Source: an uncultured Methanosarcinales archaeon (GTDB lineage: Archaea; Nanobdellota; Nanobdellia; Woesearchaeales; CAZOXR01). From it: DNA of 64,000 nucleotides. Where the stretch lies: positions 183,751 to 247,750 of the forward strand of contig CAZMIO010000001.1 of the NCBI GenBank assembly GCA_964566535.1, read 5' to 3'. Shown here one piece after another: positions 1 to 64,000 of this stretch (positions within the stretch are counted from its first letter, which is position 1; each line of letters opens with the position of its first letter). The notes beneath the pieces were generated by a model. It was given only the letters and a program-made list of their open reading frames with translations, did not search any database and was not told where the DNA came from. Made by a program: the position numbers and the translations under genes.

Positions 1-1
1 T

Positions 2-1882
2 TTTGATCCTAAGCTTAGTCAGGTTGAGATTGAGGAGATAAGCCTTGACTTTGGGTCGTATAAGCAGGCCCTTCGTACAGGAGATAATAAGATCTGGTTT
101 CATGGTGAAGTTTTTGATGAATTATCTGCTACGTTAAGTGCTCCTGATGAGATTGTTGAGCAGATTGAGAATCCTAATCTAAAGATATTGAATGTGTTGA
201 ACGTTAAGATAGAGGGTGGTGAGGGTGCTGGTACTGTTTTAGAGATGCCTTACGTACAAGATGATAAGATTGATGAGGCAAGTGTGGGAATTTATGTTAA
301 ATTGAACGAGAGCTGGGAACTGGTTGGTGGTAAAGTTGGAGGGGGAGTTGTAAAGGTGGCTGTAGAAGATATTAATCAGTACCTTAGTAGTGATGGTGAG
401 GCAGTATTTGCTACAATGGGTGCAATATGTGTTAATTGTGTTAATTCCTCATTTGAGATGGTCTATGAGCCTAATGTAAAAAGCAGAGAGGCAGTATTAT
501 TAGTTCATGGGTTTACTAGTACACCTCTAACTTATTCTGAGATGATTGATGATATCATACTGACTGAGCAGCCGTATCAGTTATGGGTTTATGGTTATCC
601 TTCAACCAGAAAGCTTGATTTGAGTATTACGGAACTTGCTGACTTTTTAGAAGCTAATTCTGCTAAGTTTGACAAGTTGACTATTGTTGCACATAGTTTG
701 GGCGGGTTAGTTGTTCAGCAAGCTCTTTATCTGAGTGAACAGAATCCTAATGAGTATAGTTATCTTGATAAGGTAAAGAAGTTGGTATTGATTGGGGTTC
801 CAAATGAAGGTGCTCCTGGAATTCAGAATCAAAAGGAGATATTTAATTATATTGCCAATTTAAGGACTAAGAATTTCTTTGATAGTGAGAATATTCTATT
901 TGATACTTTAGCTGAAGGGATTGTAACTCCTAAGATTGAAGGGATAAATTACTATGTTGTTGCCGGTGTTAAGCCCATCTCAGTTTCGCTACCATTCTTT
1001 AAAACCGATACTGGGGAAGTATTTGAGATTTATGAGAAGAATGATGGGATTGTAACAGTTTCTAGTGCTCAGAGAGTTGGTGATGAATATATTAATGATA
1101 TGTGCAATAATTATTGGGAGATAAATTTATCGCATATTGAGCAGATTCATGAGAAAGAAGGGAGAGAATTGGTTGAGAAGATATTATCTGAAGAATTGTT
1201 GAGTAGGGATGAGCAGACTTCTTTGTTAGGTAATAATCAATACTTTAAATTGAAGATTGCTGATTGTTCAGCTGAGGACCAGTATGTTGTGATGGGTAAG
1301 AAGATTCCTGCCCAAGAGGTTGAAGATCCAACTGGTTGTTCGTGCGGGAATGGTTTTTGTGGAGTTGGTGAGGATGAGTTTAGCTGTCCTTCTGATTGTG
1401 AAGTTAATATTGTAAAGAGTTCGATTCCAATATTACCTTATGTTCTTGGGGTTTTGATATTGATCTTTTCTGTTTATAGGCATGGTAGGATACAGAGGTT
1501 GAAACATATTGGAGTTAGGAAACTGTTGATTCTTATTAAAGGGAATTATGATATTTCGGTTGTTGAGGGTATTAGTTCGATTGAGCTAAAAAGGGAGCTT
1601 TCTGAGAAAGGGATATCGCATAGGTTCTTTGATGATGCCATTAAAGTTATCTATAATGATTTCTTGAAGAAGTATATTTCGCTTGAGGATGATGTTGAGA
1701 GTAGGATTAGTAAAGGTGCTTCTAAAGAGAAGGTTGTGAAGGAATTTATGAAGGACGGTTGGAGTTCAGGTATAATTGAGAAAGCTATTGATAAGGAAGT
1801 GATTCACATTAAGTTTAGGAAGAAGGTTGTTCGTGATGTTGTGGTTAAGAGTAAGGGTAAGTATTTTGGGGTGAGTTCGTGA
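2..1882 (+). CDS. Secreted/membrane-anchored alpha/beta-hydrolase (lipase/esterase-like). The reading frame is open to the window edge, so the gene is probably 5'-partial; the first ATG in the window is at 188.
   Basis: LLVHGFTSTP and GHSLGG (GxSxG nucleophile elbow) motifs; a Cys-rich stretch followed by a hydrophobic TM helix (IPILPYVLGVLILIFSVY) and then a cytoplasmic tail; the in-frame ORF has no stop back to position 2. Confidence 0.6.
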   Translation, partial: FDPKLSQVEIEEISLDFGSYKQALRTGDNKIWFHGEVFDELSATLSAPDEIVEQIENPNLKILNVLNVKIEGGEGAGTVLEMPYVQDDKIDEASVGIYVKLNESWELVGGKVGGGVVKVAVEDINQYLSSDGEAVFATMGAICVNCVNSSFEMVYEPNVKSREAVLLVHGFTSTPLTYSEMIDDIILTEQPYQLWVYGYPSTRKLDLSITELADFLEANSAKFDKLTIVAHSLGGLVVQQALYLSEQNPNEYSYLDKVKKLVLIGVPNEGAPGIQNQKEIFNYIANLRTKNFFDSENILFDTLAEGIVTPKIEGINYYVVAGVKPISVSLPFFKTDTGEVFEIYEKNDGIVTVSSAQRVGDEYINDMCNNYWEINLSHIEQIHEKEGRELVEKILSEELLSRDEQTSLLGNNQYFKLKIADCSAEDQYVVMGKKIPAQEVEDPTGCSCGNGFCGVGEDEFSCPSDCEVNIVKSSIPILPYVLGVLILIFSVYRHGRIQRLKHIGVRKLLILIKGNYDISVVEGISSIELKRELSEKGISHRFFDDAIKVIYNDFLKKYISLEDDVESRISKGASKEKVVKEFMKDGWSSGIIEKAIDKEVIHIKFRKKVVRDVVVKSKGKYFGVSS

Positions 1883-4266
1883 GGAAAGGGTATTTGATTT
1901 TGGTTCTGTTTTTGGTTATTAGTAGTTATCTTGTTATTGGCCTTGAGGGGAGTATTGCTCCGGGGGATGGTGGTGAGGTGCCTTCTGGGCCTAGTGATCA
2001 TGATTGGGATGGGGATGGTGTTTTGAATGATGATGATGTTTTTCCTCGGAATCCTAATGAATGGGCTGATGTTGATTTTGATGGGTTTGGGGATAATTGG
2101 GATGCTAAGTATTTAGAGGTTGGGAATAATGATGGGGCTGTGCAGAATGATGATTGGGATGGTGATGGTCTGACGAATATACGTGAGTTTGAGATAGGGA
2201 GTGATCCGAATAGTGTTGTTGTTGGTGGAAGTGGTGATGGTTCTTCAGGTGAGAGTGCTGAAACAACAACTCCTTCTCCAGTGAGTGAGTATAGGGAAAC
2301 TCCTGAAACTTCATGTGGCTGTCCCGATTTAGATGGTGATGGTGAAGTTACAATTTCTGATATGGTTATGGCTGCCGTTGATTTTGGGGAAGGTTATATT
2401 GGAGATTTGGTTTGTGTTGCAACTAGGTTTGGGGGAGAGGTTGAGTGTGGAGAACAAGTAGAGGTTGGTGATGGACAAGCTAGTGAAGTTGTTGATATAG
2501 ATGAAGCGTATCGTGATTTAAGAAGGGGATGGGAAATAGAATCTGGAGATGAGGTTCTTGAAATTAATCTTGAGGAGTATTCATTATCAGAGTTATTTAA
2601 CTCCCTTGGTGTCTCTGAGAGTGCAGTAGTTGAGGTAGGACCAGGGATAGACCCAGTTACTGTAGATATTAAAAAGTTTACAGCTTGGTTTTATGATTTG
2701 GGTATTAGATATAGAATAGATATGGTGCTGGAAATTTTAACATCAGTTGATAGACCTGGAATTGCACCGAGAGGTGTTCACGCAAATATATATGAATATG
2801 AGAATGAATATGGTATTATTGGTGAAGGCCAAATCTCATTAATATCTAAAAATGAAAATAAATACTATAGAGATTCCTTGGAAGGTTATCTAAACCAAAG
2901 AGGAAAATCTGTTAGTACTATTTTGAATGAACTTAAAGGGGATCTAAATAGGCCAAAAGATGAATTTAAACATAGGCAGTATATTGGTGTTGAGGAGGTA
3001 GAAGATTCCCATTTGTTTAGTATATCTGATTTAAGAAGTGGTAGTTTAACATTTATGAGAGGGTCTGCTTTAATAGAAGTAAATTCAGAAGAAGATGTTG
3101 AAGATTTTCCATTAGATGGAGAGATTTTTGAATATCAATTTGATGAAGAAACTGGAATATCAACAGTTACTAGGCATACTAAATATTTAGATTACAGTGG
3201 TGAAGGAGGGATTCAATATGCAGATACTGTAATTTGGGAGATAGGGTTGGAAGGAGAGTTAATCTCTAGAGTTGGTGGAAGAGACCCAATAGCTATACAA
3301 CAAGAATACCAAGAAGGTATTTTAGCAATAACTGCTGATGTTGTTGTTGGTGATGTAGTTGAACATGTACCAATTAAAGGAGGTCTTGAAAAAATAACTG
3401 GAAGAGGTTTTGTTATATCCTCTGGATCCGGTTCTCAAGATGAAACTGACCCACTATCTGAAGATGTATCAGATGGTGAAGACTCATTAGATAGGGTAAA
3501 TGAAAAAGAAGAGAAAGAAGGGAGAGAGGTTGTCACAAATGTAGAGGTTCTTCCAATAGAATCAAAACCAAATGTTGATGATGTAGGTGATGTTAAATTT
3601 CTATATGAGGTCAAGTACTCAACCAAGGATATATTATTACTTCAAATGGATGGGAGACTAGCAGATATTATTGACAATCATGTTCAAGGTATGTTTGAAG
3701 CTGGATATGCAGACAGCCTATATCTAGGTGATTTGTTTCATGGACATTTTTATTCTCTAGATCCACAATTTCATCTAAACTTCCCAGATCATCCAATATC
3801 CCTAGAGGACTGGACAGACATTTATTTGGATGGGGATATGGGGATTGTGTATCACACAAGAGAGGGCGAATATAATGATGTACCTTACACAGGGCCTGCT
3901 AGGAGTCTATTGGGTACATCTGATGGAGAGGTGCGTCCAATGGTACCTCAAAATGATGATGCAAGATTTGAAAATTATGGGACTGTATTTGGGGATGATC
4001 CTTTTTTAACATATGAATCTAATGTTGGAGGCGTGTACATCGGAGATCCTGAAGAACATGAGGGAGTAGGACATACTCAACCAGTTGATGCAACCTTTGA
4101 AGGTACTCATTCTGAGTATGGGATGATACTCTCTGATGATCCTTACAAATACGGCTTGTTCACAGTATTTATGGATGAAAATGGTAGGTACGATTTACCT
4201 AGTGGGGAAAGATATGATATTTTTTATTGGTTAGAAGAAAGGGATGCTGAAGATGATGATAAATAA
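1879..4266 (+). CDS. Large secreted protein with Ca-binding thrombospondin-type-3/dockerin-like Asp repeats
   Basis: N-terminal signal/TM (LILVLFLVISSYLVIG); repeated DWDGDG(V/L)(L/T)N and DLDGDGEVTISDM (dockerin-like) motifs; overlaps the upstream gene by 4 bp (GTGA), suggesting an operon. Confidence 0.55.
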   Translation: MRKGYLILVLFLVISSYLVIGLEGSIAPGDGGEVPSGPSDHDWDGDGVLNDDDVFPRNPNEWADVDFDGFGDNWDAKYLEVGNNDGAVQNDDWDGDGLTNIREFEIGSDPNSVVVGGSGDGSSGESAETTTPSPVSEYRETPETSCGCPDLDGDGEVTISDMVMAAVDFGEGYIGDLVCVATRFGGEVECGEQVEVGDGQASEVVDIDEAYRDLRRGWEIESGDEVLEINLEEYSLSELFNSLGVSESAVVEVGPGIDPVTVDIKKFTAWFYDLGIRYRIDMVLEILTSVDRPGIAPRGVHANIYEYENEYGIIGEGQISLISKNENKYYRDSLEGYLNQRGKSVSTILNELKGDLNRPKDEFKHRQYIGVEEVEDSHLFSISDLRSGSLTFMRGSALIEVNSEEDVEDFPLDGEIFEYQFDEETGISTVTRHTKYLDYSGEGGIQYADTVIWEIGLEGELISRVGGRDPIAIQQEYQEGILAITADVVVGDVVEHVPIKGGLEKITGRGFVISSGSGSQDETDPLSEDVSDGEDSLDRVNEKEEKEGREVVTNVEVLPIESKPNVDDVGDVKFLYEVKYSTKDILLLQMDGRLADIIDNHVQGMFEAGYADSLYLGDLFHGHFYSLDPQFHLNFPDHPISLEDWTDIYLDGDMGIVYHTREGEYNDVPYTGPARSLLGTSDGEVRPMVPQNDDARFENYGTVFGDDPFLTYESNVGGVYIGDPEEHEGVGHTQPVDATFEGTHSEYGMILSDDPYKYGLFTVFMDENGRYDLPSGERYDIFYWLEERDAEDDDK

Positions 4267-4425
4267 AATAATTGTTTTAATTGATGATAGTTAGTTTTGA
4301 GGTTAAGAGGAAGAGATGAACCAAGAAGATATTGGTTTGGAGTCATAATAAAGAAATACCGTTAAATTTATAAACTATAACTTCAATTATTAAGATATTC
4401 ATAAATTACAGTGTAAAAGAGGGTG

Positions 4426-5151
4426 ATGATTATGGCAGATGATGGATCATACGAGATTGTACCTTACAAAGAGATTGTTGAGCTGAAGAAGCAGATTGAA
4501 AAGCTGAAAGAAGGTGGAGGTGAGGCTCCGTCAAAGCAATTGTTGAATTCTATGAATGACCTTACAAGGAGTATGAACGGTATGTTGGGCTTATTTAAGT
4601 CTGCTACTGAGGAATTGAAGCTTGAAGAGAGGGAAGGTTCCTCTATCAACAAAAAACTAGATCCTTTATTGAAGAAATTAGATGAGGTTATCGATCAGAA
4701 TAAAGTTATTGCTGAGAGTATGGTTACAATTGTTGATGAGATGAAAGAAATGAAGGAGAAACATCCAGAAGCTCCGAAGAAGCATGAGCCTATGAGAAAG
4801 ATGCCTCCTCCGATGATGCAGCCACCTTTGAAGGTTGAGAGGATTGAACCAAACCATCCGATGGGTCATGGAATGGTCCCACCATTAAAGCCTATGCCTA
4901 TGGGACCTGGAATGGCTCCGCAAGCTCCCCCAATAATGCCTCCTCCTCCAAAAGCTCCACCGATGGGAGCTCCGATGCCGCCACCACGTGGTGGCCCAAT
5001 GCCTCCTCCGATGGGAGCGCCAATGCATCCGCCTCCAATGGGTGGGCCTATGCCTGGTGGACCAGGAGCTGGTGAACTTCCACCATTAGGACCTGCTCAT
5101 GAAGAACATCATAAAAAAGGATTATTTGATATGTTCAAAAAGAAGAAGTAG
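4426..5151 (+). CDS. Hypothetical protein with an N-terminal coiled-coil and a C-terminal Pro/Met/Gly-rich low-complexity tail
   Basis: ORF; GAGGG SD-like upstream; the tail reads PPMGAPMPPPRGGPMPPPMGAPMHPPPMGGPMPGGPG; the start at ATG 4426 rather than GTG 4423 is a guess. Confidence 0.45.
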   Translation: MIMADDGSYEIVPYKEIVELKKQIEKLKEGGGEAPSKQLLNSMNDLTRSMNGMLGLFKSATEELKLEEREGSSINKKLDPLLKKLDEVIDQNKVIAESMVTIVDEMKEMKEKHPEAPKKHEPMRKMPPPMMQPPLKVERIEPNHPMGHGMVPPLKPMPMGPGMAPQAPPIMPPPPKAPPMGAPMPPPRGGPMPPPMGAPMHPPPMGGPMPGGPGAGELPPLGPAHEEHHKKGLFDMFKKKK

Positions 5152-5154
5152 AGA

Positions 5155-5736
5155 ATGGAACAAACTACAATTTCTAAGCTTAGTACCCACAATCTTAAGA
5201 ATTTTGTAAGGCATCTATGCAGAGTTACAAAAAGACAAGAAGAGAAAGATATAGCTAAGTTACGGTTAAAACAGCAATTCCAGAATGTTAAACAAGTTAG
5301 TTTGGCAAAGAAGCCTAAAAGGTGGATTATTGATGAACAATTAAAGAGATTAGAGGATAGAACTACAGATGTTTTGGCAAAGGAGCTTGAGATATTAAGG
5401 ATGGGCAAAGCTGATTCTTCGGTTATTAAGAGTTTGAAAGACAAGATTTCGTCATTGGAAAGTCAGATTGAGCAAGAAAAGGATAAGAAAGATTTTGAGT
5501 CTCAAGAAAATAAGTTTAGAACTGAGAAATTAGCTCATGCTTTGAGTGAGATAAGGGATAAGGTTGGTAAGATTACAGATGAGCAAGATGAGAAAAGGGC
5601 CAAGAGAGACATGATTAAGGGTAAGATTAAGGATTTAGAGACAAAACATTCTGAGATGAAGAAAGGTGGTAAGTTTAGTAAAGAACATATTAATAGAATA
5701 GAAGATAAGATTTATTTATTGAAGCATAAAGTGTAG
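5155..5736 (+). CDS. Hypothetical K/E-rich coiled-coil protein
   Basis: ORF starting 4 bp after the previous gene; heptad-like charged sequence throughout. Confidence 0.4.
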   Translation: MEQTTISKLSTHNLKNFVRHLCRVTKRQEEKDIAKLRLKQQFQNVKQVSLAKKPKRWIIDEQLKRLEDRTTDVLAKELEILRMGKADSSVIKSLKDKISSLESQIEQEKDKKDFESQENKFRTEKLAHALSEIRDKVGKITDEQDEKRAKRDMIKGKIKDLETKHSEMKKGGKFSKEHINRIEDKIYLLKHKV

Positions 5737-5741
5737 ATTTC

Positions 5742-5936
5742 TTAGACGTCTTTTCCCATTATTGTATTTCTTCCGTTTGCTCTGGCTCTTTCGCATGATT
5801 TTTTAATCATATTTTCTACCTTTTTGCTTAATTCTACGAAAAAGTCGTTAGAAATGTTGATTACTTTGTTTTGGTCGTACTGCTCTGCAACATTTCTTAT
5901 TTGGGTTTTAACTATAATGTCTTTCATATAAATCAC
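5742..5936 (-). CDS. Histone-fold protein (short archaeal histone variant apparently lacking helix alpha-3)
   Basis: FFVELSKKVENMIKKSCERARANGRNTIMGKDV aligns to the archaeal histone alpha2-L2 region (..AKHAGRKTIKAEDI), but the ORF stops right after it. Confidence 0.5.
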   Translation of the reverse strand: MIYMKDIIVKTQIRNVAEQYDQNKVINISNDFFVELSKKVENMIKKSCERARANGRNTIMGKDV

Positions 5937-5962
5937 CTCAATATTTTTTCAGTATTTAATAT

Positions 5963-6074
5963 TTCTCTCCAATACGGTTAATTTGGTTTTCCAATGGTTT
6001 AAATTTTTTATTATTAAATAAAGACTGTTCTATGTTTGCAATTTCATTTGCCCAAATCTTGCAGTGAAATTGCG
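5963..6074. repeat. Interspersed intergenic element family 2, copy 1: a roughly 65-bp AT-rich core (CAATACGGTTAATTTGGTTTTCCAATGGTT.AAATTTTTTA.TATTAAATAAAGACTGT) plus a GCAATTTCA...TGAAATTGC hairpin
   Basis: Near-identical to 52137..52251; degenerate copies at 25540..25599 and 29322..29392. Confidence 0.7.
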
Positions 6075-6079
6075 ACTTA

Positions 6080-7762
6080 CTACTTGTGTGCGAACCAAAA
6101 AACTAATTTATTTCCTAACTTTTGATCTAGTCTTACGAAGCCGAATCTTTCGAACTGGATTACTTGACCTTCTGATAAGTCTTTTAATCCTCTTTCTCCT
6201 AGGCCTTTCTTTATTTTGTTGTCTGGCATTATGACTTCTACGTTTACTAAGTCTTTTTCTTTTGGGAGCCAGTGGATGATTAGGTTGCCTTGCTCTTTGA
6301 ATTTGTTGTAGTCTAAGGAGTCGAAAGTGAACTCTTTGCCTTCTTTCTTGAAGTTTAGGCAGTCCATCAGTCTGATTAGTTTGTTGTCTTTGATATTTTT
6401 ATGGTCTTCTTTTGTTAAATAGAATTTATCTGTTGTACTAAATTTTCTTCCTTTTTTTCTGTTGTTTGGGTGCAGGTCTAATTCTACGTTTTGCATTGGT
6501 GCGTTGCTTACTTTTATTTCAACTGGTGATTCTATGAAGAAGTATCTATGTGACTTAGAGTCAATTGCGTCTTTGTTGAATGCGTTGATTGCTTTGAAGA
6601 ATTCTTCTCCTGTTGTTGTTTTGTCGGTTTGGGAGATTCCAACGTCTAATGCATACTTGATGAATGCGTCCGGATGGTAGCCCCTACGCTTTAATGCTTC
6701 TAGGAAAGGTAGACGGATATCATCCCATCCTGTGTATGTTCCGTCTTCAATTAACGGTCTTGTTTTTGAGCAGCTGACTCTTAAGTCTTTGAAATTAATT
6801 CTACCGATGTAGAGATGTTCTGGCATCTTCCAACCCAAGTAATCGTAAAGGTATTTTTGACGCTTTTCGTTGTCCATGTGTTCTTTTGCCCTTATTGCAT
6901 GAGTGATTCCTAATTCGTGATCGTCGATTGTAACTGCGAAGTTCATCAGTGGCCAGACTCGGTATTTTGTTTTTTGTTTTGGATGAGAATTTAGGTTTAT
7001 TCTTAGTGCTGGCCAGTCCCTCATTGCAGGATTTTTATGAGTAATGTCTGTTTTTATTCTGACTACTGCGTCTCCTTCTTTGAATGTTGTTAGCATTTTT
7101 TCCCATCTTTCTACGTTGGCTTGCTTTCTAATGTGTCTGCATGGGCATGGGATGGACTTTAACATTGATTCTCGGAAGTCTTCTGCTTTGCAAGTACAAA
7201 CATAAGCATGTTCTTTTTTGATTAACTCTTCTGCGTATTTGTAGTATAGTTTTAATCTGTCTGATTGGATGATGATGTCGTTTACGTTGTTTTTTGTAAT
7301 CCATTCTGCGTCTATGGGGATTAATTTGTAGGCTTTTTCGTAGATGTTTTCAGGATTTGTGTCTGCGATTCGGATTATTAGTTTTCCTTTGTGTTTTCTA
7401 GCTAGCTCTGAGTTTAGGCTTAATGTGAATGCATGGCCTATGTGTAGGGGTCCTGACGGCGATGGTTCGAATCTCATTACAACTTTTTTTTCTTTGAAAG
7501 TTGGCAGTTCTTTCTTTTTTTCAACTTTCTTTTGTTTTTTTAGTAAGTCTGGTGCTAAGTCTTTTAGTTTTTCTTTTTGTTTGTCTAATGGTAGTGAGTT
7601 TACTTCTTTTACAATCTGCATTATGTCTTTGTTTACTTCTTTTGCTTTTGATTTTAGGTCTGGATTCTCACTTAGAACTTTTCCTATGATTGCGCCTGGA
7701 TTTGCTTTACCGTTGAACTTTACAGCGTTTTGTAGAGCGTATTTTAGGATTAATTGTTTCAT
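6080..7762 (-). CDS. gltX: Glutamyl-tRNA synthetase (archaeal GluRS/GlnRS-type class I)
   Basis: HIGH motif PSPSGPLHIGHA; length about 560 aa; class I GluRS-like sequence throughout. Confidence 0.8.
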   Translation of the reverse strand: MKQLILKYALQNAVKFNGKANPGAIIGKVLSENPDLKSKAKEVNKDIMQIVKEVNSLPLDKQKEKLKDLAPDLLKKQKKVEKKKELPTFKEKKVVMRFEPSPSGPLHIGHAFTLSLNSELARKHKGKLIIRIADTNPENIYEKAYKLIPIDAEWITKNNVNDIIIQSDRLKLYYKYAEELIKKEHAYVCTCKAEDFRESMLKSIPCPCRHIRKQANVERWEKMLTTFKEGDAVVRIKTDITHKNPAMRDWPALRINLNSHPKQKTKYRVWPLMNFAVTIDDHELGITHAIRAKEHMDNEKRQKYLYDYLGWKMPEHLYIGRINFKDLRVSCSKTRPLIEDGTYTGWDDIRLPFLEALKRRGYHPDAFIKYALDVGISQTDKTTTGEEFFKAINAFNKDAIDSKSHRYFFIESPVEIKVSNAPMQNVELDLHPNNRKKGRKFSTTDKFYLTKEDHKNIKDNKLIRLMDCLNFKKEGKEFTFDSLDYNKFKEQGNLIIHWLPKEKDLVNVEVIMPDNKIKKGLGERGLKDLSEGQVIQFERFGFVRLDQKLGNKLVFWFAHK

Positions 7763-7783
7763 GGTTTAGGTAATATTGAAGTG

Positions 7784-7841
7784 GGTATATAAAGTTTTTT
7801 GAAATGTTTCAAAATTTGTTAAAACCGAAAGGTATATAAAG
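7784..7841. promoter_or_regulatory. Divergent promoter region with two identical GGTATATAAAG TATA-box-like 11-mers (7784..7794 and 7831..7841)
   Basis: Exact duplicate 11-mers 47 bp apart between divergent gltX (start 7762) and the histone gene (start 7921); the first is about 22-32 bp upstream of the gltX ATG. Confidence 0.5.
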
Positions 7842-7920
7842 AAGTTATATCAATAAAATAGTTAACAAAGACTAAGGGGATTTTTTTATTATCTTTTTTT
7901 ATTTTTTTGTTGAGGTTAAA

Positions 7921-8142
7921 ATGGGGAGAAAAGTTACTACAATTCCTAAGGCGCCTATGGCGAGAATTCTGATTAATTCTGGTGCTAGTAGAGTGTCTGC
8001 TGAAGGTGCAGATGTTTTTGTTGAAGTTATTACAAAGATAACTGAAGAGATTGCTGTTAAGGCTGTTGCGATTTCTAAGCATTCTGGCAGAAAGACTGTT
8101 CACGAAGATGATGTAAAGATTGCTGAAAAGCAGATATCATAA
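7921..8142 (+). CDS. Archaeal histone (HMf-like) with a short basic N-terminal extension
   Basis: IPKAPMARILINSGASRVSAEGA...AISKHSGRKTVHEDDVKIA matches HMfB-type histones; an extra MGRKVTT precedes the fold. Confidence 0.85.
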   Translation: MGRKVTTIPKAPMARILINSGASRVSAEGADVFVEVITKITEEIAVKAVAISKHSGRKTVHEDDVKIAEKQIS

Positions 8143-8178
8143 AGATTTTTATACTATTTCTTGTTTGTTTAATTTTGT

Positions 8179-8270
8179 GGGCTGGTAGTTAAACCTGGTT
8201 ACAACGTCCGGCTGGCAGCCGGGTGGTCCGAGTTCAAATAAGATTAGCTTTGAAAGTCTCGGCCAGTCCA
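8179..8270 (+). tRNA. tRNA-Ala (anticodon GGC) with a roughly 18-nt non-canonical intron in the T-loop
   Basis: Acceptor GGGCUGG/CCAGUCC with the G3:U70 Ala identity pair; anticodon stem-loop UCCGG-CUGGCAG-CCGGG (U33, GGC, A37); T-stem CCGAG...CUCGG interrupted after TTCAAAT by AAGATTAGCTTTGAAAGT, whose TTTGAA can pair with exon TTCAAA (BHB-like). Confidence 0.65.
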
Positions 8271-8322
8271 TATTTATGTATATATAGAAACTCTTATAAA
8301 ATAGAAAGAGTTATTTCTTGCT

Positions 8323-9126
8323 ATGGCATACAAAATACTTTTTGTAACTGATTTGCATGGGAATAAGGAAGTTTATGAGCGATTAGTTGATTTTGCAAAC
8401 AAAGAGAAGGAGATTCAGGCGGTTGTTATTGGAGGGGATTTGTCTGCTGCTAGTAAAGGTGCTATGGAAGAGGGGGTAAGGATTGAGAAAGAGTTTCTAG
8501 TTGATTTTATGATTCCTGAGCTGAAGAAATGTTCTAAGGATATTTATTTGATGATGGGTAATGATGACTTTAAGGTAAATATGGAAGTTTTAGAGAAAGA
8601 ATCTAAGAAAGGAACTTTTAAGTTGATGCACAACAAAGTGAATAAACTTGGTAAGTGGAATATTGTAGGTTATAGTTTTGTTACGCAGATGCCTTTCTTA
8701 ATGAAAGATTGGGAGAAGATGGATGACTCTGATTCTAAAGCAATGACTGATGCTAAGCAGGAGATAAGGTCAGTTCCTAAGGAGAAAGGAACTATTAAAG
8801 AAGATATGGCTAAATTAAAGAAATTAAGTAATCCTAAGAAAACAATTTATGTTATGCATGCTCCGCCATTTGATACTTATTTAGATAGGATTTATGAGAA
8901 GAGGCATGTTGGGTCTAAGTCTATTAGAGAGTTTATTGAGAACGAGCAGCCATTCTTGACTTTGCATGGGCATATTCATGAGTCTGTAACAATGTCTGGT
9001 GAGTTTGCTGATAAGATTGGTTCGACAGTTTGTGCAAATCCAGGTAGTGAGTATCACGATGGTATATTGAATGCTGTTATAATTGATTTGGAGAATTTAG
9101 AAGATATGGAGCACGAGATGATTTAG
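8323..9126 (+). CDS. Calcineurin-like metallophosphoesterase
   Basis: Motifs DLHGN, GGDL, GNDD, HAPP, HGHIHE. Confidence 0.7.
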   Translation: MAYKILFVTDLHGNKEVYERLVDFANKEKEIQAVVIGGDLSAASKGAMEEGVRIEKEFLVDFMIPELKKCSKDIYLMMGNDDFKVNMEVLEKESKKGTFKLMHNKVNKLGKWNIVGYSFVTQMPFLMKDWEKMDDSDSKAMTDAKQEIRSVPKEKGTIKEDMAKLKKLSNPKKTIYVMHAPPFDTYLDRIYEKRHVGSKSIREFIENEQPFLTLHGHIHESVTMSGEFADKIGSTVCANPGSEYHDGILNAVIIDLENLEDMEHEMI

Positions 9127-9531
9127 ATGGAAGGTTGTTTATTTTGCAAGATAGTCGAAGGTGAGATACCTTGTGCTAAATTGTATGAGGATGAGAAGAT
9201 TTTATCTTTCTTAGATATTGCTCCTGCAAATAAAGGGCATGCTTTGGTTATGCCTAAAGAGCATTATGAGACATTACTTGATGTTCCTGATGATATTGAG
9301 CTGATGAAGGTTGTAAAGAAGGTTGTTCGTGCAATGTCGTCTGCTTTGGGGAACGAAGGATTTAATATTTTAGTTAATAATAAGAAGGTTGCTGGTCAAT
9401 TGGTTCCTCATTTGCATGTTCACATTATTCCTAGGTTTGCTGGCGATGGGATTAAGTTGAATTGGATGCCTAAACGGTATAGAGATAAAGAGATTGAAGA
9501 GTTTAAGGAAAAGATTAAAAGTTTTTTGTAA
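9127..9531 (+). CDS. HIT-family (histidine triad) nucleotide hydrolase/transferase
   Basis: HLHVHIIPR histidine-triad motif; start codon abuts the stop of the upstream phosphoesterase. Confidence 0.8.
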   Translation: MEGCLFCKIVEGEIPCAKLYEDEKILSFLDIAPANKGHALVMPKEHYETLLDVPDDIELMKVVKKVVRAMSSALGNEGFNILVNNKKVAGQLVPHLHVHIIPRFAGDGIKLNWMPKRYRDKEIEEFKEKIKSFL

Positions 9532-9644
9532 ATATTTTTATAAATTGATTCAATGACAATTCCATTAGATCCGGCTAGAAGTTTATATCGAGATATCACT
9601 AGGATGTTTGGTGCTAGTGGTGCTCGAAGAGAAGGTGAGTAAAA

Positions 9645-10970
9645 TTAATATGGTACTGTTAAGTTACCATCAACAAACTGAGTACCTAAAACTTCTACGG
9701 GTATTTGTGGTCTGTTAATTGGGTCTTTTGGAATTATATAAATGAAAACTGGATTTTCTTCTTCAAATGTGGTTGTGTAAAGATAAGTTCCTCCAAAATT
9801 TTCAACTATTTCTCTAGAGCCATATAAACCCATCCCACTAACTGGTCTATCGGGATTACCAGTCATATGTGCCATGTATGCGATTTGTGAAAGGTCTCTT
9901 AGTGTGAGATTATTCCAGGCAAAGTCATTATTCATCCATGCTAGAAATTTATCTCTTTGTTCAGGACTGCACCATGTTAGTTCTGATGGATCTTTCTCTT
10001 TCATTGCACGTCTTAAAGTTGATATCATTAAATCTATGCCTAGTGGCTCTCCTGTATCACTGAAAACTAAAGCAAAATAACCATCAGGTAGGTTGTAAGT
10101 TCCGATTGATGCTCTTCTTTCGCCGTCTAGGCTATCAATGTAGTGGGAGGTTGCTTCGCTAATAGGTATTCCGCCATCTTCTAGTTGGTTTACTGCTTCT
10201 ATTTGTTCATCGTCGAATTTTCTTAAGGAGTTTTTAGGGCCATTGTAGATTATACTTCCTATTGGCCCAGGATCCATGTGTACTTCAACAGCTTCACCGT
10301 GAATATAAATTGATCTTCTAAGAGGTGTATCAATTGGTTCCCTTACAACTCTTGCATCGAGTCTAGCTCCAAGTACTGCTGCAGTATCTTCAATTATACC
10401 ACTTAGATTTGTTCTAGGCATTTCTGGCTGTTCACCCAACCTTAGAGTTAGTAAATAATTGAAAAATTTCCAGGGGTTTGCATACATACGTGCAAGAGTT
10501 CTAGTTGAGTTGTCTAAATCTACATATTGTTGTCTAAAAAATTCTGGGTCTAATTGAAATTCTGCTGAGTCACGACGACTGTGATAATGTTGAAGTCTTT
10601 CGTCTGTAGTAACTTCTGACATTCGTGAGAGTCTGTTTCTTGGATCAACAAGAGAGTATGCTAAATGATTAATGTCGTGAGTTAGGTAACCTAAAAATTC
10701 CGTTCCAAAATGGGAGACGATTAATCTTTCAATACCTTCCTGGAAAGGGGATTCACCGATAATACTTAAGTTTATAGAACATGTTTCCGTTATCTCTCTT
10801 AGTTTTTCTACATGTTCCCTATCTAAAGGTTGTCTTTCTTCGAAAAGCATTTCGATTACTGCATCTACAGTACTGACTGTATGGCCAGGATAAGGTACAA
10901 ATTCACAACCTTCAAAATAAGCTATTTGTCTCTCTGTAAATTCTAGTAATGTTTGTAGGTCTTCTTTCAT
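9645..10970 (-). CDS. Hypothetical protein (GC-richer, R/D/E-rich composition)
   Basis: Long ORF with no recognisable motifs; codon and amino-acid usage differ from neighbouring AT-rich genes. Confidence 0.4.
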   Translation of the reverse strand: MKEDLQTLLEFTERQIAYFEGCEFVPYPGHTVSTVDAVIEMLFEERQPLDREHVEKLREITETCSINLSIIGESPFQEGIERLIVSHFGTEFLGYLTHDINHLAYSLVDPRNRLSRMSEVTTDERLQHYHSRRDSAEFQLDPEFFRQQYVDLDNSTRTLARMYANPWKFFNYLLTLRLGEQPEMPRTNLSGIIEDTAAVLGARLDARVVREPIDTPLRRSIYIHGEAVEVHMDPGPIGSIIYNGPKNSLRKFDDEQIEAVNQLEDGGIPISEATSHYIDSLDGERRASIGTYNLPDGYFALVFSDTGEPLGIDLMISTLRRAMKEKDPSELTWCSPEQRDKFLAWMNNDFAWNNLTLRDLSQIAYMAHMTGNPDRPVSGMGLYGSREIVENFGGTYLYTTTFEEENPVFIYIIPKDPINRPQIPVEVLGTQFVDGNLTVPY

Positions 10971-11083
10971 AAGAAAAAAGAGGCTGAAATAGTTTATAAA
11001 GGTTTTTATTATTACTACTATAAAGTAATTAGTTGATTATGTACACAACTTTTTTAAATAAGGTTCTTTTTCTATGGTAGTAT

Positions 11084-11205
11084 GCGGGTGTAACTCAGCC
11101 TGGTTAGAGTGCTAGACTCATATTTTTGAGTGATGAGGCGAAAGCCGATGAAAAAACTTAAACCGGGTTATCTAGAAGTCGTGATTTCGAATATCGCCAC
11201 CCGCA
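11084..11205 (+). tRNA. Elongator tRNA-Met (anticodon CAU) with a roughly 47-nt intron at canonical position 37/38
   Basis: Acceptor GCGGGUG/CACCCGC (G1-C72, so not the initiator); D-arm ACUC-AGCCUGGUUA-GAGU; anticodon stem CUAGA/UCUAG with loop CUCAUA; T-arm GUGAU-UUCGAAU-AUCGC; the intron contains GUGAUGA...GGCGAAAGCC...CGAUGA. Confidence 0.7.
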
Positions 11206-12042
11206 CTATTTTTTCTCTAATCTTTTCTTTTTCTCAGAAGTAATTAGGTAGTTATCATTAGAAATAACACTTTTGCCTAATCTTTGTTCAATGTCTTTTC
11301 TAGTAGAACCTGCAACTTCTCCGCCATCTCTTGCATCTTCTTTTAGTTTTGGAAAAACTTGGGAATCTCTTTCTTTTGTGAACCTTGTTGTAGTTGCTTC
11401 GCCCAGCATTGTTAATACTAATTCTATATCATCCATATGATCCCTTAAATTTTGGTTTTCTAGGCATTTATAATCTTTATACTCTTTTGGTGTTAAGTCA
11501 AATGTTGCCTTTGTTATCTCTGCTGTAAGGATTGAGTATTCTTTATTGGTCTTTACTCCTCTTTTATCCCATTCGTCTGTTAATTCGTCCCTTATTGCTA
11601 TTCCCCTAATCCTCTTTTCAATCCAATTATCAGAATAACCTTTGGATTTATAGAGCTCTTTCATTCGTTTTTGAGCTAATTCTGGGTCTTCTATTTCCTG
11701 AACTCTTTCGTATCCTACTTTTGCTAACCATCTTTTGAATGGTTCTGCTTTTTTTGAGGGGATGGATTGGATTATTCGAAACATGGATTTAGTGTGGGCA
11801 CAATCTGTTAAGTATCTCTTTCCATCTGCTGAGAGTAATTTCAGTTGTCGACAAAATGTCGATAACTCGGTTTCACTAGATTCGAACTCTCTTTTTTTCA
11901 AACGATACCAATAGTCTTTTGCATCGACACTATCTGTTAATGCTTCCACAATGTCAACCACTGAGAAATACCATTGTTCATTGTAATATATTCTCCTAAT
12001 GTTCTTTCCCTGGAATACAACTAATGCCTTGTTTTGGTCCAT
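11206..12042 (-). CDS. Bro-N domain protein (phage/mobile-element-associated family), paralog 1
   Basis: N-terminal MDQNKALVVFQGKNIRRIYYNEQWYFSVVDIVEALT has the Bro-N pattern; 278 aa; paralog of 39588..40424. Confidence 0.55.
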   Translation of the reverse strand: MDQNKALVVFQGKNIRRIYYNEQWYFSVVDIVEALTDSVDAKDYWYRLKKREFESSETELSTFCRQLKLLSADGKRYLTDCAHTKSMFRIIQSIPSKKAEPFKRWLAKVGYERVQEIEDPELAQKRMKELYKSKGYSDNWIEKRIRGIAIRDELTDEWDKRGVKTNKEYSILTAEITKATFDLTPKEYKDYKCLENQNLRDHMDDIELVLTMLGEATTTRFTKERDSQVFPKLKEDARDGGEVAGSTRKDIEQRLGKSVISNDNYLITSEKKKRLEKK

Positions 12043-12082
12043 TTTAAAGAATCTTAATCTAAGAATATGAGGAACATGGATA

Positions 12083-12148
12083 TTTATAAACTTTCCGAGG
12101 GTCCATGTCCAGTGGGTTGTGGTAAGAAATTATAATTTAATAGTTGAA
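12083..12148. promoter_or_regulatory. Family-1 upstream module, copy A (TATA TTTATAAA plus conserved box CTTTCCGAGGGTCCATGTCCAGTGGGTTGTGG plus AATTTAATAGTTGAA), 5' of the Bro-N gene
   Basis: Related copies at 20127..20215, 22519..22608 and 40464..40497, each directly upstream of a minus-strand gene. Confidence 0.65.
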
Positions 12149-12227
12149 TGTATCTTTTAGTGATATACAATAATGGACGAGACAAAAATAAAAAAGATTT
12201 AAATAAAATCGATTACTAGTTGATATT

Positions 12228-12701
12228 ATGAAAACTTTAGTTGTTTATTATTCAAGAACTGGAACAACAAAAAAGGTTGGTGAAGAGATTTCTAAGTTGT
12301 TGGAATGTGATAGTGAAGAGATTTCTGATATAAGGGGTAGAAAAGGCTTTATTGGCTATATTATGGCTGGGAAGGAAGCTAGTTTGAAGCAGCTTGGTAG
12401 GATTGAGAAGACTGTAAAAGATGCTAGTTCGTATGATCTGGTTGTTATTGGAACTCCTATTTGGAGTTTTAATATGAGCAGTCCGATTAGGAGATATTTA
12501 ACTCAAAATAAAGGTAAATTCAAGAAGGTTGCTTTTTTTTGTACTCATAAGGGTTCTGGTGGTGAGAAGGCTTTTTCTGAGATGGAAGAGGTGAGTGAGG
12601 TTAAATCAATAGGTAATTTGGTTCTTTCTACGAAGGAAGTTGTTGTTGATGGTTTTGTTGAGAAGGTTAAAGTGTTTGTTCGTAACATATCATCTGAATA
12701 G
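12228..12701 (+). CDS. Flavodoxin-like protein
   Basis: N-terminal KTLVVYYSRTGTTKKVGEEI (flavodoxin FMN-phosphate loop S/T-x-T-G-x-T). Confidence 0.6.
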   Translation: MKTLVVYYSRTGTTKKVGEEISKLLECDSEEISDIRGRKGFIGYIMAGKEASLKQLGRIEKTVKDASSYDLVVIGTPIWSFNMSSPIRRYLTQNKGKFKKVAFFCTHKGSGGEKAFSEMEEVSEVKSIGNLVLSTKEVVVDGFVEKVKVFVRNISSE

Positions 12702-12753
12702 ATATTTTTACCATTATTGAGTAATATAGATAGGTAAATTTATAAAATAAATA

Positions 12754-13836
12754 ATGTCTCTTTCTGCATCAGATAAAATGCCAAGGAATAAACCAGAGAT
12801 GGATTTAGAGGTAGTAAGAGAACTTCGAAGGAAGAGAAGAATAGCTCCTTTAGAGAAACGTCCAGTTAATGATGAATATAGGGTAGAGGTCAAAGGTCCA
12901 TTTGCTGAAGAACCAAAATATGATAGCTACCTTGAGAGAGTAAATGGGATTGCAAGCGATACAACTCCGATGAGTGAGGATTCTGAGCTTATGGGAATTT
13001 TAGATGCCACCAATCCTAAGTCTGGACTAGTTGCTCAGGTTGCAGGCCTAACAAGAGGACAGTTTGTGTTGGCCTTAGAGAATACTACAACAATCGAGTT
13101 ATCTGAAGGGTGCGGTCATCAATGCTTTTATTGTTGTACTGATTCATATACTAAGCTAGGTCAACAGATCCCATTTGATTTTTTAGAATATGTGTTGAAT
13201 AATCATGGAGATAGTCTCTATGATGATACTAACTTTGGAAGACAGACAGATTCATTAGATTATCGTAGATTGGTTGATTTCTTGAGATTATGGCTAGATG
13301 TTAAGGGAAAACCTTCTGGTTATGTGGTGACAAATGCGCATCTTGGAAGGAGAATTGGTGATATAAGAGAAATCCTCTCATTAGGGGTTGATGTCGTTAT
13401 GAGTAATCGGGATGAGCAGATGGAAAGGTTAGATCATGATGATGTTGAGGCATTAGAGGATGGAAATATAACTAAAGGTCATGGAAAACTCGACTTTTAT
13501 GATGTAGATGTTCAGAGCAGGCATGGGTTTTATGGATTACATGAGCATGATGGAGATGTTAGTGCAATTGAGCCTTATAGCTGTGGTGGATTTTTATATA
13601 TGAGGCCAAGTGGGTTTTATACGTCATTTGTAGTAGATGTTACTGAAGGGAATCCTCATGGAGTTGTGTATAAACCAATATCTCGTGATTTCTTTTTAAT
13701 CCCTAATATGGCACATGGAGTTGGGGGTGCACCAAATAAATTAGGGGATAAAACAGCCCTTGGATTTTTATATGAACATGAGGGTAGGATTGAAGGAGTT
13801 CCAAGGGATGGAGTAAGGGCAGTAAGGACTGGATAG
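12754..13836 (+). CDS. Hypothetical protein with a possible radical-SAM CX3CX(aromatic)C motif (GC-richer composition)
   Basis: SEGCGHQCFYCC fits CX3CXfC; immediately downstream of a flavodoxin; no other motifs recognised. Confidence 0.3.
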   Translation: MSLSASDKMPRNKPEMDLEVVRELRRKRRIAPLEKRPVNDEYRVEVKGPFAEEPKYDSYLERVNGIASDTTPMSEDSELMGILDATNPKSGLVAQVAGLTRGQFVLALENTTTIELSEGCGHQCFYCCTDSYTKLGQQIPFDFLEYVLNNHGDSLYDDTNFGRQTDSLDYRRLVDFLRLWLDVKGKPSGYVVTNAHLGRRIGDIREILSLGVDVVMSNRDEQMERLDHDDVEALEDGNITKGHGKLDFYDVDVQSRHGFYGLHEHDGDVSAIEPYSCGGFLYMRPSGFYTSFVVDVTEGNPHGVVYKPISRDFFLIPNMAHGVGGAPNKLGDKTALGFLYEHEGRIEGVPRDGVRAVRTG

Positions 13837-13892
13837 TAGATGTATTCCTAAAACAAACTTTTATATATGACTTTGTCTTCTAAATTTGGAAT

Positions 13893-14819
13893 ATGGTAAA
13901 AAAACAATTAACTAAAATATTTTTGTCTGGGAAGGACGTTTTTTCAGACATATTAGGGCAGGAAAAGGTAAAGCATGGCTTAAAGTCAGCTTTGTTGATG
14001 AACAGACACGTTATAATTGTTGGTCCTCCAGGGATTGGCAAGACAACATTAGCTAAGAATTTGGCTGGATTACTTCCGGGCAAGAATTTTGTTAGGATAC
14101 AAGGAAGTCCGGACTTAACTGTTGAGGACCTTCTTGGAGATATTGATCCAATTAAAGCTATGAAGTTTGGGCCTTTGAGTTTGGAGGCTTTTACTAAGGG
14201 TAAGATCTTTAAGGCTGACAAAGGGATATTATTCTTTGATGAGCTTAATAGATGTCCTGAGAAATTGCAGAATGCTTTATTGCAGGTTTTGGAAGAAGGT
14301 AAGGCTACAATTGGAAGCTATGATGTTGATTTTGATATTGATTTTATTTTCTTAGCTACGATGAATCCTGAAGATAGTTCTACTGAGAAATTATCTAATG
14401 TTTTGTTAGATAGATTTGATGTAATTTACATGGACTATCCTGAAAGCGTTGAGATTGAAGAGAAGATTGTTAACGAAAAGTCAGAGAAGGTTGATGTTAA
14501 ATTTCCCGAGGAATTGGTGAAGTTAAATGTTAATTTTATTAAGATATTAAGGGATGATGACAGATTGAGTAAGAAGCCATCTGTAAGAGCTTCTATTGGG
14601 CTTTATGAGAGGGCCCAGAGTAATGCTTTGCTTAAGGGTAAGAAAACAGTTGGTTTTGAGGATATACAGGAAGCAGTTATTTCGGTATTATCTCACAGAA
14701 TTGAGCTTAAGCCATCTGTTAAGTATTTGAAGAGTCCTGTTGAATTTATTGAAGAGGAATTTAAGAAAGTCTCCAGTGATTACGAAGAAATGGGCGAAAA
14801 AAGTGGTGAGGGTCCCTGA
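13893..14819 (+). CDS. AAA+ ATPase of the MoxR/ChlI (Mg-chelatase-like) family
   Basis: Walker A VGPPGIGKTT; Walker B ILFFDELNR; LLQVLEEGKATIG; LATMNPED (sensor). Confidence 0.7.
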   Translation: MVKKQLTKIFLSGKDVFSDILGQEKVKHGLKSALLMNRHVIIVGPPGIGKTTLAKNLAGLLPGKNFVRIQGSPDLTVEDLLGDIDPIKAMKFGPLSLEAFTKGKIFKADKGILFFDELNRCPEKLQNALLQVLEEGKATIGSYDVDFDIDFIFLATMNPEDSSTEKLSNVLLDRFDVIYMDYPESVEIEEKIVNEKSEKVDVKFPEELVKLNVNFIKILRDDDRLSKKPSVRASIGLYERAQSNALLKGKKTVGFEDIQEAVISVLSHRIELKPSVKYLKSPVEFIEEEFKKVSSDYEEMGEKSGEGP

Positions 14820-14859
14820 TGTTGACACACAAGTTAAGGGAACTACTGATATCGAGGAG

Positions 14860-15990
14860 ATGGATGGTAAGTTAACGAAGCAAGAAGAAAATAAATTAAT
14901 GAATTCTGTTTTGACTAACGATAAGGAAACTATAGATGATGGTAAGTTGTTGAAGGAAGCGCTTAATCAAGGTGTTAGTTCTTTTACTCCAGATTTGATG
15001 TATGAGCAGTTAGTGCATAATTATTCTATAACTAAGAAATTACTTGGGCCTGCTTTGATTAAGAGGCTTACTAGTTATGATCCTAAGTATTTAGAAAGGA
15101 ATGTAAGGATTCCTGAGTTTCACAAGATTTTGAAGGAGAAGTTAGATGAGAATATTGCGAAGTTGAAGGATGAAGGGTTAGTTGGGAAAGAAGGAGAGAT
15201 AACTGATAAAGGTGTTAAGTTGGCATCACTTATTCTTTATACTGAAGAGCTTGATAAGATGATACCTAAAGGTATACTTGGGGAGAAGGTTCATAAGAAG
15301 GAGTTTATTTACGGAGAGAAAGGGGATGTTAAGACTTATAAGAAAGGGGATAGGTACAGAGATATTGCGGTTAAGCGGTCTGCTAAATTGGCTATTAGAC
15401 GAGGTCATGATAAGTTACATAAGTCTGATTTGAAGATTTTTGAAAGACAGAGCAAAGGAAAGATTTCTTTGATTTATGCGCTTGATGCTTCTGGTTCGAT
15501 GAAAGGCAAGAAGTTAGAGGTTGCTAAGAAAGCTGGGATTGCACTTGCGTTTAAGGCAATTGATGAGAAGGATGAGGTTGGACTAATGGTGTTTGGTTCT
15601 GATGTTAAGTCTAGTGTTGCGCCTACTTCTGATTTTTCTAGGTTGCTTCTTGAGATTACTCAGATTAAGGCTAGTCGGGAGACAAATATTGCTTTAACGC
15701 TTAAGAAGGCAGTTGAATTGTTTCCTAATCGAGATATTACTAAGCATTTGATTTTGTTAACAGATGCTTTGCCTACGGTTGGTGATAAGCCTGAGGAAGA
15801 GACACTTGAGGCTGTTTCTTTGGCTAGGAGTAATGGAATTACAATTTCTATGATTGGTATTAATTTGGATAAGAAAGGAAAGGAGTTGGGTGAAAAGGTA
15901 GCTAGGCTTGGTGATGGTAAGTTTTATGTTGTTAGGGATTTGGATGAGGTTGATAAAGTGGTTCTTGAGGATTATTATAGTGTGCTTTGA
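14860..15990 (+). CDS. von Willebrand factor A (vWA) domain protein, ChlD-like partner of the upstream AAA+
   Basis: MIDAS motif LIYALDASGSMKG and LLTDALPTVG; the ORF opens at 14740 and overlaps the ATPase, so the start at Met-41 (14860) is more plausible. Confidence 0.6.
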   Translation: MDGKLTKQEENKLMNSVLTNDKETIDDGKLLKEALNQGVSSFTPDLMYEQLVHNYSITKKLLGPALIKRLTSYDPKYLERNVRIPEFHKILKEKLDENIAKLKDEGLVGKEGEITDKGVKLASLILYTEELDKMIPKGILGEKVHKKEFIYGEKGDVKTYKKGDRYRDIAVKRSAKLAIRRGHDKLHKSDLKIFERQSKGKISLIYALDASGSMKGKKLEVAKKAGIALAFKAIDEKDEVGLMVFGSDVKSSVAPTSDFSRLLLEITQIKASRETNIALTLKKAVELFPNRDITKHLILLTDALPTVGDKPEEETLEAVSLARSNGITISMIGINLDKKGKELGEKVARLGDGKFYVVRDLDEVDKVVLEDYYSVL

Positions 15991-16034
15991 TTATAACCCA
16001 TAATTTTATATATTAATTACATTTAATCTTCTTT

Positions 16035-16637
16035 ATGAAAATATTAGCATTTACTGATACGCATGGTTCGATGAAGGCTATGAAGGAGATAGCTGAGAAG
16101 GCTGTTAAGGAGAAAGTTGATCTATTAGTTTGTGCTGGGGATGTTTCTATTTTTGAGCAGGGTTTGGAGTATTTGCTTCAGAGATTTGATAAGATTGGGA
16201 TTCCTATGTTGATTATTCCAGGTAATCATGAGACTGAGGAAGAGTTAGAGAAGGTAAGTTCTAAGTTTGAGAATATTAATCATATTCAAGGGAAGCATTA
16301 TGAGAGAGATGATGTTTTGTTTTTTGGGTATGGTGGTGGAGGGTTTTCTATTGTTGATCCTGATTTTGTAAAGAAAGGTAAAGAGTTTGAGGAGAAGATC
16401 AAGAAGAGCGGAGTTAAGAAGGTTGTTTTGGTTACTCATGCTCCACCGCATAATACGAAGATAGATAGATTGAGTAAGGAGTCTGTTGGCAACAAATCAA
16501 TAAGGCAGTTTATTGACAAAGTTAAGCCTGTGCTAGTTATTTCAGGGCATCTGCATGAGAATGCTGGTAAGGAAGATAAAGTGGGGAAGACAAAAGTAAT
16601 TAATCCTGGTCCGTTTGGGAAGGTTTTAAATATCTGA
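16035..16637 (+). CDS. Calcineurin-like metallophosphoesterase (second copy)
   Basis: Motifs DTHGS, GDV, GNHE, THAPP, GHLHE. Confidence 0.7.
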   Translation: MKILAFTDTHGSMKAMKEIAEKAVKEKVDLLVCAGDVSIFEQGLEYLLQRFDKIGIPMLIIPGNHETEEELEKVSSKFENINHIQGKHYERDDVLFFGYGGGGFSIVDPDFVKKGKEFEEKIKKSGVKKVVLVTHAPPHNTKIDRLSKESVGNKSIRQFIDKVKPVLVISGHLHENAGKEDKVGKTKVINPGPFGKVLNI

Positions 16638-16644
16638 TATTCTT

Positions 16645-18885
16645 TTGAGTAGGTATAAGTGGAAGTGGTGTTGTAATATTGTAAGGCGCACAAAAAAGAG
16701 GGTAGGGAGATCTATTATTGACTGGCGTAAAAATAGGGCTAGGTCAAGGTCAGAAAGAGAGGAGATAGAAAGACGTCTTAAAGAGTACGAATCAGATGTT
16801 AAATCTGAGACAAAGAGTTTTAAGAGATTTTCTAGTCATCAAAGAGAAAAGCGTAAATTAGTAGTGGATATAAAACGATTGTGGAATAAAAAGTGGGAAA
16901 GAGCTGACCATGTGCTTAAACATGATTTGCCACGTATAATTCACTCTCAAATTCATTTTTTAACAGGATTAAATGAAAGTTTAGAGGATTCTTCTCTTAT
17001 TGTTAGAGAGGTTTTTCAAACTCCTAATTATTCTGATAGGGAGGTTTTCAATGAAGAGATGAGTGAAGGAGTTACAGCTGAGAAAGGTGTTGTTGCTCAT
17101 GAGATGGTTGTGGGTGGAAATGACGGCATTGTCTCGATGATAAATTATCATACTGCTCAGATAGTTGAAGAAATTAGGCAATTAAAAGAATTGTTAATGA
17201 GGGAGCTTGATGAACTAGAGAGACATACGTCTTGGGAGACAGTTGCTCAAGGAGATTTGATAACGCGCATTGATGAGCAAGATAATATAGTTAGTAATGT
17301 TAGAGAAGTATTGGGGAGATTAATTATAGACTCTCATGCATTGATATCGGAGGAGGAAGGTAGGAGAGAAGAGGAGAGAAAAAGAGTTGAAGAAGAGGAA
17401 AAGATAAGGAAACGTAGACAAGAACGAGATGATAAGGAACAGGCTATGTATAATAGGAATGAACAAGGCATGTTAGAGAGGTTTAAAAGAGATGCGTCAA
17501 TTGAATATAGAAAACTGAGGATAATTCATGAGTTAGAAGATATCCATGAAAATAGGGAACTTCGTAGAATATATTTAAGATATTTATCTATTATGAGAGA
17601 GCACAACATTGCTGCGTTGAGTTATTTTAATTCATTAGATACAAGGCAGGTTTTAAGGCAAATTCCTGAGCCTAAGCCCACTACTAGGGTACTCTGGGGT
17701 TTGAAGAGAGACGTTATTGCGAACCTAAACAATCAAAATGAGTGTATAGCTGCATTAACTACTCAAATTACCAACGGAAGATATTATTTTAAACAGCATC
17801 TTGTTGAAGAGCATGGTCATGATGAAGCTGCTGCTCATAGAGATACGCACCTTTCTGAAAGGTTATATCAACTAATAGATCTGATTGGTAGGGAATTTTA
17901 TGCTTATAAGAAAAAGTTTGCTAGGTTGTTGAAACGTCCTTTAGTATTTTCTGTTCCTTGTTCTATCACAGGAAGAGAGTTGCCTTATTATGATGAGAGA
18001 AGTATGGACAATCTAATCAATGATTTGTTTGGACGAATTAGTGGAAGTCATACACCTTATGCTGATTATATCACTGAAGAAGAGATATTATGCACAAGAG
18101 ATGAGTATGAGCAGTATGATGATGCAAGGAAGAACCGTATTGAAAGAGTTAGAAGGAAAGTATTCGAATTATTTAAGCAAGAACTTGAGATAAATCCACG
18201 TGGAGCTAATATTCTTTTTCATAATCAAGATTTTGATAGTGCAGCCGAAATTGTAAAAAGAGGCTGTATTTCCTCAGGTCATGAATTAATGCGAAATGAG
18301 GGGGCTAACCTTCGAAGAATGCCAGTTGGAGTAGGATCGGCAATCTGGTTGGATTTTAATAATCCTCAAAATATGGGTTTTGGTTGGAGTAAATTCCAAA
18401 ATGGAGGAGTAGCTTTTGCTGTACCTGTATCGAAGGCATTGCACAATCAGTATATCATTAGGGTAAATAATGTTAATGGTATTGTTTTGTATTTACACAA
18501 AGAATTAGGAGGGGAACATACTGATAAAGTAGATGCATTGAATACAAAGGTTTTCATGAGAGACTCAATTGCAATGATTCCTGTTTCACTATTTAATGAA
18601 TGGGAGGCTATTTTTAAGGCAATTAGTAATAGGCCATATGTAACAATCTATATTGATACTGGATCTAGAAGCCCCTCTCATAGATTTGAGTTTGATAGTG
18701 ATCTTGTGAAAGGTGCTCCTAATCGTGTTTTGGTTCCTTTTTTACGCTCTCTTAACATTCCATTTAATCCAGTTGCTGGACATGCTGTAGGGTTTAGAGA
18801 CCAAAATACTTGGGTAGAAGGTACATCTTATGATATTAGGGGTAATTGTACTGACTATAAGGTATTTAATCCTGGTGATGAATAA
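16645..18885 (+). CDS. Large hypothetical protein: N-terminal Arg/Glu-rich coiled-coil and a C-terminal globular domain of unknown function
   Basis: 746-aa ORF 8 bp after the phosphoesterase; GC-richer composition; no recognisable catalytic motif. Confidence 0.4.
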   Translation: MSRYKWKWCCNIVRRTKKRVGRSIIDWRKNRARSRSEREEIERRLKEYESDVKSETKSFKRFSSHQREKRKLVVDIKRLWNKKWERADHVLKHDLPRIIHSQIHFLTGLNESLEDSSLIVREVFQTPNYSDREVFNEEMSEGVTAEKGVVAHEMVVGGNDGIVSMINYHTAQIVEEIRQLKELLMRELDELERHTSWETVAQGDLITRIDEQDNIVSNVREVLGRLIIDSHALISEEEGRREEERKRVEEEEKIRKRRQERDDKEQAMYNRNEQGMLERFKRDASIEYRKLRIIHELEDIHENRELRRIYLRYLSIMREHNIAALSYFNSLDTRQVLRQIPEPKPTTRVLWGLKRDVIANLNNQNECIAALTTQITNGRYYFKQHLVEEHGHDEAAAHRDTHLSERLYQLIDLIGREFYAYKKKFARLLKRPLVFSVPCSITGRELPYYDERSMDNLINDLFGRISGSHTPYADYITEEEILCTRDEYEQYDDARKNRIERVRRKVFELFKQELEINPRGANILFHNQDFDSAAEIVKRGCISSGHELMRNEGANLRRMPVGVGSAIWLDFNNPQNMGFGWSKFQNGGVAFAVPVSKALHNQYIIRVNNVNGIVLYLHKELGGEHTDKVDALNTKVFMRDSIAMIPVSLFNEWEAIFKAISNRPYVTIYIDTGSRSPSHRFEFDSDLVKGAPNRVLVPFLRSLNIPFNPVAGHAVGFRDQNTWVEGTSYDIRGNCTDYKVFNPGDE

Positions 18886-18928
18886 GTTTATTCAAACTTC
18901 ATCTTTCTATCTTTAACATCTTCTTTTG

Positions 18929-20104
18929 CTAATAGAATAACTCTTGATTCATCTTGAGTTGATTATTAACAACCGTAAATGGTCTTCTTAAAACAACTCT
19001 CAATTTATGTTTGTTTACCATTCTATTTAAGATTGTAGACATTATCCCATATCTCATTTTTAATTTGATCATTAATTCTCTTTTTGTAATAGGGGAATCA
19101 CACAATGAATATACTCTATTTTCAATACTTGTTGGATTATAGGGTGTACTGTAACACTCTATCATTTTTGATAGTTGGTTTTTCTTTATTTCAGAGTTAA
19201 AGCCAATCTTTTCTTTATAATCCTTTAATGAGTATACAATAAGGGTAAATTTTGAAGATCTTATTTTAGTCTTATATCTTATATTTAGATTATCTAAAAC
19301 CATTTGTACCCTTTTAATTCTCCTTACCCCTTTAATGCTCTGCCTTAAAATAATAGTACCATGTATATCTACATGTCCATCAGCATCAAAGAAACCTTTG
19401 GCATATTCTGATTGAACTTTCTTAGAAGCTCCACCTAAAAAATAATCTAACTTTTCTTCAATATTATTGAATAAATCATTTATTTTACTTCCTCCTATAT
19501 GTAGGATAACAAAACCTTCTTTTCTTTGGCGCTTAGAATAACTGATTATTCTTTCATTATTGAATGTCTCCTTAACTTTATCTACTAGGGCTGATTTTAT
19601 AGAATATGTATAAATTGACCATTTATTACTTGTTTTAATTAATTCATCAGTTATTTCTTTATATCTTAATAGCAAATCAATTTCTTTAGGTGAAGAACAC
19701 GCAGCAATTATTGGATTAGCTTTAGAACCATCTCCATCTCTATAACCAAAATACCAAGCTAACTTTTCATTTAGAACAAAACTAGAAGGTAATTCATAAT
19801 GTCCATTGTATCCTTGTGAATTGAAACTTATGATATTATTCCATATTTGTTCAATATTTAAATTTAGATAACTGAGGATTTTTAATAAATCTTTGAATGT
19901 AGGTTTAGTAGCTCCTCTTCGCCAGCAATTTATTGAATTCTTTTGATATCCTAACTCTTTTGCTAAATCTTTTGCAGATGTTCCTGCTTTTTGGATAGCT
20001 TCATTAAAGAGATTAGTTCTAAATTCTTTTTCCAAATTTAACCTAATATTATGAGGTAAAAAATCTTTTATGTGTATTTTTTGATAATGATTATTTGTAT
20101 TCAA
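18929..20104 (-). CDS. Free-standing double-motif LAGLIDADG homing-endonuclease-like protein with an N-terminal HTH (paralog A)
   Basis: HTH-like SAKDLAKELGYQKNSINCWRRG; LAGLIDADG motif 1 LAWYFGYRDGDGS and motif 2 AKGFFDADGHVD about 120 aa apart; acidic residues retained; possible C-terminal wHTH. Confidence 0.6.
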   Translation of the reverse strand: MNTNNHYQKIHIKDFLPHNIRLNLEKEFRTNLFNEAIQKAGTSAKDLAKELGYQKNSINCWRRGATKPTFKDLLKILSYLNLNIEQIWNNIISFNSQGYNGHYELPSSFVLNEKLAWYFGYRDGDGSKANPIIAACSSPKEIDLLLRYKEITDELIKTSNKWSIYTYSIKSALVDKVKETFNNERIISYSKRQRKEGFVILHIGGSKINDLFNNIEEKLDYFLGGASKKVQSEYAKGFFDADGHVDIHGTIILRQSIKGVRRIKRVQMVLDNLNIRYKTKIRSSKFTLIVYSLKDYKEKIGFNSEIKKNQLSKMIECYSTPYNPTSIENRVYSLCDSPITKRELMIKLKMRYGIMSTILNRMVNKHKLRVVLRRPFTVVNNQLKMNQELFY

Positions 20105-20126
20105 TTTAAATCACCGAATTATCCTC

Positions 20127-20215
20127 AGTTGAAACTATGTAAATGATTTATATACTTTCCGGGGGTCCATGTCCAGTGGGTTGTGGATGTAGAAAATCAT
20201 AATTTAATAGTTGAA
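20127..20215. promoter_or_regulatory. Family-1 upstream module, copy B, 5' of LAGLIDADG paralog A
   Basis: TTGAAACTATGTAAATGATTTATATACTTTCCGGGGGTCCATGTCCAGTGGGTTGTGGATGTAGAAAATCATAATTTAATAGTTGAAA; 90-bp near-identity to 22519..22608. Confidence 0.7.
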
Positions 20216-20290
20216 ACACCGTATGAGTGATTTAAAGTGGCAAATAAGAATGATCAATAGTTACAACGAGGATTTTTATGTTCAATGATA

Positions 20291-21229
20291 TTAATAATTT
20301 AAGAATCTACTCTCGAAGTTGTCTTTCATTAATAATACCACCCTACTTTCCTTCTTGTCATCTACAATTTTAAAGTTGGTTAATGAAGATATTTTCTTAG
20401 CAAAGTCGATTATTTCACTATGTATTGGCATATTAGTTATTTCTAGCCTTTGTTTAGAGTGTCCTACCCAGACATAAGCTTTTGCTTCAATGAATTGTGG
20501 AGATGCTTGTTTTATTAATTCAGCGTACTTTTCTGGCTTAATTAGATTTACGTCTTTTGCTAATGTTAAGCGTAAAGTGTTTCTTTTGAATTTGTTCATT
20601 AGGTTTATTGATTCTAATATTTTTTCCCATTGGTTTTTTACTAAGGGTGAGCAGATGCGTTCGTAAGTTTGCTCGTCAGGTGCTGGGAGAGTTATGTATA
20701 ACTGAGTTGGTTGTTGGTTGATTAATTGTTTTAACATTTCTGGGTTTGTTCCGTTTGTAACTAGGAAAGATGAGATTTTTCTATTTTTTAGTTCTTTGAT
20801 AAACTCTGGAAGTTTTGGATATAATGTTGGTTCTCCGCTTAGAGAGATTGCGAAGTGTAGTGGGTGTTGGGCTTCTGCATATTTTTCTCTGTCTGATTTA
20901 TCGGTTCCGCCAAAACCTTGAATGTATTTGACGTGTTCTTTTATGCAGTTGTCGATGATTTCGGATGGTTCGTCAACTGGCCCCGCCCATTTTGGTTGTG
21001 TAAACTCGATATCTCGCCAACACCAGTTACATCTATTTGAGCAGAATTGTAAAGCTGGAGTCATCTGGACGCATCTATGTGAGTTAATATTGTAGAAGGT
21101 TTTTTTGTAGCAGACGTCCTCGCACCTGATTGCTTTTTTTGTCCATAAGCATACCTTGATACTGCTATGATTACCAACTACCCTATACCCCTGTTTATAA
21201 AGATCTTTGACCTTCTCTTTTGTTAACAT
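20291..21229 (-). CDS. taw1: tRNA 4-demethylwyosine synthase Taw1/TYW1 (radical SAM)
   Basis: HRCVQMTP...CSNRCNWCWR (CX3CX2C); AISLSGEPTLYP; PTQLYITLPA; VGHS; ESRVVLL; all collinear with archaeal Taw1. Confidence 0.8.
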   Translation of the reverse strand: MLTKEKVKDLYKQGYRVVGNHSSIKVCLWTKKAIRCEDVCYKKTFYNINSHRCVQMTPALQFCSNRCNWCWRDIEFTQPKWAGPVDEPSEIIDNCIKEHVKYIQGFGGTDKSDREKYAEAQHPLHFAISLSGEPTLYPKLPEFIKELKNRKISSFLVTNGTNPEMLKQLINQQPTQLYITLPAPDEQTYERICSPLVKNQWEKILESINLMNKFKRNTLRLTLAKDVNLIKPEKYAELIKQASPQFIEAKAYVWVGHSKQRLEITNMPIHSEIIDFAKKISSLTNFKIVDDKKESRVVLLMKDNFESRFLNY

Positions 21230-22494
21230 GAACTCACCTTTAGATTTTTTAATGTATTAAATATCTCAATATTCTCTTTTTTGAAACATTTTTTATAATG
21301 CCCGAGTCTATCCAATTCTTGAGTTATATCTCTGAAAGAATCGAAATTCTCTTTAAACCATCTTAAACCTTTTTCTGTTGGTAAATGTAAAAAAGGATCA
21401 GAACCCTGACCTGTTCCATCTCTTGATAATAATTTTTGTTTGACAAATTCGGCTGCTGTTGCACTAGCATTGGATGGATGTATCCTAAAACAGTTAGCAA
21501 ATCGATTTATTGTTAAATTAGGAAATAGTAAAAAACTTGAAAAATATAATATATCATGTTCCCTAATCCTGTTTCCTTTAATCAATCCTTCTACCTCTTC
21601 TTTTTTCTTATGCGAAGGTATAAACGTTAATATATTTTTACTAAAAATATTAAAATCAGATTCCCTATTTGACCGATTATAGCCAATACTTACAAAATTT
21701 ATATAAAATTTTGGATTTTTAAAATTTAAATCTTTGATTATGTTAAGGACCAGGTTGATCTCCTTTTGATCAGTCATCCCCCATTGTAGTTTATTGCTTC
21801 TTTTATCTGCTGTTCCTTCCGCTGAAAAAAATCCTGCTAAAAATCTAAATTTAAATTCTTTTGAGCTTTTCCTTAGAATAAAATCAAAATTTTCAAATAC
21901 CTTGGTTAAGATGGTAGATAAAGGTGTATTTGCTAATCTGATTATAGCTGTCAAACCATTTGCTCCTTCTGATAAGTTGTTTGTTTTGTTGGGCTTGAAT
22001 TTAATTTTATTAAGGCCTACTTTGATTAAATTTTCTTTTAAATCTTTAATTCTTGATTCTAAAACTAAATTTCCGTATTGGATTCTTATATCACATTTAT
22101 TTATATCTTGATTTAAGGATTTCAAATAATCTACAAAATATTTTATATTTTCTATATCATTATTTCCAAATCCAATATGTTTTATTATCTTACTTCTTTT
22201 ATCAATTGATGTCAGACCATCTCCAATCCATAAACCTAAAAAAACAGGGTCTAAAGTAAATTCTTTAGGTACTATATTTGAAAACTTATTTCCTTTTCCC
22301 TGTGACTCTATTTCAATGATATCTTCATTTTCTGAGATTATATTCCAAACATTCCCTCCTTGTTTTCTTTGTCTTTGTTTTTTTTGGTTTACTAATGATC
22401 TTATTATTCTTTCACTATTTATTATTGGGTATCCATTTGTAAAATTTAAGTTATTCTTAAAATCTTCAATTTGTAATTTTTGATTAGTTTTCAT
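21223..22494 (-). CDS. Free-standing double-motif LAGLIDADG homing-endonuclease-like protein with a C-terminal extension (paralog B)
   Basis: Motif 1 VFLGLWIGDGLTS and motif 2 FLAGFFSAEGTADK about 125 aa apart; its stop overlaps the taw1 start by 7 nt (co-transcribed). Confidence 0.55.
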   Translation of the reverse strand: MKTNQKLQIEDFKNNLNFTNGYPIINSERIIRSLVNQKKQRQRKQGGNVWNIISENEDIIEIESQGKGNKFSNIVPKEFTLDPVFLGLWIGDGLTSIDKRSKIIKHIGFGNNDIENIKYFVDYLKSLNQDINKCDIRIQYGNLVLESRIKDLKENLIKVGLNKIKFKPNKTNNLSEGANGLTAIIRLANTPLSTILTKVFENFDFILRKSSKEFKFRFLAGFFSAEGTADKRSNKLQWGMTDQKEINLVLNIIKDLNFKNPKFYINFVSIGYNRSNRESDFNIFSKNILTFIPSHKKKEEVEGLIKGNRIREHDILYFSSFLLFPNLTINRFANCFRIHPSNASATAAEFVKQKLLSRDGTGQGSDPFLHLPTEKGLRWFKENFDSFRDITQELDRLGHYKKCFKKENIEIFNTLKNLKVSSC

Positions 22495-22518
22495 TTCAAA
22501 TTACCTACTTGCTTCTTG

Positions 22519-22608
22519 GTTGAGACTATGTAAATGATTTATATACTTTCCGGGGGTCCGTGTCCAGTGGGTTGTGGGATAGAAAATCATAATTTGATAG
22601 TTGAAATA
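22519..22608. promoter_or_regulatory. Family-1 upstream module, copy C, 5' of LAGLIDADG paralog B
   Basis: Same 90-bp element as copy B with 4-5 substitutions. Confidence 0.7.
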
Positions 22609-22705
22609 TTGTTTAAGGTGATTTAGATATAAAGGAAATTATTATCAAAAAAATATTTTAGTTGAATAGTTTAAATGAGGATATTTAGTTCATTATAATA
22701 GGGAA

Positions 22706-23248
22706 ATGAAAATATATATAAATGTTGATGAAAAACATGAATTTATGTCAATTAAAACTGCTGTTGAGAAGCTTGAATCACATGCTGAGTTCTTGAAATG
22801 GAAGGAAGGTCACAAAGATGCTTATTTGTCATATGCTTTTACTGTTCTTGAAGATGATAAAGGAATTGAATGGCAGATTGGTTTTTTTAATTCGGCAAGC
22901 GATAAGATTACAGCATTCACATTTAAGGGAGACGATATAGTTATTTGTGCTGATGAAGATGCTTTCAAGAAAGAAGAGAGTAAGATTCTAGAATTGGATA
23001 TGAATAAGGTTAAGATTAATGTTGATAATGCAATTAATAATGCTGAAGAGTTTCAGAAGAAAAAATATCCTAATGAAGTTTCAACAAAAGCGATAGTGAT
23101 ATTACAGAATCTTGCAAAAGAGGGGCTTGTTTGGAATATAACTTACATTACTAAGAGCTTTAATACTTTGAATTTGAAGATTAATGCTGAAGATGGGAAA
23201 GTAGTTAGTGACAAATTGTCGTCGATATTGGACTTTCAGAAGAAATAG
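22706..23248 (+). CDS. Hypothetical protein
   Basis: 180-aa ORF; no motifs recognised. Confidence 0.35.
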   Translation: MKIYINVDEKHEFMSIKTAVEKLESHAEFLKWKEGHKDAYLSYAFTVLEDDKGIEWQIGFFNSASDKITAFTFKGDDIVICADEDAFKKEESKILELDMNKVKINVDNAINNAEEFQKKKYPNEVSTKAIVILQNLAKEGLVWNITYITKSFNTLNLKINAEDGKVVSDKLSSILDFQKK

Positions 23249-23310
23249 TTAGACTGATACATTTTCTAGATATCCGTAAAATATTTTTTAAAACTGTCAG
23301 AAATTTAAAT

Positions 23311-23331
23311 TTCTGAGCATGCTCAAAAACC
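23311..23331. promoter_or_regulatory. Palindromic operator-like 20-mer TTCTGAGCATGCTCAAAAAC (core TGAGCATGCTCA) upstream of dut
   Basis: Exact reverse-complement recurrence at 47367..47386 and a degenerate copy at 55117; flanked by the TCAGAAATTTAAATTTCTGA palindrome. Confidence 0.5.
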
Positions 23332-23435
23332 GGTAAATATTTTTTAATAATTGGTTTTTGACATATAGTTTTAATCTCACATGTATTTATATAGGAGTAC
23401 GGTTTACTTCATTCTAGATTTTTTGGGGTGTTGTC

Positions 23436-23870
23436 ATGATTACTGTTAAAATACAAAAGATAAAAGATAATGCTGTTGTTCCTTCTTATGCTCACAAGGG
23501 TGATGCTGGTGTCGATTTATATTCTACTGAAGATTATGTTTTAAGTCCGGGCAATAAGATTTTAGTTTCTACTGGTATTAAGATTGCTTTGCCAATCGGT
23601 TATGAAGCTCAGGTAAGACCTAAGTCAGGACTTGCTTTGAAGCATGGCTTAAGTATTGTTAACACTCCAGGAACTATTGATGCTGGATACAGGGGAGAAG
23701 TAGGTGTGATTGTTATTAACCATGGGCAAGATGAATATAAGATTGAGAAAGGAAATAAGATTGCCCAAATGGTTTTTAACAAAATAGAAGAAGTTAATTT
23801 TGAAGAGTCCGGAGATTTAGATGATACAAGTAGAGGAGAGGGCGGGTTTGGCTCTACAACACTGAAATAA
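23436..23870 (+). CDS. dut: dUTP diphosphatase (dUTPase)
   Basis: The five dUTPase motifs are present: AGVDL, RPKSGLALK, GTIDAGYRGE, NKIAQMVF, RGEGGFGSTT. Confidence 0.85.
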   Translation: MITVKIQKIKDNAVVPSYAHKGDAGVDLYSTEDYVLSPGNKILVSTGIKIALPIGYEAQVRPKSGLALKHGLSIVNTPGTIDAGYRGEVGVIVINHGQDEYKIEKGNKIAQMVFNKIEEVNFEESGDLDDTSRGEGGFGSTTLK

Positions 23871-23907
23871 TTATTAATTCCAACACCCCCACGTATTGGA
23901 TTAACGG

Positions 23908-23934
23908 CTATGGCCATCTGGCCATAGTTTTTTC
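23908..23934 (+). terminator. Hairpin plus oligo-T terminator-like element downstream of dut
   Basis: CTATGGCCA-TC-TGGCCATAG perfect 9-bp stem followed by TTTTTT. Confidence 0.45.
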
Positions 23935-24177
23935 ACAATCAAAAAAAAGAGGCGATTTACTTTGGAAAACAAACCAATAAGTTATAACACAATAAAAAAG
24001 AACAAGACTTTAGAGGGATTTTTTTCTAAGAAAGAGAAAGAAACGGATAAGGTTGAGAAGAAAGAGTAGTTGACAAAATATTTTTATAAGAATCTATGTT
24101 CCCTTCTGTTATGCTTAATAAGGAGGGGGAAGCTACTGTAATAATTGTTATAGTATTTCTAGTTTTTATTCTGATAT

Positions 24178-24585
24178 TTGGGTTACTTGGGATTAGGCAA
24201 AGAGAGTGTAGTGGGAACAGTGAATGTGGCGATACAGAGTACTGTGGTTCTGATTTTTAGCTGTCACGAATATCCAAATATCCAGGTTACTCAAGTAGAT
24301 TATGTAAAGCCTGCTTTAATTGTAGGATTTGCTATAATAATTGGTGTTCTGATATTGAAGTTTGTTGATGTTGGTAAGATCAAGGATAGATTTGGAAGGA
24401 AGAAGGAAGAGAAAAAAACTGAAGTGAAGGAAGAGGGGAAACCCGAAGGTGAAGTTGTTAGTAATGGTTCAAATGTAACTTATTTTAACTATCCCCCATT
24501 TCCTTATCAATATTCTTTAGGCGGAAAGAGTGAGGATTCTTATAAAGATTCAGATAAGCAGTATAGTGATGATGAAGTTGTTTAA
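24178..24585 (+). CDS. Small hypothetical membrane protein; the start (TTG at 24178?) is uncertain and it may be a remnant
   Basis: One TM helix ALIVGFAIIIGVLILKF; overlaps a 54-aa Cys-rich small ORF at 24096..24260 in another frame. Confidence 0.25.
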   Translation: MGYLGLGKESVVGTVNVAIQSTVVLIFSCHEYPNIQVTQVDYVKPALIVGFAIIIGVLILKFVDVGKIKDRFGRKKEEKKTEVKEEGKPEGEVVSNGSNVTYFNYPPFPYQYSLGGKSEDSYKDSDKQYSDDEVV

Positions 24586-25241
24586 GTTAAGAGAATGTCT
24601 ATTTCTTTTTTTATTTGATTGAAAACTTCTTCTTTTGTTTTGGAAGCGTCAATTATTTTTATGTTGTCGGTTATATGTTGTTTTAGTTCTAAGAAGTTTT
24701 TTCTTAGAGTTTGCATGAATTCTAATTGTTCGAATTTCTCTTTTTGTTTTCCCCTGTTTCCTATTCGTTCTAATGCTATTTCTGGCGGGAGGTCTAGGAT
24801 GAATGCTATATCTGGTTGTTTGAAGTCTTTATTTAGTTCGATTACTTTGTTTAGTTCTATTCCTTGAGTGTGTTGAAAGGCTATGGTTGAGTAATAATAT
24901 CTATCGCAGATTACTATGTTTATATTAGTAGCGGAGTTTAGGAATGGTAGGATTGTTTCTTTGAGGTGGTCTTCACGGTCTTTTATGTATAAGTCTAAGA
25001 AGTTTTCTGCGTTTGCTTTTGGGTCTTTTTCTGTTTTTAGGAGTTCTCTGATTTCTTTTCCGTATTTGCCTGATGATGGTTCACGGGTTGATAGAATTTT
25101 GTAATCTTTGCTTTTTGAGAATAAGTAGTTATGTAATCTATTTATCATCTCTCCCTTTCCTGAACCGTCTAATCCGTCAAGAACTATGAATATGTTTTTC
25201 ATGGGTTTTGTTATTTGAGGTGTGTTTATTAATTTTTTCAT
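24582..25241 (-). CDS. tmk: Thymidylate kinase
   Basis: P-loop GLDGSGKG; DRY motif (ICDRYYYS); about 200 aa. Confidence 0.8.
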   Translation of the reverse strand: MKKLINTPQITKPMKNIFIVLDGLDGSGKGEMINRLHNYLFSKSKDYKILSTREPSSGKYGKEIRELLKTEKDPKANAENFLDLYIKDREDHLKETILPFLNSATNINIVICDRYYYSTIAFQHTQGIELNKVIELNKDFKQPDIAFILDLPPEIALERIGNRGKQKEKFEQLEFMQTLRKNFLELKQHITDNIKIIDASKTKEEVFNQIKKEIDILLT

Positions 25242-25250
25242 TAAGTTTAA

Positions 25251-25493
25251 CTATTTGTCATTCTCAACAAGAATATGATCCATGTATGAAGGATGAATTC
25301 CGTATCTTGTATCATTGACTCTTACGTAATAGGGTCCATTTCTAAAAGGGTGGCTTATAATAGAAATATCTGCTCCGCCTAATACTCCCATCTCCATTAA
25401 TCTTATTCTAGCTGGTTTGTCTAAATCTAATGTAATTCTTGAGACGGAATAGTTTTCACCAAACACTGCTTCACTTAATGGGCATTCATTCAT
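25251..25493 (-). CDS. FeoA/DtxR-C-like SH3 domain protein
   Basis: ARIRLMEMGVLGGADISII resembles the FeoA domain. Confidence 0.35.
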   Translation of the reverse strand: MNECPLSEAVFGENYSVSRITLDLDKPARIRLMEMGVLGGADISIISHPFRNGPYYVRVNDTRYGIHPSYMDHILVENDK

Positions 25494-25539
25494 TTTTTTA
25501 ATTTGTTGGAGATGATAATTGTTATTTAAATATTTTTAA

Positions 25540-25599
25540 TCATTACGGTTAATTTTGTTAATCATTGGTTAAACTTTTTTAATTATTAAATAAAAACGG
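25540..25599. repeat. Interspersed intergenic element family 2, degenerate copy 4, in the divergent promoter region before rpl7ae
   Basis: TCATTACGGTTAATTTTGTTAATCATTGGTTAAACTTTTTTAATTATTAAATAAAAACGG. Confidence 0.5.
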
Positions 25600-25723
25600 A
25601 GGGATTAATTAAACGAAAGGTTTTTAAACGTATTAAAATCACTCATACTCACCAATGATTAGTATGGTATGAACCATACATGAGGTATACAAATTCTCAT
25701 GTTTGTTACCCGGGGAGGAAAAA

Positions 25724-26074
25724 ATGACTGAAGAACCATCAAAAGAAATTATTGATAATGTATTGGAAGCTATTGAGTTAGCTAAAACTACAGGAAAATT
25801 AAGAAAGGGTACTAATGAAACTACAAAAGCACTAGAGAAAGGTACAGCAAAGCTTGTTGTAACTGCTAAAGACATTAGTCCACCAGAGATTGTAATGCAT
25901 ATTCCATTACTAGCTGAAGAAAAGGAAATACCCTGTGTACAGATTCCAAACAAAGAAGATCTTGGAGCTGCTGCTGGTATTGATGTTGGAACCGCAAGTG
26001 TTGCAATTGTCCAGGAAGGCGAAGCAAAGGACCTTATTAAAAAGGTTAAGGCTAGCTTAGGTGGAAAGAAGTAA
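25724..26074 (+). CDS. rpl7ae: Ribosomal protein L7Ae (K-turn binding; also a C/D and H/ACA sRNP component)
   Basis: KGTNETTKALEKGTAKLVVTAKDISPPEIV...IPCVQIPNKEDLGAAAG; GGAGG SD 6 nt upstream of ATG 25724. Confidence 0.9.
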   Translation: MTEEPSKEIIDNVLEAIELAKTTGKLRKGTNETTKALEKGTAKLVVTAKDISPPEIVMHIPLLAEEKEIPCVQIPNKEDLGAAAGIDVGTASVAIVQEGEAKDLIKKVKASLGGKK

Positions 26075-26075
26075 A

Positions 26076-26393
26076 ATGGCTGAAGATAAGAAACCAGAAG
26101 GAGAGCAGAAGCCTAGAAAGAGAGATAATAAGGGTGCTCCTGCTGAAAAAAAATCAACAGCAATAAGATTTTCAATTGCTTATCCTGCTAGAGTTGAAGA
26201 AGTAAGTGGTAGAACTGGCACTAGGGGAGATGCAATTCAAGTAAGATGTAAGGTTTTAGATGGAAGAGATAAAAATAAAATTCTAAGAAGGAATGTTAAA
26301 GGTCCTGTTCAGAAAGGAGATATTTTAATGCTTAGAGAAACTGAGATTGAAGCTAGGCATCTAAGCAAAGCAGGAAGAGGTATGAGTGGTTAA
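26076..26393 (+). CDS. rps28e: Ribosomal protein S28e
   Basis: RVEEVSGRTGTRGDAIQVRCKVLDGRDKNKILRRNVKGPVQKGDILMLRETEIEARHL. Confidence 0.85.
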   Translation: MAEDKKPEGEQKPRKRDNKGAPAEKKSTAIRFSIAYPARVEEVSGRTGTRGDAIQVRCKVLDGRDKNKILRRNVKGPVQKGDILMLRETEIEARHLSKAGRGMSG

Positions 26394-26394
26394 A

Positions 26395-26568
26395 ATGGCA
26401 AAATGCACTTTTTGTGGAGACACACTTGAACCTGGAACAGGAAAGATGTTTGTTCAAGTAGATGGAAAGGTCTTATATTTCTGTAAAATGAAATGTGAAA
26501 AGAATATGATTAAACTAAAACGGAAGCCCATTACAACAAAATGGAGTGGGAGGTTTGAGAAGAAATAA
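26395..26568 (+). CDS. rpl24e: Ribosomal protein L24e
   Basis: MAKCTFCGDTLEPGTGKMFVQVDGKVLYFCKMKCEKN (C4 zinc ribbon). Confidence 0.85.
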   Translation: MAKCTFCGDTLEPGTGKMFVQVDGKVLYFCKMKCEKNMIKLKRKPITTKWSGRFEKK

Positions 26569-26569
26569 A

Positions 26570-27082
26570 ATGGCAGTTGAACAAACATTAGTTTTGATTA
26601 AACCTGACGGACTGATAAAATCGTTGACTGGGAACGTAATCACAAAGATGTCTGAGACTGAGTTGGTAATAGTGGGGTCTAAGATTGTTCAAGTAACTAA
26701 AGAGCTTGCTGAAGAACACTACCACCACCTTAAGGATGAGAAATTTTTTGGTGAACTACTCAAGTATATTATGGGTGAATACCATACCAGAAGGATTATG
26801 GCACTGGTTTATGAAGGAGAAGGTGCAATAGCTAAGGTTAGAAAGATTGTAGGTTCTACGCACCCTGAAGAAGCATCGCCTATATCAATAAGGGGTAAAT
26901 ATGGTAGAGTAACTGAGAAAGGTATTTTTGAGAATGTGGTTCATGCTTCAGAAAATAAGAATGAATCTGAAAGAGAAATTAAATTATGGTTTAGACCAGA
27001 TGAGATTGTTCATACCATTTATCCTACTGAATCAAAGGAAGTTCGGAGAACTGTCTTTTTCTGGAAAGAAGGTAAAAATTAA
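26570..27082 (+). CDS. ndk: Nucleoside diphosphate kinase
   Basis: TLVLIKPDG...NVVHASEN (NDK active-site His); conserved archaeal L7Ae-S28e-L24e-ndk gene order. Confidence 0.75.
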   Translation: MAVEQTLVLIKPDGLIKSLTGNVITKMSETELVIVGSKIVQVTKELAEEHYHHLKDEKFFGELLKYIMGEYHTRRIMALVYEGEGAIAKVRKIVGSTHPEEASPISIRGKYGRVTEKGIFENVVHASENKNESEREIKLWFRPDEIVHTIYPTESKEVRRTVFFWKEGKN

Positions 27083-27113
27083 ATGAAAATTATTTTTTGG
27101 GAGGTTTACTAAA

Positions 27114-29306
27114 ATGGGAGAAAAGATGTCTGATAAGGTACAGAGGATTATGAGGATACCTGCTCAGGTTAGGAATATTTGTACAAGTGCTCATATTGAT
27201 CACGGTAAAACTACATTCACAGATAACTTAGTATCTGGTGCTGGGATGATGTCACAGGACTTAGCTGGTAAGCAGTTAGTGATGGATTTTCATGAAGATG
27301 AACAGGAAAGAGGAATTACAATTGATACTGCTTCGGTTTCTATGGTTCATGAATTTGACAATAAAGAATATTTGATTAATATGTTGGATACACCAGGGCA
27401 CGTTGATTTTGGTGGAGATGTTACAAGAGCTATGAGAGCTGTTGATGGTACTATCATATTAGTTTGTGCTTCAGAAGGAGTTATGCCGCAGACAGAAACT
27501 GTTGTTAGGCAGGCTTTGAAGGAGAATGTTAAGCCTTCTTTATTTATTAATAAAGTTGATAGGTTAATGAAAGAGTTGAAGTTAACTCCTCAACAGATGC
27601 AGGAGAGATTTGTTAAGATAATTGCTAATGTTAATAAATTAATAAGAACTATTGCTCCTAAAGAATACAAAGAGATATGGCAAGTTAGTGTACAGGACGG
27701 AACAGTTGCATTTGGTTCTGCATTCCAGAATTGGGGAATGTCTGTTCCTTACATGAAGAGGAAAGAGATTTCATTCAAAGATATTGTTGATACTTACTCT
27801 GTTGATAATGATGTTGACAGAGAAGCTGCTGTAAAGGAACTAGCTAACAAAGCACCATTGCACGAAGTTGTTTTGGACATGGTGATTAAGCATTTGCCTG
27901 ATCCACTTGAAGCTCAGAAGTACAGAATCCCTAAGATTTGGCATGGAGACCTTGAAGGAGAAGATGGGAAGTCATTGTTGAGTTGTAATCCTGATGGTCC
28001 TTTGTTTTTTGTTATTACAAAGATTACTGTTGATCCTCAAGCTGGAGAGATTTCAGGAGGAAGGTTATTTTCAGGTACTGTTAAGAAAGGAATGTCAATT
28101 TATTTAAATGGTATGAGACAGGAATCAAAAGTTCAACAGGTTTTTATCTACAATGGAGCTAAGAGAGATATTGTTGATAATGTTCCATGCGGTAATATTA
28201 TTGGTATTGCGGGAGTTAAAGCATACTCTGGGGAAACAGTTACATTAAAGCAGTCAGAACCATTCGAACAGATAAAGCATATTTTTGAACCGGTTATCAC
28301 TAAGGCAATTGAGGCTAAGAGGCCTTCTGATCTGCCAAAGTTAATTGATGTTCTTCGTCAAGTTGGAAAAGAAGATCCAACTGTTGTTGTTGAGATTAAT
28401 GAAGAGACTGGAGAACACTTATTACATGGAATGGGAGAATTGCATTTAGAAGTTATTGAGAATAGAATCAAGACTGAGAAAGGTGTTGATGTTAAAACAT
28501 CTGATCCTATTGTTGTCTATAGGGAAACAGTTACTGGTGCTTCAGCAGAAGCTGAAGGGAAATCTCCTAACAAGCATAATAAGTTTTTCTTTAAAGTTGA
28601 GCCGCTTGAGGAAGCTGTTTATGCTGCAGTTAAAGAGAACAAGATTCCTGAGATTAGGATTAAGAAAAAAGATCCTGTGATTAGGGATGCTCTTGTTGAG
28701 GCTGGAATGGAGAGTAAGAAGGCTGTTAAAGTTAAGCAGATCTATAATGGAAATATGTTTATTGATGACACAAGAGGACAAGTTTATGGACAGGAAGTTA
28801 TGGAAATGGTCCTTGATATGTTTGAAGATGTTATGAAACAAGGTCCGTTAGCTAGAGAGCCAAGTGTTAAGGTTAAAGTTATACTAACTGATATGAAATT
28901 ACACGAGGATGCAATCCATAGAGGTCCTGCACAGGTTTATCCTGCAATTAGAGAAGGTATAAGGGCTGCTATGATGGGTGCTAGGCCTTTGATCTTTGAG
29001 CCATTACAGGTATTGCACATTGAAGCTCCTGTTGAATACATGGGAGAGATCTCAAAGTTAGTTGGTAATAAGAGAGGTCAGTTAATAGATATGCAGGAAG
29101 AGAATGCTCTTGTTGTTGTTAAGGCTAAACTGCCTGTTGGAGAGATGTTTGGATGGAGTTCTGAGTTACGTTCTTCAACTGGTGGTAGGGGAAGTTCTTC
29201 TTTGGTTGATCAGATGTTTGAGAAGCTGCCTGAAGAGTTGCAGCAGAAGGTTATTTCTGGGATAAAGCAAAGGAAAGGACTTACTGATGCTCATGTTGGT
29301 GGTTAG
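27114..29306 (+). CDS. Translation elongation factor 2 (aEF-2)
   Basis: G domain NICTSAHIDHGKTT and DTPGHVDF; 730 aa; diphthamide-site His in DAIHRGPAQV. Confidence 0.9.
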   Translation: MGEKMSDKVQRIMRIPAQVRNICTSAHIDHGKTTFTDNLVSGAGMMSQDLAGKQLVMDFHEDEQERGITIDTASVSMVHEFDNKEYLINMLDTPGHVDFGGDVTRAMRAVDGTIILVCASEGVMPQTETVVRQALKENVKPSLFINKVDRLMKELKLTPQQMQERFVKIIANVNKLIRTIAPKEYKEIWQVSVQDGTVAFGSAFQNWGMSVPYMKRKEISFKDIVDTYSVDNDVDREAAVKELANKAPLHEVVLDMVIKHLPDPLEAQKYRIPKIWHGDLEGEDGKSLLSCNPDGPLFFVITKITVDPQAGEISGGRLFSGTVKKGMSIYLNGMRQESKVQQVFIYNGAKRDIVDNVPCGNIIGIAGVKAYSGETVTLKQSEPFEQIKHIFEPVITKAIEAKRPSDLPKLIDVLRQVGKEDPTVVVEINEETGEHLLHGMGELHLEVIENRIKTEKGVDVKTSDPIVVYRETVTGASAEAEGKSPNKHNKFFFKVEPLEEAVYAAVKENKIPEIRIKKKDPVIRDALVEAGMESKKAVKVKQIYNGNMFIDDTRGQVYGQEVMEMVLDMFEDVMKQGPLAREPSVKVKVILTDMKLHEDAIHRGPAQVYPAIREGIRAAMMGARPLIFEPLQVLHIEAPVEYMGEISKLVGNKRGQLIDMQEENALVVVKAKLPVGEMFGWSSELRSSTGGRGSSSLVDQMFEKLPEELQQKVISGIKQRKGLTDAHVGG

Positions 29307-29321
29307 TTTTTTTATTCTTTT

Positions 29322-29392
29322 TTTCCATTACGGATTAGATTTTTCTCCAATGGTTAAAATTTTTAATAATTAAATAAAAACTAACAATATTT
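29322..29392. repeat. Interspersed intergenic element family 2, degenerate copy 3, between convergent aEF-2 and the 704-aa ORF
   Basis: TTCCATTACGGATTAGATTTTTCTCCAATGGTTAAAATTTTTAATAATTAAATAAAAACT. Confidence 0.5.
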
Positions 29393-31507
29393 CTATATCT
29401 GAATAGCCTCTGTTTGTGGTTGATAGAATTTATCTCCCCTGATTTCTAATTTACCTTCAGCGGCCCAGTCTTTCACTCTTTCATCATGAGTTCTAATTCC
29501 ATTTAATCTGAATGCTTGGAGTTCTTCTCCCTGATCATCATGAACTGTAACGAGACCTATATTTCTAAAATATCGCACATTTGCAGCTCTAGTTTTTGTT
29601 ATCCATTCTTGTGGGATTCCATCTACTGATCTCTTTAATTTTTTGAAATCTATACCTCTATCATCATACCATTGGTGCCTTTCACTCTTTGCTTCTTCGT
29701 CTTCTTGTTCAGGCGATTCAGCGTGAGCCCTTTTGTCTTGGTATTTTTTGATCTTATCTTTTAGATCAGCAACTTCTCCCCTTAAGATGGCTTTTGCTAA
29801 AGCTGGATCGTATTGCCTTTCCCCATTTGTAAATACATGAGTTTTATGTTCATTATATTGGTCTTTGGTTACCCATTCAATACCATATTCAAGAGAACAG
29901 ACTTCCCTTAATTCGTCATCTTGTGAAACTGCAGCCGTCATTACATCACCAACAGCTGAGTATAGATCTTGATTTCTTGTTCTGTTATCTTCTCCTGCAA
30001 ACCTTCCAGCATATTCTCTAGTCCATAAATAAGCAGAGAATAAATCTCTCTCAAGTTCATTTAAATCCATTTCATGATGTTCTGAGAACGATTTAAATCT
30101 ATATTTATCTGATAAAATATCTACTAATCTAGCATTATCACTTCTTTTTTCACTAACTCTAACATCACGTAAACTATGATAACCGTCTAATTCTTGAGGT
30201 GTTTTTATTGCTACTTCTACATCATGTTTGTCAGCTATTTTTTGGATATCGCGTGCTAGCTTTCCTGTTCTATCCTGGATAACATAACTTATTCCTCCAC
30301 CATATTCAATAAAATCTGCTAATTGTTTTCCGCTTCTGGTTCCTAGATGTTTGCCCGACTTCATATCTACTAAATCGTCTAATTCAAATGCTACTAACCT
30401 GCCTTGAGAATGATAGTCAGCTACTCTAAATGATCTAGCTGTATCAATCTTATATTGATGTTCAATATCTGGGTCTTCTAAAGCAAGTAAAATTCCACCA
30501 AAAAACTCAAAGATATATCCATATGAGAAGTGGAAAATTGGATCATTATTTTGTTCTCTTTTTGGAACTAAACTTCTGTATTGCTCTCTTAATTCTCTAA
30601 GTTCACTTTCTAATTTTAATTGTGCTTTGTCTTTTGGATTTGAGGGTTCTTTTAAAGATGTGTAGCTTGTTGTTTCTTCTGATTCATTGTTACTTTTGGA
30701 TCTTATATCTGGGAAAACTGAAGATAATAGTCCTTCTTTTCTTTGTTGGTCTATAGTCCCATCATCATTTGTTGCTTCTTCGTTTATCCAACTTAAAAAT
30801 GCTTGATAAAAGGCATTACCTCCTTCGACTTTCCTAATTGGTCCTCTTGAAAGGCCCTGCCATTCTGGATGATTATTATATTCTGCAACCCAATCATCTA
30901 TTGTTGTATAAGTTGACCAACCTTTATGTTTTGGTTTAAAAATTGTTTCAAAAAGTTCTCTTTTTCTTTCTTCATCAATAACTCCATCATCTGTGGCTTC
31001 TTCTATTACCCACCTCCTAAAAGCAAGATAGAATGCGTTTCCTCCTTCTACTTTTAATATTTCATTTGTAGATTGGCCATGCCAATTGGGATGATTGTTA
31101 TATTCTTTAACCCAGTCATCTAAAGAAGTATAAGTTGATCGGTCTTTATAAACAGGGTGGAAAATTGTCTCAATAAGTCTTCCCTTTGTAATATTATTAA
31201 CAACCCCATTTTCATCTGTAGCTTCTTTTAGTGTCCATTTATTAAATGCATCATAAAAATTCCTTCCTTTATTGTCTTTTTGAATTTGACTCGTACTTAG
31301 TTCAGCCCAATCTGTATGTAATTCACGGTAAAGAACAAAATCACCAATATCTTCAAGGAGTTTCCATCTTCTACTATTTTCAGGATGTTCATCTTCATGT
31401 TGGACAAATCCCCTAACTCTATCAATAGTGTCATGACTATAAAGATCTGGTTGACCTACAAGCATTGCATCTAATGTGTCTTCTAATCCCATCTTATTGT
31501 ATACCAA
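29393..31507 (-). CDS. Large hypothetical protein with three tandem roughly 70-aa repeats and a possible PD-(D/E)xK-like segment (GC-richer)
   Basis: Repeats of type YTSLDDWVKEYNNHPNWHGQ...KVEGGNAFY.AF..W..EEATD; central RLVAFELDDLVDMKSGK. Confidence 0.4.
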   Translation of the reverse strand: MVYNKMGLEDTLDAMLVGQPDLYSHDTIDRVRGFVQHEDEHPENSRRWKLLEDIGDFVLYRELHTDWAELSTSQIQKDNKGRNFYDAFNKWTLKEATDENGVVNNITKGRLIETIFHPVYKDRSTYTSLDDWVKEYNNHPNWHGQSTNEILKVEGGNAFYLAFRRWVIEEATDDGVIDEERKRELFETIFKPKHKGWSTYTTIDDWVAEYNNHPEWQGLSRGPIRKVEGGNAFYQAFLSWINEEATNDDGTIDQQRKEGLLSSVFPDIRSKSNNESEETTSYTSLKEPSNPKDKAQLKLESELRELREQYRSLVPKREQNNDPIFHFSYGYIFEFFGGILLALEDPDIEHQYKIDTARSFRVADYHSQGRLVAFELDDLVDMKSGKHLGTRSGKQLADFIEYGGGISYVIQDRTGKLARDIQKIADKHDVEVAIKTPQELDGYHSLRDVRVSEKRSDNARLVDILSDKYRFKSFSEHHEMDLNELERDLFSAYLWTREYAGRFAGEDNRTRNQDLYSAVGDVMTAAVSQDDELREVCSLEYGIEWVTKDQYNEHKTHVFTNGERQYDPALAKAILRGEVADLKDKIKKYQDKRAHAESPEQEDEEAKSERHQWYDDRGIDFKKLKRSVDGIPQEWITKTRAANVRYFRNIGLVTVHDDQGEELQAFRLNGIRTHDERVKDWAAEGKLEIRGDKFYQPQTEAIQI

Positions 31508-31638
31508 TGGCTATTCTCGCCTTGGTATGTGAGAATAAGCTGGTATTTGCCCTATATAAATCTTTCGTTTTGTTGTCACTTAATAGTGACAAATAGTTAA
31601 TAAACTAGCTGTGAAAACCTTTATAAATAACCTAAATA

Positions 31639-32334
31639 ATGAGTAAAATTATGAAAAAACCTTTGGTTGTTGGGCATAGAGGGGCTGCTTCTTATGAGCC
31701 GGAGAATACTCTTAGGTCATTTGATAAGGGGATTTCTTTAGGTGTTGGTGCGATTGAGTTTGATGTTCATTTGAGTTCTGATGGAGAAGTTGTTGTTATT
31801 CATGATGAGACGGTTGATCGGACAACTAATGGTAAAGGTGCTGTTAAAGATATGAGTTTTGATAGGTTGAGGAAGTTAGATGCTGGTGAGGGTGAGCAGA
31901 TACCTTCACTTCAAGAAGTTATTGATCTGTATAAGGATAAAGCGCTTATGTTGATTGAGTTGAAAGCTGAAGGTACTGCAAAACCTGTTGTTGATATATT
32001 AAATAAGAGTGAAGCTTGGGATAAGGTTATTGTTATTTCTTTTTTACACGATTTGGTTAAAGAAGTTAAGCAGTTAGACAAAAGGATCAAAACAGGAGTG
32101 TTGTTTGTTGGCAGACCGATTAATGCCAATAGACTTGCTAAAGATGTTAAGGCTGATGCTTTGGTTATGTTGTACAAGACTGTTGATAAAAGAATAGTTA
32201 GAGAAGCCCATAAAGAAGGGTTGAAAGTGTTTATTTGGAATATTGATGATAAATCTGAGGTTAAGGAGTATGTTAAGTTAGGTGTTGATGCAATTAGTTC
32301 TAACAAACCAGATATTGTTATTAAGAATTTATAG
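31639..32334 (+). CDS. Glycerophosphodiester phosphodiesterase
   Basis: VVGHRGAASYEPENTLRSF...IEFDVHLSSDGEVVVIHDETVDRTTNG. Confidence 0.8.
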   Translation: MSKIMKKPLVVGHRGAASYEPENTLRSFDKGISLGVGAIEFDVHLSSDGEVVVIHDETVDRTTNGKGAVKDMSFDRLRKLDAGEGEQIPSLQEVIDLYKDKALMLIELKAEGTAKPVVDILNKSEAWDKVIVISFLHDLVKEVKQLDKRIKTGVLFVGRPINANRLAKDVKADALVMLYKTVDKRIVREAHKEGLKVFIWNIDDKSEVKEYVKLGVDAISSNKPDIVIKNL

Positions 32335-32916
32335 TCCGCCTTCTTCTAATATGTTTCCTACTCTTATGTTTGCTCCTTGTTGTGCATACTCATTTGAGTT
32401 GAAGTATCTTATTAGCTGCTGAAGGTATTGTGCAACTTGTTCGGGATTGTCCACATATTCTATTGTGAATGTTTTTTCATTCATTGCGCTAAGTTCTAGA
32501 GTTATATGGCCTGTGTTTAGTAATCCGTTGATCAATCCGTCTGTATCGAAAGATATCCTTGCAATATTTTTATAATGTATTTCCTTTGAATCAAGGAGGA
32601 TAAAGAATGCCGTTACGTAGGAGATTAATTTATCCTGTAATAGTTCATACCTTATATTTTGTAGCAGCATATAATTGAAGACAAGTAGTCCAATATAGAC
32701 TAATACTACTCCACCAACCAAGAAGTAGATAATTTGAGTAGGATCAAATTCTATTCCTAATTCTAAACCTTGAAGTACGTCTGTAAAAACATCAAATCCA
32801 ATTTCGTTTTTAAAGAAAACTACAAGGAAGATTACAGTTGCAATTGCTAATGTAACTTTAGTGGCATTAACTATGAATATTTTTTTAAAATTAGGTCTTA
32901 TTGTGTAAGGTTGCAT
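32329..32916 (-). CDS. Hypothetical membrane protein (3 TM)
   Basis: Hydrophobic helices; no motifs recognised. Confidence 0.4.
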   Translation of the reverse strand: MQPYTIRPNFKKIFIVNATKVTLAIATVIFLVVFFKNEIGFDVFTDVLQGLELGIEFDPTQIIYFLVGGVVLVYIGLLVFNYMLLQNIRYELLQDKLISYVTAFFILLDSKEIHYKNIARISFDTDGLINGLLNTGHITLELSAMNEKTFTIEYVDNPEQVAQYLQQLIRYFNSNEYAQQGANIRVGNILEEGGL

Positions 32917-32993
32917 TGATGAATAATTGGTATGTAGGTTAATAAATCTTTCGAATAGTAATATATTTAATACGTTAAGTAAAACCTTTTATC

Positions 32994-34187
32994 ATGGGAT
33001 ATAAAGAAGTACTTGGGAAACTTTATGATCTTGAGAAGTTTGGATTAGAGTTAGGACTAGGTAGAGTTACTGAATTACTTAATAAATTGAGGAATCCTCA
33101 AAAAGATTTAAAGGTCATCCATGTAACGGGAACTAACGGGAAAGGTTCAACTTCTGCTATGATAAGTTCCATTTTGGTTTCTGCAGGCTACAAAGTTGGG
33201 ATGTACACTAGTCCACATCTTGTTAGTTTTAGAGAAAGGCTTATGATCAATTCTGAAGAGATATCTAAGGAAGATGTTGTCAGTTTGTTTAACCGAGTAG
33301 ATAAAGTAAGGACTGATCAAACTTTTTTTGAGGTTGTAACTGCAATGGCTTTTCTTTATTTTTTTGAGCAGAAGGTTGACTATTTGGTGCTGGAGGTGGG
33401 GTTAGGTGGAAGGTTAGATGCTACAAACGTTGTTGGGCCGCTTGTTTCTGTTATAACTAACATTGGACTAGAGCATACAAAGCATCTTGGGGAGACTATT
33501 GAGAAGATTGCTTTTGAGAAAGCTGGAATAATTAAAGAGGATGGATTAGTTGTGACTGGTTGTAGTGGGAATGCTTTGGATGTTATTAAGGGTGCTTGTG
33601 AAGAGAAAAAAAGTAGGCTTTATGTTGTTAGTGAGAAGTCTAAGTATGAGCTAGGTTTATTGGGGGAGTTTCAAAAGTATAATGCTGCTGTTGCTGTAAA
33701 GGTAATTGAGGTTCTTAAGGAAAATGGTGTTAAGGTTGGTGAAGATGATATTATTTCTGGTTTAGCGAATGTTAAATGGAGAGGAAGGTTAGAGTTTGTT
33801 AAAGAGAATGTGTTAGTTGATTGTGCTCATAATCCAATTGGGATGAAAGCTTTAAAGGAAGAGGTTTTGAAGGTGAAGGGTAAGTTTGATAAACTGATTT
33901 TGATTATTGGAGTTTTGAAGGACAAAGGATATAAGGATATGTTGAAGGCAATAACTCCTTTGGCTGATAAGGTAATTTTAACTAAGGTTAAGATTGATAG
34001 GGCTGCTCCGCCAAGTGTTCTTAAGAAATATGTTGATAAGGAAGTTATTATTAAAGATGATGTTAAAGAAGCTGTTAAGTATGGTCAAGAGATTGCTGGT
34101 GCTAATGATTTAGTTGTGGTTTGTGGAAGTATCTATGTAGTTGGAAATGCTTTGAGGGTTTTGGATTGCCAAAAACACCACCCTTAA
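32994..34187 (+). CDS. Mur-ligase family protein (FolC-like folylpolyglutamate/dihydrofolate synthase)
   Basis: IHVTGTNGKGSTSAMI P-loop; 397 aa. Confidence 0.65.
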   Translation: MGYKEVLGKLYDLEKFGLELGLGRVTELLNKLRNPQKDLKVIHVTGTNGKGSTSAMISSILVSAGYKVGMYTSPHLVSFRERLMINSEEISKEDVVSLFNRVDKVRTDQTFFEVVTAMAFLYFFEQKVDYLVLEVGLGGRLDATNVVGPLVSVITNIGLEHTKHLGETIEKIAFEKAGIIKEDGLVVTGCSGNALDVIKGACEEKKSRLYVVSEKSKYELGLLGEFQKYNAAVAVKVIEVLKENGVKVGEDDIISGLANVKWRGRLEFVKENVLVDCAHNPIGMKALKEEVLKVKGKFDKLILIIGVLKDKGYKDMLKAITPLADKVILTKVKIDRAAPPSVLKKYVDKEVIIKDDVKEAVKYGQEIAGANDLVVVCGSIYVVGNALRVLDCQKHHP

Positions 34188-34214
34188 AAAGGGCGGTCCC
34201 TTAATATAAACAAA

Positions 34215-35078
34215 ATGAACAAATACTTGAAAGGGAGTTTATTGATTGTTATGGCAATGGTTCTATTCGCAACCATTGGTATCTTTGTTAGACATATTGA
34301 TATGCCTAATCCTGTGATTATCTTCTTTACCTCTTTGTTTGCGTCAATAGTCTTATTGACCTATTTTGCTATTAAGGGTAGGTTGAAAGGATTAGTTGAT
34401 GTAGGACATAAGAAAACTCTTTTTGTTTCTGGTATATTGGTTTCGTTTACAATATTGCTTTATTTTATGGCTTACTCAAATACAACTCTTGCAAATGCTG
34501 TTTTGACTCATTATACTGCTCCAATATTTGCTGCATTACTTGCTCCATTTTATTTGAAGGAGAAATTGAGTAAAGTGACAATATTTGCTTTGGCGATTTC
34601 TTTTGCCGGTTTGATTGTGATTACTAGCGATAGTCTATCTTTTGGTAGCCCCGACCTTTTGGGTATTGTTTATGGAGTTTTCTCTGGATTGTTTTATGGT
34701 TTATTGATATTGGTTGATAAAAAATTGTTGAAGGATATCGATTCTAAAGTTGTTTTAGTCTATCAAGTGGTTATCCCTACGTTTTTTATGGCGCCATTCC
34801 TTTTTATCTTTGATTTTAGTTTGACTGCGTTTAATCTATCTTTGATTCTTGTTTATGTGTTTGCTCTTATCATTACTGGTACTCTTCTTTATTTTGCTGG
34901 GTTGAAGCATGTTAAGGCTCAGGATGCTGGAATAATATCTTATATTGAGCCGGTTACTGTTTTTATATTTGGGTTTTTGTTTTTTAATGAAATTCCTTCA
35001 ATTAGAACGTATATTGGTGGTGCTTTGATACTGTATTCTGGTTATTTGATTATTAAAACTGAGAGTGAGAGAAGGTAA
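34215..35078 (+). CDS. EamA/DMT-superfamily transporter (10 TM)
   Basis: Ten predicted TM helices in a duplicated 5+5 arrangement. Confidence 0.55.
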   Translation: MNKYLKGSLLIVMAMVLFATIGIFVRHIDMPNPVIIFFTSLFASIVLLTYFAIKGRLKGLVDVGHKKTLFVSGILVSFTILLYFMAYSNTTLANAVLTHYTAPIFAALLAPFYLKEKLSKVTIFALAISFAGLIVITSDSLSFGSPDLLGIVYGVFSGLFYGLLILVDKKLLKDIDSKVVLVYQVVIPTFFMAPFLFIFDFSLTAFNLSLILVYVFALIITGTLLYFAGLKHVKAQDAGIISYIEPVTVFIFGFLFFNEIPSIRTYIGGALILYSGYLIIKTESERR

Positions 35079-35115
35079 GGAAAAGTTTAATAAGGGATGA
35101 GTTTAAAGTTAGTTT

Positions 35116-35442
35116 ATGGGAATTATTGAGAAGTCAATTGCAGTTGTTATGCTGCCTTTGAGTATATTGATTATTTTAGAAGAAGCTGGGATTTTTTCTT
35201 TTGATTTGTTTGTTGACAAATTAGTTATTGGAGCAATACTTCTGATTGGGCTGCAGGTCGTTAGTTTAGTTTTTTCTGTTAAACATCAAGGTGGAGTTAG
35301 AGCGATGAATATTGTTATTGGTGTTGTTTTGATAATTCCTGCTTTGATATATTTAATTCCTGCTCTGAACTTTTTTGGAGAAAGTTTAAGTTTGATTTTA
35401 GGTACTATGATGTTTGTTGAGTCTGTTTATGCTTTTCATTAG
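35116..35442 (+). CDS. Small hypothetical membrane protein (3 TM)
   Basis: Hydrophobic ORF. Confidence 0.4.
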   Translation: MGIIEKSIAVVMLPLSILIILEEAGIFSFDLFVDKLVIGAILLIGLQVVSLVFSVKHQGGVRAMNIVIGVVLIIPALIYLIPALNFFGESLSLILGTMMFVESVYAFH

Positions 35443-35513
35443 CTTTAAATAGTTCTATAATAAAATTTTTAAGTGAGTATGGATTTCTATTTTTAACTAA
35501 TAGATGGAGGCGA

Positions 35514-36680
35514 TTGTTTATGGCTGGAAAACCAAGAGTTATTCCTGTAACTGCAGGAGGACATATTACTAGTTTTGAAGCTGCTATGTTAGCTTTGCAT
35601 AGGGATTTAAGTGATGATTATGATCTAGAAGCTCCGATTGGAGGAGTTAGAGGTCTTGAAGATGGAGATTTTGAACCGATTGATGTATCATTATTAAATA
35701 TAGATAGAGCTGGAGCCCCATTTGGCGCCGATAGAAATGTTGGAGATATTGAAAAAATTGCTAATAATGTTGATTCTGATGATATTATTGTTATGATGGG
35801 TGGAGATAATCACCTTAAGGTGGGGAAGGAGATGTCTGATGCTGGACTCAATGTTGTAGGGTACCCTAAAACTATGGATGGGGATACAAGTGCGTTTATA
35901 ACTTGCGGATGGGATTCTGCAGTAACTAACTATGCACAAGCTATTAGATTCCATCATACAACTGCAGCAACTTATAGTAGATTATTTTTTGTCCCTATGT
36001 TTGGAAGAGATAGAGATGGAGTAATGATTCCTGCTGCTGCTTATGGTGGAGCTGATATTGGGATTCCCTGTGAAGGTGGAAAATTAAGCTGGCAAGAACA
36101 GATTCTGCCAATGATCCAAGGGGCTTATGACAGAAATGGAGAGAGGTATGGTTATGAGGCAGTTAATAATCCCTTTGCTGTTATTGCAGTTGCCGAGGGT
36201 GCTGTTGTTGAGGAGATTCCTGAACCGCCTGAGCATTTACAAAGCAGAGATAGCCATGGAGAGATAAAGCTACAGCCTGAATGGGTTGCGATGAACCTTG
36301 TTCATCTTGCAAAACAATCTGGACTGGCAGCTGCTCAGCAAACTTATACATATAGTGGAAGGGACACGCCTCCGACTAACACAGATATCTTGCTGTCTCA
36401 GATGGCATGTTTAGAAATAGCTGATATGATTAGAGAAGGAGATTATGGGCAATGTGTAACGTTTGAGCCCCAAGGTACATTTTATAGGGCCTCAAGAGGA
36501 GATTTGGCTGAGGTTGGCCAAAAAAGAACTTTTGTGGATAGTGGGCTTTTTGATTATGAAGCATTGGTACCAAATATTGATGCATTGGAAGCCACTTATG
36601 GGAATTTATTCAGAGGTTCTCTTGGAGGGATTCCAAATAAAGATGATTTGGTATCAAGAACTATGTTAAGAGGAAGATAA
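35514..36680 (+). CDS. Divergent phosphofructokinase-like protein (PFK-A family) (GC-richer)
   Basis: VTAGGH (compare SGGDAPGMN); IVMMGGDNH (compare GGDGS); GYPKTMDGD (compare PKTIDND); VPMFGRD (compare MGR), all collinear with PFK. Confidence 0.4.
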   Translation: MFMAGKPRVIPVTAGGHITSFEAAMLALHRDLSDDYDLEAPIGGVRGLEDGDFEPIDVSLLNIDRAGAPFGADRNVGDIEKIANNVDSDDIIVMMGGDNHLKVGKEMSDAGLNVVGYPKTMDGDTSAFITCGWDSAVTNYAQAIRFHHTTAATYSRLFFVPMFGRDRDGVMIPAAAYGGADIGIPCEGGKLSWQEQILPMIQGAYDRNGERYGYEAVNNPFAVIAVAEGAVVEEIPEPPEHLQSRDSHGEIKLQPEWVAMNLVHLAKQSGLAAAQQTYTYSGRDTPPTNTDILLSQMACLEIADMIREGDYGQCVTFEPQGTFYRASRGDLAEVGQKRTFVDSGLFDYEALVPNIDALEATYGNLFRGSLGGIPNKDDLVSRTMLRGR

Positions 36681-36684
36681 TTTT

Positions 36685-37314
36685 TTATTTTATTTCTTCT
36701 AAATTTATTATTCCAACTTTATCTTCTATTATTCTAGGACAAGCAGTATTAACCCAAGCATCTATGAAAGGGAAGTTTTCTAATTGATTAATGTCTAAGG
36801 TGTCTGTTAGGAAGAGGTATACCGATTTATCTTTGAGTTTGTTCTTTAATGCTATTGCGTTGTTTAGTTGTGATTGGCCTTGTTTTGTTGTTACTAGGAT
36901 TCCTATGTTTTTTGCAGTTAGGAATTTTAGGTAAGCTCCTTTTCTTCTTTTTTTGTATGCTTCTACTTCATCTTTGCTTATTTTTGTTAGTGTTAATGAG
37001 ATGGGGTTTAGGATGAAGATTGGTTTGTTTATATCGAAAGCTAGACCTAATGGATGGAATTCTCCTGTGCCTATGAATAAGAAGCAGTCAACTTTGTTTT
37101 TGATCTTAGCTGCTTTTGAGAAATTGCATCCAATTATTTGTCCCCCTATAATGGCTGTCTTGTATTCTTTTGTTAACTGTCTTTTAATTGAAGGTAAGTT
37201 GTGTAGGAATTGGATAGTTGAGACTAAGCCTACTTTTTTTGGTAGTTTGCTTATTATTGAGCTGGTTAGTTTTACGATACCTTTGTGTTTTGCTTCTATG
37301 AATACTGTTTTCAT
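36685..37314 (-). CDS. dph2: Diphthamide synthesis protein Dph2 homolog, N-terminally truncated
   Basis: IIGCNFS; FIGTGEFHPLGLA; LENFPFIDAWVNTACPRI are collinear with archaeal Dph2 domains 2-3; the protein is about 209 aa versus about 340 aa for full-length Dph2. Confidence 0.6.
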   Translation of the reverse strand: MKTVFIEAKHKGIVKLTSSIISKLPKKVGLVSTIQFLHNLPSIKRQLTKEYKTAIIGGQIIGCNFSKAAKIKNKVDCFLFIGTGEFHPLGLAFDINKPIFILNPISLTLTKISKDEVEAYKKRRKGAYLKFLTAKNIGILVTTKQGQSQLNNAIALKNKLKDKSVYLFLTDTLDINQLENFPFIDAWVNTACPRIIEDKVGIINLEEIK

Positions 37315-37436
37315 GTTATGATAGATGTAATAAGAAGTATATAAGAATTTTGATATTTGAATAAGAACTAATCTTTTTGTTTGTTAATTCTGTTTTTAGG
37401 GAAAGTTTTTTAAAAACTATAAATAATAATCAAAAT

Positions 37437-37775
37437 ATGAGAGCAAGAAGTTACTTATTGGTTTATGCTTGTGCAATATCTGTTGTAGCTACTGTTTCCC
37501 TTGCCTCCATCTACTCCACCCTATGTGAAATTCGTGATGATGTTGCAGTAATACCAGAAATCTATGCCCACATTAATGGAATAGAGGATTCAGTAGATGA
37601 GATGGCAGGAATACCAAATGCTGTTAGTGGAATTAAGGCATCAGTAGATGAGATGGCAGGTAGGACAGATAGGATTGATGGTATGCTTGCTGATATTGTA
37701 GATCACAGAGAACAAAGAGTTGGTGAATTAGGAACAATAGTTGATGATGCGTACAAACCACCTGAAAACCAATAA
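37437..37775 (+). CDS. Small membrane-anchored protein with tandem SVDEMAG repeats
   Basis: TM LLVYACAISVVATVSLASI, then (D/A)SVDEMAG(I/R) twice; the ORF opens at TTG 37377 but ATG 37437 is the likely start. Confidence 0.35.
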   Translation: MRARSYLLVYACAISVVATVSLASIYSTLCEIRDDVAVIPEIYAHINGIEDSVDEMAGIPNAVSGIKASVDEMAGRTDRIDGMLADIVDHREQRVGELGTIVDDAYKPPENQ

Positions 37776-37838
37776 CTTCTTTAGAATGAAACTACAACAA
37801 GAATGAGAACAATTCTTTAACCTTAACTTCAACTCAAA

Positions 37839-39587
37839 TTGAAGTCTTCGCTAGGTATTTATATATGCTTATCTATACTGGTTCTTACAATGAAACAAAA
37901 CAAAATCATGGTCGGGATAATTGCTTTAATTGCTTTAGTTTTTTTTGTTAATCTGTTAGTGCCTAGTGGGAAAGTAGATAATTGGAAGTATAGTGGTGGT
38001 GGAGGCATGGATTCTTTTGGTACGGTTGTTCAGAGTATTGGTGGTGGGATAATGAGTAAAAGTGGTTCTTTTGCAGCAGAAGCTTCAATGGGTGGGAGTA
38101 TTGGTTTTTCAGCTGGCGGTGCTAAAGATATTAATAATTTCAGAGAGAATATTGAGAATGGTTATTTTCCAATGCTTACAGATATAACTTATGAAGGATT
38201 ATTCTATGATTACTACTTTGAAACTGGACAGGAAGATAAATGTGATGAGTTATTTTGTCCATCTTATTCGTATGCTATTTCAAAAGATCCATTTTCTGGT
38301 GAAGATGAATATTATTTGTCAGTTGGACTTAATTCTGGCATTAAAGAGAGTGATTTTGCTAGGAAGAAGTTGAACTTAATTGTTGTATTAGATATATCTG
38401 GTTCAATGACTTCTTCGTTTGATAGATATTACTATGATCAGTTTGGAAATGAAGTGATTAATGAAGAAGAAATGCGAAAAAGCAAGATGGAAGTTGCTAA
38501 GGAAGCAATTGTTGATCTATTAGGGCATTTAGAAGATGATGATAGGTTTGGGATGGTTTTATTTGATGACTCTGCATATCTTGCAAAGCCCATGTCTAAG
38601 GTTTCTGATACTGATATGGGTGCTATTGAAGACCATATCATGGAATTAAGTCCACAAGGTGGAACTAATATGGAATCCGGTATGAAGATGGGGACTCAGC
38701 AGTTTAAGGAGTTATTATTTGTTGATACAACTGAGTATGAGAACAGAATTATCTTTTTAACAGATGCTATGCCTAATACTGGGAGAGTTGATAAGGATAG
38801 TTTGATAGGAATGGCCAAGGATAATGCTGATGATAAGATATTTACAACTTTTATTGGTATTGGGGTTGACTTTAATACTGAACTTATTGAACATATGACT
38901 AAGATTAAGGGTGCTAACTATTACTCTGTGCATAACTCTAAAGAATTTAAAGAAAGAATGGATGAGGGTTTTGAGTATATGGTTACTCCTTTAGTGTTTG
39001 ATTTGAAGCTTGTGTTAGAAGCAGATGGTTATGAGATTGAAAAGGTGTATGGTAGTCCTGAAGCTGATGAAGCAACCGGGGAAATAATGAAAGTAAATAC
39101 CTTATTTCCTTCAAAATCAGAAGATGGTGAAGTTAAGGGTGGAATTGTTGTTTTGAAGCTGAAGAAAACTTCTGCTTCAGGTGAGTTGAAGTTGAAGGTG
39201 AGTTATGAAGATAGAGAAGGTAATAAGGAAAGTGATGAAAAGGAGGTTGAGTTTGGTGATTCGGATGCTGATTACTTTCAGAACAAAGGGATAAGGAAAG
39301 GTGTATTGTTAGCTAGGTACGCTAACTTGATGAAGAACTGGATCTATGATGAGAGGACAGAGAGAGTTGTCTTTAATCCAACTGTTAATAGTGATGATGG
39401 GATTGTTGTTCCTGAATTTAGTATGTTAGGCAGATGGGAAAGACAATCAGTTGATTTGAAAGTTTCAAACAGTTATGAGGAATTGTTTGAAGAGTTTATA
39501 GAATACTTTGAAGAAGAGATGGAAGAGATTGGAGGTGACAGTTTGAAGAAAGAGGTTGAGGTTATGGAGAGGTTGGTTGAGAATTGA
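37839..39587 (+). CDS. Secreted/membrane vWA domain protein
   Basis: N-terminal TM; MIDAS LIVVLDISGSMTS...FLTDAMPNTG. Confidence 0.6.
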   Translation: MKSSLGIYICLSILVLTMKQNKIMVGIIALIALVFFVNLLVPSGKVDNWKYSGGGGMDSFGTVVQSIGGGIMSKSGSFAAEASMGGSIGFSAGGAKDINNFRENIENGYFPMLTDITYEGLFYDYYFETGQEDKCDELFCPSYSYAISKDPFSGEDEYYLSVGLNSGIKESDFARKKLNLIVVLDISGSMTSSFDRYYYDQFGNEVINEEEMRKSKMEVAKEAIVDLLGHLEDDDRFGMVLFDDSAYLAKPMSKVSDTDMGAIEDHIMELSPQGGTNMESGMKMGTQQFKELLFVDTTEYENRIIFLTDAMPNTGRVDKDSLIGMAKDNADDKIFTTFIGIGVDFNTELIEHMTKIKGANYYSVHNSKEFKERMDEGFEYMVTPLVFDLKLVLEADGYEIEKVYGSPEADEATGEIMKVNTLFPSKSEDGEVKGGIVVLKLKKTSASGELKLKVSYEDREGNKESDEKEVEFGDSDADYFQNKGIRKGVLLARYANLMKNWIYDERTERVVFNPTVNSDDGIVVPEFSMLGRWERQSVDLKVSNSYEELFEEFIEYFEEEMEEIGGDSLKKEVEVMERLVEN

Positions 39588-40424
39588 TTAATTTTCAATT
39601 TCTTTTTTCTTTTTTTCAGTTAAGTGAAGATAATTTTCTTTTGAAGTTATGGATTTACCTGTCTTTTGCTCAATCTCCTTTCGTGTGTTTTTAGCTATCG
39701 TTCCTCCTTCAACAGCTGAGTGTTTACATTCACTAAATCCCTTGGAATCCTTTGAGACAGTGATATCAGTAGTTGCCTTTTCTCCAACCATTGTCAGTAT
39801 CAATTCCCAATCAGTCATATGGTCTCTTAGGTTTTGATTGTTGCGCTTTAAGCTTTTGAATTTCTTATATTCTTCAGTAGTCTTGTCAAATGTAGCTCTT
39901 GAAATCTCATTTGTGAGTATTGTGAATTCTTTTTGATTTTCTATATCTCTATTTTTCCATTCTTCAGTCAATTCCTGCCTTACTGCAATGCCCCTTAGCC
40001 TTTTATCAATCCAGTCTTTAGGGTAGCCTTTTAATTCATAGTATTCTTTTACTCTGTTTTGAGCTAACTCTGGGTTTTCTATCTCTTGGATTCTGTCATA
40101 ACCTACTTTTGCCAACCACCTTTTGAATGGTTCTGCTTTTGAAGACGGAATTGACTGAATTATACGAAATATGCCTTCTGTATTGGCACAATTCATGCTT
40201 TGAGATCCTCCAGAAGTAGGAATCGAAAGGGTATGTACAAATTGTACCCACCCTTTAGAAAGCTCTTCATCTCTTGTTCTCATTTTGCTAATATACTGCT
40301 TTGGGTCTTTGGAATCAGTAAGCACAAATACAATATCTTCTATTACAAACCACCACTCATCCTTAAACCAAGTTCTTCTAATATCTTTTCCTTGAAATAC
40401 AACTAATGCTTTGTTTTGGTCCAT
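39588..40424 (-). CDS. Bro-N domain protein, paralog 2
   Basis: MDQNKALVVFQGKDIRRTWFKDEWWFVIEDIVFVLT...RIIQSIPSSKAEPFKRWLAKVGYDRIQEIENPELAQ; the conserved stretches are near-identical to those of 11206..12042. Confidence 0.55.
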   Translation of the reverse strand: MDQNKALVVFQGKDIRRTWFKDEWWFVIEDIVFVLTDSKDPKQYISKMRTRDEELSKGWVQFVHTLSIPTSGGSQSMNCANTEGIFRIIQSIPSSKAEPFKRWLAKVGYDRIQEIENPELAQNRVKEYYELKGYPKDWIDKRLRGIAVRQELTEEWKNRDIENQKEFTILTNEISRATFDKTTEEYKKFKSLKRNNQNLRDHMTDWELILTMVGEKATTDITVSKDSKGFSECKHSAVEGGTIAKNTRKEIEQKTGKSITSKENYLHLTEKKKKEIEN

Positions 40425-40463
40425 TTTAAAGAAAACTAACTTAAGAATATGGGGAGTGTAGAT

Positions 40464-40497
40464 ATTTATAAATTTTCCGGGGGTGTTTGTCCAGTGG
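40464..40497. promoter_or_regulatory. Family-1 upstream module, copy D (degenerate), 5' of Bro-N paralog 2
   Basis: TATTTATAAATTTTCCGGGGGTGTTTGTCCAGTGG; the flanking ATG context is also shared with copy A. Confidence 0.55.
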
Positions 40498-40577
40498 TAT
40501 GCTTAAAATAACCCTTCTTCTGTTACTATAACAACAAATTTTATAAATATCTAGTAATTTTCCTTTATTAGTTATTA

Positions 40578-43214
40578 ATGGAGGGATTTACTATGACAAA
40601 GAAATACGTATACTCGTTTAAAGAAGGAAAGAAAGAGATGAAGGAAGAGTTGGGTGGTAAGGGTGCTAACCTTGCTGAGATGACTTCAATAGGTATTCCT
40701 GTACCTCCTGGATTTACAATTTCAACTGATGCGTGTGCTGAATATTATGAGAATGATAAGAAATATCCCGATAATCTACAAAAACAGGTAGATGATAAGT
40801 TAGAAGAGTTAGAAAAGGAGATGGATGCTAAGTTAGGGGATAATGAGAACCCACTTTTAGTTTCAGTTAGGTCAGGGGCTGCTGTATCAATGCCCGGTAT
40901 GATGGATACTGTACTTAATTTAGGTCTTAATGATAGTTCTGTTCAAGGTTTAATCAAGAAAACAGGCAATGAGCGGTTTGCTTGGGATTCATACAGAAGA
41001 TTCATCAACATGTTTGGAAATGTTGTTATGGATGTTCCTCACAAACACTTTGAAGAAGTTATAGAGAAAGCAAAAGCTACAAAAGGTGTTGAAGTTGATA
41101 CTGAGCTAGATGCTGAGGATTTGAAAAATGTTTGTGAAGGCTATAAAGAAGTTGTTCAGAAGCATGCTGGGGAAATGTTTCCTGAAGATCCTAGAGAACA
41201 GCTTAAAATGTCAATTGATGCTGTCTTTAATTCATGGAATTGCAAGAGGGCTATAATTTACAGAAAGATCAATAATATTACTGGGTTAAATGGAACTGCT
41301 GTTAATGTTCAGACAATGGTTTTTGGTAATATGGGAGAAACATCTGGAACTGGAGTTTGCTTTACGAGGGATCCTTCAACTGGAGAGAATAAGTTTTATG
41401 GTGAATTCTTAATGAATGCTCAGGGAGAGGATGTTGTAGCTGGAATTAGAACGCCTCAACCAATTATTGAACTTAAGGAGATTATGGATGAGAATTATGA
41501 AGAATTAGTGAAGATTAGAGAGAAGTTGGAGAAGCACTACAAGGATATGCAGGATATTGAGTTTACAATTCAAGATAAGAAGCTGTACATCTTACAGACA
41601 AGGAGTGGAAAGAGAACTGCTCAAGCAGCTATTAAGATGGCTATTGATATGGTTGAAGAGAAGTTAATAGACAAGGAAACTGCTTTACTTAGAATTGATC
41701 CAGAGCAGTTAAATCATTTACTTCACAAACAATTAGATCCTATCGGCAAAGAGAAAGCTGAGGTTATTGCAAAAGGACTTCCTGCTTCACCTGGAGCTGC
41801 TGTTGGAGTTGCTGCTTTTACAGCTGAGGATGCTGCTAGGTTTGCTGAAGAGGGTGAAAAGGTAATATTAGTAAGGAATGAAACTTCACCTGAAGATATT
41901 GAAGGTATGGATGCTTCTCAAGGTATTTTAACTGCTAAGGGTGGGATGACAAGTCATGCGGCTGTTGTAGCAAGAGGTATGGGAAAGTGCTGTGTAGCAG
42001 GATGTGCTGATATTATTGTTAATGAAAAGACTAAAGAATTTAGTGTTGATGGTACTATAGTTAAGGAAAAGGACTGGATAACACTTGATGGTTCAGCTGG
42101 AGAAGTTATGTTAGGACAAGTTCCAGTTACAGATCCAGAACTAAGTGGAGATTTTGGTGTACTAATGGAATGGGCTGATGAAGTCAGGAAATTAGGTATT
42201 AGAACAAATGCTGACACTCCTAAGGATTCTAAAGTTGCTCTGAAGTTTGGAGCTGAAGGAATTGGACTTTGTAGAACAGAACATATGTTCTTTGAAGGTG
42301 AAAGGATTAAAGCAGTTAGGGAAATGATCTTGTCTGATGATTTGGAAGGAAGGAAGAAGGCACTTGCTAAATTATTGCCATTCCAGAAAGCTGACTTTAA
42401 GGGATTGTTTGAGGTTATGGAAGGCAAACCAGTTAAGATTAGAACTTTGGATCCACCATTACATGAATTTTTGCCTAAGGAAGAGGCTGATATTAAAGAG
42501 ATTGCTGAAGAATTAGGTGTATCACTTGAAAAGTTGAAAGAGAAGATTGAAGGTTTACATGAATTTAATCCTATGTTAGGTCATAGAGGATGTAGATTAG
42601 GAATAACTTACCCAGAGATTACTGAGATGCAGGCTAGAGCGATAATTGAGGCGGCTTGTGAAGTAGTTTTGGAGAAGAAAATCAAGGTCTATCCTGAAAT
42701 AATGATTCCTTTGGTTGGAAATGTTAAAGAATTAGAGAATCAGAAGAAATTAGTTGTTAAGGTTGCTAAGGAAGTGATGAAAGAGAAGGGAGTTGAAATA
42801 GATTATGAAGTTGGAACTATGATTGAGATTCCTAGGGCTGCATTAACGGCTGATGAGATTGCTCTCGAAGCTGACTTCTTTTCATTTGGGACTAATGATC
42901 TTACGCAGATGGCATGTGGATTTTCAAGGGATGATTCAGGAACGTTCTTAGGCGAATATGTTGATATGGGAATCTATCCAAGAGATCCTTTCCAAGCTAT
43001 TGATCAGACTGGAGTTGGAGAATTGATGAAGATTTGTGTTGAGAAGGCTAGGAAAGTAAAGCCTAAGATGCATATTGGAATCTGTGGAGAACATGGTGGA
43101 GAGCCTTCTTCAGTAGAGTTTTGCCACAGAATCGGTCTTGATTATGTAAGCTGTAGTCCCTTTAGGGTTCCTATTGCTAGGTTAGCTGCTGCTCAGGCAG
43201 CTTTGCGTAAATAA
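40578..43214 (+). CDS. ppdK: Pyruvate, phosphate dikinase
   Basis: [20 protein letters not shown]; phospho-His domain [16 protein letters not shown]; 878 aa; the start may be Met-6 (40593). Confidence 0.85.
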
Positions 43215-43228
43215 ATTTGTCTTAATAG

Positions 43229-43933
43229 GTGAGGTGGTTTAGGATGGAAATGGAAGAGGAAAAAATAACTATTGCTGTAAATAAACAAACCTGGGATGAA
43301 TTTAAGGGCTATTGTACTAATAATGCGTTTAAGCTTTCTAAGAAGATTGAGTTAATGATGAGGGAAGAGATTGAGAGAGGTCCCAAGACTAAGAATTTGA
43401 TTGATGTCTTCAAGGAGATTCTTAATAAACAGAAGAATGTGATGAATAATCATAAATTAGTTGAGCCTGCTCATGAGCCTAAATCTGTTGATAGAGTTGA
43501 GGAAGATAAGTTGATTGCACAGAGAGCTAAAGAAGTTAAGGTACCGGAAATAAGACCTTATGGTGTTAGGCAAGAGGTTCCGGAAGAGGAGCCTGAGGAT
43601 GATTCCGAGGAAGGGGGAGAGGTTGAGAAAGAGAAACCTTCTGTTGCTAGGGCCATATTTGAGAAGTATGTTATGAAGAGGGAGGAGACTCCTCCAAAGA
43701 TTGTTCCTTACGATGATACCATAAATAATGATGATAAGCCGTTAAGTGGTTACACAGAAGGTCCAAGGATAACTAAGGCTACCCAGGAAGAAGAGCAGAC
43801 TGCTGTAAAGCCAATAACAAAAGATGTAATGCCTCCTGAAGAAGAGTCAGTTGAAGATGATAATCCTAAGATGATGGGCAATTATAGAGATGCTCCTACA
43901 ATAGATCAGTTGATGCAGAAAAGGAAGGGGTAA
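43229..43933 (+). CDS. Hypothetical acidic protein
   Basis: ORF; E/D/P-rich C-terminal half. Confidence 0.35.
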   Translation: MRWFRMEMEEEKITIAVNKQTWDEFKGYCTNNAFKLSKKIELMMREEIERGPKTKNLIDVFKEILNKQKNVMNNHKLVEPAHEPKSVDRVEEDKLIAQRAKEVKVPEIRPYGVRQEVPEEEPEDDSEEGGEVEKEKPSVARAIFEKYVMKREETPPKIVPYDDTINNDDKPLSGYTEGPRITKATQEEEQTAVKPITKDVMPPEEESVEDDNPKMMGNYRDAPTIDQLMQKRKG

Positions 43934-43936
43934 AAA

Positions 43937-44056
43937 CGCGCCGAGGAAGATTCGAACTCCCGACCTATAGCTTAGGAGGCTATCGCTCTTTTTGGCTTCG
44001 CCAAAATCTTCTCGAACTTTGGGTTCTTCGAAGTATCCAAGCTGAGCTACCGGCGC
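43937..44056 (-). tRNA. tRNA-Arg (anticodon CCU) with a roughly 44-nt non-canonical intron in the D-loop
   Basis: Minus strand: GCGCCGG-UA-GCUC-AGCUUGGAUA-[CUUCGAAG...UUUUGGCGAAGCCAAAAA]-GAGC-G-AUAGC-CUCCUAA-GCUAU-AGGUC-GGGAG-UUCGAAU-CUUCC-UCGGCGC-G. Confidence 0.55.
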
Positions 44057-44112
44057 ATAGGAATAGGGTCTTTGGGAAGGTTTTTATAAGTTTTTGTTTT
44101 CATATTCTAAAT

Positions 44113-45054
44113 ATGTATATTATTAAGCAGATTCCAGAGGATTTTGTAGTTAAGGAAGTAAGCAATATTGAGGTTAAGGAAGTAGGGGGCTATTCTTACT
44201 ACAGGTTGAAGAAGAAGGATTATACTACGGTTAAGGCTGTTGAGCTAGTTGGTAATAAGTTAAGGGTTCCTGTTAAGAATATTGGTTTTGCTGGTTCTAA
44301 GGATAGAAGGGCAGTTACTGAGCAGATGATTTCTATTAAGAATTGTAATATTAAGGAATTGGTGTTAGATGGAATTAAAATAGAATTTGTTGGGAGGGGG
44401 GATGTGCCGATCTCGTTAGGGGAATTAGAAGGTAATGAGTTTGAGATAGTTATTAGGGAAGTTGAGGAAAAACCTGAGAAACTAGATAAGTTTGTTAATT
44501 ATTTTGGAGATCAAAGGTTTTCTAAAAATAATGTTGAAATTGGTAAGTTAATTGTTAAGAAGAAGTTTAAGGATGCTGCTAAATTGTTGGTCGAGAATGA
44601 GACTAATGAGAAGTATAGCGAATATTTAGCTAAGAATCCAAATGATTCTATTGGAATGTTGAGGAAGATTCCTAAAAAGATTCTGATAATGTATGTTCAT
44701 GCGTTTCAATCTTATGTTTGGAATGAAAGTGTAAAGAAATTAGGGGGTAGTGTAGATAAAATACCCATTGTTGGATTTGGTACTGAGTTTGAAAATGGTG
44801 AAGTTGAAAGGGTTGTTGAAGATATTCTAGAAAAGGAAGATGTTAGTTTAAGGGATTTTATTATTAGGGAAATTCCAGAACTAAGTTCGGATGGGACTGA
44901 AAGGGATGTTTATGTTGAAATTAAGGATTTAGAGATTTCTGGACTAGAAGATGATGAACTTAACAAAGGAAAAAAGAAAGTAAAATTAAAGTTTAAGTTA
45001 AACAAGGGCTGTTATGCAACCGAGGTTGTTAAGGCATTATTTGAGAGCAACTAA
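44113..45054 (+). CDS. truD: tRNA pseudouridine synthase TruD/Pus7 family
   Basis: PEDFVVKEV; GFAGSKDRRAVTEQMIS (catalytic Asp motif). Confidence 0.75.
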   Translation: MYIIKQIPEDFVVKEVSNIEVKEVGGYSYYRLKKKDYTTVKAVELVGNKLRVPVKNIGFAGSKDRRAVTEQMISIKNCNIKELVLDGIKIEFVGRGDVPISLGELEGNEFEIVIREVEEKPEKLDKFVNYFGDQRFSKNNVEIGKLIVKKKFKDAAKLLVENETNEKYSEYLAKNPNDSIGMLRKIPKKILIMYVHAFQSYVWNESVKKLGGSVDKIPIVGFGTEFENGEVERVVEDILEKEDVSLRDFIIREIPELSSDGTERDVYVEIKDLEISGLEDDELNKGKKKVKLKFKLNKGCYATEVVKALFESN

Positions 45055-45654
45055 AACATCTTTGAATATGCCATCCAATGGTTTTTCTGTATCAACATCT
45101 TTGAGTAGCCCTTTTTCTTTGTAGAAGTCAATCAAAGGTTCGGTTTGTTGTTCATAGACTTCTAAGCGTTTCTTAATTGCTTTTGGTTGGTCGTCTGCTC
45201 TTTGGTAGAGTTCTCCACTGCATTTATCACATACTCCTTCGACATTTGGTGGGATGTTTTTTATATGGAAAATAGCGCGGCATTTCCTGCATGTTCTTCT
45301 GCCAGATAATCTCTGGATTATTGTTTCTTCATTTGCTAGGAAATGAATTACATGGTCAATTTCTGACAGAGCTTCTGCTTGCGGAACGGTTCTTGGGAAA
45401 CCATCAAGAATAAATCCTTTTTTACAGTCGTCTTCTTGTATCCTTTCTTTTAAGAAATTGATGATTAGTTCATCTGGAACTAATTGGCCAGAATCCATGT
45501 AGGATTTTGCTTGATTTCCCAACTCAGTATCTTGTTTTATTTCTTCTCTTAATAAATCTCCAGTAGAAATCTGAGGGATTTTCTTTTTTTCCATGACAAA
45601 TTTTGCCACTGTTCCCTTGCCAACTCCTGGTGGTCCTAAAAAAATTAAGTTCAT
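45037..45654 (-). CDS. adk: Adenylate kinase (with Zn-finger lid)
   Basis: GPPGVGKGT; ISTGDLLR; DGFPRT; CRKC...CDKC. Confidence 0.85.
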   Translation of the reverse strand: MNLIFLGPPGVGKGTVAKFVMEKKKIPQISTGDLLREEIKQDTELGNQAKSYMDSGQLVPDELIINFLKERIQEDDCKKGFILDGFPRTVPQAEALSEIDHVIHFLANEETIIQRLSGRRTCRKCRAIFHIKNIPPNVEGVCDKCSGELYQRADDQPKAIKKRLEVYEQQTEPLIDFYKEKGLLKDVDTEKPLDGIFKDVLVALK

Positions 45655-45680
45655 CTTGTCGCCTCCTTTAAATAAATAAA

Positions 45681-45768
45681 AGCCCCCGGGGAGAGTTGAA
45701 CTCCCGACCTGCTGATTGCTTGCTTTGTAGCTACAAGTCAGCCGCTATAGCCACTAAGCCACGGAGGC
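45681..45768 (-). tRNA. tRNA-Thr (anticodon UGU) with a roughly 15-nt intron at 37/38
   Basis: Minus strand: GCCUCCG-UG-GCUU...GCUGA-CUUGUA-[GCUACAAAGCAAGCA]-A-UCAGC-AGGUC-GGGAG-UUCAACU-CUCCC-CGGGGGC-U. Confidence 0.6.
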
Positions 45769-45814
45769 AATTAAATAGTTAAGAAGAAATAGTTCATTTA
45801 TAAAATTTACTATA

Positions 45815-46429
45815 CTACTTATCATAACCAGTAATTGGTCTCCAGAATGGCTCTGGTGTGGGTATGAATGTTCTCAAATTAAGAAATTGTTTAATTTTAG
45901 ACTGAAACTTATATGCTTCTCTCCAAAGTTCTTTTTCTCTTTTTTCTATTTCCTGGCTTAAAATCCTTTTGTTGTAAAGGTCTAGAAAATTTTTAAGGAA
46001 CCAATGGTTTTTCCACTCACCCTTGTAGTCTGCTTCGACAACTGGACGTATATGGAACTCAATTTCGCCTTTATTTAGGTTTACTTCTTTTCCTTGATGC
46101 ATTATCTTATGAGGAACCATATACATCACATGAAAGTCAAAATCTAGGCGGTAACGAAAATATCCACTATATTTTGATTCTGGCATCTTCATAGTTCGCC
46201 ACCAAACCCACATCTCCATTCCGCCCCTATGAAGTCCTTTTTGGATGTGTTTTTCTAAGTATAGGACCTCAGCATACCTATGGCCCTCTCCTGTACCGGT
46301 TATTTGGTCTTCATCTAGAAATCCTTCCTCAGCTAAATATTCATGGAACATTACGTAAAGATTCTTAATATGGAAAACGTCTGAGTATTTTACTTTAAAC
46401 TCTGGGATGTTTGAAACTACCTCTACCAT
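45815..46429 (-). CDS. Hypothetical protein
   Basis: 204-aa ORF; aromatic-rich; no motifs recognised. Confidence 0.35.
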   Translation of the reverse strand: MVEVVSNIPEFKVKYSDVFHIKNLYVMFHEYLAEEGFLDEDQITGTGEGHRYAEVLYLEKHIQKGLHRGGMEMWVWWRTMKMPESKYSGYFRYRLDFDFHVMYMVPHKIMHQGKEVNLNKGEIEFHIRPVVEADYKGEWKNHWFLKNFLDLYNKRILSQEIEKREKELWREAYKFQSKIKQFLNLRTFIPTPEPFWRPITGYDK

Positions 46430-46496
46430 AATCTCTTCTTTTGAATTATAATTTTATAAACTTTTCGGTATGGAGAATAAGTTAAGATAGTAATGA

Positions 46497-46880
46497 TTAT
46501 TTCTTTCCGTACTGTTTAAAGCTTTGAACTAGGTCAATCATGTATTTTCCTTCTTCTAGCTTAAATATTAATGGGTCTCCCTTGAACAGGTGGACTAGAT
46601 CAAATTCATATTTGCCTGGCTTGGTAACTCTAATTGCTTCTAAATCAAGAACAACTGGCTGGTCTTTATCTATTTCCTGCTCAACTAAGTCAAAAACATC
46701 TTTTTCTAATTGTTTCTTCTCTGCGTCATTAAGTTTAATAGTACCAGTTGCTTTTTTAACTTCTTCTAGCTTTTCTTTCTTAATGTAGAAAAAGAGTTTG
46801 CCACCACAAGAACAGCCTTTTATTATTTCACCTGCTCCATCATCGTAAAACGAACTGCATCTAACACATTGGTGAGGCAT
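46497..46880 (-). CDS. Zn-ribbon protein (conserved archaeal family co-located with the GTPase below; DUF2072-like)
   Basis: CVRCSS...CSCGG four-Cys ribbon at the N-terminus. Confidence 0.4.
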   Translation of the reverse strand: MPHQCVRCSSFYDDGAGEIIKGCSCGGKLFFYIKKEKLEEVKKATGTIKLNDAEKKQLEKDVFDLVEQEIDKDQPVVLDLEAIRVTKPGKYEFDLVHLFKGDPLIFKLEEGKYMIDLVQSFKQYGKK

Positions 46881-46881
46881 A

Positions 46882-47292
46882 TTATCTTCCTTTTTTTATT
46901 TTACCCTTCTTTGTCCTATTATTTGGACCTTCTTTGGTGAATAACTGAATTTTATCTGGATCTTTCTTGATTTCTTTGACGATTGCTGCTGGACCAACTA
47001 TGGTAAATCCTTGTCTGTCTCCAAGCAGAAAATTGACAAAATTTGTTCTTACTGCCTTAAAAAAAGGCTGGTCTTTTCTCTCAGGGTTTATTACTGCTAA
47101 TTCGATCCCTTTGAACTTTTGGTCGATTTCTTCCATTGCTATTGCAATTAGGTCTGCTTCTTCTTCTTTTTTAAGTCGTCCTTCGAGCAAAACTATTTTG
47201 TTGTCCTTCACTACATCAACAAGTTTCTTTACCTTTCTAGCTGGACCTAGGTCCTCTATTTCTCCGTATGGTATAAACTGCAGTGTTAACAT
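46882..47292 (-). CDS. Conserved archaeal hypothetical protein (DUF2073-like), in an operon with the Zn-ribbon gene
   Basis: ORF abutting the Zn-ribbon gene (stop and start 2 bp apart). Confidence 0.35.
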   Translation of the reverse strand: MLTLQFIPYGEIEDLGPARKVKKLVDVVKDNKIVLLEGRLKKEEEADLIAIAMEEIDQKFKGIELAVINPERKDQPFFKAVRTNFVNFLLGDRQGFTIVGPAAIVKEIKKDPDKIQLFTKEGPNNRTKKGKIKKGR

Positions 47293-47314
47293 TTTTACCT
47301 CTTTTTGTCAAAAA

Positions 47315-47411
47315 CCACCATACTAAAGCATGGTGGCGTGTTTCACATGCCACTAACATATAAGGTTGTTTTTGAGCATGCTCAGAATTCCTCCATTTTT
47401 AAGAATGGTGG
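47315..47411. promoter_or_regulatory. Dense operator region: two dyads of CC(A/T)CCAT-N8-ATGGTGG flanking the palindrome TTTTTGAGCATGCTCAGAA
   Basis: 47315..47336 CCACCATactaaagcATGGTGG; 47367..47386 is the exact reverse complement of the 20-mer at 23311; 47385..47416 GAATTCCTCCATttttaagaATGGTGGAATTC. Confidence 0.55.
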
Positions 47412-47422
47412 AATTCTGACAT

Positions 47423-48058
47423 TTAAGCTACTAGGGCAAATAGGCCTTCATAAAATTTATCTATGTTATCTCCACGCTTAGCAGAGATGCCAATTACCTC
47501 ATATTGAGGGAATGCGGATTGAATCTTTTTAATACTTGCCTTTTTTAGGTCAATTTTATTGGCAACTATCATGACTGGTATGTCTCTTGCCTGAAGATTT
47601 CCTATGATTGTGATGTTAACTTGTGAATAAGGGTCTTTTGTCGAGTCTAGAACAACAATGACTGTTTCCATCTCATCCAGCCACTTTATCGAGTCAATTA
47701 TTCCTTTTGTTGCTTCTTTTGCTCTTTTTTTTGCTTCTTTTTCCTTCATCCCAGTTTTTATGAAATCTTCATAATCTATTTTTGTAGCTATACCTGGAGT
47801 GTCAACGAGATTGAAAGAAAGTTCTTTTCCGTCTTCATTTTTGATGTTAATCTGCTCTTTTATCTGGATTTCTCTTGTTTCGTGAGCAACGTTACTTACA
47901 CTGCCCATGTCTTCTCCGAGCCAATCCTGGCAAATTTTATTTGCTAAAGTTGTTTTTCCGCCGTTTGGAGGACCATAGATTCCGAGCTTGACGTGTTTTT
48001 TTCCTTTGAAAATATTCTTAAAAACTTTGTCAATAAATCCTTTTATTATTTTAAACAT
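47423..48058 (-). CDS. Small GTP-binding protein (Era/EngB-like archaeal GTPase)
   Basis: G1 GPPNGGKTT; G3 DTPGI; G4 NKIDL. Confidence 0.65.
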   Translation of the reverse strand: MFKIIKGFIDKVFKNIFKGKKHVKLGIYGPPNGGKTTLANKICQDWLGEDMGSVSNVAHETREIQIKEQINIKNEDGKELSFNLVDTPGIATKIDYEDFIKTGMKEKEAKKRAKEATKGIIDSIKWLDEMETVIVVLDSTKDPYSQVNITIIGNLQARDIPVMIVANKIDLKKASIKKIQSAFPQYEVIGISAKRGDNIDKFYEGLFALVA

Positions 48059-48167
48059 TTATTACCACTCTAAAATCATTTAAGACTCCATTATATAAAT
48101 TTTTTGCTACTGCATAATATAGTATAATATGAGAGAGTTTATATAGTAATTTACTGTTTTAATTTCT

Positions 48168-49148
48168 ATGGGAAGATTACCATTTGAATACCTCTTAAGG
48201 AAGGAACTAGTTAGGAAAGATAGTAGGACTGATCCTAATTTTGGGTGTAAGCCAAAGGATAGGTCAGTTGAAGAGTTGATTAGTTATGGGATTGTGAATA
48301 TTGACAAACCTCCAGGTCCTACTTCTCATCAGGTTTCTGCTTATTTACAGGATATTTTAGGGATTGATAAGGGGGGGCATTCTGGAACACTTGATCCAAA
48401 TGTTACAGGTGTACTACCTACTGCTTTATGCAAGGGGACTAGGATTGTTCAGACATTATTGACTGCAGGTAAGGAGTATATTGCACTGATGCATCTGCAT
48501 AAGGAAGTGAAGGAGAAGAAGGTTAAGCAAATTATGAAAAGTTTTGTTGGGAAGATTATTCAGAAACCTCCTGTAAAGAGTGCTGTTAAGAGAGTTGAGC
48601 GAGAGAGGGAAATTTATTATATGGAGTTCATGGAGATGGATGGGCAAGACGTACTCTTTAGGGTTGGATGTGAGGCTGGGACTTATATTAGAAAATTGAT
48701 CTATGATATGGGGAAGAAGTTGAAAGTAGGTGCCCATATGGCTGAGTTAAGACGTACGAAAGCAGGGCCTTTTGATGAAAGTACGCTTTTTACATTACAT
48801 GATTTGGCTGATGCTTATCATTATTATAAATCTGAGGGGAATGAGAAGTACATTAGGAAAGTTGTTCAACCAATGGAGAATGGAGTTGAGCATTTAGCTA
48901 AGGTTTGGGTGGTGGATTCAAGTGTGAGTAGTTTAACCCATGGTTCTGACTTGAAGGTGCCGGGTATTGCTAAAGTTCATGATCAGATTGAGAAGGGAGA
49001 TAGAGTAGGAGTGTTTAGTCTGAAGAATGAGCTTATTTGTTTAGGTATTGCTAAGATGAAGACTAAGGATATGTTGAAAGATAAGGGTGTTGCTATAAAA
49101 ACTGAGAAAGTGTTTATGGCTGATGATAGGTATGAGATTAAGACTTAG
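48168..49148 (+). CDS. cbf5: H/ACA RNP pseudouridine synthase Cbf5 (TruB family) with a PUA domain
   Basis: IVNIDKPPGPTSHQV...HSGTLDPNVTGVLP (catalytic Asp); C-terminal PUA. Confidence 0.85.
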   Translation: MGRLPFEYLLRKELVRKDSRTDPNFGCKPKDRSVEELISYGIVNIDKPPGPTSHQVSAYLQDILGIDKGGHSGTLDPNVTGVLPTALCKGTRIVQTLLTAGKEYIALMHLHKEVKEKKVKQIMKSFVGKIIQKPPVKSAVKRVEREREIYYMEFMEMDGQDVLFRVGCEAGTYIRKLIYDMGKKLKVGAHMAELRRTKAGPFDESTLFTLHDLADAYHYYKSEGNEKYIRKVVQPMENGVEHLAKVWVVDSSVSSLTHGSDLKVPGIAKVHDQIEKGDRVGVFSLKNELICLGIAKMKTKDMLKDKGVAIKTEKVFMADDRYEIKT

Positions 49149-49425
49149 TAATTATATCGTTTTGTATTCTTTTTGATTCGTTGAAAATTGATAAGAACAC
49201 TTCTTCGACGAAACTTTCATCAAGGCCTTGTTCTTTTGCCATTGTTTGAAGTTTTTTCATGATTTGCTGTTCACGCTGTTCGTCAAAGATTGGGATGTCG
49301 TTTCCTTTTTTGTACTCTGCAATTTCTGGCATTAATGACATTCTTTCTGCTAGTGCAGTTATGATTACGACGTCTATTCTGTCAATGTGTTTTCTGACTT
49401 TTTTTATTAGTTCCATGTTTGCCAT
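49138..49425 (-). CDS. Chorismate mutase (AroQ-type), putative
   Basis: 95 aa, all-helical; IDRIDVVIITALAERMSLMPEIAEYKKGNDIPIFDEQREQQI resembles AroQ. Confidence 0.45.
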   Translation of the reverse strand: MANMELIKKVRKHIDRIDVVIITALAERMSLMPEIAEYKKGNDIPIFDEQREQQIMKKLQTMAKEQGLDESFVEEVFLSIFNESKRIQNDIITKS

Positions 49426-49559
49426 AGATTGTTAGATTTTGGTTGAGTATTTAAAGTTTTTGTTAAGAAATGGTTGTATATTATAGATTATCTCTTTCTT
49501 CTCTCTTTATTTTTCTCTCAATATAGATTCCAAACTCATGCTAAAGAACAACAACCAAT

Positions 49560-50438
49560 TTAATGCGGAACCATTCTCTCAGCAAATGTTTTTTGATCAC
49601 GTAAACTTACTGAAAATCTTTGTTCAACTTCTCTTAGAATTTCCCTCTCATCGTCAAGCATTTTTGTTAGAGCTTGCTCTTGGCCAGAAATAGATCCATA
49701 CACCAGATGTATTAACGTTCTCACATGTTGAGTGATTTCTCCCCTTTTCCTCCTTAATTCTTCAAAATATTTGAACAAATTCTCGGGGTCATTATCACTT
49801 AATAGATCATATAATCTGTTACAATTCTGAAGGACTCCTTTAAGTATACTCATAAATGTACCATTAATAATCCTAACTGTTTGTTGATCAAGTGATTCAT
49901 CTCTTATGTGTTTTAATTGACTCTCAAAAAATCCATAAACCTCAAGTTCATTTCGATCAAATCTTGGACGTTCAATAACCCCCCTTAAATCTGCTTTTAT
50001 ATCCTCCTCAATATGCAAATCAGCGGAAATTTCTCTCTCAAATTCTTTGGAAGCAGTTAAACCTCTTTCTGAAAAACGTTTCTCATCTCTAACCAGCTTT
50101 GCTAACTGATTAATTTGTTGTAATAAGGAATGAAGATAAAAAAATACTCCTTTTAGTCTTACAAGGGCTCTTTTTCTTAACTCTTCATCTAACTCAGGTT
50201 CATAATTATGTTCACCACGTCCCTCAAAATATCTCCTCCCACTTTTTGTTTCCAATTGATAATGTCTAGCCTGGTCCCATCTTGATTTATAAGCCTCCCT
50301 TCTATGAAAATTAACGTGTGATCGAAGATCTCTCTCACTTCCTAAAGTAGCTAATGGTTTTCTCAATTCATCTAAAGGATGAGCTTGTTTTATTCTATTA
50401 GTTATAATCTTAATTTGAACTCTAGCTCTATTGACCAA
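49560..50438 (-). CDS. Hypothetical protein (GC-richer, Arg/Glu-rich)
   Basis: ORF only. Confidence 0.35.
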   Translation of the reverse strand: MVNRARVQIKIITNRIKQAHPLDELRKPLATLGSERDLRSHVNFHRREAYKSRWDQARHYQLETKSGRRYFEGRGEHNYEPELDEELRKRALVRLKGVFFYLHSLLQQINQLAKLVRDEKRFSERGLTASKEFEREISADLHIEEDIKADLRGVIERPRFDRNELEVYGFFESQLKHIRDESLDQQTVRIINGTFMSILKGVLQNCNRLYDLLSDNDPENLFKYFEELRRKRGEITQHVRTLIHLVYGSISGQEQALTKMLDDEREILREVEQRFSVSLRDQKTFAERMVPH

Positions 50439-50464
50439 AACTGCAATCTTTTTTTCCTGATATA

Positions 50465-50692
50465 TTAATTGACAACTGATTCTTGATGAGCCTCTTCCGC
50501 TTTTCTTATTCCTTCTAACTCTGCTTCAAGTCTTTCAACATCAGCTTCAGCCCTCCTCTTATCAACTGCAATCTCACCTTTTTCTCTTCTTAATTCCGTA
50601 ACAGCTTCTCTTAATTCCTTAACTTCATCTCTTAAACCATCTATTGTAGAATCTTTTGCTGCAAGTGCTCTCTTGGTCTTTGGAAGTTGCAT
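50465..50692 (-). CDS. Small coiled-coil protein (GC-richer)
   Basis: ORF only; heptad E/R-rich. Confidence 0.3.
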   Translation of the reverse strand: MQLPKTKRALAAKDSTIDGLRDEVKELREAVTELRREKGEIAVDKRRAEADVERLEAELEGIRKAEEAHQESVVN

Positions 50693-50795
50693 ATTTATAC
50701 TTTCAATCTATTCATTTAAAAATATTCCTATTTTATAGAATTAACCTTACTCCAACCCATCAAGAACTATCATTCTGTTAGAATTCTGAATAAGT

Positions 50796-52127
50796 TCATA
50801 ATTTGTTAATTGCGGATTTGAACTTACTCTTTTCTTTATTCAAATTAGAGATTTCTTTAGTTAAGTGTTGTTTTATTTTATTTAGTCCTAAGTTTCCAGT
50901 TGCGCCTAAATGTTTCTTTTCTTTTATGTTCTTTATTGGGTTGGTAGTTTTTAGTTTGTCTAGGTTTAGTGCAACGTCTTTGTATGCAACTCGGAAGGGG
51001 ATTCCTTTCTTAACTAAATCTAATGCTTTGTCTGTTGCATAGAGCTCTTTTGTACAGGAAGCTATGCATTTTTCTTTGTTTACTTTTAGTTTGTTGATTG
51101 CCAAGTTCATTATGTTTAATGAAGATAATGCTAGGTTGAATCCTTTGATCAAAGGTTCTTTAGTTAGTTGGTAGTCGCGGTTGTAGCCAGAGAACTGGTT
51201 TTTGATTATGTTTTCAACTTGGAATTGGTATGACTGCATAACAGACACTTTTGCACGGATTAATTCTAATACATCTGGGTTTTGTTTTTGTGGCATGATT
51301 GAGGAGCCAGTGCAGATTTCTTTTGGTAAACTGATGTAGTCGAATTCTTTTGTTGAAAATAGGATTAAGTCGGTTGCTAATTTACCCAAGTCTAGCATAA
51401 CTTGTGTTAAAGCGTTTAGTATTATGCTTTCTACTTTGCCACGGCTGTTGCTGCAGTACAAAGTATTGTTTTGGACTTTATCGAAGCCTAACAGGTTGGA
51501 GACTAGTTTTCTGTCTATGTTTAAATTTACGCCATACCCTGCTGCTCCGCCTAATGGGGATTGGTTGTTTAATTTGTATGCTGTGTCTAGTAGTTGTAGA
51601 TTGTCCATTAATGATTCTAGGGATGCTGCTGACCATAAACCTACTGAAGAGGGCATTGCTTTTTGAGTGTGAGTATAGCCAGGCATTGGAATTTCTTTGT
51701 TGCTGTTGCTGAGATCTAGTAAAGATTCGCATAAACAAAGTAATGTTCCTTTTATGTTTAGTAATTGGTCTTTGCTGTATAGTCTTGTGTCCAATAATAC
51801 TTGATCATTTCTAGAACGTGCTGTGTGTATTTTCTTTCCTAAGTTTCCTAGCTTTTTTGTTAAGTGATTTTCAACTGCTGTATGTACGTCTTCGTCTTTT
51901 TGAGTTATTTTGAAGTTATTATTGGTTAGAATCTTTTTTAATTGTGTTTTTAGTTTTGTTAGTTCTTTACTGTTGATTACTTTAATTTTGTTTAGCATAG
52001 TTGCATGAGCTATAGAACCTAAGACGTCCCACTTTAATAGCTCTTTATCTAGCAGATAGTCGTTTCCGACTGTGAATTTTTCTATTTCTTTGTTTACGTT
52101 GTAGTTTTTTTGCCAGAGTTTTGTCAT
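50796..52127 (-). CDS. argH: Argininosuccinate lyase
   Basis: TARSRNDQV; GSSIMPQKQNPDVLELIRAK (fumarate-lyase signature, ASL-type); ASL-like N-terminus. Confidence 0.75.
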   Translation of the reverse strand: MTKLWQKNYNVNKEIEKFTVGNDYLLDKELLKWDVLGSIAHATMLNKIKVINSKELTKLKTQLKKILTNNNFKITQKDEDVHTAVENHLTKKLGNLGKKIHTARSRNDQVLLDTRLYSKDQLLNIKGTLLCLCESLLDLSNSNKEIPMPGYTHTQKAMPSSVGLWSAASLESLMDNLQLLDTAYKLNNQSPLGGAAGYGVNLNIDRKLVSNLLGFDKVQNNTLYCSNSRGKVESIILNALTQVMLDLGKLATDLILFSTKEFDYISLPKEICTGSSIMPQKQNPDVLELIRAKVSVMQSYQFQVENIIKNQFSGYNRDYQLTKEPLIKGFNLALSSLNIMNLAINKLKVNKEKCIASCTKELYATDKALDLVKKGIPFRVAYKDVALNLDKLKTTNPIKNIKEKKHLGATGNLGLNKIKQHLTKEISNLNKEKSKFKSAINKL

Positions 52128-52136
52128 CTTAATCTT

Positions 52137-52251
52137 TTATTCTCCAATACGGTTAATTTGGTTTTCCAATGGTTGAAATTTTTTAATATTAAATAAAGAC
52201 TGTGGTTCATTAGCAATTTCACTGCACCACTATCCTCAAATGAAATTGCGA
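52137..52251. repeat. Interspersed intergenic element family 2, copy 2 (core plus conserved-stem hairpin)
   Basis: Core about 95% identical to 5963..6028; hairpin GCAATTTCA-N20-TGAAATTGC has the same stem as copy 1 but a different loop. Confidence 0.7.
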
Positions 52252-52412
52252 ATGTGTCTCGTCTTTTTGATTTATATTTTAATTGTTTATTGGTAAGTTT
52301 TTATTAGATTATAATCTAGTATATTACTTTATAAACTTATTGACTTGTAGAAAACAGAAATGGACATTGATGTCTTATATAGAACAAATAGTGAGTAGAA
52401 TTGATATTTTTA

Positions 52413-53612
52413 TTATCTATAGTTATTTTGATGGTGTCTTACGATCTGACTAACGTCGCCAAGTACAGCTCGTGCTGTTGTTTCAGGACCTGCTCCTGGC
52501 CCTTGCATAATAAGTTCTTTGCCTGGTTCATCTAATTGAATCCTTAAGAGGTTTGTTGTGCCCTCTAACATCCCTAGTGGACCGTCAACTGGAACTTGTT
52601 CTAATCCAACGTCCACTTCAACTGTATGTTCTGCCCTATTATAAGACACTGTACCGCAATATCTGAATGTGTGCCCTTCAGAGACGTTTCCAAAATAATC
52701 TCCTAATACGGCATCGTGTTCTCTAATTGCTTCAACAAAATCATCCTTTCCAAGAGAAGATAGTTGACTAGCTACAGCTTGATAGTCAGCAGGACTAGAA
52801 AATGCCCCCTCAATAAATGAACGGTGGTTGACCATTACATCACCTGGATTGACACCAAAATGATAAGCAACTAACTCCCCTATAATTATCATCTTATTTC
52901 TCACGTCTTCACCTGAGAAGTCGGTCCATGGAGTTGGCTCTGTATACCCTTCCTCATTAGCAGCTCTTGCTATTTCGGAGAAGGCTTGTCCTTCTGGAAG
53001 TTGATTACATGCATATGCTAAAGTGCCACTGACGCAGCCTTCTGCTCTGAATTCAGATGGATGTTCTGTTGTTAATGTATGGATAACTCTTGTTGAGATT
53101 CCTATGTTAGCGCCAACTGTTGCACGAAGAGCTACCCTTCCTTCGAATGCCAGCTTAATCAGATCATACGCCATCTCTACTCCCCTTACTGTATCCTGAA
53201 CAAATGGATGTTTGTTGGCTGCTGCAGCGTACGCGCCTTCGTCAACGACTGCGTGATGAATGAGTGGAAGTGTGTCTTCTGAAGCAGTAACGTCTACAAT
53301 AGCAGTGTCCCTACTTGAATCAACAACGGCATCTAAAGATGCACTTGTGAATGGGCCTGGTGAATATCCAAGCGTTTGGCCAGTAGGGAATTGAGCTAAT
53401 CTATGTCCTGCCGATTTATGGTCTACAATTTGAAGTAGGGCATCGTCGCTAATTCCACCAGGACTATCATTATTAGAAGAAATAGATCCTCTACTATCGG
53501 CGATTGCGGCAACTCTGACTTTATCTCTATCGCGATATTCAGGAAGCATCTCGAGGACAGACAGTCCAACAGCTCCACTACCAATCATAACCAATTCAAT
53601 AGGTTTTGCCAT
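52413..53612 (-). CDS. hom: Homoserine dehydrogenase, putative (GC-richer)
   Basis: N-terminal Rossmann fold VMIGSGAVG; C-terminal QGPGAGPETTARAVLGDV resembles the Hom catalytic segment. Confidence 0.5.
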   Translation of the reverse strand: MAKPIELVMIGSGAVGLSVLEMLPEYRDRDKVRVAAIADSRGSISSNNDSPGGISDDALLQIVDHKSAGHRLAQFPTGQTLGYSPGPFTSASLDAVVDSSRDTAIVDVTASEDTLPLIHHAVVDEGAYAAAANKHPFVQDTVRGVEMAYDLIKLAFEGRVALRATVGANIGISTRVIHTLTTEHPSEFRAEGCVSGTLAYACNQLPEGQAFSEIARAANEEGYTEPTPWTDFSGEDVRNKMIIIGELVAYHFGVNPGDVMVNHRSFIEGAFSSPADYQAVASQLSSLGKDDFVEAIREHDAVLGDYFGNVSEGHTFRYCGTVSYNRAEHTVEVDVGLEQVPVDGPLGMLEGTTNLLRIQLDEPGKELIMQGPGAGPETTARAVLGDVSQIVRHHQNNYR

Positions 53613-53686
53613 ATTTTTGGGAAATCAAAATTTGTTTATAAATTTTATGTTACTATTGTTACAAATGAGATTATTCTATGGATAAG

Positions 53687-54298
53687 TTAAGAATTGGCCT
53701 TTCTGTACTCTATCAGATCTTTTATTGTGATCATCTCTAGATTATGCTTCTTTGCGAACTCTTCTAAGTCTTCTAATCTTGCCATTGAACCATCATCATT
53801 CATGATCTCTGCGATGATTGCTACTTGTGATAGGCCGGCTAGCTTACACAAATCTACTGCTGCTTCTGTATGGCCTGGTCTGTCTAGAACTCCGTTTCCA
53901 TTTGCTCTTAATGGGAACATGTGACCTGGTCGGACTAAGTCTTCCGGTTTTGAATCTTTATTTAGGATAACTTTTATTGTTTCTAATCTGTCTGAGACAG
54001 AGACTCCTGTTGTGGTGTTTCTTTTTGCATCAATTGAGACTGTAAAAGGAGTATTGAATTTGTCTGAGTTGTCCGATACCATTAGGGGGATTTTTAATTC
54101 GTCTAGTCTTTCTGCTGCTGTTGGCAGGCACATTATTCCTCTGGCGTGTTTAAGCATGTAGTTAATCTTTGAAGGAGTTGCTTTTTCTGCAGCTATAACT
54201 ATGTCTCCTTCGTTTTCTCTGTTTTCGTCGTCAACAACGATAAGGAATTTTCCTCTTTGCATTAACTTTATTGCTGACTCTATTTTTGTGAAATTCAT
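53687..54298 (-). CDS. ribB: 3,4-dihydroxy-2-butanone-4-phosphate synthase
   Basis: VVDDENRENEGDIVIAAEKAT signature. Confidence 0.8.
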   Translation of the reverse strand: MNFTKIESAIKLMQRGKFLIVVDDENRENEGDIVIAAEKATPSKINYMLKHARGIMCLPTAAERLDELKIPLMVSDNSDKFNTPFTVSIDAKRNTTTGVSVSDRLETIKVILNKDSKPEDLVRPGHMFPLRANGNGVLDRPGHTEAAVDLCKLAGLSQVAIIAEIMNDDGSMARLEDLEEFAKKHNLEMITIKDLIEYRKANS

Positions 54299-54343
54299 AT
54301 AAAAAAGGAAGTTTTGAGGTTTTAAAAAAGTATCTAATTTAGA

Positions 54344-54970
54344 TTAAAGGTTGGCTGTTGGTGGTGGTTCTGGTGTTGATGGAGGTTCTGGTTTGTAGTG
54401 TTCTGTGGCATAGCCCATTAGTTGTTCAGGTGTTAGTTCTGCTAGGGCTCCGATTATTCTTTTGTCGTATTTGTTTACGGCAATAAGGGCTTCCAGTAGT
54501 TCTCCTTCAAATCCAGCTTGCCCGAGGTAGTCTGCTATTCCGCTATCAACTTCTTCAGACATTGACAGAGCTTCTCCAAGTGCAGTATAAAATTCGAATT
54601 CTCCATTTCTGGCTTCTATGCCAAGTTCTGAAATATCAATTAGTGAAGAAGGGGTAGCTATAACGCTGGTAAGTCCTTGTCTTATGTCTCCTTGAAATTC
54701 ATCAATCGCTCTTTCAAGAACTGCTTTAGCTGCCCAACAATAATGAGCTGAGAAAAAAGGATTGTTCCATCTAGCCTTTCTCATTTCTGGGTCATGGTAT
54801 TTATATTCTCCATCCCCCCTAGTCATAAGTAAATGTCGATGCTCTTCAGAAAAATAGAATGTATCGTCGATGTTAGATGAGTCGTAACTACCTTCATCCC
54901 ATGGAGATTGTAGTAGACATCCAACTACTCGTTTCTGAAGAGTTCCATCTTTATTTTTTCTTCGTGTCAT
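54344..54970 (-). CDS. Hypothetical protein (GC-richer), Pro-rich C-terminus
   Basis: ORF only. Confidence 0.35.
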   Translation of the reverse strand: MTRRKNKDGTLQKRVVGCLLQSPWDEGSYDSSNIDDTFYFSEEHRHLLMTRGDGEYKYHDPEMRKARWNNPFFSAHYCWAAKAVLERAIDEFQGDIRQGLTSVIATPSSLIDISELGIEARNGEFEFYTALGEALSMSEEVDSGIADYLGQAGFEGELLEALIAVNKYDKRIIGALAELTPEQLMGYATEHYKPEPPSTPEPPPTANL

Positions 54971-55105
54971 ATCAAATGGAGGTCTTAAAATCCTTTTAAA
55001 GTTTGTGAAATTCCCAAATAGAACCGAAAAGTATATAAATATTAATATTAAGATTACTAATAATAGTATTAATATTATTAATATTAATATGTCGGAAATA
55101 TACTG

Positions 55106-55195
55106 CGAGTATATTTCTGAGCATGATCAAGAACCACTCAAAAATCATACCACCAGTCCATAGCAAAGGAACTGTGACTGGTGGTTCTTGACAAC
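55106..55195. promoter_or_regulatory. Structured upstream region: ATATACT-GCG-AGTATAT hairpin, degenerate TGAGCATGATCA box, and a nested long inverted repeat TCAAGAACCAC..CCACCAGTC / GACTGGTGGTTCTTGA
   Basis: Perfect 16-nt 3' arm complementary to a split 5' arm; lies upstream of the abrB-like gene. Confidence 0.45.
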
Positions 55196-55200
55196 AAAAA

Positions 55201-55410
55201 ATGGATCCGAAGTTTATAGGGAAGGCGAAGATTACGAAGCAGGGGCAGGTTACCATGCCATTTGAGGCGAGGGATGACCTCGAGATAGAGTTAAATTCAG
55301 AAGTTTATTGGTATGAAGTGGGTGATTTTTTGATTGTGCTTAAGGAACTGATAAATCCTAAGGATCTCGCTATTAAGTTGAACAAAAAGAAAGGAGTAAT
55401 TAAGAAGTAG
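55201..55410 (+). CDS. AbrB/SpoVT (MazE-like) family DNA-binding protein
   Basis: KITKQGQVTMPFEARDDLEIELNSEVYW swapped-hairpin pattern. Confidence 0.5.
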   Translation: MDPKFIGKAKITKQGQVTMPFEARDDLEIELNSEVYWYEVGDFLIVLKELINPKDLAIKLNKKKGVIKK

Positions 55411-55411
55411 T

Positions 55412-57229
55412 ATGGCATTCGATAATATAAGTGGATTGTGGTCGCTATTGGCATTAGTTCCATTTATAATAATATATCTCAGAAGGCCAAAGGTGCAGAA
55501 TAAGATTGTTCCCTCATTAATGTTTCTCGTAAAACAACAGAAGGTTGCAAAACAACATTCTTTCTTTAGGACGTTGACAAGAAATCTACTTTTCTTTCTG
55601 CAGTTATTTGCTATCCTCCTTATGGCATTTGCAATTGCGTTGCCCTACATTATTTTGTCCCATAGTATAACTGCTGAGAACACGGTCATTGTTCTGGATG
55701 TTAGTGCATCTATGCAAACCAAATATGGCGGAGGGACTAGATTTCAAAAAGCAGTTAATGAGGCTAGGCAATATCTAAGTGGGAGAGTAAGCTTATTGTT
55801 AGCTGAGAATACTCCTTTAATTGTCCTTGAGGATGGAGACAGCGAAACTGCTGCCGACCTACTAGGGAAGGTTAAGGCGAAAGCAACATCTACAAATTTA
55901 GGTGATGCAATGCTTCTCGGGAAGGAAATACTTGGTAATCGACCTGGAAGGGTTGTAGTAATAAGCGATTTTAGCTATAGTGATGGTATTGATGTTCACG
56001 TTGCAAAAAGAATATTATCATCTAATGAAATTGAAGTAGTTTTTGTTGATGTTTCAGGTAATGTAAAAAATGTAGGGATCATAGACATGGATGTTGATAA
56101 ATATACCACTAAAGTTTATGTCAAGAACTATAATGATAAAGAAGAGACGATTACGGTTAAGCTGGAGGGGGAGAAGGTTGGGAGGTCAGACCCAATTGAG
56201 ATATTACCTAAGTCTGTTGAGAGTTTTGAATTTAGAACTTCCCCTGGAGTGAGTGAGATTAGCATCGATGTAAAAGATGATTTTGAGCTTGACAATAAAC
56301 TCTATGTTAGTGCCCCTCTTAAAGATAAGGTAAAGGTTCTCTTAGTTACAGATGATGGAGGTAATAAATTAATTCCTGCACTTTTGGCTTCTGGAGATAT
56401 AGAAATTGAGACTAAATATTTTTCACCTGAAAGGTCATTGCTTCCAAATTATGACGTGATAATATTGAGTAAATTTCAATATGTTCCTGGAACTTTTGAA
56501 GATTTGTCCGACTATGCAAAAAAAGGAGGCAAAGTAATAATATCTGCGCAAGACGATATCGATCAGATGAGGATGGCTGACCTAGCGATGATTAAATCAC
56601 AAGGAGTCCAACAAAATAATGTTCAGGTTTGCGTTGATGTGTTTAATCAATTCACAAGATATTTTCAGAAGGACAGATGTTTTGCTGCAGTATCTAAATA
56701 TGTAAGCGGGACTGCTGAAGATAATACTCTTGTAATAGCGTCGACATCAGAAGGAAGTCCTTTGATTTCCCTTAAAGATATAGGCAAGGGTAGTGCACTT
56801 TACTATGGTATTTATGATGACAGCAGTGATTTCTGGCAGCTGCCTTCTTACCCAATCTTTTGGGATTCACTGATTAATTTTTTAATTGAGGCAGAAGACA
56901 TATCTTCTTTTAATTTCAAGGCTGGCAAAATAATCCAGGTTGAGAAGCAGAAGATTAAGACCCCCTCTACAACTACGGAAGCTTCAAGTCTTATTTTAGA
57001 TGAAGCTGGAATCTATCAATTCGATGGTAAAAGTGTAGCTGTAAATGTAGTTGATGAAAAGGAATCTGATGTTGGAAAGAATGAAAAATTCCAAAACGAT
57101 AAAAAGAATTTTAAGGTAACTAGTGAGAGTAGAAATAAACATCTCAATCTTGATGTGATATTAATTACAATTGGGTTGATCTTATTGATAATTGAACTTT
57201 ATGTTGTTAAAAGAAGGGGGGACCTATAA
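55412..57229 (+). CDS. BatA-like vWA protein with an N-terminal double-TM 'aerotolerance' domain
   Basis: LWSLLALVPFIIIYLRRP; MIDAS VIVLDVSASM. Confidence 0.65.
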   Translation: MAFDNISGLWSLLALVPFIIIYLRRPKVQNKIVPSLMFLVKQQKVAKQHSFFRTLTRNLLFFLQLFAILLMAFAIALPYIILSHSITAENTVIVLDVSASMQTKYGGGTRFQKAVNEARQYLSGRVSLLLAENTPLIVLEDGDSETAADLLGKVKAKATSTNLGDAMLLGKEILGNRPGRVVVISDFSYSDGIDVHVAKRILSSNEIEVVFVDVSGNVKNVGIIDMDVDKYTTKVYVKNYNDKEETITVKLEGEKVGRSDPIEILPKSVESFEFRTSPGVSEISIDVKDDFELDNKLYVSAPLKDKVKVLLVTDDGGNKLIPALLASGDIEIETKYFSPERSLLPNYDVIILSKFQYVPGTFEDLSDYAKKGGKVIISAQDDIDQMRMADLAMIKSQGVQQNNVQVCVDVFNQFTRYFQKDRCFAAVSKYVSGTAEDNTLVIASTSEGSPLISLKDIGKGSALYYGIYDDSSDFWQLPSYPIFWDSLINFLIEAEDISSFNFKAGKIIQVEKQKIKTPSTTTEASSLILDEAGIYQFDGKSVAVNVVDEKESDVGKNEKFQNDKKNFKVTSESRNKHLNLDVILITIGLILLIIELYVVKRRGDL

Positions 57230-57231
57230 CG

Positions 57232-59718
57232 ATGATGTTACTGCCATATTGTATTGGTCAAATCTGCTTTAAGTATAGTTACTTACTATGGTTAATCCCA
57301 TTACTGTTATTCATCATTCCTTTGATAATAAAGAAGAATCTTGTAAAGTTTAGGAGCGACCAAGAAGAAAAAGAATACAAGAAAGAGAAATACAATTTGA
57401 GAAAGATAATGATGATTACAAGGATTGTTATTTTTTCTGCGTTATTAATTGCTCTTGCGTCTCCATATATTTTAGAAGAGAAGATTGTTCCAGGAGACAT
57501 TTCACTGACAATACTAGTTGATAATTCATCTTCATTTGGTTTGTTTGATACTAGTCTAGTTGATGGAGTGTATAAGGAACTGAAGGATAGGATTCCTGTT
57601 GAAATGAGATCCATTGGAAGGGGAGATGTTTCTGCAATAGGTGATGGAATCCTGCAGAACATTCAAGGAGATGATAATGTATTGGTTGTCTCTGATGGAT
57701 ACAGTAATAAAGGTAAGTTGTTGGGAGATATGATCAGTTTTGCTAATGGTTTGAATTCTACAATCAATACGATAAGATTAAAGCCTGTTGAGAGTGATGT
57801 AGGAGTTGTGATTGAGGGGCCGTCTCAAACTATACTTGATGTTGAGGAGCTTTTTAATGTTGTTGTAAATAATGTTGGCGAAGAAATTTCATACCACATT
57901 ACAATACTTGTTGATGGTGAGGCAGTAAGAGATGAGGATGGAAGTGGAGCAAGTACTTATCCTGTATTGAAAAGTTTCTCTGATGGATATCATAGAATTG
58001 AAGTTAGGTTAACTAATGTTGGTGAAGGGGATTCCTTTTCAAGCAATAATAAATATTACAAAGCAGTTAAAGTTATCCAAAGGCCGCTAATCTTTCTTGC
58101 ATCTCAGAAAAGTTCTCCGTTGGAAGCATCCTTAAGGGAAATATATAACGTTGATGTTGGGACTGAGCTTCCTAGTAACTTAGGAAAATATTCTTCTGTG
58201 ATTATTAATGATATCCCTGCACAGGACATTGCTCCAAAAATTGATTTGTTGAATAATTATGTTTCTGATGGAAATGGACTTTTTGTTATTGGGGGGGAGA
58301 GGTCTTTTGACAGAGATGATAGCTTAAAAAGTTTAGATGGAGGAGTTCAGCTTTATCAATCACTGCTTCCTGTGAAGGTTGGAGCTGGTGAAGAGGGTGA
58401 GAAGAGTGATGTGAATATTATGGTTGTTATAGATGCTTCTTCAGGAACGGCTAGCCATATTGGCCTTGAGAAGGCATTGGCGATAAGCGTTATCGAAAGT
58501 TTGCATCCTGACAATAATGTAGGAGTGATTACATTCTATAGTGATGGGGCGAGCAGAAAAATTGGATTAGTAACTCCAATACTTCCCCTTAAGCAGCATA
58601 TCAATGAAACAAAAGATAAGATATCCAGACTATCATTTGGAGGGCAGTCGTATTTTGATTATGGGATCTTAAGTGCGCATGAATTATTGAAAAGTGTTTC
58701 TGGGAGTAAGAATATTATATTTATCAGCGACGGGTCTACAACTTATAGTAAGCTAAAAGAAGATACAAGACAAGCTGCACTTGATGTTGCGAATAGAGGT
58801 ACTAAAATTTATGTGGTGGGTGTTGGTTCTTCAATTGATGAGACTAAGGTTATTATTGGCGGCAGTTCTAAGAGGGATGATGAACTTTTATCCCAGATTG
58901 CATTATTTGGAAATGGTGCTTACTTCCCAACTGATGCTTCAAACAGACTGAATATATTATTTGGAAAACAAGATAAGAGTCAGAAGGAGACTGATTTTTT
59001 CAACAGCTTGTCGATATTAGAGAGTACCCATTTCATAACTTACAATTTAAGTTTGGGTGCAGTTGTTAGTGGGTACAATTTAGTAATACCTAAACCTGCT
59101 TCCCGGCTGTTAGTTACAACTAATAAAAATATTCCAATGGTTACTGTATGGAGATTTGGGATTGGGAGGGTTGCTACTTTGGCAACTGATGATGGTACAA
59201 AATGGGGCGGCGAGTTGTTGACAAAAAAGAATTCTAAATTGATAACGAAGATAGTAAATTGGGTTATAGGGGATATGAGTAGGAACAAGGAGTTTGATGT
59301 GAGTATTAGAGATACTGGTTTAGGGAGGGATACAGATATTAATGTAGTCTCGAATGAATTACCTAAGGCTAAGGGACTTACATTCTACAAGAGAGATGTC
59401 AATTTGTATTCAACGTCATATACTCCAAAAGAAACTGGATTTCATACTGTTTTAGGAGCTGAGTTTGCAGTAAACTATAATGATGAGTATGAAAATCTTG
59501 GTCTGAATCCAGAATTTTTAAAACTTGTTGAGAGTAGTGGCGGGGAAGTCTTTGAACCAGAAAATACTGATGATATTCTTTCGACAATAAAAAGAGTTTC
59601 AAAAAGAATAAAAGTACATTCAACTAACTATGCTTATGTTGTGATTATAGTTGCACTCATAACTTTTATTTATGAGATATTTTACAGGAGGATTAATGAA
59701 AAGAGTAAGGAATTATAG
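57232..59718 (+). CDS. Large membrane vWA protein (BatB-like), TM at both ends
   Basis: N-terminal TM helices; vWA-like ILVDNSSSFG and VVIDASSGTAS; C-terminal TM. Confidence 0.55.
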   Translation: MMLLPYCIGQICFKYSYLLWLIPLLLFIIPLIIKKNLVKFRSDQEEKEYKKEKYNLRKIMMITRIVIFSALLIALASPYILEEKIVPGDISLTILVDNSSSFGLFDTSLVDGVYKELKDRIPVEMRSIGRGDVSAIGDGILQNIQGDDNVLVVSDGYSNKGKLLGDMISFANGLNSTINTIRLKPVESDVGVVIEGPSQTILDVEELFNVVVNNVGEEISYHITILVDGEAVRDEDGSGASTYPVLKSFSDGYHRIEVRLTNVGEGDSFSSNNKYYKAVKVIQRPLIFLASQKSSPLEASLREIYNVDVGTELPSNLGKYSSVIINDIPAQDIAPKIDLLNNYVSDGNGLFVIGGERSFDRDDSLKSLDGGVQLYQSLLPVKVGAGEEGEKSDVNIMVVIDASSGTASHIGLEKALAISVIESLHPDNNVGVITFYSDGASRKIGLVTPILPLKQHINETKDKISRLSFGGQSYFDYGILSAHELLKSVSGSKNIIFISDGSTTYSKLKEDTRQAALDVANRGTKIYVVGVGSSIDETKVIIGGSSKRDDELLSQIALFGNGAYFPTDASNRLNILFGKQDKSQKETDFFNSLSILESTHFITYNLSLGAVVSGYNLVIPKPASRLLVTTNKNIPMVTVWRFGIGRVATLATDDGTKWGGELLTKKNSKLITKIVNWVIGDMSRNKEFDVSIRDTGLGRDTDINVVSNELPKAKGLTFYKRDVNLYSTSYTPKETGFHTVLGAEFAVNYNDEYENLGLNPEFLKLVESSGGEVFEPENTDDILSTIKRVSKRIKVHSTNYAYVVIIVALITFIYEIFYRRINEKSKEL

Positions 59719-59737
59719 TTTGTATTGAGGTGAGATT

Positions 59738-60214
59738 ATGGCTGTCATGAAAAGAGATGTTAACTTTGGGATGTTTGTTTTGATAATTGCGACTCTGCTT
59801 GTTTTTGCAGGTTTTACTGCTTATTATCAGACAACTTTTGAAAATCTAACTAGTGAGTATAGGGGTAAATTGGGTGAACTTAGTGATGTTACATCTAATT
59901 TACAGCAAGAGAAAATAAAACTGAACCAAACAAGTATCCAACTTCAGATAAAGGCTGAGAAAGAGAAGAGTTTAAATGAGAAATATGAAGAGATGGTGGC
60001 TTGGAAGGATAGAGAAGAAAAATCTAAGATAGAATTCCAAGGATTGTACACTGAAAGTCAGGGTTTTTTGGCGACTGCTGAACATGACAGAGATGCTTAT
60101 AAGGCTGAAAGGGATACATTTGAGGAGGAGAGAGATACGGAAAGATCATTAAAGGTTCAATACAAAGGTAAATGGGATAATTGCGAAGAGGAGTTAGATA
60201 CATACACTGGATAA
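59738..60214 (+). CDS. Membrane-anchored coiled-coil protein
   Basis: N-terminal TM then coiled-coil. Confidence 0.4.
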   Translation: MAVMKRDVNFGMFVLIIATLLVFAGFTAYYQTTFENLTSEYRGKLGELSDVTSNLQQEKIKLNQTSIQLQIKAEKEKSLNEKYEEMVAWKDREEKSKIEFQGLYTESQGFLATAEHDRDAYKAERDTFEEERDTERSLKVQYKGKWDNCEEELDTYTG

Positions 60215-60222
60215 GATAACCA

Positions 60223-61008
60223 TTGGAAAAAAGAAAGATGAAACAATTTAAGAAAGTACTAAATGAGATGAACTTTACATTAGATGGCATTCTAATTTTT
60301 GAAGAGTTGTTGAATGCTTTGTTAATCTTCTTAGTATTTTATCTATTGTTGACATTTTTCAATTTCTATCCTTTGGCTGCCCTTGGACCGTCAATTGCTT
60401 ATTTTGTTTTCTTCATTTATGTGAAGATGCAGAAAAAAGATAAAGCTAGATTGGTTGAATCACATTATGATTTATTAAAAGAAAAATTAAGGACAGCTAG
60501 AGATAATGCTGCAGTTGAGAATCCTATCGTTGATGAGCTTGAGAAAGAAGTGATAGGAGATATGAAACAAGTTAGAGTTTCTTCCTTTATTAACACAAAG
60601 GAAGTTTCTTGGAAGATTACAATAAGTATAGTCCTATGTTTCCTGATTGTCCTTATTGCTGTCTTGAATGTTGATATTGCTAGCTTATCTTCATCAATGA
60701 TGATGGAAAAATTAATGAATAGGACATTGTTAAAAGGCAAAGGTGATGTTTCAGTTGAACTGAATATAAGTGAGGATATTTATGGGGATGACTCTGTTGC
60801 ACAGCTGGGAGATAATGAACTTAGCATTAAGATCAGACCTTCGAATTATAAAGTTAGTGTGAGGGAGGGAGGGGATATTGAACGAAGGCAGTTTGATGAA
60901 ACGTTTCCCTCTGAAGTTTTTGTTGAGTCTTCTGTTGTTTATGAGGAGAACATCCCTAAAGAACAGCAGGAGCTTGTGAAGGCTTATTATGAGAAGTTGA
61001 AGGGATAA
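60223..61008 (+). CDS. Hypothetical membrane protein (3 TM)
   Basis: ORF between the vWA genes and moxR. Confidence 0.4.
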   Translation: MEKRKMKQFKKVLNEMNFTLDGILIFEELLNALLIFLVFYLLLTFFNFYPLAALGPSIAYFVFFIYVKMQKKDKARLVESHYDLLKEKLRTARDNAAVENPIVDELEKEVIGDMKQVRVSSFINTKEVSWKITISIVLCFLIVLIAVLNVDIASLSSSMMMEKLMNRTLLKGKGDVSVELNISEDIYGDDSVAQLGDNELSIKIRPSNYKVSVREGGDIERRQFDETFPSEVFVESSVVYEENIPKEQQELVKAYYEKLKG

Positions 61009-61098
61009 TAATTAGGATAAATAAAAATAAATAATAAAAAGATAGAAATAAAGGATGAATGGTGAAAATGATAAAACTAAAAAAACAAAATATGGGGT

Positions 61099-62043
61099 GT
61101 GATGAGAATGAAAAATTACAAAGAACTATTTGATGGGTTATTGAAAGAGATTGAAAGAGTCATAGTTGGGCAGAGGGAAATGCTTGAACATGTTATCATT
61201 GCTTTATTGTGTGATAGCAATGCATTGCTTGAAGGAAATCCTGGGCTGGCAAAGACCCTAGCTATCAAAACTTTGTCAGAGTTGATGGAATTGAAGTTTA
61301 ACAGGATTCAGAGTACTCCTGATCTAATGCCATCAGATATAACTGGGACATACATCATTACAGAGGAGAAGGGAAAGAGAGATTTCAAGTTTCAGCCAGG
61401 GCCAGTATTTGCAAATATTGTTTTAGCTGATGAGATTAATAGAGCGACTCCTAAAACACAATCTGCAATGTTAGAAGCGATGCAGGAGAAACAAGTTACG
61501 GTTGGGAATAATACATTTAAACTGGATCCGCCTTTTTTTGTTCTGGCAACACAGAATCCGATAGAGCAAGAAGGAACCTATCCGTTACCTGAGGCACAGG
61601 CTGACAGGTTCTTGTTGAAGGTAAAATTAGATTACCCTACACTGGATGAAGAGTTAAAGATTGTTGATGAATACTCTGGAGAGATTAAAAATAGAAGACT
61701 GAAGAATGCATTGACTAAGAATCAGCTTCTAACACTGCAGGGCCTTACAAGGCAAGTGCCTGTTGCAAATGACATCAAAAAAAGAGTTGTTAAAATGATT
61801 GCAGCTACAAGGACTAACAAACAATTAATCCAGTATGGGGCTTCACCAAGAGCATCAATTGGGCTTATATTGGCTGCTAAGGCGAGAGCATTGATGAAGG
61901 GAAGAAATCATGTAAGTAATGAGGATATTGATGCTATGGCTTTCCCAGTTCTTCGGCATAGGATTATATTAAACTTTGAAGCTGAGAGGAAGGGACTTAC
62001 AACTGATGATGCTATAAAAGAGCTAGTTACAAAACTAAAATGA
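61099..62043 (+). CDS. moxR: MoxR-family AAA+ ATPase
   Basis: VIVGQREMLEHVIIALL..NALLEGNPGLAKT; LADEINRATPKTQSAMLEAMQE; LATQNPIEQEGTYPLPEAQADRF. Confidence 0.85.
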   Translation: MMRMKNYKELFDGLLKEIERVIVGQREMLEHVIIALLCDSNALLEGNPGLAKTLAIKTLSELMELKFNRIQSTPDLMPSDITGTYIITEEKGKRDFKFQPGPVFANIVLADEINRATPKTQSAMLEAMQEKQVTVGNNTFKLDPPFFVLATQNPIEQEGTYPLPEAQADRFLLKVKLDYPTLDEELKIVDEYSGEIKNRRLKNALTKNQLLTLQGLTRQVPVANDIKKRVVKMIAATRTNKQLIQYGASPRASIGLILAAKARALMKGRNHVSNEDIDAMAFPVLRHRIILNFEAERKGLTTDDAIKELVTKLK

Positions 62044-62107
62044 TGATGTTGTGGTGATGATGGCAATGATTGTGGTGATGATGGAGATTAGAAGGTGAGA
62101 AAATCAA

Positions 62108-62956
62108 ATGATTGATACAAGTTATCTAAGTCAGCTGGCGAAGTTTAGTTTGGTCTTGAATAAAAGAGTTACCTCTAAATATTCAGGACCTAGAAAGTCG
62201 ATTGCACTTGGAAGAGGCATCATATTCAAGGATCATAGAGTCTATGCTCCAGGAGATGACTTTAGAGCAATTGATTGGAAGGTTTTTGCAAGAACAGATG
62301 ACTTAATGATTAAGACCTTTGAAGAAGAGAGGAGTTTAGTTGTGCATGTCATAATCGACAGCAGTGCAAGTATGAATTTTGGGAAACAAATTACTAAGTT
62401 TGACTATGCCTCTATGCTTGGTGTTGGTTTTGCGTATCTTGCTATGAAAGGTAATGAAAAGTTTATGTTTTCAACTTTTGCTGAAAGTCTTGAGGTATTT
62501 AGACCTAATCGGGGGATGTCTCAGCTTGCGTCAATGGTACACCATCTGAATAAATTAAAGACGGAGGGGACATCTAAAGTTTTAGAGGCCATAACTCAGT
62601 ACAGGAAGGTTATTGGAAGTAGAGCAATGATATTTTTGATATCCGATTTTCTTATCGATCCTAGTGAGGTTATTAAGGCAGTCCAATTGTTTGGAAGGAA
62701 TCAAGTTAAGGTTATCCAAGTTCTTGACCCTGTTGAGAAAGATCTTAAGTTTAGTGGAGACTTTAAGTTGGAAGACAGCGAAACGAAAGAGAAACTAAGG
62801 ACTTATATAAGTCAGAGATCCAGGATGGGTTACCAAAAAATGTTAGATGAACATATTTCTAAGATTGATGATGCGTGTACTAGTCTTGGAATAAATTTTT
62901 ATACAATTACAACTGACACCTCAATATTTGATGCGTTTTACAAAATATTGGGTTGA
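62108..62956 (+). CDS. DUF58 protein (MoxR-associated, vWA-like)
   Basis: DFRAIDWKVFARTDDLMIKTFEEE...VIIDSSASM. Confidence 0.7.
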   Translation: MIDTSYLSQLAKFSLVLNKRVTSKYSGPRKSIALGRGIIFKDHRVYAPGDDFRAIDWKVFARTDDLMIKTFEEERSLVVHVIIDSSASMNFGKQITKFDYASMLGVGFAYLAMKGNEKFMFSTFAESLEVFRPNRGMSQLASMVHHLNKLKTEGTSKVLEAITQYRKVIGSRAMIFLISDFLIDPSEVIKAVQLFGRNQVKVIQVLDPVEKDLKFSGDFKLEDSETKEKLRTYISQRSRMGYQKMLDEHISKIDDACTSLGINFYTITTDTSIFDAFYKILG

Positions 62957-63002
62957 TTAGGTGTAATTGAATGGTTGCTAAGGTTTTGGTTGGTTTAGTT
63001 GA

Positions 63003-63953
63003 TTAAATCCAACCTTTCTTCTTAAAGTAGAAATACATAAGCATTACTGAGAATACCATGAGTCCCAGCGAGAAGAAGTAACCATACTTCCACCCTAGTT
63101 CTGGCAGCCATTTGAAGTTCATACCGTAGATTCCTGAGATTAAAGTAGGAATAAGAATGAATGATGCCATAGCAGTCATCTTTTTAATTATGATATTTAG
63201 GTTGTTTGAAACTGAGGATAGATATATATCTAAACTGCCAGTTAAAATGTCTCTGTAGGTACTTTCCATGTCAATTAACTGGATTACATCATTGTAGAGT
63301 ATCTTAAACTGTTTGATGTCTCTCTTATTGACATGAGGGGAGTATTCTTTTTCTATGTATGAAATTACTTCCCTGTTAGCTGTTAGGGCTTTGTGGAAAT
63401 AGATTAAGATCTTTTTAGTCTCAAATATCTGTTCAACCACCTTTTTATCTGGCCTTTCTAAGACTCTGTCTTCAATTTTATCAATTGTTTCCTCAACATA
63501 ATCGAGTATTCTGAAATAACTCTCTAGAATGACGTCTAGAAGACGGTAGACGAAATAACTTAGGCCCTTTTCGAAGATGGCTGTTTTGTTATTCGCTAGT
63601 TCTTCTTTAATCTTTCTTATAGATTTTATCTCTTTTAATCTGATTGTTATGACGTTATTCTTATTTTTTGAGAGGAATATTGAGACTGGCGTTGTGGATA
63701 CCTCGCCATTGTTGAAGAAAGGCGCTCTGAAGATGATTAAAGAGTAATGATCTAAGTCAATAACTTTAGGACGCTCTTCTTTGTCTAGGGTTTCCTTTAG
63801 GTCGATTAAGGGGATTCCTGCTTTTAATGCTATTTGTTTAACCTCTTCTTGAGTCGGGTTAATTAAGTCTGCCCAGACGTGAGATTGACTAGAAAGGGTA
63901 TCGATACCGGTATTGCTGATTGTTCCATCATGGAATTTATAGATATCTATCAT
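63003..63953 (-). CDS. corA: CorA magnesium transporter
   Basis: C-terminal two TMs with the YGMNF signature. Confidence 0.8.
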   Translation of the reverse strand: MIDIYKFHDGTISNTGIDTLSSQSHVWADLINPTQEEVKQIALKAGIPLIDLKETLDKEERPKVIDLDHYSLIIFRAPFFNNGEVSTTPVSIFLSKNKNNVITIRLKEIKSIRKIKEELANNKTAIFEKGLSYFVYRLLDVILESYFRILDYVEETIDKIEDRVLERPDKKVVEQIFETKKILIYFHKALTANREVISYIEKEYSPHVNKRDIKQFKILYNDVIQLIDMESTYRDILTGSLDIYLSSVSNNLNIIIKKMTAMASFILIPTLISGIYGMNFKWLPELGWKYGYFFSLGLMVFSVMLMYFYFKKKGWI

Positions 63954-64000
63954 AACTGGGTATAGGTTTAAATCTTATTTAAATATTACGTTTGTCAAGA

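What the first reader, a model, noticed from the sequence alone, without database searches (positions are those of the whole stretch)
18929..22608. taw1 sandwiched between two free-standing double-LAGLIDADG / HTH genes that share a conserved promoter module
Two paralogous ORFs (18929..20104 and 21223..22494) each contain two LAGLIDADG-type motifs about 120 aa apart. These are LAWYFGYRDGDGS plus AKGFFDADGHVD in one, and VFLGLWIGDGLTS plus FLAGFFSAEGTADK in the other, with the acidic catalytic positions retained. Each also has an extra DNA-binding-like module: an N-terminal XRE-like HTH in one and a C-terminal extension in the other. They flank the wyosine radical-SAM gene taw1, and the upstream paralog overlaps the taw1 start by 7 nt. 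Free-standing LAGLIDADG genes are unusual in archaea, where the fold is normally found in inteins or rRNA and tRNA introns. A double LAGLIDADG plus HTH architecture is also that of the bacterial regulator WhiA. So these may be active homing or selfish nucleases that have colonised the taw1 neighbourhood, or domesticated DNA-binding regulators. Both genes are preceded by a near-identical roughly 90-bp element, which strengthens the case for recent mobility or duplication.
Basis: partly seen in the sequence, partly recalled or inferred. Interest (0 to 1): 0.72.

Follow-up and report, generated by a model that had tools for sequence, protein, structure and literature searches.

The report
Selfish LAGLIDADG nuclease genes flanking taw1
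Two stand-alone genes of the homing-endonuclease type sit on either side of a tRNA-modification gene (taw1) in a Woesearchaeota genome, and relatives show that one of them has moved between genomes together with the adjacent end of taw1, so they look like selfish mobile nuclease genes rather than regulators.

Summary
ORF1 (18929-20104, minus strand) and ORF3 (21223-22494, minus strand) are double-motif LAGLIDADG proteins flanking a bona fide TYW1/taw1. Both are preceded by a ~100-nt module that is 97% identical over its 59-nt core. They are not close paralogues: only the promoter and the first ~14 codons are recently shared.

New findings:
- Both belong to a very rare family with the architecture XRE-HTH + two LAGLIDADG motifs + winged helix. 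Only 44 clusters were found among 1.84 billion proteins. The acidic catalytic residues are kept almost family-wide.
- ORF1's subfamily sits at the 3' end of taw1 in all four lineages with context, in either orientation. Other subfamilies abut nop5/fibrillarin, gatE or a PEP-utilising enzyme gene.
- Syntenic relatives lack both genes cleanly.
- In a ~52% GC relative the gene is a sharp 27-32% GC island that extends ~48 codons into taw1.
- The window's taw1 is mosaic (P=0.0008), and its 3' quarter groups with the other ORF1-bearing genome.
- The promoter core CCACTGGACA-N4-CCCYCGG occurs four times in the window, including upstream of two Bro-N genes. It also precedes other divergent LAGLIDADG genes in related metagenomes.

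Best reading: free-standing homing-endonuclease genes that target taw1, plus a shared operator/promoter. No cleavage was tested, and both structure models failed.

The parts
18929..20104 (-). ORF1, 391 aa: XRE-type HTH + double LAGLIDADG + C-terminal winged-helix-like region. TTG start with a GGTGA Shine-Dalgarno sequence upstream. Free-standing homing-endonuclease-type gene of the taw1-linked subfamily.
   Evidence: Pfam HTH_3 at 31 bits and LAGLIDADG_3 at 22 bits. Family profile vs PDB gives PI-PfuI and I-DmoI. Orthologues are 62-63% identical. Lowest-GC ORF in the window. dN/dS 0.13-0.21.
19850..19999 (-). ORF1 XRE/Cro-C1-type helix-turn-helix (aa 36-85).
   Evidence: PF01381 E 2.7e-7, PF13443 E 2.6e-6. 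PDB XRE/HipB/MBF1 hits.
19724..19762 (-). ORF1 LAGLIDADG motif 1 (LAWYFGYRDGDGS), putative catalytic D125.
   Evidence: Invariant in orthologues. The position is D or E in 34 of the 34 family members that have a residue there.
19367..19402 (-). ORF1 LAGLIDADG motif 2 (AKGFFDADGHVD), putative catalytic D242.
   Evidence: Pfam LAGLIDADG_3 stretch 231-286. Aligned to PI-PfuI FDAEGHV. The position is E or D in 33 of 35 family members.
18989..19147 (-). ORF1 C-terminal winged-helix-like region (aa ~320-372).
   Evidence: Family profile positions 296-363 match MarR/AdcR and Z-alpha winged helices in PDB (E 7e-6 and weaker). TrmB/HTH_24/MarR Pfam hits in several family members.
20128..20227 (-). Promoter/operator module copy A, upstream of ORF1. 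It comprises an AT-rich stretch, the GC-rich core CCACAACCCACTGGACATGGACCCCCGG, a BRE/TATA (CGGAAAGTATATAAAT at 20146-20161) and a conserved initiator-region stretch.
   Evidence: ACTGGACA is invariant in the orthologue promoters L001 and L006.
20291..21229 (-). taw1/TYW1, 312 aa, 4-demethylwyosine synthase. Translationally coupled to ORF3 by a 7-nt overlap.
   Evidence: TIGR03972 at 390 bits; Radical_SAM + Wyosine_form.
20291..20521 (-). 3' ~76 codons of taw1: a recombinant tract that groups with the taw1 of the other ORF1-bearing genome (L001) and has ORF1-like low GC.
   Evidence: Max-chi-square breakpoint at residue ~236, permutation P=0.0008. Identity is 63% to L001 vs 43% to L008 in this tract, against 49% vs 60% upstream. 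GC is 27-33% over the 3' ~360 nt (20291-20650) against 40-46% in the 5' part (20831-21190).
21223..22494 (-). ORF3, 423 aa: divergent orphan member of the same family. Double LAGLIDADG (D92, E226), degenerate or deleted N-terminal HTH, C-terminal winged-helix-like region plus a ~60-aa tail. Inserted between the PepSY-like gene and taw1.
   Evidence: Pfam LAGLIDADG_3 at 31.4 bits. 81 bits to a family HMM built without it. Known only from this species. Absent from the syntenic L007/L008. Second-lowest GC in the window.
22216..22242 (-). ORF3 LAGLIDADG motif 1 (FLGLWIGDG, D92).
21814..21834 (-). ORF3 LAGLIDADG motif 2 (GFFSAEG, E226), the same D/E pattern as I-DmoI.
   Evidence: The I-DmoI catalytic residues D21/E117 are given in PMC3384342.
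22519..22617 (-). Promoter/operator module copy B, upstream of ORF3. It presumably drives the ORF3-taw1 transcription unit.
12082..12148 (-). Promoter/operator module copy C, upstream of the Bro-N/DinD-like gene 11206-12042.
   Evidence: The gene is PADLOC PDC-S13, E 1e-115.
40464..40497 (-). Promoter/operator module copy D (core only: CCACTGGACAAACACCCCCGGAAAATTTATAAAT), upstream of the second Bro-N paralogue 39588-40424.

Best explanation
ORF1 and ORF3 are free-standing genes of the LAGLIDADG homing-endonuclease type. Each encodes a single-chain, two-motif nuclease core of the I-DmoI/PI-PfuI kind, with extra DNA-binding modules: an XRE helix-turn-helix at the N-terminus (lost in ORF3) and a winged helix at the C-terminus.

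Inferred mechanism:
1. The protein recognises a long asymmetric site at or near an end of taw1 in genomes that lack the gene.
2. It cuts there, using the acidic residue that ends each LAGLIDADG helix (D125/D242 in ORF1; D92/E226 in ORF3).
3. Repair from a gene-bearing genome copies the nuclease cassette, with its own promoter, together with neighbouring taw1 sequence.

ORF1 belongs to a subfamily that is always found at the taw1 3' end. ORF3 is a lone, very divergent member that landed at the taw1 5' end and now supplies the promoter for taw1.

Both genes, and two Bro-N genes in the window, are expressed from a shared promoter. This promoter has a specific 19-24 bp site (CCACTGGACA-N4-CCCYCGG) abutting an otherwise generic BRE/TATA. 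That site most likely binds a common regulator. The near-identity of the copies points to recent copying or gene conversion of the promoter, not of the genes.

Shown: domain make-up, residue conservation, site-specific genomic linkage, presence/absence, compositional island, mosaic taw1, repeated module.
Inferred: nuclease activity, the target site, homing as the transfer route, and the regulator.
For: Fold and family:
- Pfam LAGLIDADG_3 in both proteins and in 33 of 35 family members.
- Family profile vs PDB: PI-PfuI E 2.5e-16 across both subdomains, I-DmoI E 2e-8. The ORF1-clade-only profile hits PI-PfuI at E 2.7e-7.

Catalytic residues:
- Motif 1 is D/E in 34 of 34 members with a residue there; motif 2 is E/D in 33 of 35, although mean identity is ~20%.

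Site-specific linkage:
- ORF1-clade genes lie at the taw1 3' end in the window, L001 (co-directional), L009 and L012 (convergent, 50- and 38-nt overlap), at 26-63% identity.
- Other subfamilies abut nop5/fibrillarin, gatE and a PEP-utilising enzyme gene.

Presence/absence:
- The syntenic loci L007/L008 have PepSY<- ->TYW1<-Metallophos with neither LAGLIDADG gene.

Horizontal acquisition:
- In L012 the gene is a 27-32% GC island in ~52% GC DNA. Low GC continues ~145 nt into the taw1 3' end.
- ORF1 and ORF3 are the two lowest-GC ORFs of 51 in the window.
- ORF1 is 63% identical to its L001 orthologue, against 51-53% for the flanking taw1, dUTPase and Metallophos genes.

Co-transfer of flank:
- The window's taw1 has a breakpoint at residue ~236 (P=0.0008). 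Its 3' part groups with L001 and its 5' part with L007/L008.

Functional protein:
- dN/dS 0.13-0.21.

Promoter module:
-.
- The same module is found upstream of two other divergent family members in metagenomes.
Against:
- Both AlphaFold models were of low confidence (pLDDT 47.7 and 37.6). The fold therefore rests on sequence profiles only, and active-site geometry could not be checked.
- The first beta-hairpin after motif 1 is short in this family, which could mean reduced DNA contact by the nuclease core.
- The direction of the taw1 recombination is ambiguous. The Metallophos gene also groups the window with L001, so the 5' part of taw1 might be the imported piece.
- ORF1 orthologues are under purifying selection, carry two regulator-type domains and have a conserved promoter motif. 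All of this also fits a regulator.
- No gene-lacking allele of the same species was found.
- The subfamily-to-target pattern rests on a handful of contigs.
Confidence: 0.66

Rival explanations
1. Domesticated DNA-binding regulators (WhiA-like in principle). On this reading the LAGLIDADG core no longer cuts DNA. The protein binds DNA through its HTH and winged helix, and perhaps the LAGLIDADG saddle. It regulates its own promoter, ORF3-taw1 and the Bro-N genes through the shared CCACTGGACA-N4-CCCYCGG site.
For: - HTH_3 lies above the Pfam threshold, and sources annotate the protein as an XRE regulator.
- A C-terminal winged helix is present.
- ORF1 orthologues are well conserved, with dN/dS 0.13-0.21.
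- ACTGGACA keeps the same position upstream of the TATA box in orthologue promoters at 62-63% protein identity.
- Four genes in the window share the site.
- There is precedent: WhiA, and the I-TevI autorepressor (PMC3384342).
Against: - Catalytic acidic residues are kept in ~97% of family positions, whereas WhiA lost them.
- The gene is a horizontally acquired low-GC island carrying a piece of taw1 in L012.
- It is absent from close syntenic loci.
- Family members abut unrelated housekeeping genes, often convergently overlapping them. That is not how local regulators are usually arranged.
- The HTH recognition regions of module-bearing paralogues (ORF1, L024 381-aa, L025 348-aa) are dissimilar by eye, and ORF3 lacks the HTH altogether.
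- The distant taw1-linked homologues have no such motif upstream.
Confidence: 0.2
2. Host-retained nucleases that serve in defence or exclusion. On this reading the LAGLIDADG proteins are co-regulated with the Bro-N (PADLOC candidate PDC-S13) genes from a common stress- or infection-responsive promoter, and they cut invading DNA rather than promoting their own spread.
For: - The same promoter module sits on two Bro-N genes that match the candidate defence family PDC-S13 full-length at E 1e-115 and 8e-107, and on four different LAGLIDADG genes.
- A similar speculation was made for the free-standing Haloferax endonucleases (PMC5867893).
Against: - ORF1 and ORF3 have no PADLOC hit beyond the generic HTH.
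- The genes are not in a defence island; they are wedged individually against housekeeping genes.
- The site-specific linkage to taw1 and the co-transferred taw1 end are explained by homing, not by defence.
- There are no phage or viral-contig matches. This neither supports nor excludes the idea.
Confidence: 0.08
3. Remnants of an intein or intron that once interrupted taw1 or a neighbouring gene, and are now decaying.
For: The closest solved relatives are intein-borne (PI-PfuI, PI-SceI, VMA inteins) and intron-borne (I-DmoI) endonucleases.
Against: - No Hint or intein-splicing domain hit appears in either protein.
- Each gene has its own BRE/TATA, Shine-Dalgarno sequence and start codon.
- taw1 is intact and full-length.
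- ORF1 orthologues are under purifying selection.
- Rfam finds no intron RNA in the region.
Confidence: 0.02

Closest known systems
Monomeric LAGLIDADG homing endonucleases of archaea (I-DmoI; endonuclease domains of PI-PfuI, PI-PkoII, PI-SceI)
   Same: Single chain with two LAGLIDADG motifs ~110-135 aa apart. There are profile matches over both subdomains. The D/E pair ends the two motif helices (ORF3: D...E exactly as in I-DmoI; ORF1: 'FFDADGHV' resembles PI-PfuI 'LFDAEGHV').
   Different: The genes here are not inside an intron or intein. They carry an N-terminal XRE HTH and a C-terminal winged helix. The first beta-hairpin is short. Activity and target are unknown.
Free-standing homing endonuclease genes of T-even phages (Seg and Mob families; 'intronless homing' with co-conversion of flanking markers)
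   Same: A single-gene cassette with its own promoter, wedged between or against conserved genes. It is variably present among relatives and has extra DNA-binding modules. Flanking host-gene sequence is co-transferred: the taw1 3' tract in the window and in L012. This comparison rests on general knowledge of these families; see also PMC2790892, listed.
   Different: A different nuclease fold (GIY-YIG or HNH there, LAGLIDADG here). The setting is a cellular DPANN archaeal chromosome, not a phage. Transfer has not been observed directly.
Free-standing LAGLIDADG endonuclease genes in Haloferax chromosomes (PMC5867893)
   Same: Archaeal, chromosomal, outside any intron or intein, and variably present.
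   Different: Those carry the LAGLIDADG_2 motif (PF03161) and lie in glycosylation islands. No HTH/winged-helix fusion, no taw1 linkage and no shared promoter module has been described for them.
WhiA/DUF199 (bacterial regulator derived from a LAGLIDADG endonuclease)
   Same: A double LAGLIDADG core fused to a helix-turn-helix. WhiA regulates its own promoter, which makes it a useful model for the rival explanation.
   Different: WhiA has the HTH at the C-terminus, has lost the acidic and basic catalytic residues, and is nearly universal in Gram-positive bacteria. Here the XRE HTH is N-terminal, the acidic residues are kept, the distribution is patchy, and ORF1 and ORF3 give no WhiA-specific Pfam hit.
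I-TevI acting as autorepressor at its own promoter
   Same: A homing endonuclease with an HTH-containing DNA-binding domain that also binds an operator overlapping its own promoter (PMC3384342). This is a precedent for one protein being both a selfish nuclease and a regulator of the shared module.
   Different: GIY-YIG fold, phage T4. Here the operator-like site is shared by unrelated genes (Bro-N) and by paralogues with dissimilar HTHs, so a separate regulator is at least as likely.

Membership tests
LAGLIDADG homing endonucleases (single-chain, two-motif) | Two LAGLIDADG motifs in one polypeptide, with a significant profile match to the family. | tested here: met
   ORF3: PF14528 at 31.4 bits, two stretches. 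ORF1: 22.0 bits (gathering score 22.5), but its clade profile hits PI-PfuI at E 2.7e-7. The family profile hits PI-PfuI at E 2.5e-16 and I-DmoI at E 2e-8.
LAGLIDADG homing endonucleases (single-chain, two-motif) | An acidic metal-binding residue at the C-terminal end of each LAGLIDADG helix. | tested here: met
   ORF1 D125 and D242; ORF3 D92 and E226. Family-wide: 34 of 34 members with a residue and 33 of 35.
LAGLIDADG homing endonucleases (single-chain, two-motif) | [quoted passage not shown] | tested here: inconclusive
   AlphaFold2 models were of low confidence (pLDDT 47.7 for ORF1 with 3 sequences; 37.6 for ORF3 alone). No fold search was warranted.
LAGLIDADG homing endonucleases (single-chain, two-motif) | Site-specific double-strand cleavage of a long (~20 bp) target. 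| not testable with these tools
   Needs purified protein and substrate DNA.
LAGLIDADG homing endonucleases (single-chain, two-motif) | Genetic mobility: variable presence at a fixed site, horizontal transfer, co-conversion of flanks. | tested here: met
   Absent from the syntenic L007/L008. Present at the taw1 3' end in 4 of 4 lineages. GC island plus low-GC taw1 end in L012. Mosaic taw1, P=0.0008. All of this is indirect; transfer was not observed.
LAGLIDADG homing endonucleases (single-chain, two-motif) | Residence inside a self-splicing intron or intein (the usual setting, though not obligatory). | tested here: not met
   No Hint or intein domains. Own promoters and start codons. No intron RNA found by Rfam. 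The genes are free-standing.
WhiA/DUF199 | WhiA-specific domains (WhiA_N, LAGLIDADG_WhiA, C-terminal HTH_WhiA). | tested here: not met
   No such hit for ORF1 or ORF3 at E<=1. LAGLIDADG_WhiA gives only weak cross-hits in 3 of 35 family members. The HTH is N-terminal and of the XRE type.
WhiA/DUF199 | Loss of the catalytic acidic residues. | tested here: not met
   The residues are retained. WhiA lacks them according to PMC3384342.
XRE-family HTH DNA-binding proteins | A Cro/C1-type helix-turn-helix domain. | tested here: met
   ORF1 PF01381 at 31 bits (gathering score 23) and PF13443 at 28 bits (gathering score 22). ORF3 has no HTH_3 hit.
XRE-family HTH DNA-binding proteins | Sequence-specific operator binding and transcriptional control. 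| not testable with these tools
   A candidate operator (CCACTGGACA-N4-CCCYCGG) was identified, but binding is untested.
TYW1/Taw1 (4-demethylwyosine synthase) | An equivalog-level match, with radical SAM and wyosine-formation domains. | tested here: met
   TIGR03972 at 390 bits against a cutoff of 318; PF04055 and PF08608.
Bro-N / PADLOC PDC-S13 (genes sharing the module) | A Bro-N domain and a full-length match to the candidate family. | tested here: met
   PF02498 at 40 and 47 bits. PDLC04920 at E 1e-115 and 8e-107 over the full length. phrog_15286. A defence function has not been demonstrated.

The most novel reading that the evidence does not exclude
The GC-rich 24-28 bp core of the shared promoter module (CCACAACCCACTGGACAYGGACCCCCGG) is itself a recognition site for one of these LAGLIDADG proteins.

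Binding there would autoregulate the whole set of selfish genes, as I-TevI does at its own promoter. Occasional cleavage there, followed by repair from another copy, would homogenise the promoter cassette and spread it between unrelated genes.

That would explain three things:
- The module is 84-97% identical in front of proteins that share under 25% identity, including across related genomes whose coding genes no longer align at the DNA level.
- Homology spills into the first ~14 codons of ORF3.
- ORF3 lost its HTH.

The result would be a nuclease-driven, self-propagating promoter cassette in a DPANN archaeon.
Probability: 0.1. Interest if true: 0.8.

Novelty: new variant of a known kind. Interest (0 to 1): 0.58.

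Why it matters
Free-standing homing endonuclease genes are well documented in phages and organelles. They are barely documented in cellular archaeal chromosomes, and to my knowledge not in DPANN archaea.

This locus, with its relatives, gives a compact and testable case of intronless homing in a reduced archaeal genome:
- a defined subfamily tied to one target gene (taw1);
- visible co-transferred flank in two lineages;
- a second member that has captured expression of an essential-type tRNA-modification gene. Deleting that member, ORF3, together with its promoter would silence taw1.

The tripartite architecture (XRE HTH + two-motif LAGLIDADG + winged helix) is a scaffold not represented among characterised LAGLIDADG enzymes, and it could interest people who engineer these nucleases.

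The shared operator-like promoter module links divergent nuclease genes with Bro-N genes. It points to a co-regulated set of selfish or defence genes in an organism whose transcriptional regulation is essentially unknown.

Public annotation currently calls ORF1 an HTH regulator and ORF3 hypothetical.

Tried and rejected
- Structure route. AlphaFold2 on ORF1 (3-sequence alignment) and ORF3 (single sequence) gave pLDDT 47.7 and 37.6. This is too poor for fold search or active-site geometry, so no fold search was run.
- Module as a small RNA. Folding both strands of both copies gave z-scores between -0.95 and +0.93, and Rfam found only two tRNAs in the window. Rejected.
- Module as a general promoter. 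The BRE/TATA part recurs at other promoters, but the upstream CCACTGGACA-N4-CCCYCGG is confined to four genes. The specific part is therefore an added site.
- Module as a MITE. There is only an imperfect 8-nt direct repeat (GTTTCAAC) around copy A, and it is not reproduced in copies C and D. Not supported.
- Module upstream of the distant taw1-linked homologues (L009, L012). Absent.
- Viral origin. No tblastn match of ORF1 or ORF3 in 50,697 phage records, and no motif match in IMG/VR. The family alignment was too diverse for a viral-contig protein scan (error).
- Word-index homologue searches. They returned almost nothing beyond self and two orthologues. Only the exhaustive HMMER search revealed the family.
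- Intein or intron remnant. Rejected: no Hint domains, and the genes have their own promoters.
- Functional partnership with TYW1, for example an RNA-binding maturase-like role. This was considered because several family members lie near tRNA/rRNA-modification genes (taw1, trm56, nop5/fibrillarin, gatE). It was not pursued, because DPANN genomes are dominated by such genes and because the GC island and mosaic evidence point to mobility.
- Species tree of the window, L001 and L008. It could not be settled from the two shared flanking genes, so the direction of the taw1 recombination remains open.

Full report
**1. What is in the sequence**

- The middle one (20291-21229) is an unambiguous TYW1/Taw1: TIGR03972 at 390 bits against a cutoff of 318, plus Radical_SAM and Wyosine_form.
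- ORF3 (21223-22494, 423 aa) ends 7 nt inside the taw1 start.
- ORF1 (18929-20104, 391 aa) follows taw1 after a 186-nt spacer.
- ORF1 has an XRE-type HTH (PF01381, 31 bits) and a LAGLIDADG_3 match just under threshold (22.0 vs 22.5).
- ORF3 has LAGLIDADG_3 at 31.4 bits in two stretches and no HTH.
- The motif-ending acidic residues are D125/D242 in ORF1 and D92/E226 in ORF3.
- Exact-sequence look-up places the window in a Candidatus Woesearchaeota MAG. ORF1 is deposited there as 'helix-turn-helix domain-containing protein' (in a shorter 368-aa form) and ORF3 as 'hypothetical protein'.

**2. Are the two genes paralogues?**

Only at family level.
- BLASTP finds 25% identity over 48 residues around the second motif. 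Profile-profile comparison gives 71% probability.
- ORF3 scores 81 bits against a family HMM built without it. The alignment runs from just before motif 1 to the C-terminal winged-helix-like region.
- ORF3's best relatives are other family members, not ORF1.
- What the two genes share recently is the upstream module and the first ~14 codons: MNTNNHYQKIHIKDF vs MKTNQKLQIEDF, with 85% DNA identity over 26 nt.
- After that, ORF3 lacks about 30 residues where ORF1 has its HTH.

**3. The family**

Word-index searches of 5.8 billion proteins found only two orthologue clusters for ORF1 (62-63% identity) and nothing but itself for ORF3.

An exhaustive HMMER search was then run with the ORF1 orthologue profile, HTH removed. 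It found 44 clusters at E<=1e-3 among 1.84 billion representatives.
- Of 35 aligned sequences (ORF1, ORF3 and 33 homologues), 33 hit LAGLIDADG_3. Many carry assorted N-terminal HTHs and C-terminal winged-helix hits.
- The family profile matches the endonuclease domain of PI-PfuI across both subdomains (E 2.5e-16), and full-length I-DmoI (E 2e-8), PI-SceI and PI-PkoII.
- Its N-terminal part matches XRE repressors, and its C-terminal part matches MarR/AdcR and Z-alpha winged helices.
- The ORF1 clade alone still hits PI-PfuI at E 2.7e-7.
- Mean identity is ~20%, yet the acidic residue ending motif 1 is D or E in 34 of the 34 members with a residue there. The one ending motif 2 is E or D in 33 of 35.
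- WhiA, the domesticated bacterial relative, lost exactly these residues (PMC3384342).

Both AlphaFold2 jobs gave unusable models. The fold assignment therefore rests on sequence profiles, and active-site geometry is unchecked.

**4. Genomic behaviour of the family**

The ORF1 clade (ORF1, P0002, P0003, P0006, P0007) lies at the 3' end of taw1 in every case with enough context:
- co-directional in the window and in L001;
- convergent, overlapping the taw1 stop by 50 and 38 nt, in L009-L011 and L012-L014.

Other subfamilies sit elsewhere:
- P0012 lies between nop5 and fibrillarin, with a 4-nt overlap on the fibrillarin start.
- P0038 lies just downstream of nop5.
- P0009 converges on and overlaps gatE.
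- P0033 converges on and overlaps a PEP-utilising enzyme gene.

Two Woesearchaeota-type relatives whose taw1 is the closest available to the window's (55-57% identity, depending on the alignment) have the backbone PepSY-like<- ->taw1<-Metallophos<-VWA<-MoxR. They carry neither LAGLIDADG gene nor the 746-aa ORF. Both ORF1 and ORF3 are therefore clean single-gene insertions, each with its own promoter, relative to that backbone.

**5. Evidence for horizontal movement with flanking DNA**

(a) In L012 the surrounding genome is ~50-54% GC. The LAGLIDADG gene is a sharply bounded 27-32% GC island, and low GC (33-35%) continues for ~145 nt into the last ~48 codons of taw1 before jumping to 52-60%.

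(b) In the window, ORF1 and ORF3 are the two lowest-GC ORFs of 51: 27% against a mean of 35.9% (sd 3.2), with GC3 of 18%.

(c) ORF1 is 63% identical to its L001 orthologue. The flanking taw1, dUTPase and Metallophos genes of the same two genomes are 51-53% identical.

(d) The window's taw1 is mosaic.
- Over the first ~236 codons it is closer to the gene-lacking L007/L008 (60%) than to L001 (49%).
- Over the last 76 codons, next to ORF1, it is 63% identical to L001 and 43% to L008.
- Discriminating sites split 22:46 before the breakpoint and 22:7 after it. The maximum chi-square permutation test gives P=0.0008.
- L008's 3' part is not generally accelerated: it is 48% identical to L009 and L012 in both parts.
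- GC falls from 40-46% to 27-33% towards the 3' end of taw1, the shift lying ~130-220 nt upstream of the statistical breakpoint.

One caveat applies. Metallophos also groups the window with L001 (52% vs 44%), so which part of taw1 is the import cannot be decided. A recombination breakpoint inside taw1, between two LAGLIDADG genes, stands either way.

(e) dN/dS among the ORF1 orthologues is 0.13-0.21, with dS near saturation. The protein is therefore functional.

**6. The shared module**

- Copy A (20128-20227) and copy B (22519-22617) are 97% identical over 59 nt and 84% over a further 38 nt.
- A third copy lies at 12082-12148 and a fourth, core-only, at 40464-40497. Each is upstream of a 278-aa Bro-N/DinD-like gene.
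- Those two proteins match the PADLOC candidate family PDC-S13 over their full length (E 1e-115 and 8e-107).
- The downstream part (CGGAAAGTWTATAAAT) is the generic BRE/TATA also seen at other promoters in the window.
- The specific part is CCACTGGACA-N4-CCCYCGG directly upstream. It has four matches, all at these genes.
- ACTGGACA keeps its position 13-16 nt upstream of the TATA box in the promoters of the 62-63% orthologues L001 and L006. It is absent upstream of the distant taw1-linked homologues.
- A metagenome scan for the 24-nt core found the full module (84-87% identical over ~120-135 nt). It lies upstream of a different, very divergent family member (L024, 381 aa).
- The same scan found the core variant upstream of yet another member (L025, 348 aa).
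- The module is the only DNA-level similarity between those loci and the window.
- The module does not fold better than shuffled sequence on either strand and has no Rfam match.
- Three independent assemblies break 40-60 nt upstream of ORF1, inside the module, as expected for a genomic repeat.

**7. Interpretation**

The combination fits free-standing homing-endonuclease genes that practise intronless homing, with taw1 as the target of the ORF1 subfamily. The elements of that combination are:
- a nuclease-type core with conserved catalytic residues;
- accessory DNA-binding modules;
- subfamily-specific, tight placement against conserved genes in either orientation;
- clean presence/absence;
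- compositional foreignness;
- higher identity than the flanks;
- co-transferred pieces of the neighbouring gene in two lineages.

ORF3 is an orphan member at the other end of taw1. Because it overlaps the taw1 start and carries the only recognisable promoter upstream, taw1 is probably now transcribed from the ORF3 module. That would make loss of ORF3 costly.

The module is best read as a promoter with a shared regulator-binding site abutting the BRE. Its near-identity between unrelated genes implies recent copying or gene conversion of the promoter itself.

I put this explanation at about 0.66. The main rival is a domesticated regulator that acts on the shared site, and it keeps about 0.2. 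That rival explains the HTH, the winged helix, the purifying selection and the conserved promoter motif. It does not explain the conserved catalytic residues, the GC island carrying a piece of taw1, or the placement against unrelated housekeeping genes. The two readings are not exclusive: I-TevI is both a homing endonuclease and an autorepressor.

**8. Comparison with what is known**

- The core is that of archaeal monomeric LAGLIDADG enzymes (I-DmoI, PI-PfuI).
- The lifestyle is that of the phage Seg/Mob free-standing endonucleases.
- Free-standing LAGLIDADG genes have been noted in Haloferax chromosomes. Those are of the LAGLIDADG_2 type and lack these fusions or linkages. The authors remark that such genes have mostly been seen in phages (PMC5867893).
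- Full-text searches combining LAGLIDADG with DPANN, and TYW1 with homing endonuclease, returned nothing relevant.
- WhiA membership fails on domain order, WhiA-specific domains and the catalytic residues.

I therefore file this as a new variant of a known kind. It has a previously undescribed tripartite architecture (XRE HTH + two-motif LAGLIDADG + winged helix), sits in DPANN archaeal chromosomes, shows a gene-specific homing pattern, and carries an unusual shared promoter cassette.

**9. Limits**

- No activity, target site or binding has been measured.
- The structures could not be modelled.
- The subfamily-to-target pattern rests on about ten contigs.
- No empty allele was found in the same species.
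- The direction of the taw1 recombination is unresolved.

Noticed in passing
window 11206-12042 (-) and 39588-40424 (-): Two 278-aa Bro-N/DinD-like paralogues match the PADLOC candidate defence family PDC-S13 (E 1e-115 and 8e-107) and phrog_15286. Both are driven by the same CCACTGGACA-N4-CCCYCGG promoter site as the LAGLIDADG genes.
   Followed up: partly
window 11084-11205 (+): A tRNA gene with a CAU anticodon, interrupted by a ~49-nt intron, ends exactly where the Bro-N gene's stop codon lies. ARAGORN missed it; Rfam found it at 50.9 bits. A second long tRNA hit lies at 45681-45768 (-).
   Followed up: partly
window 16645-18885 (+): A 746-aa ORF with a charged, repeat-like N-terminal half has no hit in Pfam, NCBIfam, PHROGs or PADLOC. 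It sits between ORF1 and the Metallophos gene and is absent from the syntenic loci L001, L007 and L008. It is thus a third lineage-specific insertion at the taw1 locus.
   Followed up: partly
L012 5940-7259: A sharp 27-35% GC island lies in ~52% GC DNA. It covers the LAGLIDADG gene plus the last ~48 codons of the convergent taw1, so the horizontally acquired cassette is visible by composition alone.
   Followed up: yes
L025 2465-2640: About 175 nt separate the promoter core from the LAGLIDADG start codon. This stretch contains an inverted repeat, AGAGACC...GGTCTCT, which may be a leader or small RNA. It was not analysed.
   Followed up: no
L003, L004, L005 (contig starts 40-60 nt upstream of ORF1): Three independent assemblies of the same species break inside the promoter module. 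This is consistent with the module being a multi-copy repeat in the genome.
   Followed up: no
window 20036-20104 (ORF1 N-terminus): The public NCBI protein for ORF1 (MDP7179686.1) is 368 aa, so it starts 23 codons downstream. The longer TTG-initiated form is supported by a GGTGA Shine-Dalgarno sequence and by conservation of the first 23 residues in the orthologues.
   Followed up: partly
L009 4036-4554 and L012 3901-4404: The tRNA methyltransferase gene trm56 lies ~1.5 kb upstream of the LAGLIDADG-taw1 pair in both distant lineages. Several family members lie next to RNA-modification genes (taw1, nop5/fibrillarin, gatE). This may be coincidence in gene-poor DPANN genomes.
   Followed up: no
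L001 592-1569 (-): A 325-aa DUF559/MTES_1575 (Vsr-like endonuclease fold) gene lies next to dUTPase in the relative that carries the ORF1 orthologue. It may be another selfish or defence-type gene near the locus.
   Followed up: no
window 9645-10970 (-) and 12754-13836 (+): A 441-aa ORF has no family hit. A 360-aa ORF has only a sub-threshold radical-SAM-like CxxxCxxC region. Both flank the first Bro-N gene.
   Followed up: no

Follow-up and report, generated by a model that had tools for sequence, protein, structure and literature searches.

The open reading frame at 36685..37314 on the minus strand of the window, by which is meant the whole 64-kb stretch of archaeal DNA analysed here, encodes a protein of 209 amino acids corresponding to Dph2 domains 2 and 3. 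In all likelihood this protein is the C-terminal-half (CTD) subunit of a 2-(3-amino-3-carboxypropyl)histidine synthase, Dph2, that is encoded as two genes in Candidatus Woesearchaeota and the DPANN archaea, its partner being expected at an unlinked site. The appropriate label is C-terminal subunit of a split Dph2, not truncated or defective Dph2, and beyond the right annotation the gene carries little further meaning. Split Dph2 is already known, and the window gene is an ordinary member for the DPANN lineage; the initial annotation had framed it as an oddity, a framing that is not supported, since the split is the normal and previously reported DPANN state.

The identity of the protein is established by several comparisons. 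It had been noted from the letters of the DNA that the ORF runs collinear with domains 2 and 3 of archaeal Dph2 for about 209 amino acids and contains the motifs IIGCNFS, FIGTGEFHPLGLA and FPFIDAWVNTACPRI, and this description is confirmed by the ORF itself and by Pfam, TIGR and PDB alignments. The protein, with the N-terminus MKTVFIEAKHKG, matches PF01866 (Diphthamide_syn) with an E-value of 1.7e-41 and 143.1 bits (cut-off 33.2), the match covering only profile positions 64-270 of 302, and reaches 132.1 bits against TIGR00322 (Dph1/Dph2 domain; cut-off 35). Its score of 148.1 bits against TIGR03682 (Dph2; positions 72-278 of 308) lies under the equivalog cut-off of 202.8 because only about two thirds of that model is covered. 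Among solved structures, the aligned parts are residues 92-293 of 327 in 6bxm (Ca. Methanoperedens Dph2), 94-298 of 337 in 6q2d (Methanobrevibacter smithii Dph2) and 145-332 of 378 in 3lzc, a tagged Pyrococcus horikoshii construct. Since profile and PDB coverage starts past domain 1 and is far beyond chance, domain 1 is absent from the window protein, which thus holds not three alpha/beta domains in one chain but the part after domain 1 alone. At its other end the protein extends 17 residues past the cysteine of the CPR motif and stops about 30 residues short of canonical Dph2. An AlphaFold2 model of the CTD monomer, built with the family alignment, has a two-lobed alpha/beta architecture (pLDDT 87.8, pTM 0.77), and when this model was compared with the PDB by Foldseek the best 15 matches were all archaeal Dph2 (E 6e-15 to 1e-10, rmsd 2.7-3.3 Å). 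The corresponding fold scores, with a TMq of 0.7-0.8 and a TMt of about 0.5 against solved Dph2, are those that a predicted structure comprising two thirds of a Dph2 enzyme should give.

The shortfall against the TIGR03682 cut-off could be taken to indicate a neofunctionalised, Dph2-like non-canonical radical SAM enzyme with a substrate other than EF-2, all the more so as Dph2-like enzymes acting on other substrates have been reported, an entry on arsinothricin biosynthesis being present in the reference list of PMC11048331. Such a change of function is nevertheless highly improbable: the low equivalog score follows from the partial model coverage, the nearest structures are without exception bona fide Dph2 enzymes that modify EF-2, no other, full-length dph2 occurs in the same-species contigs examined, and published surveys treat the halves as the only Dph1/2 that these genomes have (PMC6143161).

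The boundaries of the gene are well defined. The initial annotation gave a gap of 62 bp to the next gene, and this figure is correct for the distance between the dph2 CTD gene and the divergent ORF at 37377. Within this gap a TATA-like box, TTATATA (37338..37344, minus strand), was read from the sequence 24-30 nt 5' of the ATG. A distance of 24-30 nt is the usual spacing of archaeal TATA boxes for leaderless or short-leader transcripts, and because TTATATA fits this promoter geometry it suggests that the dph2 CTD gene has its own promoter and may be expressed as a leaderless or short-leader mRNA starting at this ATG. At the 3' side, a gene for a PFK-family phosphofructokinase (35514..36680, plus strand) is convergent with the dph2 CTD gene, the two stop codons being 4 bp apart, with no space for an intrinsic terminator between them.

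An upstream in-frame extension hidden by a frameshift had been named as the finding that would overturn the reading of a genuinely short gene, and, more broadly, a frameshift or a chimeric join in sequencing or assembly could have shortened a full-length dph2. No support was found for an artefact of this kind, and its probability is next to nil. Several in-frame stops precede the ATG, the closest at 17 codons, and no frame of the window contains NTD-like sequence, NTD denoting the N-terminal domain of Dph2. The same protein, identical and with the same neighbours, is found on 17 public contigs (NCBI GCA_030750365.1, JGI, ENA), and this agreement between independent assemblies refutes the artefact. 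In NCBI the identical protein is MDP7179666.1 from a Candidatus Woesearchaeota archaeon, the source assemblies being GCA_030750365.1 and sister metagenome-assembled genomes (MAGs). The short length is, in addition, a property of the whole family.

Other features of the window were recorded in passing. Two 278-aa paralogues with near-identical N-termini (MDQNKALVVFQGK...) are encoded at 11206..12042 and 39588..40424, both on the minus strand, and the product of the latter is annotated as Bro-N (PF02498) on the corresponding public contig; domains of this kind typically occur in viruses and mobile elements. Further along, a Bat/MoxR-like operon of this DPANN archaeon (55412..62956, plus strand) encodes a BatA/VWA-like protein (605 aa), a VWA protein (828 aa), a 158-aa ORF, DUF7502, a MoxR-type AAA ATPase and DUF58; another MoxR-like AAA gene is located at 13893..14819.

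With respect to the family, 1123 homologues were retrieved by a protein search. The top 120 are nearly all 204-225 aa long and 46-99% identical to the window protein, and hundreds of homologues at 40-70% identity have the same length and the same start. A scan of one genome per species yielded 571 confirmed relatives; among the best 80 of these loci most are labelled as Woesearchaeota, Nanoarchaeota or Nanoarchaeia MAGs, the remainder carrying other labels. The family is therefore one of independent genes for proteins of about 205-225 aa that begin at the point where homology to the NTD stops, distributed lineage-wide in DPANN hosts. An alignment of 53 CTD members (A1) contains 24 invariant columns, including GC (C63), GxGxFHP and NTxCPR (C192), and the window protein keeps every one of these 24 residues. 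The 209-aa form is neither an artefact nor a one-off. Some CTD loci carry unexpected taxonomic labels: a homologue (L036) lies on a 306-kb contig, NJBN01000005.1, labelled as candidate division LCP-89 bacterium, and dozens of loci occur in MAGs labelled Methanosarcinales, many of them titled 'uncultured Methanosarcinales archaeon'. Mis-binning or mislabelling of DPANN contigs is the probable explanation, as opposed to true occurrence in these taxa.

The initial annotation had also considered that diphthamide synthesis is being lost, in which case the gene would be a decaying remnant in this organism. Some archaea do lack dph genes (PMC6143161), and neither dph5 nor dph6 was present among the window ORFs scanned, a set that leaves out some small or unannotated ORFs; the latter absence, however, says little either way, since no more than about 74 kb of this genome could be inspected. 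Decay is given only a very small probability here, and the proposed loss is contradicted by the existence of more than 1000 homologues, by the 24 invariant positions, by the confident fold and by the retention of the EF-2 histidine motif. The ORF is intact and is identical on the 17 contigs, which come from several samples, and none of the family-invariant residues has been eroded; the pLDDT of 87.8 and the hundreds of homologues with unchanged length and start likewise argue against a remnant. As to the substrate of the pathway, aEF-2 had been reported at 27114..29306 (plus strand) with its target histidine, which is borne out by the Pfam domains GTP_EFTU, EFG_III, EFG_IV and EFG_C and by a motif search that placed the diphthamide motif HEDAIHRGP at residues 597-605.

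The distribution of the cluster cysteines is central to how such a protein could function. In P. horikoshii Dph2 the [4Fe-4S] cluster has one ligand per domain, namely Cys59, Cys163 and Cys287, with Cys-59 within a Cys-Asp motif (PMC11048331). In the window protein, Cys63 of the GCNFS motif (codon 37126..37128, minus strand) aligns with the GCNF motif of solved Dph2 and Cys192 of the NTACPR motif (codon 36739..36741, minus strand) aligns with TACPR of 6bxm and 6q2d, both residues being invariant in 53 of 53 family members. Judged by these alignments, Cys63 would be the domain-2 ligand and the counterpart of P. horikoshii Cys163, and Cys192 would be the domain-3 ligand and the counterpart of Cys287. 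The first of the three cysteines is missing from the chain. That the domain-1 cysteine is absent had been pointed out before, and in the alignment of the family only two cysteines are invariant. It had further been proposed that another ligand completes the cluster, a proposal that finds no conserved candidate within the protein: its third cysteine, C77, is A, C or S across relatives, and because C77 is not conserved there is no substitute ligand within the window protein.

A probable source for the missing domain is a second protein family. When an HMM of three PDB domain-1 sequences was run over the 80 related loci, one clear match was obtained, an ORF of 99 aa at L081:5483-5782, which lies 4.2 kb upstream of the CTD gene on the same contig. 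Used as a query, this stand-alone NTD retrieved 130 proteins of 67-115 aa, all with PF01866, and a profile of stand-alone NTDs gave 6224 matches at E <= 0.001, the best 120 of which are all 82-126 aa long. In the alignment of this family (A2) the motifs PDGxK, FGxCD and GH are invariant, and the FGxCD stretch aligns with the domain-1 FGACD or YGACD of solved Dph2, including the YGACD (Cys59-Asp60) of the P. horikoshii enzyme. The NTDs match positions 1-57 of 302 in PF01866 and the CTDs positions 64-270 or further, so that the two families are complementary pieces of one domain model. The labels of the NTD family are Woesearchaeota, Nanoarchaeota and DPANN, as for the CTD. A lineage-wide NTD partner family, with members typically of about 85-100 aa, thus supplies domain 1 together with the third ligand cysteine.

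The genomic surroundings of the stand-alone NTD genes (L093-L095, L229-L231 and L088-L090) show recurrent synteny: the order ribosomal protein S3Ae, NTD and then a DHH phosphoesterase, which either adjoins the NTD or follows after three small ORFs, was seen in two organisms, and in other organisms a DUF357 (PF04010) gene lies beside the NTD or one gene away. Neither of these neighbourhoods, S3Ae/DHH or DUF357, is present in the window. The pyruvate phosphate dikinase encoded next to one NTD (L088:1-1605, on WJKY01000028.1) carries an intein (Intein_splicing and LAGLIDADG), and for the pyruvate phosphate dikinase of the window (40578..43214) the public version of the contig is annotated with no such domains.

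Both halves can be found within the same organism. They occur on a single contig in L081, and in the MAG WJKY01 (GCA_014728835.1) the NTD lies on WJKY01000028.1 and the CTD on WJKY01000053.1 (L050); this co-occurrence per genome has been verified in a few cases only. A wider view of the arrangement was obtained by scanning metagenome contigs with a degenerate DNA motif for WxGxxFGxCDxP, which returned at least 120 loci. Among the 120 listed, 103 hold an NTD, always in a frame that measures no more than 142 aa from stop to stop and never fused to the CTD. A CTD on the same strand and downstream of the NTD accompanies 17 of these 103 listed loci, and in 11 of the 17 pairs the cistrons adjoin or overlap each other and their stop and start signals are coupled, as in TGGTAAAATGG; further examples of the junction are TGG-TAA-A-ATG-G and TAATG. 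In two of the 11 abutting pairs the halves are separated by one in-frame TAA. These pairs, L114:8744-9781 and L189:1-891, have NTD and CTD in the same frame with a single TAA between them (...GW-TAA-ATG... in L114), and read-through of the stop could possibly still give a fused protein; in other pairs the two reading frames overlap without being in phase (TAATG, ATGGTAG). The pair junctions constitute a snapshot series of gene fission.

The CTD cistrons of these metagenome pairs begin with M..LF.EA..G, like the MKTVFIEAKHKG of the window protein. A comparison of the C-terminal extent of the window gene (36685..37314) with L114:9029-9781 and L050:1412-2086 showed that CTDs of the abutting-pair type, as in L114:9029-9781, have about 250 aa and reach about position 292 of 302 in the Pfam profile, and that the window type stops at about 270 of 302. 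From this comparison, the Woesearchaeota form of the CTD has lost a C-terminal segment of canonical Dph2 as well.

In the related genome loci, an NTD is found within 10 kb of the CTD in one of 80 and is lacking over that distance in the other 79, so that linkage is unusable for finding the partner; the halves are usually dispersed in the genome loci of Woesearchaeota. The search for the NTD of the organism itself covered the window by several routes. A tblastn search with domain 1 of M. smithii Dph2 gave chance matches only (E >= 0.9), a six-frame motif search for G[AST]C[CD] or [FY]G[AS]C returned nothing relevant, and neither the HMM of the three PDB domain-1 sequences nor an HMM of 120 stand-alone NTDs matched the window. 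Extended to four other contigs of the same species and to 10 kb past the right edge of the window, the NTD profile likewise found no NTD. None of 19 NTD clusters screened by accession falls in the MDP717xxxx series of this assembly, and none of 80 listed contigs with metagenome NTD motif loci belongs to the JGI samples in which this organism occurs. Several candidates were considered and set aside: the ORFs of 102 aa (L005) and 79 aa (L006) that flank the CTD genes of relatives and, in the window, the divergent ORF adjoining the CTD gene (37377..37775) are not Dph2-like, and the NTD clusters P0259 and P0301, which have a matching source signature, turned out to belong to other organisms.

The suggestion in the initial annotation that a split-gene partner exists elsewhere is the one favoured by the evidence: the NTD family, its co-occurrence with the CTD in relatives and the literature speak for it, but the partner was not found in the roughly 74 kb available from this genome. 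One could conclude that no NTD partner is encoded in this genome and that the two-domain protein functions by itself or as a homo-oligomer, its cluster being held by two cysteines plus either a non-cysteine ligand or one contributed by a second copy. The null result in the window and in about 10 kb more of the same species, and the unlinked position of the halves in most relatives, would be in keeping with this conclusion, which is however unlikely: the CTD family has no third conserved cysteine, C77 being variable, the NTD family is very large and ubiquitous, bears the same lineage labels and has an invariant ligand cysteine, and the halves co-occur wherever both can be examined, the coverage of this genome being only about 74 kb. 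Somewhat more speculatively, and very unlikely on present evidence, the species may have lost the NTD or never had it, and a C-terminally trimmed, two-domain minimal Dph2 with a two-cysteine cluster or one at a homodimer interface may still modify EF-2. In a weaker variant of this idea, the split would make cluster assembly depend on the association of two polypeptides, and the inter-subunit [4Fe-4S] site could regulate diphthamide synthesis.

Under the favoured interpretation of a two-gene Dph2, the NTD partner should be present in this genome as a Dph2 domain-1 protein of about 85-100 aa, with the cysteine of FGxCD, encoded at an unlinked site. The NTD and CTD polypeptides would associate non-covalently to form a three-domain Dph2 protomer, in which one NTD cysteine together with Cys63 and Cys192 would hold a [4Fe-4S] cluster bridging the two chains. 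The resulting assembly, probably a dimer of NTD-CTD pairs resembling the canonical Dph2 homodimer, would then cleave SAM, and the 3-amino-3-carboxypropyl group would be moved from SAM to the conserved histidine of aEF-2, the first step of diphthamide formation. Physical assembly, inter-subunit cluster and activity are all presumed in this scheme. A [4Fe-4S] cluster shared between two polypeptides would be a natural test case for the modularity of the non-canonical radical SAM fold.

Splitting of this enzyme has been described on several occasions. A split DPH2 (Nst 222-440) was reported for the nanoarchaeon Nst1 by Podar et al. 2013 (PMC3655853), with unlinked halves, as is usual for the halves in Woesearchaeota. 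Narrowe et al. 2018 (PMC6143161) described Dph1/2 as divided into an NTD gene and a CTD gene in several DPANN genomes; these authors concatenated the halves for phylogeny and warned against their use as completeness markers, and it is their point that, when MAG completeness is assessed, Dph2 halves must count neither as absent nor as duplicate markers. Split Dph1/2 has also been listed for Parvarchaeota, Pacearchaeota, Woesearchaeota and Altiarchaeota by Dombrowski et al. 2019 (PMC6349945). The split Dph1/2 of DPANN is the same phenomenon as that represented by the window gene, a separate small gene family providing the N-terminal domain, and nothing essential differs between the two. Relative to the available portions of these reports, three details are added here: the break falls at about position 57/64 of the Pfam profile, before the second domain; only two invariant cysteines belong to the CTD and one to the NTD; and some pairs abut and are translationally coupled, others being dispersed.

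In comparison with the canonical Dph2 homodimer (P. horikoshii 3LZD, Ca. Methanoperedens 6BXM, M. smithii 6Q2D), the window protein shows 30-33% identity and the same fold over the aligned part, with the GC and CPR cysteine motifs and GxGxFHP in common. Canonical Dph2 consists of a single three-domain chain of about 330-340 aa that provides three cysteine ligands, whereas the window protein is devoid of domain 1 (about 90 aa, including the first cysteine) and of the last 30 residues or so. The eukaryotic Dph1-Dph2 heterodimer is likewise a Dph2-family enzyme made from two different polypeptides; however, eukaryotic Dph1 and Dph2 are full-length, three-domain paralogues, whereas in DPANN a single protomer has been fissioned without any duplication.

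Follow-up and report, generated by a model that had tools for sequence, protein, structure and literature searches.

Introns that carry the bulge-helix-bulge (BHB) motif form, in the tRNA genes of Thermoproteales, Crenarchaeota and Nanoarchaeota, a class of transplantable elements that occupy many positions, sometimes several in a single gene, and that are gained and lost between close relatives (PMC4090602). Position 20/21 is among the non-canonical archaeal intron positions listed in that review (PMC4090602). In A. pernix, EndA on its own suffices to excise the D-loop BHB intron, at a lower rate than for an anticodon-loop intron; the narrow-specificity alpha'2 EndA of A. fulgidus scarcely cleaves it, which implies that a broad-specificity enzyme is needed (PMC3241643). 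In M. kandleri, tRNA-Glu(UUC) harbors an intron of the HBh' type at 20b/21 (PMC5829648). As for DPANN archaea, their EndA usually carries an insert, termed 'L3', that is associated with broad specificity and with a larger number of disrupted tRNA genes (PMC5829648), and the epsilon2 EndA of ARMAN-2 is an enzyme of broad specificity that cleaves strict as well as relaxed motifs (PMC3239211). Kaneta et al. have, in addition, described an 'incomplete tRNA set' problem in DPANN genomes and attributed it to undetected disrupted genes (PMC5829648).

The window considered here is a 64-kb stretch of archaeal DNA (64,000 nucleotides), on the minus strand of which positions 43937..44056 very probably encode a functional tRNA-Arg(CCU) of a Woesearchaeota-type DPANN archaeon, split between U20a and A21 by a 45-nt archaeal BHB intron. 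The original prediction of a minus-strand tRNA-Arg(CCU) with an intron in the D-loop is borne out by the cloverleaf obtained upon splicing in silico and by a BHB motif located exactly at the junctions, where the search for such a motif had been proposed. The complete gene is 120 nt long, from G1 to the discriminator base G73, without an encoded CCA, and reads along the minus strand (44056..43937) GCGCCGG-UA-GCUC-AGCUUGGAUA, insert, GAGC-G-AUAGC-CUCCUAA-GCUAU-AGGUC-GGGAG-UUCGAAU-CUUCC-UCGGCGC-G. The 5' exon (pre-tRNA 1-22; 44035..44056, minus strand) comprises the 5' strand of the acceptor stem, U8 and A9, the D-stem strand GCUC and the D-loop AGCUUGGAU as far as U20a, its junction being defined by the BHB; the intron, delimited by the BHB rule, occupies pre-tRNA 23-67 (43990..44034, minus strand); and the 3' exon (pre-tRNA 68-120; 43937..43989, minus strand) begins with A21 and continues with the D-stem strand GAGC, the anticodon arm with the anticodon CCU (43976..43974, minus strand), the variable loop, the T-arm and the 3' strand of the acceptor stem. 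As read from the sequence, the acceptor, anticodon and T stems are all intact. All the strings quoted in the prediction were located in the pre-tRNA (GCGCCGGUAGCUCAGCUUGGAUA at 1-23, CUUCGAAG at 24-31, UUUUGGC-GAA-GCCAAAA at 51-67 and GAGC at 69-72), and the remainder of the molecule is canonical, as had been stated, with the anticodon loop CUCCUAA at 79-85 and the T-arm GGGAG-UUCGAAU-CUUCC at 96-112. An insert does precede GAGC, whereas the length of 44 nt assigned to it has to be corrected: GGAUA is separated from GAGC by 45 nt, which is also the intron length that follows from the BHB rule. The features expected of a tRNA-Arg are present, namely a 7-nt anticodon loop (CUCCUAA) with U33, the anticodon CCU, A20 in the D-loop (..GGAUA), which is an arginine identity element, and the purine discriminator G73. 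The G+C content is 42 % in the intron, 59 % in the exons and 52 % in the gene as a whole, compared to 35.5 % in the window.

The tRNA-Arg(CCU) gene has to itself the 179-bp spacer that separates a hypothetical ORF (43229-43933, plus strand) from a gene for a TruD pseudouridine synthase (44113-45054, plus strand). A TATA-like box, TTATAAAAA (44081..44089, minus strand), lies 25-33 nt upstream of G1 and a run of five T residues (43932..43936, minus strand) directly follows the discriminator base; both are retained in a sister contig (L140, see below), and a similar box, GTTTAAAAG, is found at an equal distance in the Woesearchaeota MAG L060. These elements, which were identified by eye because a scanner for sigma-70 promoters and terminators is not applicable to an archaeal host, are a putative archaeal promoter and a putative archaeal terminator, respectively. 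TruD, the tRNA pseudouridine-13 synthase, is transcribed divergently from the tRNA gene; as tRNA-Arg has C13, it is not an obvious substrate of this enzyme, and the adjacency, which is shared by the closest relatives only and is absent in the TruD relatives L141 and L142 (~52-53 % identity), looks coincidental. Relatives of this TruD number in the hundreds, and every named one is assigned to Candidatus Woesearchaeota or to GTDB 'Nanoarchaeota'. The assignment of the host to a Woesearchaeota-type DPANN lineage is based on these relatives and on those of DnaG, likewise named Woesearchaeota or Nanoarchaeota.

Standard tRNA finders overlook this gene. ARAGORN in its default mode detected no tRNA in the whole window and, with introns allowed, two tRNAs, neither of which is tRNA-Arg(CCU); the same two were reported by Rfam at the gathering threshold. 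At E <= 1, Rfam produced a partial tRNA match of 28.4 bits (model positions 9-63) at the unspliced locus, which we discarded as an artefact of the insert, since the match begins inside the insert and employs the intron bases AGCCAAAA as a fake D-arm. Removal of 42-51 nt from the D-loop in silico is sufficient for ARAGORN to call a tRNA-Arg(CCT), and exact deletion of pre-tRNA 23-67 gives a clean 75-nt cloverleaf, called as tRNA-Arg(cct), with a 10-nt D-loop. An alternative fold with an intron at the canonical 37/38 position is ruled out by the uninterrupted anticodon loop CUCCUAA, the insert being in the D-loop, and by the empty result of the ARAGORN intron mode for this gene. A tRNA-Ala in the same window (see below) also escapes both ARAGORN and the Rfam tRNA model, which gives the present observations some value for annotation: a genome annotated with these tools would seem to be devoid of tRNA-Arg(CCU), the decoder of AGG.

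The geometry of the BHB was calibrated on the strict 37/38 motif of another tRNA in the window (45681-45768), in which bases of the 5' exon and of the intron form a 4-bp central helix, each strand of which is followed on its 3' side by a 3-nt bulge that is cut after its second base; for the strict hBHBh' form, the helix h that borders the motif in the exons and the helix h' that borders it in the intron were each required to have 2 bp or more. In the tRNA-Arg gene, the BHB scan yields exactly one motif that both restores a normal D-loop and possesses a substantial inner helix (5 bp). The central helix H of this motif consists of the exon strand UUGG (U17 U17a G18 G19; pre-tRNA 17-20; 44037..44040, on the minus strand like all the elements that follow) and the intron strand H', CCAA (pre-tRNA 62-65; 43992..43995), the latter shared with a competing hairpin. 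Cleavage is predicted after the second base of the 5' bulge B1, AUA (pre-tRNA 21-23; 44034..44036), that is, between U20a and A, and after the second base of the 3' bulge B2, AAA (pre-tRNA 66-68; 43989..43991), so that the 3' exon begins with A21. The inner helix h' is formed by CUUCG (pre-tRNA 24-28; 44029..44033) and CGAAG (pre-tRNA 57-61; 43996..44000). The predicted mature D-loop is AGCUUGGAU joined to A, i.e. AGCUUGGAUA, with the intron inserted between U20a and A21, a site that the coarser published numbering gives as 20/21, and at the predicted spliced junction GCUUGGAU is followed by AGAGCG. On the exon side of the 3' bulge, the outer helix h amounts to a single contiguous pair (C16:G69), or to the D-stem across a 3x3 internal loop, as opposed to the 5 bp of h'. 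Because the 3' site is weakly closed on the exon side, the motif appears slightly relaxed, with a strict 5' half and a relaxed, HBh'-like 3' half. When the 48-nt segment between G19 and G22 was shuffled, a strict 3-4-3 BHB that restores a D-loop of 7-11 nt and has an inner helix of 5 bp or more arose in 0.34 % of mononucleotide and 1.2 % of dinucleotide shuffles. Those hallmarks of a BHB intron that lend themselves to testing in silico are present, the outer helix alone being weak. The intron is judged to be real, and it is conserved in relatives. Neither a second copy of the intron in the 64-kb window nor C/D-box motifs within it were found.

The same scan recovers a second, weaker register, in which an intron of the same kind would be excised at a different place: GCUU (pre-tRNA 15-18) pairs with AAGC (59-62), the bulges are GGA and CAA, the intron is 44 nt long (21-64), the junction falls between GG and AAAAGAGC, and the mature D-loop would be AGCUUGGAAAA. 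The central helix of this register is a strict 4-bp one, and the splice site, 19/20, is that in use in a set of metagenomic tRNA-Arg(CCU) genes described below as Group A (L138, L128, L129 and L133). However, its inner helix consists of 1 bp, compared to 5 bp in the register preferred here, and its product would be an atypical 11-nt D-loop containing GGAAAA, in contrast to the GGAUA of the uninterrupted orthologue in L060, and we accordingly regard it as unlikely.

Comparison with related contigs lends further weight to the U20a/A21 intron. The locus, including the intron, is 100 % identical in ~10 independent contigs from several metagenomes; the window contig is carried by samples ERZ27245248, SRR25584940, SRR10556723/8 and ERZ23486393. 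In a sister contig from the TARA Oceans sample SAMEA2619974, L140, the gene order is the same as in the window, TruD is 83 % identical, the exons of tRNA-Arg are 100 % identical, and the D-loop intron differs by three substitutions in 45 positions (G28A, C36A and A50G), none of which touches H, B1, B2 or the first four pairs of h'. G28A removes the fifth pair of h', leaving 4 bp, and breaks the palindrome CUUCGAAG; C36A is accommodated by a one-base slip in the intron-internal helix; and the 7-bp hairpin UUUUGGC/GCCAAAA is kept in full. With only 3 of 45 nt different, there is too little variation for compensatory change to be seen in the tRNA-Arg intron itself. The L140 gene (790-959, minus strand) contains two introns, the second being a 50-nt intron at 37/38 with H CUCC:GAAG (one mismatch) flanked on either side by a 5-bp helix; this intron is absent from the window gene, from which it follows that the presence or absence of introns differs between close relatives.

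These comparisons bear on the possibility that a 45-bp insertion has inactivated the gene, leaving a pseudogene or relic that gives rise to no functional tRNA. Such a reading would be compatible with the failure of standard tools to call the gene, but the exons are perfect and are 100 % conserved in a relative in which the neighboring protein is only 83 % identical, the promoter-like box and the T-run are retained, the insert contains a precisely placed BHB, the other three tRNAs of the window are interrupted as well, at least two of them (Ala and Thr) by strict BHB introns, and no other tRNA-Arg(CCU) gene was seen within the window. This explanation is therefore less probable still than the alternative register.

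The orthologous gene of L060 (Woesearchaeota MAG RIFCSPHIGHO2_02_FULL_41_15; 63-154, plus strand) provides an uninterrupted counterpart, its D-arm GCUC-AGCUUGGAUA-GAGC being equal to the sequence predicted for the spliced window tRNA. The L060 gene has instead a 17-nt intron of the HBh' type at 28/29, in the anticodon stem, in which H (AGCG:CGCU) is contributed by bases of the 3' strand of the D-stem and the inner helix is CUU:AAG. A scan of metagenomes for tRNA-Arg(CCU) genes with D-loop inserts of 30-60 nt returned 14 loci, 12 of which appear to be genuine archaeal genes; L126 and L132 were rejected as tandem bacterial tRNAs, and for L134 and L137 the BHB scan gave no unambiguous motif. (An earlier, looser pattern applied to genome contigs gave, among the matches listed, mostly bacterial tRNA-Arg and a handful of usable archaeal loci.) About ten other metagenomic tRNA-Arg(CCU) genes were found to carry unrelated introns at 19/20, 20/20a or 20a/21. 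In Group A, the splice site is 19/20; L138 combines H GCUU:GAGC with an inner helix of 6 bp and a 29-nt intron, and in L128, L129 and L133, where the site is identical, H contains one mismatch. Group B consists of L127, L131, L135, L139 and the identical pair L130/L136; here the splice site is 20/20a, the GUUG of H pairs with CGAC, CGGC or CAAC, the bulges read GAA and AAU or AUU, the inner helix has 3-4 bp, and the introns measure 31-46 nt. The Group A contigs belong to Woesearchaeota/Nanoarchaeota, as judged by the relatives of DnaG, and the Group B contig L139 shows the PPDK-tRNA-Arg linkage seen in the window, with a PPDK that shares 55 % identity with its window counterpart, and encodes RtcB. 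A tRNA-Arg(CCU) of 173 nt in L136 (2589-2761, plus strand; the same as in L130) has, besides its 46-nt D-loop intron, a second one of ~55 nt that separates the T-loop from the 3' strand of the T-stem. The conservation of the intron position (20/21-22), which the prediction had suggested checking in related genomes, is not strict: the relatives have introns at 19/20, 20/20a or 20a/21, or else keep the D-loop uninterrupted and are split at 28/29.

The unrelated introns made it possible to examine covariation, which was evaluated for the inner helix only and anchored at the predicted splice sites, the pairs of H being left out because the scan had selected for H. Across 8 distinct D-loop introns, the first three pairs of the inner helix are formed in all cells (24/24), compared to 4-12 of 24 in slid registers, and the identities of the pairs vary widely. 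As MAFFT re-aligned the splice-anchored constructs by tRNA position, this count was computed in Python, and the pair-counting tool was used for Group B only, where pairing is complete (100 %, versus 9-66 % in slid registers) and all three h' pairs examined (3/3) have changed on both sides, that is, in a compensatory manner.

The hairpin UUUUGGC-GAA-GCCAAAA and the palindrome CUUCGAAG, both pointed out in the original prediction, are present in the insert, whereas neither is likely to be the structure operative in splicing, each giving one half to the BHB: in the splicing-competent fold, exon U17-G19 takes up the hairpin's CCAA and the CUUCG of the palindrome pairs with CGAAG. The two folds are mutually exclusive. 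The calculated energies are -41.6 kcal/mol for the unconstrained minimum free energy structure, -39.8 kcal/mol for the BHB conformer (modelled as the cloverleaf arms, the D-stem, the BHB and an intron-internal helix, 35-42:49-56) and -38.9 kcal/mol for the hairpin conformer. In this model the splicing-competent BHB fold is accessible, although it is not the lowest-energy state, and the hairpin conformer, which lies within 1 kcal/mol of it, competes with it; the conserved hairpin might serve as a switch in folding by which splicing is delayed. That the hairpin, with the palindrome, is itself the functional element, the insert being excised by a mechanism other than the BHB or retained, e.g. as an expanded D-loop or another processing signal, is the least probable of the explanations considered here, since, real, 7 bp long, close to the BHB conformer in energy and fully kept in L140 as it is, the hairpin is missing from the unrelated D-loop introns of relatives that preserve the BHB geometry and its covariation, the palindrome is broken by G28A in L140, and a 55-nt D-loop, for which we know of no precedent, would prevent the interaction of G18/G19 with the T-loop.

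As had been noted from the sequence, each of the four tRNA genes of the window is interrupted by an intron: Ala(GGC) at 59/60, Met(CAU) at 37/38, Arg(CCU) in the D-loop and the gene at 45681-45768 at 37/38. The use of non-canonical positions, also anticipated, holds for the T-loop intron of tRNA-Ala and for the D-loop intron of tRNA-Arg. The tRNA-Ala(GGC) (8179-8269, plus strand), with G3:U70, was found by an acceptor-stem scan, ARAGORN and Rfam (even at E<=1) having failed to call it; its 18-nt intron (8239-8256) is bounded by a strict hBHBh' motif with H UUCA:UGAA, bulges AAU and AGU, an inner helix of 3 bp, and the 5-bp T-stem as the outer helix. The tRNA at 45681-45768 (minus strand) was labelled by ARAGORN as Ala(TGC) with an intron at position 36; it has no G3:U70, has U73, and contains a strict BHB (H CUUG:CAAG) with a 15-nt intron (45717-45731) at 37/38 that leaves the anticodon UGU, which makes it more likely a tRNA-Thr(UGU). 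In L140, the corresponding tRNA-Thr (2585-2703, minus strand) is 119 nt long, as opposed to 88 nt in the window, indicating that its intron is longer or different, and is adjoined by a 213-aa LAGLIDADG_3 ORF (2740-3381, minus strand) that is missing from the equivalent spot in the window. The tRNA-Met(CAU) (11084-11206, plus strand) has a 47-nt intron at 37/38 for which the scan found no strict BHB, the H CUCA:CGGG having an A.C mismatch and no inner helix; the intron includes GUGAUGA and a GGCGAAAGCC hairpin, which recall C/D-box or K-turn elements, and no CUGA box was seen in it. Abutting the 3' end of this gene is an ORF (11206-12042, minus strand) for a 278-aa protein, 55 % identical to a paralog of the same length (39588-40424, minus strand), with no NCBIfam match for the one of the two that was tested; this arrangement suggests that a mobile or integrated element may lie beside the tRNA-Met gene. 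Elsewhere in the window, two ORFs situated one gene apart (18929-20104 and 21223-22494, both on the minus strand) match LAGLIDADG_3, one of them also HTH_3, and may be genes derived from homing endonucleases or mobile elements.

On the basis of the known archaeal pathway, the processing of this tRNA can be envisaged as follows. In the precursor, U17-U17a-G18-G19 would pair with the intron CCAA, flanked by the bulges AUA and AAA and by the inner helix CUUCG:CGAAG; EndA would cut after the second base of each bulge, the RtcB ligase would join the exons, and CCA would be added afterwards. With G18 and G19 held in the BHB helix, the elbow between the D-loop and the T-loop cannot form before splicing and would be established only thereafter, so that EndA has to recognize the BHB without the help of the mature tRNA body, an ability known from archaeal EndAs. 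The slightly relaxed motif probably needs an EndA of broad specificity, splicing by which would be ordinary archaeal biology, the type of enzyme in this organism being taken from the literature. Neither EndA nor RtcB was found among the 20 size-appropriate ORFs that were scanned out of ~60 in the window.

A broader interpretation can be put forward tentatively. In tRNA-Arg(CCU), the D-loop's 3' half might be a recurrent 'landing site' for introns in Woesearchaeota and related DPANN archaea, with unrelated introns of 29-46 nt at 19/20, 20/20a and 20a/21, each drawing the exon strand of its BHB from the conserved A14-G19 in a register of its own, and with close relatives gaining or losing introns at 37/38, at 28/29 and in the T-arm; on present data we consider this possible, with the balance of probability against it. 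If the introns resulted from independent insertions, rather than from the drift and sliding of a single ancient intron, tRNA-Arg(CCU) would represent a natural system for the study of the acquisition and movement of BHB introns, and D-loop substrates would seem to be processed routinely by DPANN EndAs. The comparison set displays fast turnover of introns in one tRNA within a single archaeal lineage. What is new here is modest: the Woesearchaeota lineage, the use of three adjacent D-loop sites by unrelated introns in the same isoacceptor, and gain or loss between close relatives. Existing knowledge of how such introns are recognized and removed is unchanged, and the value of the locus lies in annotation and in tracing intron turnover in DPANN archaea.

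Set beside the systems described previously, the window gene resembles the A. pernix tRNA-Thr gene in that a BHB intron resides in the D-loop of an otherwise normal tRNA, and in A. pernix the endonuclease removes the intron without guide RNA or modifications. It differs in that A. pernix is a crenarchaeon, in which another tRNA is involved and the EndA is an (alpha-beta)2 enzyme with the crenarchaeal CSL/L1 loop; cleavage is experimental in A. pernix and only predicted for tRNA-Arg, and the insertion positions are compared here at the level of the D-loop. The pre-tRNA-Glu(UUC) of Methanopyrus kandleri has its intron at a nearly identical site, immediately preceding A21 where the D-loop ends on its 3' side, with a relaxed HBh' motif, and this 20b/21 intron coexists with a canonical 37/38 intron, as in L140 (PMC5829648); unlike the present case, the host is a euryarchaeal hyperthermophile, the tRNA is a different one, and the enzyme has no specificity loop and cleaves this intron poorly (PMC5829648), whereas the tRNA-Arg motif has a strict 5' half and a 5-bp inner helix. 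With the non-canonical introns of Thermoproteales, Crenarchaeota and Nanoarchaeota (20/21, 22/23, 29/30, 59/60 and others), the tRNA-Arg intron shares membership in the same class (PMC4090602), and it differs from them in its host, a mesophilic, AT-rich member of the Woesearchaeota (DPANN); no sequence similarity that would indicate transposition was seen among the introns of the window. ARMAN-2 (Micrarchaeota, DPANN) is similar in that its introns occupy non-canonical sites, among them 59/60, the site also used by the tRNA-Ala of the window, and dissimilar in that its examples are in the T-loop, no D-loop case being described in the text consulted (PMC3239211). D-loop BHB introns have already been documented and cleaved in vitro, and the tRNA-Arg(CCU) intron of the window is of a known type.
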